A stretch of DNA of 29,348 nt from a virus. The first letter of the stretch is position 1, and every line of letters begins with the position of its first letter. The notes under the pieces are model-generated. The model did no database searches. It was not told where the DNA came from and was given only the letters and a program-made list of their open reading frames with translations. The stretch lies in the UHGV virus genome UHGV-0299458; one strand, 5' to 3'. Shown here in pieces: positions 1 through 29,348 of this stretch. The translations under genes were made by a program, and so were the position numbers.

Positions 1-1349
1 GTCGCTTCATAATCCTTTTTCGCCGCCGCCATCAGCGTGTTGTAATCCGCCTGCAGGATTTTCCCGTCTTTCAGTGCCTTGTTCAGTTCTTCCTGACGGG
101 CGGTATATTTCTCCAGCGGCGTCTGCAGCCGTTCGTAAGCCCTCTGCGCCTCTTCGGTATATTTCAGCCGTGACGCTTCGGTATCGCTCTGCTGCTGCGC
201 ATTTTTGTCCTGTTGAGTCTGCTGCTCAGCCTTCTTTCGGGCGGCTTCAAGCGCAAGACGGGCCTTTTCACGATCATCCCAGTAACGCGCCCGCGCTTCA
301 TCGTTAACAAAATAATCATCCTTGCGCAGATTCCAGATGTCGTCTGCTTTCTTAAACGCAGCCTCTGCCTTAATCAGCATCTCCTGCGCGGTATCAGGAC
401 GACCAATATCCAGCACCGCATCCCACATGGATTTGAATGCCCGCGCTGTCCTGTCTGCCCAGGTCTCCAGCGTGCCCATGTTCTCTTTCAGGCGGCGGGT
501 CTGGTCATCAAACCCTTTCGTTGCGGCCTCGTTCGCAGCCTGCAATGCCCCGGTTTCATCGCCGGAACGCTGCAACTGAGCAACATACGCAATCTGCTCC
601 GCCGTCACGTTATGGAACTGCTTCGCCATCGCAATCAGCCCCGACGTCGGGTCAGTGGTCAGTTTTCCGAAAGCCTCTGCAACCTTGTCCACCTCCACAC
701 CGGATGCAGAAGCAAAACGCGCGACACTCTGGTTGATGGCATCAAACTGTTCACCACCACGCACACCGGCATTCACCATGGCTGCCAGTGACTCACTCGC
801 CTGGTTAAACGTCAGCCCTGCGGCCTGTCCGGCTCTGGAGAGCGTCAGCATGCGATCGGCAGTCAGTCCGGACTGATTACCGGAAAGAACCAGGGTTTTA
901 TTAAACGCTGAAAGCGTGGAATCTCCCTGGTACCAGGCGTACACCAGCGCACCTGTCGCCACCGCCAGCGAGGTGACCCCGACCATCGGCAGGGTGATCG
1001 CACCGGCAAGCCCCCTGAACATGGGGATCATCCCGCCGAAGGAGTCCTTCACCTGACCGCCCTGTTGCAGCAGGATCAGCCAGGGATTCTGACCACCGGC
1101 AAGCTGCGTGGCGATATCCGTAAACTGTGCGGGCAGGGTTCGCATGGCCGCTTTATACTGCCCGACGGAAATCCCTGCTTTTTGTGCAGCCAGCGCCTGG
1201 CGGCTCAGGCCCTGTTCAACAGCACTGGCGGTTTTTCTGGCGTCGGTATCCAGACCTGAAAAATGACGCCTTACCCGGCTCATCTGCTCATCGAAACGGA
1301 CAGCATCCAGACTAAGGTCAATAACAAGATCACCAACCGGCTGGGACAT
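1..1349 (-). CDS. H: Tail tape measure protein H, N-terminal part (gene runs off the left edge of the window)
   Basis: Reverse-strand translation from ATG at 1347-1349 reads MSQPVGDLVIDLSLDAVRFDEQMSRVRRHFSG..., closely matching lambda gpH N-terminus as recalled; frame open to position 1. Confidence 0.9.
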   Translation of the reverse strand, partial: MSQPVGDLVIDLSLDAVRFDEQMSRVRRHFSGLDTDARKTASAVEQGLSRQALAAQKAGISVGQYKAAMRTLPAQFTDIATQLAGGQNPWLILLQQGGQVKDSFGGMIPMFRGLAGAITLPMVGVTSLAVATGALVYAWYQGDSTLSAFNKTLVLSGNQSGLTADRMLTLSRAGQAAGLTFNQASESLAAMVNAGVRGGEQFDAINQSVARFASASGVEVDKVAEAFGKLTTDPTSGLIAMAKQFHNVTAEQIAYVAQLQRSGDETGALQAANEAATKGFDDQTRRLKENMGTLETWADRTARAFKSMWDAVLDIGRPDTAQEMLIKAEAAFKKADDIWNLRKDDYFVNDEARARYWDDREKARLALEAARKKAEQQTQQDKNAQQQSDTEASRLKYTEEAQRAYERLQTPLEKYTARQEELNKALKDGKILQADYNTLMAAAKKDYEA

Positions 1350-2201
1350 ATCTCACACCTCCCGGAATCCCCGCTGAAGCCATCATTAATGCGGCATCAT
1401 CCACCATGACATCCGCCACATCCGCAGACGATAAAATATCGCGCCCTCCGTCCCCACCGAACCGGACGCCTCCGGCAAGTCCTGCCGCTTTCTGCATCAG
1501 CATTTTGTCCTCATCCGGCCTCTCCACCTGTTCTTCCTCATGCCGGGGGACAAGCAGACTGAAATCAGAGGGATGCATATCCGGATCGCAAAAAAACAGG
1601 CTGAGTACAGCGTACGTCAGCCCGGAAAAATGCATATCCAGCTGGGTATCCTGAAAATAATGCGTGCGGTAAAAACGGTGCCAGTCGGCATATTCGGTGG
1701 ATGTCATCCCGGCAAGCATGGCGCGCCAGTCGGGTCTCCCCATCTCACGCGCCAGTCTGAGGGCAAAGTTCAGCTCGCCGTCGAAGACTTTCCCGCAGAA
1801 AAATCATCATCAGTCAGCGTGTTATTTTTCGCCACTTCAGTAATATCAGTATCCGGACGAACAGCTTCGATCATCCCGGACAGGCACAACACCACGTCTT
1901 CCGCCCGGGCAATGGCATCGGCAGGCCAGGTGGTGAGCACTTCCTGCTCTATCTTCATCACGGCCTCATTCATTGACGGTGACTGCGTTTTCTGTGGATG
2001 GTTATGCCACAGGGACATCGCCACCAGAAACGCGCCGGTTCTGACAAGATCTTCCACACTCACCTGCAGGTTGCCGCTGGCTTCAGCCTCTTCTGCCCGC
2101 CGTTTCAGGAGGGCAAGATGCTCAATACGCTGCAGCGCAGACAGCTCAGAAAGCGTGACGGATACACCGTTATATTCAAATTGTTCTGTTTTCAGGAACA
2201 T
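1330..2201 (-). CDS. T: Tail assembly chaperone G-T fusion, made by -1 programmed ribosomal frameshift near the end of G
   Basis: The T-frame ORF (1330..1743) is in the -1 frame relative to G and stays open through the slippery site; the arrangement is identical to lambda G/G-T. The T stop overlaps the H start. Confidence 0.8.
1770..2201 (-). CDS. G: Tail assembly chaperone G
   Basis: 143-aa ORF MFLKTEQFEYNGVSVTLSELSALQRIEHLALLKR... near-identical in pattern to lambda gpG; lies between V and H as in lambda. Confidence 0.92.
   Translation of the reverse strand: MFLKTEQFEYNGVSVTLSELSALQRIEHLALLKRRAEEAEASGNLQVSVEDLVRTGAFLVAMSLWHNHPQKTQSPSMNEAVMKIEQEVLTTWPADAIARAEDVVLCLSGMIEAVRPDTDITEVAKNNTLTDDDFSAGKSSTAS
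1788..1794 (-). promoter_or_regulatory. Slippery heptamer G GGA AAG for the G to G-T -1 frameshift
   Basis: Plus strand reads ctttccc, i.e. GGGAAAG on the coding strand, in codons ...GCG GGA AAG...; same heptamer and position as in lambda G. Confidence 0.8.
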
Positions 2202-2219
2202 CGCTTATCTCTCAGCTCT

Positions 2220-2966
2220 TTAGCCACCCGGCACATTATTAACGGTAATTTCAGCCACCGCAGCAAACTGACCATTACCGGAAATCACAGGGATGCTGAC
2301 TTTTCCATCCTTAACCCCCGTCACAGTAATCGTCATATCTTTCACGCTAATGGTGGCTTTTGATGGATCGGCGGAAATCGCCCTGAATGTCTTATCCGTT
2401 GCATTTTCCGGTTCCACAGTAACGGTCAGGGTGGTTGTTTTCCCTTTTTCAACCGTACCTGTCGGCGTTACCTTAATCGCAGTGACCGGCGTAATTTTGC
2501 TGCGTTCTTCCGCTACAGAAGGTTTACCCACGTTAGTGACTTTCACCGTGCGGGTGATCACTTCTTTCGCCGTCACGGCCTTACCGATACTGCTGACCCA
2601 GCCACGAAACACATCCACCGTGCCATTCGGAAAACGGATTTTATAGGCCCGGACATCGCCGCTTTCAAACCAGCCTATAAGCCCTTTCTGACCTTCCTCT
2701 CCCGGTTTCCAGGCCAGCGTAAAACTGGTATCACCTGCAGATTTCTGCCCCTGCCCGGTCGCGGTCCAGTCCGCGTCTTCATCATCCAGGTAGTTATCAT
2801 CGTAGGGTTCAGCCGTCATCTCGCCCGGCGTCAGATCCTTCACCTTAGCCAGTCGCTGCCAGCCATCGTCTGACAACGGGTTTGCATAAGCATCAGCCTT
2901 GCCGTTGTAAACCCACAGAGTGGTACCGGCACCTTTTACCGGCTCAAGGGGATTTGGTGTTGCCAT
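2220..2966 (-). CDS. V: Major tail tube protein V with C-terminal Ig-like domain
   Basis: 248-aa [39 protein letters not shown]...[41 protein letters not shown] matches lambda gpV; C-terminal Thr/Val-rich Ig-like segment. Confidence 0.93.
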
Positions 2967-2973
2967 ATCGTCC

Positions 2974-3369
2974 TCACATCTCGTATGTAATGGAATAAGT
3001 CAGATCTGCAGAACTCCATAACGCCATATCGTCATCACGACGATACTCATAGCCCTGCGTAACCATCGTGGTAATCAGTCCTGCCAGTGCCGGGATCGCG
3101 GTCATCGCCGGGTAAATCCGGCTTTCCATCCACTGATCAAGCTCTGAATCCGGTACCTGTGCCGGTAAAAACACCTCAATATGCAGCGTGGCCCGCCAGG
3201 TATCTGCATCCAGCTCTTCACCGGTATACTCTGCATCCGTCAGATAAACCGCGATCGCAGGAAAATCCTCTTCGTCAAAAACAACGGGGCGACCATCAAA
3301 CAGCGTCGCCCCGTGTTCATGCTGCTCGAGTGCATCCAGCACTGCGGCACGAATGTCAGTGTGTTTCAT
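2974..3369 (-). CDS. U: Tail terminator protein U
   Basis: 131-aa [47 protein letters not shown]...[10 protein letters not shown] matches lambda gpU. Confidence 0.92.
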
Positions 3370-3899
3370 CGTTTTATCGCAATCCTCAGTTGTTGTTTCA
3401 GCGCGGATGCCAGTTCTCCGGGCAGGCGTTCACACCGGATACGGTCAACATTCTCATCAAACGCCTGTTTCAGTGGGGCCGCCATCGGGATTTTCACCAC
3501 ATCAATAGGGTAACGGTTTTTCCCGGCCACACGCTGCATGACATGCCAGCGACCGTTTTTTAATCGCTGAATGAATGCCCGCTGATACCGATGCTGACCG
3601 GCTTTAAGTATGCTGTTCGGACGACGGCCCAGCATCCTGATCCCCAGCTTAATCACTGGAAGATCACCGCGGTTAACGATAATTTTTGCGTTCGGATTTC
3701 TGACCGTCGCCCGTTTCAGTCTGGACCGTTCCTTTACCAGTTTCCGGCGTACCTTTGTCTCCCGGGCAACCTGTGATGAAGACTGATTAATCGCCGTTGT
3801 GGCCACGCGGTTAATCGTCATTGCTGAAGCCGCCGGAATGGCGTTTTTACGAACCCGGCTCAGATTATCAATCGCCTGATCAAGCCCTTTTATCGCCAT
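3366..3899 (-). CDS. Z: Tail completion protein Z
   Basis: 177-aa ORF MAIKGLDQAIDNLSRVRKNAIPAASAMTINRVA...RWHVMQRVAGKNRYPIDVVKIPMA matches lambda gpZ; stop overlaps U start. Confidence 0.9.
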   Translation of the reverse strand: MAIKGLDQAIDNLSRVRKNAIPAASAMTINRVATTAINQSSSQVARETKVRRKLVKERSRLKRATVRNPNAKIIVNRGDLPVIKLGIRMLGRRPNSILKAGQHRYQRAFIQRLKNGRWHVMQRVAGKNRYPIDVVKIPMAAPLKQAFDENVDRIRCERLPGELASALKQQLRIAIKR

Positions 3900-3914
3900 A
3901 ATTTCACCCTGCGT

Positions 3915-4268
3915 TTATCGTCGCCGGTTAACAGCGGGTGGTTGCCCACGGTTGAGCCAGAGATAACAGCTGCCCCCGTCATCCGGAGAAACACGATCCA
4001 CCCAGAACATCTCGCCGTTAATGGTCAGCGTGTCACCACGCCGCACGGCACGCACCGTATCCGTCCGCACAAATAATGACGGGCTGCTTCCTTCAATACG
4101 GACCCCGCCACCGGCAAAACCCAGCGACTCCGGATCGTCAAAAACCCCCTGAACTTCGCTTCCACGCTGTGCTCCCGAGGTGAACTGCGCACAGAGCCCC
4201 ATCACTTCAACAATCGTGCTGTCCACCCCGGCAAGGGCAGCATCAAAGGCATTCTGAAAATCACGCAT
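3915..4268 (-). CDS. FII: Head-tail joining protein FII
   Basis: 117-aa ORF with ...GVFDDPESLGFAGGGVRIEGSSPSLFVRTD...FWVDRVSPDDGGSCYLWLNRGQPPAVNRRR matching lambda gpFII. Confidence 0.9.
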   Translation of the reverse strand: MRDFQNAFDAALAGVDSTIVEVMGLCAQFTSGAQRGSEVQGVFDDPESLGFAGGGVRIEGSSPSLFVRTDTVRAVRRGDTLTINGEMFWVDRVSPDDGGSCYLWLNRGQPPAVNRRR

Positions 4269-4644
4269 GCTCAGCCGTTCCGTGCTGTATCATGGCTGTC
4301 GCCAGTGGTGATGGCACCATAACACGCATGCCCCGGTACGTCAGTTCAACGGGACGGCCTGTCTCCGGGCAATACCCCATCACATGCAGGCATTTCCGCA
4401 CACGGACCGCTTTAACATCATCCGTAGCATCAGTGTTGTGCAACTGCTCACCATCGTCTGTGTGATTTTGATCAGCCCCGCTCTCATCAGAGTGCATAAT
4501 GCCCTCCGGGGAAACAGCAAGCTCCTCTTCCCACTCAGACACACGTTGAGCAATATCCGCAGCACTCCCCGACATATCCGCCTCGCGCCCCAGCAGGCCA
4601 GCCAGTTGACGAAGACGATTCAGATTTTCTTCTTTTGTTGCCAT
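4261..4644 (-). CDS. FI: DNA packaging protein FI
   Basis: Position between E and FII as in lambda; acidic protein. Start placed at internal ATG (4642-4644, MATKEENLNRL...) because it has a strong AGGAGG Shine-Dalgarno; the ORF-track start at 4692 is probably an over-extension. Confidence 0.75.
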   Translation of the reverse strand: MATKEENLNRLRQLAGLLGREADMSGSAADIAQRVSEWEEELAVSPEGIMHSDESGADQNHTDDGEQLHNTDATDDVKAVRVRKCLHVMGYCPETGRPVELTYRGMRVMVPSPLATAMIQHGTAEHA

Positions 4645-4695
4645 CTCAGCCTCCTGTGAAAAAAGACACGGGGGCATTTCGCCCCCGCTCACGGA

Positions 4696-5724
4696 TTATT
4701 TCACCTGTACCACCACAAACTCATCCGGATCCGGCAGCACCATCAGCGGTGCGGACTGCGTCATGGTGAATTCACGGGCCGGATCGCCCACAGTCAGCCA
4801 GTGTTTCGGATAACGGGAAGAGGCCACCACACCTTCGGACAACGCCTGCGCATCCTGAATGGCACCATAGCAACGAATGCCCTCTGCTGCCGTATTCCCC
4901 AGGACCAGTGTGCCCTCCGGCAGATAACGTTTTTCGGTACCGTCCTCTGCCACATAAGACGTTTTCGCCACCACAATGGCCAGATCGCCGTAATACCCCT
5001 TGAAGGACACCACCGCCCCCAGGTCTTTCACTGCCGTTTCGAGTTGTGAATTTGAGCCGCGACGGGTATCCAGTTTTTCGCGGAACAGCTTAAAGCCATT
5101 CAGCAGACGCCAGACCGTACCGTCCATAATGGCGATATTCACAAGGCCGCTGGCCTGATCGCAGTAGAGGTCAATATCATGCGTCGGATCAAACGTATCA
5201 CGGTCCTGCTCAGACCATTTTTTACCGTCAGCCTGCTCAATGTTATTTCCTTCAGAGCGCCCGAAATCCACCTCGACAGTATCAAACTGATCCCCTTCCA
5301 TGGTGTATTTGCCATACAGCACGGCATTCACCGCCTGCATTTCTTCCACCTGGACAATGGCGTGCTCTTCCTGTTTGAGGTTATCGGTAATGATACGCAG
5401 ACGACGGTAGGCCGGGTCGTTCAGCTGAGCCGGATCTTCACCAGGAAGGAGCTCAACCGCCTGCTGGTAATTAAATTCGTGTTTGGGCTTGACGTAGCCC
5501 GGACGTAACACGCGGGTTTCACCACCGCGATGGCGAAGCACTTTTCCTTCAACGATCGGGGAGACATAGGCCGCCACCGGCGTTTTTCCGGTAATTTTGT
5601 CCAGCATCACCTCTTCGGTGTGGAAATTCACCGTGCGGCGGAAAAACAGCTCCAGAAACAGCGCACGGAATTTAACTTTTTGTTCGGTATAACCGAGTAA
5701 CTGGCGGGTCGTAAACAATCCCAT
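4696..5724 (-). CDS. E: Major capsid protein E
   Basis: 342-aa ORF MGLFTTRQLLGYTEQKVKFRALFLELFF...KPKHEFNYQ...TGDPAREFTMTQSAPLMVLPDPDEF matches lambda gpE throughout. Confidence 0.95.
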   Translation of the reverse strand: MGLFTTRQLLGYTEQKVKFRALFLELFFRRTVNFHTEEVMLDKITGKTPVAAYVSPIVEGKVLRHRGGETRVLRPGYVKPKHEFNYQQAVELLPGEDPAQLNDPAYRRLRIITDNLKQEEHAIVQVEEMQAVNAVLYGKYTMEGDQFDTVEVDFGRSEGNNIEQADGKKWSEQDRDTFDPTHDIDLYCDQASGLVNIAIMDGTVWRLLNGFKLFREKLDTRRGSNSQLETAVKDLGAVVSFKGYYGDLAIVVAKTSYVAEDGTEKRYLPEGTLVLGNTAAEGIRCYGAIQDAQALSEGVVASSRYPKHWLTVGDPAREFTMTQSAPLMVLPDPDEFVVVQVK

Positions 5725-5781
5725 AAATCAGTTCCTTTCATTAAGAAATCAGTCAGGCCAACGCGGTGGCCTGATAACGTG

Positions 5782-6129
5782 TTACGGCAGCGCCGCGTGA
5801 CTCAGGGCACTGCCGGTAAAGGCGTTGGCCTTTTTGTGTTCATCCACACTTTCAGGCCAGCGGATTGCCTCCGTCGCAAAGGTCCCCGACTTGTAATACG
5901 TCAGCACCGCCTCTGTGCCTTCAAGCGGCAGTACCAGTATGCCAACCGCACTACCGGCTTTCTGTCCGTCCCAGACCACCAGTTTCCCGGTGGCCCCATC
6001 CAGCATCAGGGGTGTCAGTGCCGGTGTTGCCGAGGAAATCCCGCTGCTGCCTGTGGCGGTGTGAGCCGGATCATTACCGGCAAAAATACGTACTTCCGCA
6101 CGCTGTTCAGTGATGGTTTTCGTCACCAT
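5782..6129 (-). CDS. D: Head decoration protein D
   Basis: 115-aa ORF with ...NDPAHTATGSSGISSATPALTPLMLDGATGKLVVWDG...YYKSGTFATEAIRWPE matching lambda gpD. Confidence 0.92.
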   Translation of the reverse strand: MVTKTITEQRAEVRIFAGNDPAHTATGSSGISSATPALTPLMLDGATGKLVVWDGQKAGSAVGILVLPLEGTEAVLTYYKSGTFATEAIRWPESVDEHKKANAFTGSALSHAALP

Positions 6130-6165
6130 ATTGTTAAAACCTCGTATTGATGTTCAGCACTGACT

Positions 6166-6768
6166 TCATGGCATGGCCATGAGCATTTTCACGTCCGCAT
6201 CACCGTCTTCTGACGCCTGTGACACGCCCCCCTGGACCGCAGCCGGTGAATGGTTCGCCATGAAATGTTCAAACAGGGCGGTTGTGGATGCAGAGACCGG
6301 TTCTGCCTTACCTGATCCCGCAGCCAGCACAGCCCGGGCGCTCTCCACAGTCATTCCCGGGCAGGCAGCCAGCTGTTCAGCCTGCGCCTCAGCCCCTTTT
6401 GCCTCATCCAGTGCCATGATCTGATCACGAAGTGAGGGCCCGGCATTCGCCTGCGGTGAAGCAGCCAGGATCGGGCGGGCTTTTTCCACCGTCATCTCCG
6501 GCATCGCCGCCAGCGTTGCTGCCAGTTGTTCACGACCGTTCGCTTCTTCACACGCCATAATGCGATCGGCTTCACTCTGTGCGGATGCCACCGGCTGCTG
6601 CGGTGCCGCCGCGGCCAGAATCGCCCGGGCCTGTTCAACGCTCATGCCCTGTTGCCCTGCCAGCATCGTGGCAAGCTGTTCACGTCCTTTCGCTTCCTGG
6701 CATGTCAGGATCCCCATCACTCGCTGGTTCTCCTGCACGGCGGCTTCCGTTGCAGTTAATTGCGGCAT
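6166..6768 (-). CDS. Nu3: Scaffolding protein Nu3, from an in-frame internal start within C
   Basis: Internal ATG at 6766-6768 (MPQLTATEAAV...) is preceded by a strong AGGAGG Shine-Dalgarno; nested C/Nu3 arrangement is known for lambda. Confidence 0.6.
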   Translation of the reverse strand: MPQLTATEAAVQENQRVMGILTCQEAKGREQLATMLAGQQGMSVEQARAILAAAAPQQPVASAQSEADRIMACEEANGREQLAATLAAMPEMTVEKARPILAASPQANAGPSLRDQIMALDEAKGAEAQAEQLAACPGMTVESARAVLAAGSGKAEPVSASTTALFEHFMANHSPAAVQGGVSQASEDGDADVKMLMAMP

Positions 6769-7671
6769 AGTGCCTCCTCTGACATTACTGTTCAGCGCCG
6801 TGGCCATCACACTGATGGCATCCGACGCATTGATTAATTCATCCGCCAGCCCGGCCTCAATGCCGGACTGACCTTCAAAAACGGCAGCCTCTGTTCCCGT
6901 GACGGCATCAACAGACAGACCGGTATACATCGCCACTTTTTCGGCAAACATCCGGCGCGCCGCATCAATCCGCTGCTGCATGTCCTGGCGAACCTCTGCC
7001 GGCAACGCTTCAAACTGATTGCCATCCACCTTGTGCGCCCCGGCATAAATCAGCGTGATATCCACACCGGCCTGCGCCAGATGACCGGCATAGCTGACAT
7101 GGCTCATCATCACGCCAATGGAGCCGATACGGGATGTCTGGGTAACCAGCCGTCGGGAGCAGGCCGACGCCAGCAGCATGGCTGCAGAACAGGCCGTGTC
7201 ATTACACAGTGCCCAGACCGGCTTCTGCTGCCGGAGGCGGTAAATCATGTCAGCGCAGTCAAACGCGCCGGCGGCCTGCCCGCCCGGACTGTCAATGTCC
7301 AGCAGTATGCCCCGCACCTGGCTATCTGCCATTGCCTGCTGAAGACAGGCGACAATGCCGTCATAGCCAGTCATTCCGGAAAATGGCCGCATCCCCCCCA
7401 GCCGGTGCACCAGCGTGCCGGTCACCGGCAGTACCGCAATACCGTTCACCACCCGGTAAACACGGGCCGGTCGTTTACCTCCGGCCATGTACTCGTCCGT
7501 TTCAGCCAGCATTCCGGGTGCATCAAGCTGTACCTGCTGTTGTGGTACCGAAAGACTTGCTGCCCCCATCTCGCGCCCGAGCGCGCAAAAGAAAACCCGC
7601 GCATAGGCGGGCTCCAGAAGCAGCGGTTCATTGAATGCTGCTGCAATAATGTGTGAAAGATTACGTCTCAC
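6166..7671 (-). CDS. C: Capsid maturation protease / scaffold C (S49-family peptidase domain plus C-terminal scaffold repeats)
   Basis: 501-aa ORF; N-terminal two thirds align with lambda gpC (...FNEPLLLEPAYARVFFCAL...TGSIGVMMSHVSYAG...); C-terminal third carries three tandem ~45-aa repeats; start overlaps B stop. Confidence 0.92.
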   Translation of the reverse strand: MRRNLSHIIAAAFNEPLLLEPAYARVFFCALGREMGAASLSVPQQQVQLDAPGMLAETDEYMAGGKRPARVYRVVNGIAVLPVTGTLVHRLGGMRPFSGMTGYDGIVACLQQAMADSQVRGILLDIDSPGGQAAGAFDCADMIYRLRQQKPVWALCNDTACSAAMLLASACSRRLVTQTSRIGSIGVMMSHVSYAGHLAQAGVDITLIYAGAHKVDGNQFEALPAEVRQDMQQRIDAARRMFAEKVAMYTGLSVDAVTGTEAAVFEGQSGIEAGLADELINASDAISVMATALNSNVRGGTMPQLTATEAAVQENQRVMGILTCQEAKGREQLATMLAGQQGMSVEQARAILAAAAPQQPVASAQSEADRIMACEEANGREQLAATLAAMPEMTVEKARPILAASPQANAGPSLRDQIMALDEAKGAEAQAEQLAACPGMTVESARAVLAAGSGKAEPVSASTTALFEHFMANHSPAAVQGGVSQASEDGDADVKMLMAMP

Positions 7672-9253
7672 GTGGTGTTGTCTCCTCTTCCGGCCTGCGA
7701 CTCTCCGCTATCTGCTGCTGATACGCCTGCGCTATCCACACCGGACGTGAGAGTCCGGCTTTTTCCCGCTCTGCAGATTCCCTGACCTGCTGGCGGAAAA
7801 TGTCCTGATAATCCTCGCCCATCAGCGCCAGCTCTTTCTCATACGTGCTCAGTCCGGCCTCAATGCGCATCACTGATTCCTGAACCTCCTTGAGCCCGTC
7901 AATGGCCATTCTTCCGGCTCCAATCCACTCAGCCCGTGACCAGGCTGATCGCGCCTGATAAAAATCAAAACGTGCCCGTGGCGGACGAATAATCCCCCGA
8001 AGAAGTGCCTCTTCCAGCCAGCAGGAAAACATCTGCGTGGCCAGCCGGGACGCAATAAATTTTCGCCGCCCCATAAAATAGCGCCACGACTCATTGGCGG
8101 AGGCGCGGGCACTTGAGTAACTGACCTTCGAGTAATCACGGGACAACTGTTCGTAGGAAACGCCAAGACCGGCGGCGATATACCGCAGCAGCGCCTGTTC
8201 AAGCGCAGAAAATCCATTGTCTGAATCCTGCGCTGTCTGTAGTTTCAGATCATCACCAGGGAAAAGGTGCGGAATTTTGACACCGCCCAGTGTCACGTTA
8301 TTCGTGTCATACCAGCTGGAGAACTTCTCCAGAATATTAATAAGCGGATTATCCTTCTGCTCCTGTGGCGCGCCGGCGATATATTCAAAGGCCTTTTCGG
8401 TATCAAGTTCACTTTCAATCGTCGCTGCATACATCGCCTTCACTATGGCCGACTGAAGCTGTGTTGCCTGCAGGGAATCGAGCATCTTCAGCCGTTCCAT
8501 GACGCTGTAAAACTGATTAGCCCCACGGGTCTGCCCGTCCTCCACCGGCTCGAAAATATGCAGCATGGCCGGACGCCCGGTGGGAAGTTCACGCGGGATC
8601 CGTTCCCATCGTCCACTACCAGAGAACGGAAAATCATCCTCACAGATATGGTACGCAACGGCACGACCATATCGATCGACCTCCACACCGGCCCGCAGAA
8701 AACGGTTCCCCATACCGTGTCCTGGCGTGTCCACCCGTTTCGGACTCACGGCTTTAAAACGCGTACGGAATAACTGCGTGGTTTCCGTATCCCAGACCGG
8801 CTGCACAAAGATTTCGCCGTTAAACGCATGAACGCCCACACCTTCACGGATAAATTCCGTAAACGTGCGTTTCCCTTCCACGTCGATCTCGCCAAACATC
8901 CCTTCGGCGTATTCCGACCAGGCCGCCTCCACCTCATCGACAAAACTTTTTGCCGCAGTCTCCCGCATCCCCAGCCAGCGCCAGTTCGGACGGTAGCTGA
9001 TCAGAAACATATGCCCGACAATATGATCCTTATGCAGGGCCACCGCATTAGCCGCTATCCCGTTATTGCGCACCAGATCATCTGCCCGGGCATTCCCCAG
9101 ACGCAACGCAGGCAGCAGGGCTGCATCGGCACTCTGCGCTGGTGGCAACCACTCCGCCATTTGCCCGCCAAATCCTGCGCCGCCCCCGTTGTAGCTGAGA
9201 CTCTCACGAAGCGGAACGCCGTTCACATCAATCAGGACAGGCGTTCGTTTCAT
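7661..9253 (-). CDS. B: Portal protein B
   Basis: 530-aa ORF; long stretches identical to lambda gpB as recalled (...FEPVEDGQTRGANQFYSVMERLKMLDSLQATQLQSAIVKAMYAATIESELDT...GAGRMAIDGLKEVQE...). Confidence 0.95.
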   Translation of the reverse strand: MKRTPVLIDVNGVPLRESLSYNGGGAGFGGQMAEWLPPAQSADAALLPALRLGNARADDLVRNNGIAANAVALHKDHIVGHMFLISYRPNWRWLGMRETAAKSFVDEVEAAWSEYAEGMFGEIDVEGKRTFTEFIREGVGVHAFNGEIFVQPVWDTETTQLFRTRFKAVSPKRVDTPGHGMGNRFLRAGVEVDRYGRAVAYHICEDDFPFSGSGRWERIPRELPTGRPAMLHIFEPVEDGQTRGANQFYSVMERLKMLDSLQATQLQSAIVKAMYAATIESELDTEKAFEYIAGAPQEQKDNPLINILEKFSSWYDTNNVTLGGVKIPHLFPGDDLKLQTAQDSDNGFSALEQALLRYIAAGLGVSYEQLSRDYSKVSYSSARASANESWRYFMGRRKFIASRLATQMFSCWLEEALLRGIIRPPRARFDFYQARSAWSRAEWIGAGRMAIDGLKEVQESVMRIEAGLSTYEKELALMGEDYQDIFRQQVRESAEREKAGLSRPVWIAQAYQQQIAESRRPEEETTPRET

Positions 9254-9456
9254 AACCTCACTCCCAGCGGACGACGGCGACGGCGGGTTGTCCCCAGTAC
9301 CAACTCCGCATCATTGATCGCCCGGTTAAGCTCATCCAGAGAGGCCGCCGTATATTCAATTCTTCGTCCATCTTTCTGGACAGACACCACCCGTTTACCG
9401 GTTAATAAATCAAGGCGCGCCTGACGCAGCGCCTGCAGTTCAGCGACTGTAACCAT
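9250..9456 (-). CDS. W: Head-tail connector protein W
   Basis: 68-aa ORF MVTVAELQALRQARLDLLTGKRVVSVQKDGRRIEYTAASLDELNRAI... matches lambda gpW. Confidence 0.9.
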   Translation of the reverse strand: MVTVAELQALRQARLDLLTGKRVVSVQKDGRRIEYTAASLDELNRAINDAELVLGTTRRRRRPLGVRL

Positions 9457-17977: not shown

Positions 17978-18084
17978 TTAACAGAACTTTTATTTTTGAC
18001 AAACATATAATATTTTCAACAATATCCTGAGCCAGGTATATTTCAGTATAAGGCTCTGCCGAAAGGAATCTGGAAGAATGAATA

Positions 18085-18161
18085 TGGCGCGCTGTACTGG
18101 ATTCGAACCAGTGACCGATTGCTTAGAAGGCAATTGCTCTGTCCGGCTGAGCTAACAACGC
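18085..18161 (-). tRNA. argO: tRNA-Arg (anticodon UCU)
   Basis: Reverse complement folds as a cloverleaf: GCGTTGT-TA-GCTC..GAGC-A-ATTGC-CTTCTAA-GCAAT-CGGTC-ACTGG-TTCGAAT-CCAGT-ACAGCGC-G-CCA. Symbol assigned by analogy to the ileZ-argN-argO cluster of Stx phages. Confidence 0.85.
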
Positions 18162-18174
18162 ATGATGCAGATAA

Positions 18175-18251
18175 TGGACCGCCATCGGGGACTTGAACCC
18201 CGCGCAGCCAGCTTCGAAGGCTGGCGCTCTTTCCTGATGAGCTAATGGCGG
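18175..18251 (-). tRNA. argN: tRNA-Arg (anticodon UCG)
   Basis: Reverse complement: CCGCCAT-TA-GCTC..GAGC-G-CCAGC-CTTCGAA-GCTGG-CTGCG-CGGGG-TTCAAGT-CCCCG-ATGGCGG-T-CCA (77 nt); symbol by analogy. Confidence 0.8.
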
Positions 18252-18258
18252 TATGTGA

Positions 18259-18334
18259 TGGTGGCCCTTGCTGGATTTGAACCAGCGACCTGGCGATTAT
18301 GAGTCGCTCGCTCTCACCACTGAGCTAAAGGGCC
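18259..18334 (-). tRNA. ileZ: tRNA with CAU anticodon, most like tRNA-Ile2 (lysidine) rather than Met
   Basis: Reverse complement GGCCCTTTAGCTCAGTGGTGAGAGCGAGCGACTCATAATCGCCAGGTCGCTGGTTCAAATCCAGCAAGGGCCACCA; near-identical in pattern to E. coli ileX as recalled. Confidence 0.85.
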
Positions 18335-18372
18335 GGGAGCAGAATAATAACGGTCCGTAATTAATTCCGCAA

Positions 18373-18398
18373 TAAAAAACCCGCTCGGCGGCGGGTTG
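18373..18398 (-). terminator. Intrinsic terminator tR' downstream of the late promoter
   Basis: On the minus strand: AACCCGCCGCCGAGCGGGTTTTTTATTG (stem CCCGC/GCGGG plus U-run), about 60 nt downstream of the predicted pR' start. Confidence 0.7.
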
Positions 18399-18444
18399 TA
18401 GAAACTCTTCTAACGTCAGGCATAAAAAGCCCATTGTTATGACG

Positions 18445-18472
18445 AATTTACCACAGATTCCGGAAAAATCAA
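18445..18472 (-). promoter_or_regulatory. Late promoter pR' (with qut region) immediately downstream of Q
   Basis: Minus strand reads TTGATT - 16 nt - TAAATT; lambda pR' is TTGACT - 17 nt - TAAATT in the same position relative to Q. Confidence 0.65.
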
Positions 18473-18477
18473 CCTTG

Positions 18478-19299
18478 TTACCTAGTTACCTTTTTTAACT
18501 GCCGCTCAGCCCATGCTTCTTCAATATCAAACCGGGTCACCAGCGCATCATAGAATTTCTTAACTGTTTTTTCCCATGACGCGCGTGTTATCTGGTTTGT
18601 CACCTCGCATATAGCATTAAATGCCTCCGTTGATGGTAGTCTTTCATAGCCACGACCACCACAACGCTGGCAGTCTCTGATAACAGGCATACCACGTTTT
18701 ACCGACTCTTCACGATGAATGGCGACACCACGCCCACGGCAATCCTTACAGGCGGTGGAAACCTCACCCTTTCCGCCACACTCCGGACAGGCAACTTTTA
18801 CCACCTCCCTGACTTTTTTCCATTCTTCCCAGTAAGACGAATACACACCTTTCGTACACTTTGCCCATACCGGCGGCTTACCATCCGGATACTGGACCTT
18901 GTTTGTAAAAACTACGCTTTCAATAAATTTTTCCCCATAGCAACAAGGGCACTGCTTTTTACTCGCTGCGCTGCGGGCATAATCCTCAAAAGCGTACGAA
19001 GCCATAATGCGCATCACTACCGGTTTTATTTCTGCCGGAAGTTTTCTCAACGCCGCCACACGATCGCACCGACTGAGTGCATAATCTGCCAGTAATTCTG
19101 TTGCCCGCGCCCTGTCATTCATACTGATGCCCATTTTCCCCAGGAACGCAGAAAAACCCATCTCAGCCCGATTCTGTGTCATGCCCTGCGCGGCCATCAC
19201 ATCAGTGATACTCAGCGCATCTTTTGACGTTGAGGCCGATGCATCGGTCAGGCCAGGGGATTTTGGGGAGTAGTATTTCGGTAAATCTTCCAGTTTCAT
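18478..19299 (-). CDS. Q: Late antiterminator Q (lambda-type) with CxxCxGxG zinc-binding repeats
   Basis: N-terminus MKLEDLPKYYSPKSP....SITDVMAAQGMTQNRAEMGFSAFLGK parallels lambda Q (MRLESVAKFHSPKSP...SGTDVMAAMGMAQSQAGFGMAAFCGK); C-terminus ...PLYDALV... also matches; three CxxCxGxG motifs. Confidence 0.88.
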   Translation of the reverse strand: MKLEDLPKYYSPKSPGLTDASASTSKDALSITDVMAAQGMTQNRAEMGFSAFLGKMGISMNDRARATELLADYALSRCDRVAALRKLPAEIKPVVMRIMASYAFEDYARSAASKKQCPCCYGEKFIESVVFTNKVQYPDGKPPVWAKCTKGVYSSYWEEWKKVREVVKVACPECGGKGEVSTACKDCRGRGVAIHREESVKRGMPVIRDCQRCGGRGYERLPSTEAFNAICEVTNQITRASWEKTVKKFYDALVTRFDIEEAWAERQLKKVTR

Positions 19300-19313
19300 T
19301 TTTTGACCTGCTC

Positions 19314-19676
19314 TTAATGCATTATGGGGTAAATCTTCACCCCCAGACGTCCACCAGATACTGGCTGACCACGAACGATATTGATTTCATCAAACTGCTC
19401 ATCGTCCATTAACACTCCCGCATGCGTCAGCGCATCCAGCGGTGCTTTCAGGATATTGTCCAGGTCGCGACGACGCTTATCCGGTGGCTCTGCAATCACC
19501 TTTATCGCCAGCCTTCCGGACAGGTTTAATTTCAGCCGCTGCTGGCGAACAATTAGCGCCACATCACGGCGATAACGCTTTCCGGCCTCCGAGATGAAAT
19601 ACGTATTGCCATGACGTCGCCAGTAGGTATTCACCGTCGGCGGGTAAGGCAAAACAAATTCTATGCGTTCAGTCAT
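19314..19676 (-). CDS. rusA: Holliday junction resolvase RusA
   Basis: 120-aa ORF with ...PPTVNTYWRRHG...PPDKRRRDLDNILKAPLDALTHAGVLMDDEQ... matching the RusA family. Confidence 0.9.
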   Translation of the reverse strand: MTERIEFVLPYPPTVNTYWRRHGNTYFISEAGKRYRRDVALIVRQQRLKLNLSGRLAIKVIAEPPDKRRRDLDNILKAPLDALTHAGVLMDDEQFDEINIVRGQPVSGGRLGVKIYPIMH

Positions 19677-20735
19677 TCATGCTTTCCACTTCAGGACACC
19701 CGAATTTCTCGCGTGCATTAAAAAACGAATCAGCAACAACAGCTGGCTGCCGTGTTTTTCTTCAAAATCTTTTACCCCGGCGTGCAGTTCGTTATGACAT
19801 TTACGGCACAGCGGAATAACAAACAAATCATCAGCCTTTGTTCCCATACCTCCCAGGCCATGACCAATGATGTGATGCGGATCATCTGCCTGATTACCGC
19901 ACGTCATGCATTTCTGCGTTTTTACCCAGCGCGTGTATACAGGCATCTCTTCCCGTTGTGGTTTCTGGCGCTGGAGATACTGAGCCGGAGACTCCGGATC
20001 AACGGCGATGCTTACTAACGTCTTTTCCTGGAGTGGGGGCTGTTGCTGGTGGACGTGAAGTGGCAGCGCAATATTTTTTGTGCGCTGCTTCAGTATGCTG
20101 GTGGCAGTCTGTTCTCCCGGTACGATGTCACTCTCACGGTATACGGAGCGGATTTTTTCCACCGGTAATCCCAGTGAACGACACAATACAGACTCCGGAA
20201 GCGCATCAGCCACCTGATTGCAGACCGCCCACCAGGATAATTCGGCCAGCGATAACTCCCTCTCCTGCGTACCGCTGATTGCGTGACGGATGACGTCAAT
20301 CATCCATGCTGACAAGTTTTGGTGAGCAAGTTGCTCAAGTGATTCTGAGGTCTGGTCACACAACTGGTTGTCGCAGTGCCAGCACAACACCATTGCGCCG
20401 GTACCATAACGGTGAATGACGGTTTCACTGTGGTGATAATCACCGTGTGGCCACTGGCAGGATTTAATATGGCGCAACAGCCAGTCAGACAGTGCACCAG
20501 CGCCGCCAGCAGCACGAATCACACGCTCATTGCTGAAAAATGGCAGTAATGATTTATCCTCCGCCAGCGGCTGGCGAACGGCAGGGACGACTCCGGATGG
20601 CAGGCCGCACATGCTTTTCGGTTCCGGCTCCACCAGCACTCGAGGATTATGAAATATCTGTATGGATTCACGGCCCGGCTTAAGGACCACCAGCCTAAGC
20701 TCAGGCACCAGAACAGGTCTAAGTAATACCCGCAC
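19677..20735 (-). CDS. Nin-region protein with C-terminal HNH nuclease motif (possibly DUF968-type)
   Basis: 352-aa ORF; C-terminus ...CMTCGNQADDPHHIIGHGLGGMGTKADDLFVIPLCRKCHNELH is an HNH-like motif; stop abuts rusA start. N-terminal start uncertain. Confidence 0.7.
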   Translation of the reverse strand: MRVLLRPVLVPELRLVVLKPGRESIQIFHNPRVLVEPEPKSMCGLPSGVVPAVRQPLAEDKSLLPFFSNERVIRAAGGAGALSDWLLRHIKSCQWPHGDYHHSETVIHRYGTGAMVLCWHCDNQLCDQTSESLEQLAHQNLSAWMIDVIRHAISGTQERELSLAELSWWAVCNQVADALPESVLCRSLGLPVEKIRSVYRESDIVPGEQTATSILKQRTKNIALPLHVHQQQPPLQEKTLVSIAVDPESPAQYLQRQKPQREEMPVYTRWVKTQKCMTCGNQADDPHHIIGHGLGGMGTKADDLFVIPLCRKCHNELHAGVKDFEEKHGSQLLLLIRFLMHARNSGVLKWKA

Positions 20736-20736
20736 G

Positions 20737-21009
20737 TTACCTCCAGATCCGTTGCTGGAAAGTGCGGGACGGACGTGGTGGGCGTTCGGAATAAGGCAGC
20801 CTGACAGAGATTATCCAGTGCCGATAGTCGAGACTGAGAGCTTTCTTAACCTCGAACCCGCGCCTGCGGTAAGAATGAATCAGCCATTCGGCCTGTTCTT
20901 CAGTACATGGTGGGTGTTGGTACCAGTCGGTTTTAAATGCGTGTGAACGCCGCTCATGCCGGATGGCAAGGTCGGTATCAGAATTGTGAAATTTGGTTTT
21001 GTGCGCCAT
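20737..21009 (-). CDS. Hypothetical nin-region protein (90 aa)
   Basis: ORF translationally coupled to the downstream HNH gene; family not recognised. Confidence 0.5.
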   Translation of the reverse strand: MAHKTKFHNSDTDLAIRHERRSHAFKTDWYQHPPCTEEQAEWLIHSYRRRGFEVKKALSLDYRHWIISVRLPYSERPPRPSRTFQQRIWR

Positions 21010-21176
21010 CTGTTTTCTCTGCTGGCGCAGCAGGTGTCAGGTGTTCAGGCTGACGTGCGAATTGTAAACCAGAATGCCAGGAAAAAACAAAACCCGCCGA
21101 AGCGGGTTAAGTGCGGGTGCGTTGAGGATGCCTGACACATCAGAGGTGGCGAGGGATTTCTCCCCCGCCAGGTCTC

Positions 21177-21332
21177 TTACTCCTCAGGTTCGTAAGCTGT
21201 GAAGACAGCGACCTCCGTCTGGCCGGTTCGGATTCGTACCTCGCAGAGGTCTTTCCTCGTTACCAGTGCCGTCACTATGACGGTTAAACAGATGACGATC
21301 AGGGCGATTAACATCGCCTTTTGCTGCTTCAT
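21177..21332 (-). CDS. hok: Hok/Gef-family type I toxin (51 aa)
   Basis: Not in the ORF track (under 60 aa). Translation MKQQKAMLIALIVICLTVIVTALVTRKDLCEVRIRTGQTEVAVFTAYEPEE fits the Hok pattern (TM helix, then conserved ...TRK.LCE.R.R.G..EVA.F.AYE...). A short upstream ORF ends overlapping the hok ATG, mok-like. Confidence 0.8.
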   Translation of the reverse strand: MKQQKAMLIALIVICLTVIVTALVTRKDLCEVRIRTGQTEVAVFTAYEPEE

Positions 21333-21590
21333 AGCCTGCTTCTCCTTGACCTTTCGGTCCGTAAGAGGCTAATCTCTATGTGTCGCATAGATATGGCCTC
21401 AGATTAATGTTAAGCGTCTTGCAGGACGCGTAATGTTAACTGGGGCTTTTCTCTATCTGCCTTTTGGTGTTCATGCCTGAGACAGATAGCCTCAAGCACC
21501 CGCAGTCATTCTACTTAACTAAGATTTCCCCGCAAACCGTTTTTGTCCGGCACAGTAAATATCCAACTAAACCAATGGCGTTCGCTGTAT

Positions 21591-21770
21591 TTACCGCCAG
21601 TATTCAATGCACATGACCGCCATGAACACCCCTAAAAAAAGGGCATTTATATGTCCAAACATTAATATCAAAACATCAACTTTTTCCATATACCTTGCTG
21701 TGAAGATGATGGGCATACATGATGCGAACAACCAGAACGCAACAAACAAAAACTGCAATGCGTTTTTCAT
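21591..21770 (-). CDS. Small two-helix membrane protein (59 aa), AT-rich cargo gene
   Basis: ATG 21768-21770 with AGGGGGAA Shine-Dalgarno; MKNALQFLFVAFWLFASCMPIIFTARYMEKVDVLILMFGHINALFLGVFMAVMCIEYWR; AT-rich upstream region. Confidence 0.45.
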   Translation of the reverse strand: MKNALQFLFVAFWLFASCMPIIFTARYMEKVDVLILMFGHINALFLGVFMAVMCIEYWR

Positions 21771-21940
21771 TATTCCCCCTACAATCAATGTGCAATAACA
21801 TTTAAACACACCTCAATTTGGCCGGACATATAAATATCTAAACCAGAAAAAATCACTTACATAGCGTTACAAACTCTTTAGTCTAAATATTCATCGCAAA
21901 ATATTCCCCATACTTATCAGCCCGTTCTGCGCCAGGTAGC

Positions 21941-22255
21941 TCATTGCCTTATCTGGGAATCTGTAATCAGGTTTCCGGATGCTGGTGGATTTTCGCGTTT
22001 TAGTTGTTCATAAAAGTGCACAGCTTTAACCAGTTCTTCTGATGTCACCGGAACTGGCGGGGCAGCGAATAAGGCCTGAATTTCATAGTTCGGCCTGTCG
22101 TTGCAATCCTCTTTTGTCGGTACATATTTCCAGTCACCAACCCACAGATTCTCCTGAAAGTCCGTAACGCCTTTTTTCACGTAGCGATATCGCCATGCAA
22201 CTGGTTTTGCCTGCCCTGCCGTTTCATGCCCTTCCTGATAATTAATCTCGCTCAT
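21941..22255 (-). CDS. Hypothetical phage protein (104 aa) sharing its N-terminus with the Ea22-like gene
   Basis: MSEINYQEGHETAGQAKPVAWRYRYV...; first ~8 codons and ~24 nt of DNA around the start nearly identical to the start of 23031..23654. Confidence 0.6.
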   Translation of the reverse strand: MSEINYQEGHETAGQAKPVAWRYRYVKKGVTDFQENLWVGDWKYVPTKEDCNDRPNYEIQALFAAPPVPVTSEELVKAVHFYEQLKRENPPASGNLITDSQIRQ

Positions 22256-22428
22256 TCATCGCCCCACTCATCACAATATGCTTCGACCGGAGTTTTTCCT
22301 GCTTCATAATCATCACGCCATGCTTCAGCATCAGCAGCACTGCCACCACGTAACTCTGCATAGTCCATTAACAGTTCATGCCATGCTTCAAAACTGACGT
22401 TGTATTTAGTTGAACCAAAATCAGCCAT
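22252..22428 (-). CDS. Hypothetical small protein (58 aa)
   Basis: MADFGSTKYNVSFEAWHELLMDYAELRGGSAADAEAWRDDYEAGKTPVEAYCDEWGDE; stop overlaps the downstream start (ATGA). Not in the ORF track. Confidence 0.5.
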   Translation of the reverse strand: MADFGSTKYNVSFEAWHELLMDYAELRGGSAADAEAWRDDYEAGKTPVEAYCDEWGDE

Positions 22429-22603
22429 TTTGCTCTTCCTCTTCGTCTTTTATTTCGTGATATGAGTAATTGCAGTAGTTAAAGAAAATATCTTTTGCTT
22501 CGTCATGTATTTCATCAGGCGTCGCATCATCATCCACTTCGAATTCATCCTCGAAATCTCCACCGGCTATTCCCGTTTCAATAATTATTTTAAACTTTCG
22601 CAT
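22421..22603 (-). CDS. Hypothetical acidic small protein (60 aa)
   Basis: MRKFKIIIETGIAGGDFEDEFEVDDDATPDEIHDEAKDIFFNYCNYSYHEIKDEEEEQNG; overlaps the next gene start. Confidence 0.5.
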   Translation of the reverse strand: MRKFKIIIETGIAGGDFEDEFEVDDDATPDEIHDEAKDIFFNYCNYSYHEIKDEEEEQNG

Positions 22604-22696
22604 TTAACTACCGCCCTTTCGGGCGGCCTCCTGATGTTCTGAGGGTGCAGAAATCCCTCCGGTTAAGGATTAAATTTTTAACAGAGCTAAATTTAA

Positions 22697-23053
22697 TTAT
22701 TCAGTTCTGGATTTTGTCGCCCTGCGTATCCGCGCTTTCGCGTTACGCTCAATCTGAATTAGCTTTTCTATATTTTTTCGCCTTTCCCGCTCCTCCTGAC
22801 GCAAGAGCCTTACATCATCTGCCAGTCTGGTTTCTCTTTTCGCCACAGAGAGCATCCAGTCAAATGGTTCCACAACTGCACCGCAGATTTTACAGCGGAC
22901 CTGACGCTCTTTTTCGTCAACCCGGACAGAGGCGTGATGACAATATGGTCTTTCCGATGGCTCATAAAGAAAATTAACCTGATTACGAGGGTCATCCTCT
23001 TTTACCGGAAATAAAACGATATTGCTTAACTCATCCTCTGGTTTTATTTCCAT
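22697..23053 (-). CDS. Hypothetical Cys/His-containing (possible zinc-binding) protein, 118 aa
   Basis: Start at ATG 23051-23053 with strong AGGAGAGGAG Shine-Dalgarno; ...PYCHHASVRVDEKERQVRCKICGAVVEPF...; basic C-terminus. Confidence 0.6.
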   Translation of the reverse strand: MEIKPEDELSNIVLFPVKEDDPRNQVNFLYEPSERPYCHHASVRVDEKERQVRCKICGAVVEPFDWMLSVAKRETRLADDVRLLRQEERERRKNIEKLIQIERNAKARIRRATKSRTE

Positions 23054-23654
23054 GCTCCTCTCCTTTGATGCGAATGCCAGCGACGCGTAATGCGTGTTCC
23101 AGGTCAATCAGGTAAAGCCAACTGCCATTTTCTTTAGGTATCATGACATGTCGCTCATCTGCATTTATCGGGTGTCCATATCGAAGGTCGTAGCGAGTCG
23201 GTAATTGAACTTCCCGCGCTTCCAGTTCAGCAATACGCTTGCACCCATCAGAGATAACTCCCTCGTAATACTCGCGCTGCTCGTTGAGTTTTGATTTTGC
23301 TGCTTCAAGCTCAACGAGCAGCTTCCCAACCGTAAGCGCAATATCCTCGTTCTCCTGGTCGCGGCGTTTGATGTATTGCTGGTTTCTTTCCTGTTCATCC
23401 AGCAGTGCCAGCACGGTAGCCGGGTTAGCCTCTGCTATGAACTCAGCGTTTGCATAAGCCTGAGCATCTGTTTCAATCAGGCAGTTAACATGACGTTCCG
23501 CAATCACGCCACCGGGTTCTCCTTTCCATTTTTGACAAACAAAAACTCCTGTTAAATTGCCGTGTTGGTTAACAGATGTATGCCCTACGATGTAGCTTCC
23601 TTTAGTTGCTTTCTCTGCCTTTTCACGCAGTACCTGATAGTTAATCTCGCTCAT
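23031..23654 (-). CDS. Ea22-like family protein
   Basis: MSEINYQVLREKAEKA...ALLDEQERNQQYIKRRDQENEDIALTVGKLLVELEAAKSKLNEQREYYEGVISDG... resembles the Ea22-like proteins of E. coli lambdoid prophages as recalled. Confidence 0.7.
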   Translation of the reverse strand: MSEINYQVLREKAEKATKGSYIVGHTSVNQHGNLTGVFVCQKWKGEPGGVIAERHVNCLIETDAQAYANAEFIAEANPATVLALLDEQERNQQYIKRRDQENEDIALTVGKLLVELEAAKSKLNEQREYYEGVISDGCKRIAELEAREVQLPTRYDLRYGHPINADERHVMIPKENGSWLYLIDLEHALRVAGIRIKGEEHGNKTRG

Positions 23655-23702
23655 TTTTCTCTTCATTCCGGTATACAAGAATTACAACGTCACCTCTGCT
23701 AA

Positions 23703-23921
23703 TTACGCGAGCTGGATCCCCTGGTTCCATGCTGTCAATCCCGAAGGCTTCGAAAAATGCATCCATTGCCTTCTGGCGTTGCTCCTGCTTACGGCGTTTA
23801 TTCCATTTTTGAACAACAGTGACAGCCATCGTCCGCTGCAGAACATGATGTAGAAATAACCAAGAAGTGCCAGGCCGGTGTTCAGGGCCATATCAATCGT
23901 TATCGCCGGGTCAATATTCAC
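23703..23921 (-). CDS. Possible small membrane protein (72 aa), GTG start; competes with overlapping ORF 23641..23829
   Basis: GTG start preceded by AGGAGGTG; hydrophobic stretch LALLGYFYIMFCSG. An alternative 62-aa ORF in another frame (23641..23829) overlaps it; I cannot decide between them from sequence alone. Confidence 0.3.
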   Translation of the reverse strand: MNIDPAITIDMALNTGLALLGYFYIMFCSGRWLSLLFKNGINAVSRSNARRQWMHFSKPSGLTAWNQGIQLA

Positions 23922-24213
23922 TGCCCACCTCCTGAAAAATCACCGCATGGCCCAGTTTCTCCGCCAGTGCCAGCTCAGCCCTTGCACCTGCCGACTGCTG
24001 CCAGCCTTTCAGCATGTAAACCGCATCCACGCAACGGAGCATTGCCATGCAAATATCCATGTAGTGTGGTTGAGTCAGCCCGTCCGGAAGTACTGCCGGG
24101 TTTAAAACGGTATGCCCTTCCCGTTTCAGCGCATCTTCCGCCCTGTGAAACGCCTCGCGGTTGAAATTTTCATATCCCGTCATCGGACCGGCGATATAAA
24201 TCCTCACCCTCAC
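23911..24213 (-). CDS. DUF4406-type protein (nucleoside 2-deoxyribosyltransferase-like fold)
   Basis: [40 protein letters not shown]... is the typical DUF4406 N-terminus as recalled. Confidence 0.75.
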   Translation of the reverse strand: MRVRIYIAGPMTGYENFNREAFHRAEDALKREGHTVLNPAVLPDGLTQPHYMDICMAMLRCVDAVYMLKGWQQSAGARAELALAEKLGHAVIFQEVGSEY

Positions 24214-24527
24214 TCCTGAACCCTCCTGTCGAAATAAACGTAGTTATTCACTGCGCCCAACTTCATCCCAAACTTTTCGGCAATTTCCCGTCGGGGTACG
24301 CCACGCTGATGCAGTTGCCGCGCCAGCTCAATATCACGCTGTGAATATTTTGCCGACGGGTGAAAATCACCCCGTAAAATCATGCTGATACCCAGTTCCC
24401 GCGCTTTCGTCCTGACGGCTGACTCACTACGACCAATCAGATAACCGATGCTTTCGACTCTCATCGTTCCCGCACACTGCCGGAGTATCAGGATTTCAGC
24501 CCAGCGCCACTTCTTCCAGCCACTCAC
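24210..24527 (-). CDS. Putative HTH DNA-binding protein (105 aa; start uncertain)
   Basis: GTG start overlapping the upstream stop (GTGA); ...[19 protein letters not shown]...[34 protein letters not shown] looks like an HTH. The alternative ATG at 24464 would give 84 aa. Confidence 0.55.
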
Positions 24528-25240
24528 CGCTGCTGCTCTCTGGTGGCGGTAATATCCCGGAGAATATCCCTGTGTTTGTTCAGTTCCCGCAGCGCAGCAC
24601 AGACTCGCTCCCACTTCTGGACATCACTTTTCGCCCGGCGCAGCTCGCGGTTAGCCACATGCAGCGATGGTAGAATCAGGTCATCTGCTTTCATTTCGGT
24701 GATCGATGGCTGTAACCTCACAATGTCTTCCACGATTTCTGTTTTCATTTCTTCCTGTGCCATCATTTCCTGTACTGGTAACGCAACACCTGCTGGCTGA
24801 GGAAAGGCTTTACCATCGGTTTCCGCTACGGATGCAGCTTCCGGCTCTGCCGGTAAATCAGCGCCCGGTATGCAGTAACGAAATTTACCGCCCTGATTCA
24901 CGCGAATCAGACGCCCTTTGCTGATTGCCATGGCCAGCGATGAATTCGCCCGGCGCGAGGTAATCCCGAACATCAGTGCCAGCTCATCCGCCGTTTGTGG
25001 GCCATGTTGTTCAATCGCCTCAGTCAGCATTTGCGCTGTCACTTTCGGTACCGGTGACACCGGTTCACTTTCACCAGCCTGAATCAGCCACCACATCGAA
25101 CCCTTGTTATCCGCTTCACCGCGGCGCTTCAGTTTCCACAGTTCGTTGACCGCATCTTCACGGCTGATTCCAAGGCGGGCCGCCACTACCTGTGAAGAGG
25201 CTCTTTTCAGTGCTTTCAGTGCGTCAGATACGGTTTCCAT
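24524..25240 (-). CDS. Hypothetical phage protein with N-terminal HTH-like segment (possibly DUF1627-type)
   Basis: 238-aa [45 protein letters not shown]...; sits between the replication genes and the nin region. Confidence 0.65.
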
Positions 25241-25261
25241 TAATATTTCCTCCGGACAAAA

Positions 25262-26008
25262 TTACTTCACAACCCTCATATTGCTGACATTTGGACGCCA
25301 GCTATCCCAGTTAAACGTCACCCATCGACCACCGTTCATGGTCATGCGGTCCATAATCCTCTCACCAAGAAGCGTACTCATTGCGGCATGATTCAGGTTT
25401 GTTAACATCCCGACACTGCACAGTGATGCTGTCCGGCGATCAATTATCTGGTGCAATACCACCTGCTCGTTTTTCGTCTCCCGCTGAACGCCTATTTCAT
25501 CCAGGACCAGCAAATCAACCCCGCAAAGCTCCTGTAAAAATTTTTCCCCGGATTTGCCGTTGTCGTAGCTGTCATGCAACACGCTCATGACGTCAGACAC
25601 GGTGACGATAATCACGCTGCGCCCCTTCACCATCAGCCGGTTGCCCATCGCCGCTGCAAGGTGATTTTTCCTGGTGCCGGTTTTACCGCTGAACACAAAA
25701 TTCGTGCACCCGGTCATCAGTTCGTCAGCTATGGATTTGGCCTGGCTCAGCGCGTATTTTTGCCCGTCGTTCTGCACCTGATAATTTGCAAACGAGCATT
25801 TGCTGTGCAGAGGCTGGATGCCCGAACGATTCAGGATTTTTTCCACCCGCAACTGGCGATTCTGGCGGTTAATCTCCTCGCTGCGTTTTCGTCCTTCAGC
25901 AAGTTGCCATTCCCGCCACTCCTCCACCGTCCGGTACGGTGGAACCGACCCCTGTGGTGCAAGTCTGCGAATACGTTCAAGAACCCCAACTGCCGCAATG
26001 TTTTTCAT
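25262..26008 (-). CDS. DnaC-like replicative helicase loader
   Basis: ...FVFSGKTGTRKNHLAAAMGNRLMVKGRSVIIVTVSDVMSVLHDSYDNGKSGEKFLQELCGVDLLVLDEIGVQRETKNEQVVLHQIIDRRTAS...MLTNLN...GERIMDRMTMNGGRWVTFNWDSWRPN closely parallels E. coli DnaC. Confidence 0.9.
   Translation of the reverse strand: MKNIAAVGVLERIRRLAPQGSVPPYRTVEEWREWQLAEGRKRSEEINRQNRQLRVEKILNRSGIQPLHSKCSFANYQVQNDGQKYALSQAKSIADELMTGCTNFVFSGKTGTRKNHLAAAMGNRLMVKGRSVIIVTVSDVMSVLHDSYDNGKSGEKFLQELCGVDLLVLDEIGVQRETKNEQVVLHQIIDRRTASLCSVGMLTNLNHAAMSTLLGERIMDRMTMNGGRWVTFNWDSWRPNVSNMRVVK

Positions 26009-29348: not shown

What the first reader, a model, noticed from the sequence alone, without database searches (positions are those of the whole stretch)
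18085..18472. pR' / tR' followed by a three-tRNA cluster (Ile-CAU, Arg-UCG, Arg-UCU) as in Stx phages, but without stx
The late promoter (TTGATT-16-TAAATT), a terminator ~60 nt downstream and three tRNAs reading rare codons reproduce the Q-pR'-ileZ-argN-argO arrangement known from Stx-converting phages. The tRNAs may support translation of AT-rich cargo, which uses AGA/AGG/ATA codons.
Basis: partly seen in the sequence, partly recalled or inferred. Interest (0 to 1): 0.4.

Follow-up and report, generated by a model that had tools for sequence, protein, structure and literature searches.

The report
Phage late promoter plus three tRNAs
This is the ordinary late-gene control region of a lambda-like E. 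coli prophage (Q antiterminator, late promoter, terminator) followed by the well-known phage tRNA trio ileZ-argN-argO, here without Shiga toxin genes; the same module is found in more than half of complete E. coli genomes.

Summary
ARAGORN and Rfam find three tRNAs at 18334..18085: CAU, UCG and UCU. The CAU tRNA is identical to 933W ileZ and resembles K-12 ileX, not the Met tRNAs. Upstream lie a lambda-family Q gene (PF03589), a promoter with the same -10 (TAAATT) and the same +1 AAC(A/G)ATGGG pause motif as lambda pR', and an intrinsic terminator about 60 nt downstream.

The cassette (18374..18077) is 94.7% identical to that of 933W. The Q/pR'/tR' module is not the 933W type. It is 91% identical at protein level to the Q of Stx2a phage Stx2_EH1910.

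A 660-bp segment (ORF108 plus a DUF3927 peptide) sits where stx2AB lies in Stx phages. It is followed by the homologous STnc100 sRNA and iraM region.

ATA, AGA, AGG and CGG codons are 3- to 8-fold enriched across the whole prophage, not only in the cargo.

The cassette occurs in 3061 of 5426 complete E. coli genomes, and the literature already describes it. Verdict: real, correctly read, already known, low interest.

The parts
18478..19299 (-). Q late-gene antiterminator, 273 aa. Lambda-Q family with a 66-aa insertion carrying extra CxxCxGxG zinc motifs.
   Evidence: Pfam PF03589 at E=6e-55. 31% identical to lambda Q and 91% to quuQ of Stx2a phage Stx2_EH1910. PGAP calls it 'antitermination protein'.
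18445..18472 (-). pR' late promoter: -35 TTGATT (18472-18467), 16-nt spacer, extended -10 TGgTAAATT (-10 hexamer 18450-18445).
   Evidence: Read from the sequence. The -10 is identical to lambda pR'. The motif is invariant in four related phages and lambda. The composite motif is unique in the window, 0 of 100 shuffles, and follows Q in all seven loci with a lambda-family Q.
18433..18438 (-). -10-like AACAAT at the predicted +1..+6, followed by GGG. It aligns with the lambda pR' AACGAT sigma70-dependent pause-inducing element, where Q loads.
   Evidence: Alignment with lambda and relatives. The function is inferred from established lambda pR' biology and was not tested here.
18373..18438 (-). 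Predicted short pR'-to-tR' leader RNA of about 66 nt, the product expected in a lysogen. It is analogous to lambda 6S RNA and to StxS, but not homologous to StxS.
   Evidence: Fold: three hairpins, the last being the terminator, -18.2 kcal/mol, z = -1.6. The only similarity to the 933W StxS region is a 24-nt match to a terminator stem.
18372..18397 (-). tR' intrinsic terminator: stem AACCCGC/GCGGGTT, loop CGCCGA, then T6.
   Evidence: Terminator scan. The stem is kept, with different loops and a G-U change, in Stx2_EH1910 and Evi.
18344..18372 (-). pT, the tRNA cassette's own promoter: TTGCGG (18372-18367), 17-nt spacer, TATTAT (18349-18344). The -35 overlaps the end of the tR' U-tract. ileZ starts 10 nt after the -10.
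   Evidence: Homologous to the 'pT; putative tRNA promoter' annotated in 933W. The -10 hexamer and the TTGC of the -35 are invariant in 8 loci. A primary TSS driving the tRNAs was mapped in the Sakai Stx2a phage (PMC7547250).
18259..18334 (-). ileZ: tRNA-Ile2, anticodon CAU, expected to be lysidine-modified and to read AUA.
   Evidence: 76/76 to 933W ileZ, 68/76 to K-12 ileX, 52/77 to metT. C4-G69 and C5-G68 as in ileX. PGAP calls it tRNA-Ile.
18175..18251 (-). argN: tRNA-Arg, anticodon UCG (reads CGA/CGG).
   Evidence: 73/77 to 933W argN. A20 and C35 are present.
18085..18161 (-). argO: tRNA-Arg, anticodon UCU (reads AGA, and AGG by wobble).
   Evidence: 75/77 to 933W argO and 57/77 to K-12 argU.
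17418..18076 (-). Moron segment occupying the position of stx2AB. It holds ORF108 (17947..17621; phrog_2873, function unknown) and a DUF3927/TciB-like 43-aa peptide (17585..17454).
   Evidence: Homology breakpoints against 933W and Stx2_EH1910. Pfam and PHROGs. ORF108 homologues come only from Escherichia/Shigella.
17199..17388 (-). STnc100-family prophage sRNA with its own terminator (17229..17208). It lies in the region homologous to the one just 3' of stx2B.
   Evidence: Rfam RF02076 at 132 bits. 71% identity to the post-stx2B region.
16838..17173 (+). IraM-family anti-adapter gene, antisense to late transcription. An iraM gene occupies the same position in Stx2a phage Stx2_EH1910.
   Evidence: NCBIfam NF007393 at 162 bits against a cut-off of 121. 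Annotation of L004.

Best explanation
This is the late-operon control region of a lambda-like E. coli prophage, fused to the mobile phage tRNA cassette known from phage 933W.

In the lysogen (inferred): pR' fires constitutively, RNA polymerase pauses at the -10-like AACAAT in the initial transcribed region, and without Q it stops at tR'. The product is a leader RNA of about 66 nt. The cassette's own promoter pT transcribes ileZ-argN-argO independently.

After induction (inferred): Q, a lambda-Q family protein encoded immediately upstream, loads onto the paused polymerase. Transcription then reads through tR', the tRNAs, the moron segment and the STnc100 terminator into the lysis and morphogenesis genes. 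The tRNAs are cut out of that transcript as well.

The three tRNAs decode AUA, CGA/CGG and AGA/AGG. The host reads these codons poorly, and this prophage uses most of them 3- to 8-fold more often than host housekeeping genes do. The tRNAs therefore supplement translation of phage genes and morons.

Shown here: the sequence features, their homologies and the codon bias. Inferred: promoter activity, pausing, Q-dependent read-through, the lysidine modification and any translational benefit.
For: tRNAs and their identities.

Q family.

pR' shares with lambda the -10 TAAATT and the AAC(A/G)ATGGG element six bases downstream. The composite motif is unique in the window and lies directly after Q in every locus with a lambda-family Q.

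Terminator: with the stem conserved in relatives.

pT: annotated in 933W, -10 and TTGC of the -35 invariant in 8 loci, and a TSS for the tRNAs found by dRNA-seq in the Sakai Stx2a phage (PMC7547250).

Cassette boundaries are 18374..18077, at 94.7% identity to 933W.

Codon use per 1000, 45 window CDS against 35 host genes: ATA 8.5 vs 2.1, AGA 6.7 vs 0.8, AGG 6.7 vs 1.0, CGG 14.8 vs 5.2 (each p < 1e-9), and CGA 5.5 vs 3.7 (not significant). ORF108 has 9 ATA/AGA/AGG codons in 108, similar to stx2AB.

Prevalence: 3061 of 5426 complete E. coli genomes carry the cassette, with up to 13 copies.

Literature: argO copy number tracks AGA use in laterally acquired genes (PMC4539685). tRNAs downstream of Q are common in lambdoid phages (PMC3636060). 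The site downstream of pR' is a known moron/sRNA site (PMC4104026).
Against: There is no expression data for this locus.

pR' matches the sigma70 consensus at only 8 of 12 positions. The pT -35 matches at only 3 of 6. Neither passed the generic promoter scan.

The host comparison set includes highly expressed housekeeping genes, which exaggerates the contrast.

CGA is not significantly enriched, so the case for argN rests on CGG.

The major capsid gene, presumably the most highly expressed late gene, uses none of the five codons. The benefit may therefore be small for bulk late proteins.

Relatives lack argN (mEp460) or both Arg tRNAs (640R1), so the tRNAs are dispensable for this phage type.
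Confidence: 0.85

Rival explanations
1. The tRNAs are retained mainly because they benefit the lysogen rather than the phage. Expressed constitutively from pT, they raise the host's capacity to translate AGA/AGG/AUA-rich horizontally acquired genes such as other prophages, islands and virulence genes. This is compatible with the main explanation but places the selection differently.
For: The cassette has its own promoter, independent of Q. It persists in more than half of E. coli genomes and in up to 13 copies per genome, many in degraded prophages. argO copy number correlates with AGA use in laterally acquired genes of O157:H7 (PMC4539685).
Against: The position directly behind pR'/tR' and ahead of the late genes is conserved, as expected for a phage function. 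The prophage's own genes carry the codon bias. Frequent decay of argN argues against strong host-level selection for all three tRNAs.
Confidence: 0.25
2. The tRNAs are counter-defence spares. They would replace host tRNAs that are cleaved or depleted by anticodon nucleases or toxins during infection, for example colicin-D-like tRNA-Arg cleavage.
For: Only indirect evidence. The related phage Evi carries tRNA-Lys(UUU), a classic target of anticodon nucleases, at the same site. The cassette content varies between close relatives, as expected under arms-race turnover.
Against: The anticodon loops of ileZ and argO are identical to those of host ileX and argU, so they show no obvious escape mutations. 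The codons they read are exactly those over-used by the phage, which the simpler supplementation model already explains.
Confidence: 0.05
3. The roughly 66-nt pR'-tR' leader is more than a by-product of antitermination control. It would act in trans as a regulatory sRNA in the lysogen, as StxS does for 933W-type phages.
For: StxS sets the precedent for a constitutively made, tR'-terminated pR' RNA acting as an Hfq-dependent sRNA (PMC7547250). The leader ends in a Rho-independent terminator with a U-tract and is well conserved in relatives.
Against: It has no homology to StxS. The fold is not better than shuffles (z = -1.6). No Rfam family matches it; there is only a sub-threshold Trp_leader hit. 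Its conservation is no higher than that of the flanking Q gene.
Confidence: 0.1
4. The promoter-like hexamers are a chance match. On this reading the hairpin merely terminates the early (Q) transcript, and late transcription starts elsewhere.
For: The match to consensus is only 8 of 12 and was not reported by the generic scan. That scan finds as many promoter-like sites in shuffled sequence as in the real region.
Against: The -10, the spacing and the pause motif are identical with lambda pR', are placed directly after a lambda-family Q gene, and are invariant in four related phages. Only about 80 nt separate the Q stop codon from the terminator, leaving no other place for pR'.
Confidence: 0.04

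Closest known systems
pT-ileZ-argN-argO tRNA cassette of Stx2 phage 933W (AF125520) and other Stx phages
   Same: Same three tRNAs in the same order and with the same spacing. ileZ is 76/76 identical, argN 73/77 and argO 75/77. The same pT promoter precedes them. Overall identity is 94.7% over 300 bp.
   Different: In 933W the cassette lies about 430 nt after pR', behind two terminators, and is followed by stx2AB. Here it abuts the U-tract of tR' and is followed by ORF108 and DUF3927. In 933W, argO has G at position 37 and a U4-A69 pair. Here it has A37, as in argU, and U4-G69.
Lambda Q / pR' / tR' (6S RNA) late control region
   Same: Q belongs to the same Pfam family, PF03589. The -10 TAAATT is the same, and the same AAC(G/A)ATGGG motif starts at +1. 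An intrinsic terminator follows.
   Different: Q is only 31% identical and carries a 66-aa zinc-finger insertion. The -35 and the spacer, where the lambda Q-binding element lies, differ. The leader is about 66 nt rather than 194 nt. Lambda has no tRNAs.
Stx2a-converting phage Stx2_EH1910 (LC567834)
   Same: Same Q type (91% aa) and the same pR'/tR' (89% nt). It has the same tRNA cassette, and iraM is antisense downstream.
   Different: A hypothetical gene and a DNA methylase (1.5 kb) lie between tR' and the cassette. stx2AB lies between argO and the sRNA/iraM region.
Phage mEp460_ev081 (LR597641) and E. coli prophages such as that of strain WP7-S18-ESBL-09
   Same: 98-100% identical across Q, pR', tR', the tRNAs, ORF108 and DUF3927. 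More than 300 complete genomes are at least 99% identical over 2.7 kb.
   Different: mEp460 has a degenerate argN, and its sequence diverges downstream of 17251.
StxS sRNA (pR'-tR' transcript of 933W-type Stx phages)
   Same: Same genetic position, and by inference the same origin as a constitutively made, tR'-terminated pR' leader.
   Different: No sequence homology. It belongs to a different Q family. The length is 258 nt, processed to 74 nt, against about 66 nt here. No function is known for the RNA here.

Membership tests
Lambdoid late control region (Q-pR'-tR') | A Q antiterminator gene immediately upstream | tested here: met
   PF03589 at E=6e-55. The stop codon is at 18478, 6 nt before the -35.
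Lambdoid late control region (Q-pR'-tR') | A sigma70 promoter directly after Q | tested here: met
   TTGATT-16-TGgTAAATT. The -10 is identical to lambda pR' and conserved in relatives. This is met by sequence only; activity was not measured.
Lambdoid late control region (Q-pR'-tR') | A -10-like pause-inducing element in the initial transcribed region | tested here: met
   AACAATGGG at the predicted +1 aligns with lambda AACGATGGG.
Lambdoid late control region (Q-pR'-tR') | An intrinsic terminator shortly downstream of pR' | tested here: met
   A 7-bp, GC-rich stem followed by T6 at 18397..18372.
Lambdoid late control region (Q-pR'-tR') | Q-dependent read-through of tR' into the late genes | not testable with these tools
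   This needs reporter or transcript assays.
933W-type ileZ-argN-argO cassette | Three tRNAs with anticodons CAU, UCG and UCU, in this order | tested here: met
933W-type ileZ-argN-argO cassette | Sequence homology to the 933W cassette, including the pT promoter | tested here: met
   94.7% over 300 bp. The pT -10 and the TTGC of its -35 are conserved.
933W-type ileZ-argN-argO cassette | The CAU tRNA is tRNA-Ile2 (a TilS substrate), not tRNA-Met | tested here: met
   76/76 to ileZ, 68/76 to ileX, 52/77 to metT. C4-G69 and C5-G68 as in ileX. The lysidine modification itself cannot be tested here.
Stx-converting phage | stxA and stxB genes between the tRNAs and the lysis genes | tested here: not met
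   tblastn with Stx2A/B gives only hits at E >= 0.3. The slot holds ORF108 and DUF3927.
StxS sRNA | Sequence homology of the pR'-tR' transcript to StxS | tested here: not met
   Only a 24-nt terminator-stem similarity. The Q family also differs, PF03589 against PF06530.

The most novel reading that the evidence does not exclude
The roughly 66-nt RNA made from pR' and ended at tR' (18438..~18373) may be a trans-acting regulatory sRNA of lysogens. It would be a second, unrelated example of the StxS principle, this time in lambda-Q-type prophages that are present in hundreds of E. coli genomes.
Probability: 0.1. Interest if true: 0.4.

Novelty: already known. Interest (0 to 1): 0.1.

Why it matters
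It matters little beyond correct annotation. The region shows how lambdoid late regions are assembled from interchangeable modules: the Q/pR'/tR' type, the tRNA cassette with its own promoter, the moron slot, and the sRNA/iraM block. The slot that holds stx in pathogens holds other small genes in commensal or ESBL E. coli. The tRNA cassette is a useful landmark for the stx insertion slot, but it is not a marker of Stx phages.

Tried and rejected
Generic promoter scan. It lists neither pR' nor pT, and it finds as many sites in shuffles as in the real sequence, so it was not used as evidence either way.

ARAGORN's 'tRNA-Met' label. Rejected after comparison with ileX, ileZ, metT and metZ.

Homology of pR'/tR' to 933W pR'/StxS. 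None was found apart from a 24-nt terminator stem.

AgvB/AsxR anti-sRNAs. There is no Rfam hit even at E <= 1.

A sub-threshold Trp_leader hit over pR'-tR' (25.5 bits against a gathering score of 41). Treated as a chance resemblance between terminator-bearing leaders.

Coordinates from NZ_AP022207. The annotation of the identical genome does not transfer to the first 4.6 kb of the window, where the tail genes differ. Those coordinates were replaced by the window's own ORFs.

Literature searches. Searches for 'ileZ/argN/argO' gave nothing useful in the held library. The 933W genome paper is not held, so its annotation was taken from the GenBank record instead.

'Prophages integrating into prophages' (PMC8112680). 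Checked for tRNA-based integration and found irrelevant.

ORF108. No Pfam or NCBIfam match, only a PHROG of unknown function, and homologues restricted to Escherichia/Shigella.

Full report
**Observation**

All features lie on the minus strand, so the region reads from 18472 down to 18085.

ARAGORN finds three tRNA genes: 18334..18259 (anticodon CAT), 18251..18175 (TCG) and 18161..18085 (TCT). The Rfam tRNA model scores them 72.5, 58 and 68 bits against a gathering score of 29.

The hexamers TTGATT (18472-18467) and TAAATT (18450-18445) are separated by 16 nt, and TG precedes the -10 at -15/-14. A terminator-like hairpin spans 18397..18378 (7 bp, 5 of them GC) and is followed by six T.

The finding's coordinates, 18085-18472, run exactly from the end of the last tRNA to the start of the -35.

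**tRNA identities**

ARAGORN calls the CAT tRNA 'Met', but this label does not hold.
- It is 76/76 identical to ileZ of phage 933W.
- It is 68/76 identical to K-12 ileX.
- It is only 52/77 identical to the elongator metT/metU and 46/77 to the initiator metZ.
- It has the C4-G69 and C5-G68 acceptor pairs of ileX rather than the U4/A5 of metT. From established knowledge of TilS recognition, these pairs are the acceptor-stem determinants for lysidine formation.
- PGAP annotates it as tRNA-Ile in a genome identical over this region.

The UCU tRNA is 75/77 identical to 933W argO and 57/77 to K-12 argU. The UCG tRNA is 73/77 identical to 933W argN. Both carry A20 and C35.

**The late control module**

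The 273-aa ORF at 19299..18478 is a Q antiterminator of the lambda-Q Pfam family PF03589, E=6e-55.
- It is 31% identical to lambda Q and has a 66-aa insertion carrying extra CxxCxGxG motifs.
- It is 91% identical to the 'quuQ' of Stx2a-converting phage Stx2_EH1910.
- The Q of 933W belongs to a different family, PF06530.

The promoter matches the sigma70 consensus at only 8 of 12 positions, and the generic scan did not report it. It is nevertheless a clear homologue of lambda pR'.
- Lambda reads TTGACT-N17-TAAATT-tgactc-AACGATGGG.
- The window reads TTGATT-N16-TAAATT-cgtcat-AACAATGGG.

In lambda, from established knowledge, AACGAT at +1..+6 is the -10-like element that induces the sigma70-dependent pause at which Q loads.

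This composite motif occurs once in the window and in none of 100 shuffles. It lies directly after Q in all seven fetched loci with a lambda-family Q, and in none with a 933W-type Q. The pattern was written after seeing these sequences, so this is a consistency check and not an independent test.

With +1 at 18438, termination at tR' would give an RNA of about 66 nt. It folds into three small hairpins, the last being the terminator, but not better than shuffles (z = -1.6).

The pR'-tR' stretch has no homology to 933W pR'/StxS apart from a 24-nt terminator stem.

**The tRNA cassette carries its own promoter**

Local BLAST places the homology with 933W and Stx2_EH1910 at 18374..18077, at 94.7% and 93.7% identity. 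The shared block therefore starts inside the U-tract of tR' and ends 8 nt after argO.

The first 40 nt of the block are TATTGCGGAATTAATTACGGACCGTTATTATTCTGCTCCC. They correspond to the feature annotated in the 933W record as 'pT; putative tRNA promoter'.

The -10 TATTAT and the TTGC of the -35, TTGC(A/G)G, are invariant in eight loci, while the sequence upstream of them differs completely between the two Q types. Sy et al. [quoted passage not shown]

The tRNAs are thus probably made in the lysogen from pT and, after induction, also from the antiterminated pR' transcript. This is inferred by homology and was not measured for this locus.

**What sits where stx would be**

tblastn with Stx2A/B finds nothing in the window (E >= 0.3).

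In Stx2_EH1910 the order is argO, stx2A, stx2B, an sRNA region, iraM (antisense), then nanS-p. In the window, homology with that phage and with 933W resumes at 17417 (71% identity), in the region just 3' of stx2B.

The 660 bp between 18076 and 17418 therefore replace stx2AB. They contain two genes.
- ORF108 (17947..17621) is not annotated by PGAP but matches phrog_2873 at E=2e-70. It has no Pfam or NCBIfam match. Its homologues come only from Escherichia/Shigella and go down to 55% identity.
- A 43-aa DUF3927/TciB-like peptide lies at 17585..17454.

Downstream come an STnc100-family sRNA (17388..17199, 132 bits) and an IraM-family anti-adapter gene on the opposite strand (16838..17173; NF007393, 162 bits).

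Tree et al. 2014 described this site downstream of pR' as a moron insertion site flanked by prophage sRNAs (PMC4104026). Zhu et al. 2026 discuss STnc100 as a prophage sRNA.

I compared 45 CDS of the window (7291 codons) with 35 housekeeping genes of a host chromosome (12299 codons). Frequencies are per 1000 codons.

| Codon | Window | Host | Significance |
|---|---|---|---|
| ATA | 8.5 | 2.1 | p < 1e-9 |
| AGA | 6.7 | 0.8 | p < 1e-9 |
| AGG | 6.7 | 1.0 | p < 1e-9 |
| CGG | 14.8 | 5.2 | p < 1e-9 |
| CGA | 5.5 | 3.7 | p = 0.07 |

- The enrichment is phage-wide. The early genes have the most AGG (12.7 per 1000), and the late structural genes are still 2- to 5-fold enriched.
- The cargo block stands out only for ATA (40 per 1000).
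- ORF108, right after the tRNAs, has 3 ATA, 3 AGA and 3 AGG in 108 codons, much like stx2AB.
- The IraM-like gene has 6 ATA among 13 Ile but only one Arg codon.
- The major capsid gene uses none of the five codons.

The supplementation idea is therefore supported, but for the phage as a whole and not specifically for the cargo. The host sample contains highly expressed genes, which inflates the contrast.

**How common and how known**

- The 2.7-kb region is 100% identical in many complete E. coli chromosomes of human, dog and wastewater origin. At least 99% identity is seen in 324 records.
- The 298-bp cassette occurs in 3061 of 5426 complete genomes, with a median of one copy and up to 13.
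- Among sequenced phages, mEp460_ev081 shares Q, pR', tR', the tRNAs, ORF108 and DUF3927 at 98%.
- Relatives vary at the tRNA site. Evi has Ile2-Lys(UUU)-Arg(UCU), mEp460 has a degenerate argN, and vB_EcoS-640R1 keeps only Ile2.
- McDonald et al. 2015 reported seven argO copies in O157:H7 Sakai, far more than its two Stx phages, and a correlation of argO copy number with AGA use in acquired genes (PMC4539685).
- tRNAs directly downstream of Q are noted for several other lambdoid phages (PMC3636060).

**Verdict**

1. Everything is on the minus strand.
2. The Q/pR'/tR' module is the lambda-Q type, not the 933W type.
3. The tRNA cassette has its own promoter, pT.
4. The rare-codon demand is phage-wide.

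The architecture is a recombinant of known modules and is very widespread, so it is already known and of low interest. The only open point with some novelty is whether the roughly 66-nt pR' leader has a trans-acting role like StxS. Nothing found here speaks for that beyond the analogy.

Noticed in passing
window 17199-17388 (-): A strong Rfam STnc100 sRNA match (132 bits) with its own terminator at 17229..17208. It lies in the region homologous to the stretch just 3' of stx2B in 933W and Stx2_EH1910. No AgvB/AsxR match is found nearby, even at E <= 1.
   Followed up: partly
window 16838-17173 (+): An IraM-family RssB anti-adapter gene (NF007393, 162 bits), AT-rich (GC 0.35) and antisense to late transcription. 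An iraM gene sits at the same place in Stx2a phage Stx2_EH1910. A prophage copy could stabilise RpoS in the lysogen.
   Followed up: partly
window 17621-17947 (-): A 108-aa ORF directly after argO. PGAP leaves it unannotated in an identical genome, yet it matches phrog_2873 (E=2e-70). It has 23 homologue clusters, restricted to Escherichia/Shigella and going down to 55% identity. Function unknown. 9 of its 108 codons are ATA/AGA/AGG.
   Followed up: partly
window 14971-15864 (-): A 297-aa ORF between the holin and the lysozyme. It has a DUF1327/YdfR N-terminus (residues 2-101) and about 195 further residues with no family match. PGAP calls it a truncated YdfR pseudogene. Related phages have a YdfR of about 116 aa here.
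   Followed up: no
window 21177-21501 (-): A hokD/sok type I toxin-antitoxin in the nin region (Rfam sok at 106.7 bits; hokD CDS annotated).
   Followed up: no
window 12808-13134 (-): A small protein with a TonB C-terminal domain (PF03544, E=7e-13) between the Rz lysis gene and the terminase. It is another likely moron.
   Followed up: no
L015 3649-3890; L005 4067-4319; L002 4067-4142: Close relatives with the same Q/pR'/tR' carry different tRNA sets at this site. Evi has Ile2-Lys(UUU)-Arg(UCU), mEp460 has lost argN, and vB_EcoS-640R1 keeps only Ile2. Many E. coli genomes likewise have only two of the three annotated.
   Followed up: partly
window 1-4600 versus L006: The tail-gene end of the window does not align position-by-position with the otherwise near-identical prophage of strain WP7-S18-ESBL-09, and 4.5-11 kb is only 86-99% identical. 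The window therefore comes from a mosaic relative, not from that strain.
   Followed up: no

What the first reader, a model, noticed from the sequence alone, without database searches (positions are those of the whole stretch)
21177..21450. Hok-family type I toxin gene missed by the ORF track, with mok-like upstream ORF and probable sok antisense region
A 51-aa ORF with a clear Hok signature lies on the minus strand. A short ORF ending in an overlap with the hok ATG and a structured leader with inverted repeats (around 21370..21400) fit the hok/mok/sok architecture. Hok loci in prophages act in post-segregational killing or phage exclusion.
Basis: partly seen in the sequence, partly recalled or inferred. 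Interest (0 to 1): 0.45.

Follow-up and report, generated by a model that had tools for sequence, protein, structure and literature searches.

The report
Known prophage hok/sok toxin-antitoxin locus
This is a complete copy of the well-known hokD-type hok/mok/sok RNA-controlled toxin-antitoxin module carried by an E. coli lambda-like prophage; it is real but ordinary, and public genomes already annotate the toxin gene.

Summary
The 51-aa ORF at 21177..21332 (-) matches Pfam Hok/Gef over the full profile (E=1.2e-23) and is identical to E. coli HokD. The leader at 21330..21501 (-) matches Rfam RF01794 over the full model (106.7 bits; gathering score 59). A 19-codon ATG ORF (21388..21329) ends in an ATGA overlap with the hok start.

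The 521-nt locus is 100% identical in many E. coli chromosomes, where RefSeq annotates hokD. [quoted passage not shown] K-12 hokD keeps only the stretch from Shine-Dalgarno to terminator. This copy has every R1-type RNA element:
- tac, ucb, sokT hairpin, mok SD, dcb, hok SD and fbi
- the terminator
- an antisense Sok region, about 21382..21450 (+)

The only departure from the textbook layout is the short mok, which stops at the hok ATG. It equals the part of R1 mok shown to be sufficient, and the spacing varies (56, 57 or 58 nt) among close relatives.

A side observation: the Sok 5' tail and its target are about 27-fold more diverse than hok synonymous sites.

Verdict: already known, low interest.

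The parts
21508..21536 (-). Inferred hok promoter: -10 TAGAAT at 21513-21508, a weak -35 (TTTGCG/TTGCGG) at about 21536-21530, and the transcription start at G21501.
   Evidence: Read directly from the sequence. The -10 lies 6 nt upstream of the first position of the Rfam model. It is not detected by the consensus scan. Homology between alleles breaks down upstream of about 21520.
21085..21501 (-). Full-length hok mRNA. The 5' end is inferred from the Rfam model start and the 3' end from the intrinsic terminator.
   Evidence: Rfam RF01794 begins at 21501. The terminator is at 21108-21091 followed by a T-run. The 417-nt fold has z=-8.75, and its 5' and 3' ends pair with each other.
21490..21501 (-). 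tac element (GGGUGCUUGAGG), the 5'-terminal box. It pairs in turn with the adjacent metastable partner, with fbi, or with ucb.
   Evidence: Folds. The box is invariant in 66 alleles.
21442..21448 (-). ucb (AAGCCCC), the upstream complementary box. It sequesters the mok SD in the full-length mRNA and pairs with tac in the truncated mRNA.
   Evidence: Rfam consensus structure. The minimum-free-energy (MFE) folds of the full-length and truncated RNAs show the two pairings. Helix 1 is 99.8% paired.
21401..21441 (-). sokT hairpin, which is the complement of the Sok terminator stem-loop. It carries a 16-nt insertion relative to the Rfam model.
   Evidence: Helix 4 has 4 pairs with changes on both sides.
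21397..21400 (-). mok Shine-Dalgarno (GAGG).
   Evidence: Invariant, pi=0.000 over 65 alleles. It pairs with ucb in the full-length fold and with dcb in the truncated fold.
21329..21388 (-). mok-like leader ORF: ATG, 19 codons (MRHIEISLLRTERSRRSRL), with a TGA that overlaps the hok ATG (ATGA).
   Evidence: The ATG is conserved within a hypervariable patch. The same arrangement occurs in 11 of 80 viral contigs, and independently in hokC-type loci.
21365..21370 (-). dcb (AGCCUC), the downstream complementary box that pairs with the mok SD in the truncated mRNA.
   Evidence: Helix 5 is 100% paired.
21342..21347 (-). hok Shine-Dalgarno (AAGGAG). K-12 hokD homology starts here.
   Evidence: The GGAG bases have P(unpaired) of 0.04-0.09 in the full-length ensemble.
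21177..21332 (-). hok (hokD-type) toxin CDS, 51 aa, coordinates including the stop codon.
   Evidence: Pfam PF01848 E=1.2e-23. phrog_251 E=2.8e-33. RefSeq annotates it as WP_000813254.1, 'type I toxin-antitoxin system toxin HokD'.
21191..21194 (-). TACG motif at Tyr47 (the A is at 21193). This is the TadA A-to-I editing site reported for the identical K-12 hokD mRNA (Tyr to Cys).
   Evidence: Sequence. The CDS is identical to K-12 hokD. Editing of hokD at about 6% is reported in PMC5630033 and PMC12214031. Editing was not tested for this locus.
21147..21170 (-). Stable 3' UTR stem-loop, the presumed protective 3' end of the processed (truncated) hok mRNA.
   Evidence: A 10-bp hairpin appears in all folds. 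The role is assigned by analogy with R1 (PMC9841398).
21115..21127 (-). fbi (CCUCAACGCACCC), the fold-back inhibition box complementary to tac.
   Evidence: The full-length MFE pairs it with nt 1-12, and that pairing is favoured by 12.4 kcal/mol over tac/ucb. A box was predicted at the same distance in 30 of 32 loci. hokB and an R1-like locus show changes on both sides of the pairing.
21081..21108 (-). Intrinsic terminator of hok mRNA (AACCCGCTTCGGCGGGTT followed by a T-run).
21346..21375 (+). Inferred Sok promoter: -35 TTGACC at 21346-21351, an 18-nt spacer, and -10 TAATCT at 21370-21375.
   Evidence: Read from the sequence. It lies 6 nt upstream of the position that aligns with the annotated 5' end of 933W sokW. 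It is below the threshold of the consensus scan. The sokW promoter was validated by mutation in Sp5 (PMC8621323).
21382..21450 (+). Sok antisense RNA, about 69 nt: a 13-nt single-stranded 5' tail (21382-21394), a long stem-loop, and a U-tract.
   Evidence: Coordinates transferred from the 933W sokW annotation through alignment A2. Fold dG is -31.9 kcal/mol with z=-5.74.

Best explanation
This is an intact hokD-type hok/mok/sok type I toxin-antitoxin cassette. It is carried as a moron in the nin-like region of an E. coli lambdoid prophage, between the replication genes and Q.

Proposed mechanism. The steps are inferred by homology to plasmid R1 hok/sok and to 933W/Sp5 hokW-sokW unless marked as shown.

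1. A weak promoter makes a hok mRNA of about 417 nt. While it is nascent, its 5' tac box is held in a metastable hairpin.
2. In the full-length RNA, tac pairs with the 3' fbi box. The ucb box then sequesters the mok Shine-Dalgarno, so the mRNA is inert. These pairings are shown as the thermodynamically favoured folds of this sequence.
3. Slow 3' trimming back to the stable 3' UTR hairpin removes fbi. Tac then pairs with ucb, which exposes the mok translation-initiation region and the Sok target.
4. The short-lived antisense Sok RNA is transcribed from the opposite strand. It nucleates through its 13-nt 5' tail on the region around the mok AUG. This blocks mok translation and triggers duplex cleavage.
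5. When Sok decays (transcription shut-off, prophage induction or loss), ribosomes translate the 19-codon mok-like ORF through the structured hok initiation region. They terminate at the UGA that overlaps the hok AUG, which allows Hok synthesis by translational coupling.
6. Hok is a 51-aa inner-membrane peptide that depolarises the membrane. TadA editing of Tyr47 to Cys may tune its toxicity.

The most likely biological role is as shown for hokW-sokW: a kill or lysis-assist module released when Sok transcription falls on prophage induction. Prophage addiction or abortive infection are alternative or additional roles.
For: Toxin:
- Full-length Pfam Hok/Gef match.
- Protein identical to K-12 HokD and 92% identical to HokW.

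Leader RNA:
- Full-model Rfam RF01794 hit, 106.7 bits against a gathering score of 59.
- Across 66 distinct alleles, 92.9% of cells are paired, against 32-51% when the partners are slid. Seven pairs carry compensatory changes.

Folding switch, computed on this sequence:
- the nascent RNA forms the metastable hairpin;
- the leader alone, and the mRNA truncated at nt 360, form tac/ucb plus mokSD/dcb;
- the full-length RNA forms tac/fbi, which is 12.4 kcal/mol better than forced tac/ucb.
- An fbi box was predicted 45-56 nt after the hok stop in 30 of 32 related loci, with changes on both sides in hokB and an R1-like locus.

Sok:
- Base-for-base alignment to the annotated 933W sokW.
- A 5' tail, hairpin and U-tract fold with z=-5.7.
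- hokW-sokW was shown experimentally to be a toxin/antitoxin pair with a mutable sokW promoter (PMC8621323).

mok:
- The conserved ATG and GAGG sit inside a hypervariable patch.
- In R1, mok translation is needed only up to the hok start, which is 19 codons. Translation beyond that is dispensable (PMC9841398).

Conservation and context:
- The 521-nt locus is 100% identical in many E. coli chromosomes. Related hok loci matched in 4956 of 5426 complete genomes.
- The surrounding prophage looks complete.
Against: - There is no experimental data for this exact allele.
- The consensus promoter scan found neither the hok nor the Sok promoter at its threshold. The inferred Sok -10 (TAATCT) matches only 3 of 6 consensus positions, with an 18-nt spacer.
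- The mRNA truncated at nt 369 has an MFE that keeps the metastable 5' hairpin, not tac/ucb. Forcing tac/ucb costs 4.8 kcal/mol there, so the predicted switch depends on the exact processing site.
- The NCBIfam Hok HMMs score below their curated cut-offs (48.5 against 73).
- Chromosomal hok loci tested earlier did not mediate post-segregational killing, according to Pedersen and Gerdes 1999 as summarised in the preprint read.
- The short mok is a minority arrangement: 11 of 80 contigs.
Confidence: 0.85

Rival explanations
1. The locus is a decayed, non-functional chromosomal hok remnant. The -1 spacing change that truncates mok, or the weak promoters, have silenced Hok expression, as has been argued for the K-12 chromosomal hok loci.
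For: - K-12 hokA, hokC and hokE are disrupted by insertion sequences, and K-12 hokD lacks its leader (PMC12214031).
- The promoter scan was negative.
- The short mok is the minority form.
Against: - Every RNA element is intact and matches the covariance model over its full length.
- No insertion sequence or rearrangement is present.
- The same short mok recurs independently in hokC-type leaders of E. ruysiae and E. whittamii.
- The ORF covers exactly the 19 codons that R1 genetics show to be sufficient.
- The locus is 100% conserved in many genomes.
Confidence: 0.1
2. The 19-aa upstream ORF is not a functional mok. Hok is translated directly from its own strong Shine-Dalgarno (AAGGAG), and Sok acts only by promoting mRNA degradation.
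For: - The hok SD is a good match to consensus.
- The Mok peptide sequence is not conserved between alleles.
- In K-12, hokD has no mok at all.
Against: - The ATG and its GAGG SD are kept across the 66 aligned alleles (one row is register-shifted at the ATG), while the bases around them have pi of about 0.3.
- In every allele with an intact leader, the ORF from that ATG reads at least to the hok start, whatever its frame.
- The hok SD is paired in the predicted full-length ensemble.
- Mutations of the R1 mok start codon abolish Hok toxicity (PMC9841398).
Confidence: 0.07
3. The molecular mechanism is the same, but the biological role is different. The cassette would serve mainly as prophage addiction (post-segregational killing on excision or loss) or as abortive-infection defence against other phages, and not as a lysis helper on induction.
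For: - R1 hok/sok mediates post-segregational killing and excludes phage T4 (reviewed in PMC10305079).
- hok genes are about four times more frequent in prophages than random placement predicts (preprint 10.1101/2025.08.07.668861).
Against: - The only prophage hok locus tested, hokW-sokW at about 91% DNA identity, increased phage release about two-fold after mitomycin C. It was not reported to act in maintenance (PMC8621323).
- The tested chromosomal hok loci did not show post-segregational killing.
- The preprint found no enrichment of hok next to defence systems.
Confidence: 0.35

Closest known systems
hokW / mokW / sokW of Stx2 phage 933W and Sakai prophage 5 (AF125520; PMC8621323)
   Same: - It is a lambdoid-prophage hok cassette with about 91% DNA identity over 443 nt.
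- The Hok proteins are 51 aa long and 92% identical.
- The leader architecture, the long sokT hairpin, the Sok position and length, tac and fbi are the same.
   Different: - The spacing from the mok ATG to the hok ATG is 56 nt here and 57 nt in 933W. mokW is therefore in frame with hokW (a 70-aa extended Hok), whereas this mok stops at the hok ATG.
- The sequence of the Sok 5' tail and its target differs.
- The position in the phage genome differs. 933W carries its copy near a genome end, while this one lies between the replication genes and DUF968/RusA/Q.
E. coli K-12 hokD (relF) in the Qin cryptic prophage
   Same: - The DNA matches from the hok Shine-Dalgarno to the terminator, with an identical CDS and two substitutions in the 3' UTR.
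- The downstream neighbours are the same: a rem-like ORF and DUF968/ydfU.
- The TACG editing site is the same.
   Different: K-12 has relBE fused directly upstream, so it lacks the hok promoter, tac, ucb, sokT, mok and the Sok gene. The window carries the complete regulatory leader and is the unrearranged form.
hok/mok/sok (parB) of plasmid R1, the paradigm
   Same: - The toxin belongs to the same family.
- It has the same set of RNA elements (tac, ucb, mok SD, dcb, fbi, a metastable 5' hairpin) and a cis-antisense Sok with a 5' tail and one hairpin (PMC9841398).
- The portion of mok upstream of hok is 19 codons in both.
   Different: - Hok identity is only 39%.
- R1 mok is 70 aa, in the +1 frame, and overlaps nearly all of hok (58-nt spacing). 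Here it terminates at the hok ATG.
- The sokT hairpin here is 16 nt longer than the Rfam consensus.
- R1 is a plasmid locus and this one is in a prophage.
E. coli K-12 hokC (gef) / mokC / sokC
   Same: - Hok identity is 82%.
- The tac box is the same, and the fbi box is of the same type in intact hokC-type loci of other Escherichia.
- Some hokC-type loci in other Escherichia species have the same 56-nt short mok.
   Different: - hokC-type leaders lack the 18-nt distal part of the sokT hairpin.
- K-12 mokC is in frame with hokC.
- The K-12 copy has IS186 inserted just downstream of the CDS.

Membership tests
Hok/Gef toxin family (Pfam PF01848) | Profile match above the curated gathering score, over the full domain. 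| tested here: met
   82.9 bits against a cut-off of 22, E=1.2e-23, profile positions 1-42 of 42. phrog_251 E=2.8e-33. The NCBIfam Hok HMMs hit only below their cut-offs: NF007279 at 48.5 against 73, and the HokA equivalog at 40.2 against 89.
Hok/Gef toxin family (Pfam PF01848) | A peptide of about 50 aa with an N-terminal hydrophobic helix, a conserved Cys-x-Thr in that helix, and L-C/Y-E in the C-terminal part. | tested here: met
   In the alignment with HokA, HokB, HokC, HokE and R1 Hok, C15, T17, L29, E31, E40 and A46 are invariant.
Hok/Gef toxin family (Pfam PF01848) | Membrane-depolarising toxicity on expression. | not testable with these tools
   The protein is identical to K-12 HokD. 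The 92%-identical HokW is toxic when induced (PMC8621323).
hok/mok/sok type I toxin-antitoxin locus (R1 paradigm) | Structured hok mRNA leader with the tac/ucb stem, the sokT hairpin and the mok SD/dcb stem. | tested here: met
   RF01794 matches over the full model at 106.7 bits against 59. The MFE of the leader, and of the mRNA truncated at nt 360, reproduces these helices. Across 66 alleles 92.9% of cells are paired, and 7 pairs show compensatory change.
hok/mok/sok type I toxin-antitoxin locus (R1 paradigm) | Long-range 5'-3' fold-back (tac/fbi) that locks the full-length mRNA. | tested here: met
   The full-length MFE pairs nt 1-12 with 21127-21115. That pairing is 12.4 kcal/mol better than tac/ucb. 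A box was predicted at the same distance in 30 of 32 loci, with changes on both sides in hokB and an R1-like locus.
hok/mok/sok type I toxin-antitoxin locus (R1 paradigm) | Cis-encoded antisense Sok RNA with its own promoter, a single-stranded 5' tail, and a terminator hairpin. | tested here: inconclusive
   The position and sequence align with the annotated 933W sokW. The fold shows a tail, a hairpin and a U-tract with z=-5.7. However, the promoter (TTGACC, 18 nt, TAATCT) falls below the consensus-scan threshold, and no transcript data are available.
hok/mok/sok type I toxin-antitoxin locus (R1 paradigm) | An upstream mok ORF whose translation reaches the hok initiation region. | tested here: met
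   An ATG ORF with a GAGG SD covers 19 codons and stops at the ATGA overlap. The ATG and SD are conserved within a hypervariable patch.
hok/mok/sok type I toxin-antitoxin locus (R1 paradigm) | A long mok (about 70 aa) in the +1 frame that overlaps most of hok. | tested here: not met
   The +1 frame is open across hok but has no ATG, GTG or TTG start. The conserved ATG is 56 nt, not 58 nt, upstream of the hok ATG. R1 genetics show this portion of mok is dispensable, and K-12 mokC and 933W mokW also lack it. It is therefore not truly a defining feature.
hok/mok/sok type I toxin-antitoxin locus (R1 paradigm) | 3' processing of hok mRNA, RNase III cleavage of the Sok duplex, and post-segregational killing. 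| not testable with these tools
   These need Northern blots or RACE and genetic assays.

The most novel reading that the evidence does not exclude
The 13-15 nt Sok 5' tail and its target around the mok AUG (window 21382-21396) may be a hotspot of diversifying change that makes co-resident prophage hok/sok copies mutually orthogonal.

- Among alleles encoding an identical Hok, this patch has pi=0.32, against 0.012 at hok third-codon positions and 0.05 in the rest of Sok.
- Copies in the same genome differ at 6-8 of 18 tail columns but at only 0-1 of 54 columns in the Sok body.
- Predicted tail duplexes drop from about -27 kcal/mol for cognate pairs to about -11 kcal/mol for non-cognate pairs.

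The indels that generate this variation also flip the mok frame between three states: in frame with hok, +1 overlapping, or stopping at the hok ATG. On this reading the short mok seen here is a by-product of selection on Sok specificity.
Probability: 0.35. Interest if true: 0.4.

Novelty: already known. Interest (0 to 1): 0.12.

Why it matters
For genome annotation, this is a routine small-gene and antisense-RNA locus. ORF tracks with a length cut-off skip it, and PGAP annotates only the toxin CDS.

It is a useful reference copy. It shows what the rearranged K-12 hokD looked like before relBE replaced its leader.

It is also a natural example of a minimal mok that ends exactly at the hok start, which agrees with R1 mutagenesis.

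The one point that could matter more broadly is the hypervariable Sok-tail patch. If it sets antisense specificity, it would explain how E. coli tolerates up to 10 near-identical hok cassettes without cross-neutralisation.

Tried and rejected
- The consensus sigma-70 scan found no promoter in 20900-21800. Both promoters are therefore positional inferences.
- The NCBIfam HMMs hit only below their cut-offs.
- A six-member Hok alignment was too divergent for the search for related loci. A three-member alignment was used instead.
- K-12 hokA, hokC and hokE could not test the tac/fbi pairing, because an insertion sequence cuts away one side of each locus.
- My first fuzzy motif missed the R1-type 5' ends (L145, L146).
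- Truncating the mRNA at nt 369 gave an MFE with the metastable 5' hairpin, not tac/ucb. Truncating at nt 360 gave the expected active fold. The exact processing site therefore cannot be inferred from thermodynamics alone.
- I tested whether the hypervariable patch is simply compensatory covariation in the hairpin around the mok AUG. It is only partly so: that helix is 76.5% paired, with 1 of 6 pairs showing changes on both sides.
- The comparative paper 'The hok mRNA family' and Pedersen and Gerdes 1999 are not in the searchable library. I cannot say whether the variation in mok spacing has been described there.
- The 59-aa hydrophobic ORF upstream of the hok promoter was checked against Pfam, NCBIfam, PHROGs and phage genomes with no informative result.
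Full report
OBSERVATION

The minus strand carries an ATG-started 51-aa ORF at 21177..21332: MKQQKAMLIALIVICLTVIVTALVTRKDLCEVRIRTGQTEVAVFTAYEPEE.
- It matches Pfam PF01848 (Hok/Gef) over the whole 42-position profile, at E=1.2e-23 and 82.9 bits against a gathering score of 22.
- It matches phage family phrog_251, 'MokW-like host killing', at 2.8e-33.
- The NCBIfam Hok HMMs hit only below their curated cut-offs.

Upstream there is an ATG ORF of 19 codons at 21388..21329. Its TGA overlaps the hok ATG as ATGA.

The arms at 21372-21380 and 21386-21394 are 89% complementary, and they lie inside a GAGGC/GCCUC stem.

The Rfam family RF01794 ('sok') matches 21501..21330 on the minus strand over all 157 model positions, at 106.7 bits against a gathering score of 59 and E=1.4e-23. 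The model consensus starts GGGUGCUUGAGG and ends at the hok AUG. It therefore describes the hok-sense leader, which contains the complement of Sok.

WHAT IT IS

The 521-nt locus (21040-21560) is 100% identical in many complete E. coli chromosomes, including ST131 EC958 and JJ1886 and ETEC H10407. RefSeq annotates the CDS there as 'type I toxin-antitoxin system toxin HokD'. Related hok loci matched this query in 4956 of 5426 complete genomes, with a median of 2 and a maximum of 10 places per genome.

The first 25 kb of the window are 100% identical to a lambdoid prophage in, for example, NZ_CP087377. The gene order there is:
- tail, head, terminase and lysis genes
- tRNAs, Q antiterminator, RusA, DUF968 and a rem-like ORF
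- hokD
- small nin-like ORFs, replication genes, YdaT, Cro and CI

PGAP annotates neither mok nor sok in that record.

K-12 hokD (relF) in the Qin prophage has the same downstream neighbours (rem, ydfU). It aligns with the window only from the hok Shine-Dalgarno (about 21347) to the terminator (about 21085). Upstream of that point K-12 has relE. The window therefore holds the unrearranged hokD locus. The K-12 copy is the one described in the literature as inactivated by rearrangement (PMC12214031).

CLOSEST CHARACTERISED RELATIVE

Phage 933W (AF125520) is 90.8% identical over 443 nt and carries deposited mokW, hokW and sokW features. The same locus in Sakai prophage 5 has been tested experimentally (PMC8621323):
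- HokW is toxic.
- sokW is a 71-nt RNA with its own promoter, and it neutralises HokW.
- Neutralisation depends partly on RNase III and Hfq.
- Mitomycin C lowers sokW and raises HokW.
- Deleting the locus halves phage release.

I transferred the sokW coordinates through alignment A2. This places Sok at window 21382..21450 on the + strand. That RNA folds as a 13-nt free 5' tail, a long hairpin and a U-tract (dG=-31.9 kcal/mol, z=-5.74).

Six nt upstream of the inferred start lies TAATCT (21370-21375). TTGACC lies 18 nt further upstream (21346-21351). This promoter is inferred from position. The consensus scan did not call it.

RNA ARCHITECTURE AND MECHANISM

Every element of the R1 model, as summarised in PMC9841398, can be placed on the window:

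| Element | Window coordinates |
|---|---|
| tac | 21501-21490 |
| ucb | 21448-21442 |
| sokT hairpin | 21441-21401 |
| mok SD (GAGG) | 21400-21397 |
| mok AUG | 21388 |
| dcb | 21370-21365 |
| hok SD | 21347-21342 |
| Stable 3' UTR hairpin | 21170-21147 |
| fbi | 21127-21115 |
| Terminator | 21108-21081 |

Thermodynamic folding of this sequence reproduces the published pathway:
- Nascent nt 1-45 form the metastable tac hairpin.
- The leader alone, and the mRNA truncated at nt 360, have an MFE with tac/ucb, the sokT hairpin and the mokSD/dcb stem.
- The full-length 417-nt RNA has an MFE (z=-8.75) in which tac pairs with fbi and ucb pairs with the mok SD. This is 12.4 kcal/mol better than forced tac/ucb.
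- One caveat: truncation at nt 369 still favours the metastable hairpin, by 4.8 kcal/mol.

Comparative support comes from two analyses.
- Across 66 distinct hokD- and hokC-type leaders, 92.9% of cells form standard pairs, against 32-51% when the partners are slid. Seven pairs carry changes on both sides.
- A predicted fbi box lies 45-56 nt after the hok stop in 30 of 32 loci.
- hokB (GGGTGCCTGAGA / TCTCATGGCACCC) and an R1-like plasmid locus (GGCGCTTGAGGCT / AGCCGCAAGCGCC) show changes on both sides of the pairing.

The pairings are shown. The processing, Sok binding, RNase III cleavage and translational coupling are inferred by homology.

THE MOK-LIKE ORF

In R1, mok is 70 aa, in the +1 frame, and overlaps hok. 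Here the conserved ATG is 56 nt upstream of the hok ATG, so the ORF stops at the ATGA overlap after 19 codons. The +1 frame across hok is open but has no start codon.

Close relatives differ by small indels:

| Spacing | Frame relationship | Where seen |
|---|---|---|
| 58 nt | Classic long mok, +1 frame | 'Rac' record MN652886, R1, hokB, Kluyvera |
| 57 nt | In frame with hok | 933W, Evi, K-12 mokC |
| 56 nt | Short, stops at the hok ATG | This window and others below |

Among 80 IMG/VR contigs that encode an identical Hok, 66 are in frame, 11 have the window's arrangement, and 3 lack the leader.

In a more diverse set of 39 loci, 19 are in frame, 11 are classic, 4 are short and 5 have none. 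The short form arose separately in hokC-type leaders of E. ruysiae and E. whittamii.

R1 mutagenesis shows that mok must be translated up to the hok start, which is 19 codons. Translation beyond that point is dispensable (PMC9841398). The ORF here is therefore a natural minimal mok. This is a variation of detail, not a new mechanism.

OTHER LAYERS

The TACG at Tyr47 (21194-21191) is the TadA A-to-I editing motif. The identical K-12 hokD mRNA is edited at about 6%, which recodes Tyr to the Cys that other Hok proteins encode in DNA (PMC5630033, PMC12214031). Editing was not tested for this locus.

SIDE OBSERVATION

Among 65 alleles that encode the same Hok, nucleotide diversity peaks in the stretch between the mok SD and dcb.
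- The target of the Sok 5' tail (21396-21382) has pi=0.32.
- hok third-codon positions have pi=0.012, and the mok SD has pi=0.000. The rest of Sok has pi=0.05 among 53 alleles.
- Co-resident copies in one genome differ at 6-8 of 18 tail columns but at 0-1 of 54 columns in the Sok body.
- Predicted tail duplexes fall from about -27 kcal/mol for cognate pairs to about -11 kcal/mol for non-cognate pairs.
- Compensatory change in the local hairpin explains only part of this (helix 6).

The pattern suggests selection for Sok specificity between co-resident cassettes. The papers I could search report only a lack of cross-talk between R1 and the chromosomal Sok RNAs.

There are two caveats. The loci were selected for an identical Hok protein. 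Synonymous sites in hok may also be constrained by RNA structure.

VERDICT

The locus is an intact member of a thoroughly studied family, it is already annotated as hokD in RefSeq, and it is 91% identical to an experimentally characterised prophage locus. Novelty: already known. Interest: low.

Noticed in passing
window 21376-21396 (and alignment A5 columns 106-127): There is a hypervariable patch around the mok AUG, which corresponds to the Sok 5' tail and its target. Its pi is 0.32, against 0.012 at hok third-codon positions. Co-resident copies differ here but hardly at all in the rest of Sok. This may be an antisense-specificity (orthogonality) determinant.
   Followed up: partly
L003 (933W) 1659-1871; L087 (K-12 mokC) 452-661; L004 (Rac) 1138-1344; L006-L085; L091-L147: The spacing from the mok ATG to the hok ATG is 56, 57 or 58 nt among loci more than 90% identical, which gives three frame classes. 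The annotated mokW and K-12 mokC are in frame with hok, so they are N-terminally extended Hok proteins and not overlapping +1 ORFs.
   Followed up: yes
window 21591-21770 (-): An unannotated 59-aa, very hydrophobic ORF (MKNALQFLFVAFWLF...) has a GGGGGA box 6 nt upstream. It lies directly upstream of the hok promoter, in a stretch that RefSeq leaves unannotated. It has no Pfam, NCBIfam or PHROG match. Only 3 phage records hold it, all at 95% identity or more, so its coding status is unresolved.
   Followed up: partly
window 20956-21135 (+): PGAP annotates a 59-aa 'hypothetical protein' (WP_001112736.1, phrog_2947; called 'mobile element protein' in some phage records). It is antisense to the hok fbi box, the terminator and the start of the rem-like ORF. 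It is probably an over-call that rides on the conserved hok 3' UTR.
   Followed up: no
window 21330-21501 (-): Rfam RF01794 is named 'sok antitoxin', but its consensus is the hok-sense leader, running from the mRNA 5' end to the hok AUG. Hits therefore fall on the toxin strand. The window has a 16-nt insertion in the sokT hairpin relative to the model, and hokC-type leaders lack that distal stem.
   Followed up: yes
window 17199-17388 (-), 16838-17173 (+), 18088-18334 (-): The STnc100 sRNA (RF02076, 132 bits) lies next to an iraM anti-adapter gene. Three prophage tRNA genes (Ile, Arg, Arg) lie downstream of the Q antiterminator.
   Followed up: no
L100, L110, L116, L143: Contigs labelled as a Veillonella parvula MAG, Acinetobacter idrijaensis, Xanthomonas pisi and a 'Candidatus Scatousia' MAG carry E. 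coli-type hokD at 96-100% protein identity. Some of these contigs are only 275-553 nt long. This looks like Escherichia contamination or mis-binning in those assemblies.
   Followed up: no
L145 (NZ_CP141206.1) 484-609; L146 511-609: In some plasmid records PGAP calls R1-type Hok from an internal start, giving products of 41 and 32 aa in place of 52 aa.
   Followed up: no

Follow-up and report, generated by a model that had tools for sequence, protein, structure and literature searches.

Imm of phage T4 is a short phage inner-membrane protein that has two hydrophobic segments and lacks any enzymatic domain. It is given as an inhibitor of DNA injection (PMC11436027). Gp15 of HK97 is a small inner-membrane exclusion protein encoded by a moron, which is a unit of deviant GC content that has its own promoter and terminator and is expressed from the prophage (PMC3594210). 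Here we analysed the gene of a 59-aa protein carried by a lambdoid prophage, in a window of 29,348 nucleotides (the whole stretch of DNA under analysis, from the virus genome UHGV-0299458).

The 59-aa protein resembles Imm in that it is short, has two hydrophobic segments, lacks an enzymatic domain and is predicted to reside in the inner membrane, whereas the sequences are unrelated and Imm, the protein of a virulent phage, is longer (83 aa). With HK97 gp15 (YebO family) it shares a small size, an inner-membrane location (predicted for the 59-aa protein), a mobile unit of deviant GC content in a lambdoid phage and homologues outside functional prophages. However, no sequence relationship links the two (the 59-aa protein has no Pfam or NCBIfam match), gp15 is encoded in the tail operon and the 59-aa protein in the nin region, and for the 59-aa gene a candidate promoter but no terminator of its own was found. 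Searches with Pfam, PHROGs, NCBIfam and PADLOC did not place the protein in any of the known exclusion families (T4 Imm, HK97 gp15/YebO, P22 SieA).

The Hok/Gef proteins are also small hydrophobic inner-membrane peptides of prophages, and a hok gene belongs to the same cassette as the 59-aa gene. Hok has one transmembrane helix and a periplasmic domain and is controlled by the Sok antisense RNA and the mok frame, whereas the 59-aa protein has two predicted helices and no HOK_GEF match, and for its gene neither an antisense RNA nor a structured mRNA could be detected; moreover, some copies of the gene have no hok beside them. Finally, GhoT/OrtT and the class II holins are similar in length (57-71 aa) and in their hairpin of two transmembrane helices. 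The comparison with GhoT nevertheless gave an hhalign probability of 0.4% and no Pfam match. Unlike class II holins, the 59-aa protein has no charged C-terminal domain and ends only in EYWR, and its gene lies about 5.5-7 kb from the lysis cassette (~15866-16081; holin and lysozyme). BLASTP produced no alignment between the 59-aa protein and the class II holin of the same prophage.

An earlier note on this DNA had recognised no family for the protein, and the homology searches bear this out. Neither the protein nor the family alignment matched anything in Pfam, PHROGs, NCBIfam or PADLOC; a match of the paralogue alone to DUF4212 (E 0.03) was rejected as hydrophobic noise. The profile search of the PDB gave zero matches, and Foldseek comparison of the AlphaFold2 model with BFVD returned nothing at E <= 0.001, in a type of search that is uninformative for a hairpin. 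An HMM search of 1.84 billion representatives retrieved 15 matches, and all but the weakest belong to the 59-aa family; the weakest, a repetitive protein of 458 aa (E 7.7e-4), was taken for noise. The scan of GTDB species representatives had matches in E. coli and Shigella only, and in the searches as a whole the family is almost confined to Escherichia/Shigella. A literature search with the peptide string and keywords found no paper on the protein. Judged by these sequence searches, it is outside every described family.

The 59-codon reading frame and its conservation

The features of the locus are listed in Table 1. The ORF translates to MKNALQFLFVAFWLFASCMPIIFTARYMEKVDVLILMFGHINALFLGVFMAVMCIEYWR. 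It lies between hok, its downstream neighbour, and an Ea22-like cluster upstream, of which a 104-aa gene directly adjoins it; at a larger scale, the insertion that makes up the cassette has the replication/Ea22-like genes on one side and the NinG/RusA/Q genes on the other. The description in the earlier note of a highly hydrophobic 59-aa protein, AT-rich and preceded by a strong Shine-Dalgarno sequence between hok and the Ea22-like cluster, was confirmed on every point. The GRAVY value is 1.19, two hydrophobic stretches cover residues ~4-24 and ~33-55, and the GC content is 38% in the ORF and 37% in the 170 nt upstream, versus 51% in the whole window. The Shine-Dalgarno sequence of a common allele is AGGAGGA (G to A at 21777), and purine-rich equivalents precede the ATG of the other lineages in a four-lineage alignment.

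Table 1. Features of the 59-aa gene and of the adjoining hok/sok cassette, in the direction of transcription.
Feature	Position	Strand	Details
Remnant of another gene, lying upstream (C-terminal coding end)	21891..21953	minus	marks mosaic junction
AT-rich spacer, poorly conserved	21810..21890	minus	47-70% identity to L100, 37% GC
Leader, or alternative in-frame N-terminal extension	21771..21809	minus	GTG 21809-21807, giving 72 aa
Candidate extended -10, TG-T-TTAAAT	21800..21808	minus	29 nt upstream of ATG; inferred from conservation
Shine-Dalgarno AGGGGGA	21774..21780	minus	3-4 nt before ATG; read from sequence
CDS of the 59-aa small membrane protein	21591..21770	minus	ATG 21770-21768, TAA 21593-21591
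T7 homopolymer run in the ORF, codons 44-46	21634..21640	minus	frameshift variants in protein databases diverge around the run
Spacer from ORF stop to hok mRNA, 89 nt	21502..21590	minus	likely hok promoter inside; no terminator found
sok / hok-mRNA 5' region	21330..21501	minus	Rfam RF01794, 106.7 bits, E 9.9e-25; cassette partner
hok toxin CDS, 51 aa	21177..21332	minus	Pfam PF01848 (HOK_GEF), E 1.2e-23; PGAP name hokD
Intrinsic terminator after hok	21091..21108	minus	sole terminator-like site in 21000-22300; downstream end of cassette

The length of the ORF is in itself not above chance, since 203 of 2000 shuffles of the region 21549-21940 (~10%) contained an ORF that starts with ATG and has 59 or more codons. 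Unlike its length, its conservation exceeds chance. Four diverged lineages could be aligned without gaps over exactly 59 codons, with 61-85% nucleotide identity, 45-78% amino acid identity and neither indels nor stops. They comprise the prophage alleles including that of the window, the TA280/L100 allele (78% amino acid identity), a lineage from Stx prophages (58%) and a chromosomal paralogue (45%). The dN/dS ratios of the lineage comparisons were 0.32, 0.11 and 0.17, and the invariant columns numbered 30, 37 and 15 of 59 at codon positions 1, 2 and 3, respectively. The sense frame is open in 4/4 lineages; the antisense ORF has stops in two. This comparative evidence is limited to four lineages because the family is taxonomically very narrow.

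Among the related loci that were fetched, the ORF was intact in all 87, with a site diversity of 3.3% versus 7-8% in the flanks. One further locus (L008, 70% identity) was left out, as it appears to be an indel-ridden assembly. The six polymorphisms found in the ORF of the prophage lineage are all non-synonymous, so that recent constraint is not demonstrable within this lineage. A frameshift in the T7 run, though present in protein-database variants, was seen in none of the 87 loci. Together, and as far as sequence conservation can tell, these data identify the 59-codon ORF as a genuine conserved gene under purifying selection, and we hold it highly probable that it is a real gene encoding a membrane hairpin.

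Predicted hairpin and conserved residues

AlphaFold2 modelled the protein as a hairpin of two helices (residues 2-25 and 30-58, pLDDT 71.5). This model, the hydropathy profile and the charge distribution all agree, as predictions, with the two-helix membrane protein proposed earlier. The N-terminus carries a charge of +1 to +2, and the loop, scored in three lineages, has a net charge of 0, -2 or -5; among the four lineages, K or R occurs in the loop only in that of the window and in the Stx lineage (one K). R59 is conserved. This charge pattern suggests that both ends are cytoplasmic; the loop, which is short, acidic and variable, is probably periplasmic.

Conserved residues in helix 1 are W13 and the motif S17-C18-x-P20-I-I. 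Helix 2 contains L36-x-F-G-H-x-N-A-L-x-x-G-V-F, with a stripe of small residues, G39xxxA43xxxG47, and the C-terminus is I-E-(Y/C)-W-R; H40 is replaced by Y in one common allele. Because the conserved features sit within the membrane, helix-helix packing is suggested as the mode of action. The hairpin may act by specific packing, either through self-assembly or by binding to a host inner-membrane protein, rather than as a soluble factor.

Cassette, upstream region and distribution

The only terminator of the locus exists at the level of the cassette, since the sole terminator-like site follows hok; no terminator was detected by the scan between the upstream gene and hok. A by-eye reading of the spacer that follows the ORF gives TTTGCG (21537-21532) and TAGAAT (21513-21508) as the likely hok promoter. 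An isrK-like Rfam match over the hok terminator was also noticed, below threshold. In the diverged L100 allele, sok/hok also lies downstream, at about 90 nt. In IMG/VR, homology begins only at ~21960-21980 in 53 of 80 loci and stops at ~21080-21090 in 37 of 80, and phages of the 933W type carry hok/sok without the 59-aa gene, their homology ending at ~21548. The cassette is mobile and is composed of an AT-rich spacer, the small gene, hok/sok and a terminator; the 59-aa gene belongs to its upstream half. Measured against the definition of a moron, the locus has patchy presence with mosaic junctions (the 933W-type phages, the boundaries in IMG/VR and the junction at the gene remnant) and a deviant base composition (37-38% versus 51% GC), while a terminator of its own is missing between the ORF and hok.

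The proposal that the gene has its own promoter region of about 170 bp was borne out in part. The last ~50 nt of that region (21891-21940) are decayed coding sequence, and the true spacer is about 120 nt long. The whole remnant translates to DKAMSYLAQNGLISMGNILR followed by a stop, and the 187-aa gene of L100 ends in DKAMDYLKRNGLVSAADVLR followed by a stop. Moreover, a scan for sigma-70 consensus promoters found none between the upstream gene and hok. In favour of the proposal, all four aligned lineages have the invariant motif T(A/G)TGnTTAA(A/C)T, always at a distance of 29-31 nt from the ATG. The candidate -10 element within it is invariant among 29 haplotypes and was not called by the consensus scan; its hexamer, TTAAAT, is weak, having no A at position 2, and a good -35 is absent. 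The leader is ~93% identical to that of the diverged allele L100, versus 85% for the ORF. Two further settings are known in which the gene runs antiparallel to its neighbours or is isolated from them, and there a promoter of its own would be needed; a promoter scan in the AT-rich region of the paralogue was non-specific. We consider the case for an own promoter to be evenly balanced.

Among complete E. coli genomes, the prophage copy, in its cassette with hok/sok, is present in 1569 of 5426 (~29%); it also occurs in three phage records. The paralogue is present in 1045 of the 5426 (~19%), in the ttcA-uspF island, as a lone gene with an integrase fragment on one side and sitD fragments on the other. 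The copy of the Stx prophages is antiparallel to the surrounding operon. The carriers include strains in wide use: Nissle 1917 and LF82 carry the paralogue; ATCC 25922 and Shigella carry the prophage type. PGAP annotates neither the prophage copy nor the paralogue in any RefSeq record examined, and at the gene the annotation of some phage records is on the wrong strand. Other strains have the two lineages in the Qin and Rac-end regions; the K-12 sequence fetched for these regions lacks the corresponding blocks, and for this reason the ribosome-profiling literature on K-12 is uninformative here. No class of genes in bacteria and phages is overlooked more often than that of the small membrane proteins, and the present result, whatever the function, supplies a gene model together with conserved residues and a candidate promoter.

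Candidate functions

Our preferred reading is that the 59-aa gene would be a stand-alone accessory gene of the moron type in lambdoid prophages of E. coli and Shigella. Its orientation is co-directional with the early-right operon, which implies transcription with that operon in lytic growth, and it probably has in addition a weak promoter of its own (the candidate extended -10 ~29 nt upstream), which would permit expression from the repressed prophage. Of the possible roles, the likeliest would be that the hairpin protects the lysogen by interfering with a step of infection by other phages at the inner membrane, as T4 Imm and HK97 gp15 do. Taken whole, as a real hairpin gene of the moron type with a weak own promoter and an exclusion role, this explanation lies slightly on the probable side. 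The exclusion role considered by itself, which is argued by analogy, is tentative and rather doubtful. The suggestion of the earlier note that the gene may serve superinfection exclusion or encode a toxin is plausible by analogy and amounts to a prior from gene type and context, because the protein has no homology to any known exclusion, toxin or defence protein. If one of these roles applied, clinically important lineages would have in this gene a new and very compact determinant by which they resist phages or maintain a prophage, and its co-travel with hok/sok would be accounted for.

The strongest alternative, though we judge it unlikely, would be that the gene is simply one of the delayed-early genes of the nin region, has no promoter of its own, is expressed only from pR in lytic growth and serves the phage rather than the lysogen. 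Such a gene, possibly in a 72-aa form, would have the orientation of the early-right operon seen here, with no terminator upstream and no consensus promoter; the longer form (GTG 21809) may exist in the prophage lineage, its GTG/ATG start and frame are kept in both prophage alleles, and it is the form called in many GenBank records. However, no usable Shine-Dalgarno sequence precedes the upstream start. The leader is a separate, out-of-frame upstream ORF of 12 codons in the paralogue and is interrupted by a stop codon in the Stx lineage, so that the common unit is the 59-aa core, which is kept with its Shine-Dalgarno sequence in all lineages. Furthermore, both the paralogue, in its 1045 genomes, and the Stx copy lie outside a co-directional phage operon.

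A small membrane-damaging toxin is less probable still, and on the whole unlikely. It could modulate the timing of lysis, act in abortive infection or be a second killer next to hok; it would oligomerise through its glycine-zipper-like face and depolarise or permeabilise the inner membrane, with H-NS or low translation silencing it until a trigger arrives. A length below 60 aa, the strong hydrophobicity, and the G39xxxA43xxxG47 stripe together with polar residues within the membrane are consistent with such a protein, as are the physical linkage to hok/sok in two diverged alleles and the survival of intact copies in decayed prophage remnants, like that of addictive toxin genes. The gene is also AT-rich, which makes it a likely H-NS target. 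On the other hand, no antitoxin partner was found: Rfam searches of the window region, the paralogue island and other loci gave sok only, the lineages have no antisense promoter in common (candidate sites seen in the paralogue have no conserved counterpart in the window) and no neighbouring protein gene is conserved across the contexts. The predicted fold of the mRNA is unremarkable (z = -1.35), and the ~45 nt conserved after the stop codon have a weak consensus structure (-6.75 kcal/mol). With mRNA fold, 3' flank and antisense promoters all negative, the idea of a type I toxin was rejected as unsupported. Nor is the protein similar to Hok, GhoT or any holin, and the charged C-terminal tail of the holin type is absent.

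About as improbable is a more far-reaching reading, in which the hairpin would found a hitherto unrecognised, Escherichia-restricted, prophage-borne family of inner-membrane effectors with a new mode of action, and a domesticated copy would be fixed in the ttcA-uspF island of B2-type strains. Within this reading, the protein could possibly be a new exclusion determinant whose variable, acidic periplasmic loop keeps the genomes of other phages from entering, or a second membrane effector that forms with hok/sok a two-component cassette for maintenance and defence.

Improbable too, and somewhat more so, is a small regulatory membrane protein that binds to a host transporter, sensor kinase or protease of the inner membrane and modulates it, as MgrB, AcrZ, SafA and MgtS do; host physiology would then be altered and phage entry would not. 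The concentration of conservation on specific polar and small residues of the transmembrane helices, next to a variable periplasmic loop, and the retention of the paralogue outside functional prophage in ~19% of complete E. coli genomes would suit such a regulator, but the argument is purely by analogy, there is no homology to known small regulators and no conserved neighbouring target gene was found.

Least probable by far, and close to refuted, is the view that the ORF arose by chance, in an AT-rich spacer or in the hok regulatory region, and owes its conservation to the young age of the DNA block alone: the ~10% of shuffles with ORFs of the same length, the silence of PGAP, the entirely non-synonymous variation within the lineage and the frameshifted database variants would fit it, but exactly 59 codons are preserved free of indels and stops in four lineages at 61-85% nucleotide identity, dN/dS is 0.11-0.32 with changes mostly at third codon positions, the remaining reading frames are not preserved, and the paralogue and the Stx copy do not adjoin hok.

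Evidence for a coding frame

Comparison of related sequences argues with high confidence that the 59-codon frame next to hok is a protein-coding gene. An earlier note had described an AT-rich frame beside hok with a strong Shine-Dalgarno and a highly hydrophobic product, and this description proved accurate. AGGGGGA (AGGAGGA in a frequent allele) lies 3-4 nt before the ATG, the product has a GRAVY of 1.19 and two hydrophobic segments, and GC content is 38% in the ORF and 37% in the upstream 170 nt versus 51% in the window; a Pfam match (1.2e-23) confirms hok just downstream, where sok is also found. Since an ATG ORF of at least 59 codons arose in 203 of 2000 shuffles of 21549-21940, length by itself is no proof of a gene.

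A word-indexed protein search returned only E. coli and Shigella relatives (75-100% identity). A profile search of 1.84 billion representative proteins yielded a second lineage (the paralogue, P0036/P0042) and a search with both lineages a third (P0094, the Stx lineage), each of 59 aa. With the window and the diverged TA280/L100 allele, these form a gap-free alignment of four lineages. Identities to the window are 78% (TA280/L100), 58% (Stx lineage) and 45% (paralogue) for amino acids and, in the same order, 85%, 68% and 61% for nucleotides. Nei-Gojobori dN/dS was 0.32, 0.11 and 0.17 across the lineage comparisons, with saturation of synonymous sites in the deeper ones, and of the 59 columns at each codon position, 30 (first), 37 (second) and 15 (third) are invariant. 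All four lineages keep the sense frame open. Only the two closest alleles do so for the antisense ORF, which is interrupted by two stops in each other lineage; this ORF is the one annotated in some phage GenBank records (ON470612.1, ON470619.1 and PV340562.1), where the conserved minus-strand gene, unlike the antisense ORF, carries no annotation.

The ORF was intact in all 87 related loci fetched (29 haplotypes), with 6 variable sites in 180 nt versus 7-8% in the flanks. All six changes are non-synonymous (A16V, V31I, M37I, H40Y, V48G, M53T), so that constraint shows up between lineages but is not visible inside the young prophage lineage. A T7/A7 homopolymer inside the ORF is the site around which several database proteins (P0019-P0026, mostly from read-assembly collections) shift frame. 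No frameshift was found there in the 87 loci, and these variants could be sequencing errors, or rare inactivation or slippage.

An alternative in-frame GTG at 21809, which is ATG in TA280/L100, would give the 72-aa form adopted by many GenBank records. Against this form, in the paralogue the stretch homologous to the extension is a separate, out-of-frame 12-codon upstream ORF ending 2 nt before the main ATG, and in the Stx lineage a stop cuts it after five codons. A usable Shine-Dalgarno is present at the equivalent of ATG 21770 in every lineage and absent at the upstream start. The 59-aa protein is thus the shared functional unit, the 72-aa form being possible for the prophage lineage.

Features in the window and in fetched loci (L-numbers)
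Feature	Position	Strand	Details
Early-right operon, first part		-	cro-like gene, ydaT, replication genes, DUF1627 ... Ea22-like, several small genes
104-aa gene	22255-21941	-	after the small genes of the operon
Gene remnant	21953-21891	-	encodes DKAMSYLAQNGLISMGNILR*
PGAP-empty stretch	between 104-aa gene and hokD		608 nt; contains the small gene
Small gene	21770-21591	-	ATG at 21770, TAA at 21593-21591; product MKNALQFLFVAFWLFASCMPIIFTARYMEKVDVLILMFGHINALFLGVFMAVMCIEYWR
T7/A7 homopolymer	21634-21640		inside the small gene
Antisense ORF	21607-21798	+	84 aa; annotated as 'hypothetical protein', once as 'hornerin'
sok	21330-21501		Rfam, 106.7 bits
mok-like frame	21340-21400	-	about 19 codons
hokD	21332-21177	-	PGAP
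isrK-like match	21087-21168	-	Rfam, 27.2 bits (gathering score 50)
Intrinsic terminator	21108-21091		
WP_001112736.1	20956-21135	+	59-aa CDS, PGAP
Operon after hokD		-	90-aa gene, DUF968/NinG-like gene, rusA, Q, tRNAs, lysis and structural genes
Paralogue	L011 8001-8180; L010 829-1008		also in L012-L016
Stx-lineage gene	L102 6001-6180	against early-right operon	Stx-converting prophage
46-nt segment	L102 6218-6263		downstream of Stx-lineage gene

A conserved gene that is mobile as a unit

The gene is conserved, encodes a predicted inner-membrane hairpin and is mobile as a unit. Of 5426 complete E. coli genomes, 1569 contain the prophage-type block at 95% identity or above; the block also occurs in Shigella, three phage records and a few plasmid-labelled records. 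The paralogue block is present as a single copy in 1045 of the 5426, including Nissle 1917, LF82 and ATCC 11775, always in the ttcA-uspF interval, the Rac attachment region; PGAP annotates it in none of the 25 records listed. The Stx lineage is rare (two contigs, no complete genome). Beyond Escherichia and Shigella no relatives were found, apart from an identical copy in a 9.5 kb plasmid record labelled Klebsiella oxytoca. The corresponding blocks are absent from the fetched Qin and Rac-end regions of K-12.

At the Stx-prophage locus, the gene is flanked by an ORF6N/P22_AR_C antirepressor gene and a C4-antisense/isrK module, with TTGACAAC/TTGTCAAC repeats upstream and a true isrK match (54.9 bits) about 290 nt away. 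The 46-nt segment downstream also turns up elsewhere (about 95% identity), next to TnpB/InsQ genes and, in a single plasmid record, next to a hok-family gene, and is probably a mobile-element fragment.

Cassette boundaries and transcription

A lambdoid prophage of E. coli Eco889 (NZ_CP015159) with Qin/Rac-like immunity genes is identical to the window, and its minus strand carries the early-right operon. Homology to 933W-type Stx phages is limited to sok/hok and stops at about 21548, so the small gene is not part of hok/sok. Upstream homology starts at about 21960-21980 in 53 of 80 IMG/VR loci; downstream it most commonly ends at about 21080-21090 (37 loci), just beyond the sole intrinsic terminator in a scan of 21000-22300, and continues past 20920 in 26. 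These boundaries delimit a cassette of spacer, small gene, 89 nt, sok/hok and terminator. L100 has the same arrangement and the same spacing (about 90 nt); its identity to the window is 90-100% over most of hok/sok, 85% in the small gene and 47-70% in the upstream spacer. The upstream boundary sits within the gene remnant, whose product, in a frame unused by the 104-aa gene, is homologous to the C-terminus of a 187-aa gene preceding the L100 cassette. The remnant marks a recombination junction.

The 3' end of the 104-aa gene overlaps the remnant in another frame, and the equivalent gene is a frameshifted pseudogene according to PGAP in other genomes (L004, L005). The short mok-like frame upstream of hok stops at a TGA that shares bases with the hok ATG (cTATGA), an arrangement suggestive of translational coupling; the 70-aa 'host killer protein' of some phage records is a fusion of both frames. 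The isrK-like match after hok includes the terminator and is sub-threshold. WP_001112736.1, which overlaps the hok terminator and the 5' end of the 90-aa gene, looks like a doubtful PGAP call.

Of the promoter region of about 170 bp proposed earlier, 120 nt are spacer, the other 50 nt or so being decayed coding sequence homologous to the end of the 187-aa gene. A consensus scan of 21000-22300 found no sigma-70 promoter (2.1 expected) and no terminator upstream of the small gene or between it and hok, so in the window the gene must share the transcript of the early-right operon. Three observations nevertheless point to a possible further promoter, specific to this gene. The roughly 40 nt preceding the ATG are more conserved than the ORF between window and L100. 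T(A/G)TGnTTAA(A/C)T recurs unchanged in the four lineages at 29-31 nt from the ATG, although what lies between has diverged and contains indels; the motif fits a candidate extended -10 element, the leader being about 22 nt long. Finally, the paralogue is isolated between an oppositely oriented integrase fragment and sitD fragments, and the Stx-prophage copy is antiparallel to all neighbouring phage genes.

Predicted topology and candidate roles

AlphaFold2 (11-sequence alignment) placed helices at residues 2-25 and 30-58 (mean pLDDT 71.5), in agreement with the two helices claimed earlier. The N-terminus is positively charged (+1 to +2), and scoring of three lineages gave the loop, at about residues 25-32, a net charge of 0, -2 or -5. 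Among the four lineages, K/R occur in the loop only in the window (R26, K30) and the Stx lineage (one K); R59 is kept throughout. Given the positive-inside rule, this pattern predicts cytoplasmic termini and a periplasmic loop. Variability peaks in this loop (TARYMEKVD, TAEEMEEVD, IAKHIPEVD, TSEYLTEAS). Conserved residues cluster in the membrane part: W13, S17, C18, P20, I21 and I22 in helix 1, L36, F38, G39, (H40), N42, A43, L44, G47, V48 and F49 in helix 2, and I55, E56, W58 and R59 at the C-terminus. G39xxxA43xxxG47 appears to be a small-residue stripe of the kind mediating tight helix packing.

As the earlier note had stated, no family was recognised: Pfam, PHROGs, NCBIfam, PADLOC, a PDB sequence search and Foldseek against BFVD gave no significant match, a DUF4212 match of four paralogue sequences being sub-threshold. 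Comparisons with GhoT and with the prophage's own class II holin were negative. Database entries read only 'hypothetical protein' or 'membrane protein', and a literature search found no paper mentioning the protein. Its gene shares patchy presence and deviant composition with morons and, unlike them, lacks a terminator of its own. In kind the product is a moron-like small protein of a prophage, predicted for the inner membrane, which is a known category; its sequence lies outside all known families. The family is well supported, widespread, systematically unannotated and offers clear experimental handles; nothing mechanistically unexpected has emerged so far.

No conserved protein or RNA partner was found across the three contexts of the gene. 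The protein would act on its own in the membrane by specific helix packing, whether it forms an oligomer or targets a host membrane protein. We favour first a role in excluding superinfecting phages at the inner-membrane step, which would be in line with the variability of the periplasmic loop, the association with hok/sok and the persistence of an intact copy where the prophage has decayed. For hok/sok itself, exclusion of T4 is reported, going by the title of a 1996 paper by Pecota and Wood in the reference list of PMC11364771. T4 Imm and the moron product HK97 gp15 exclude phages at the inner-membrane step (PMC3594210, PMC11436027). A membrane-damaging toxin or lysis modulator, our second choice, would agree with the composition and the zipper-like stripe, but searches turned up neither an antitoxin nor an antisense RNA, and the mRNA showed no unusual structure. 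Third in order of preference, a modulator of a host membrane protein would also fit.
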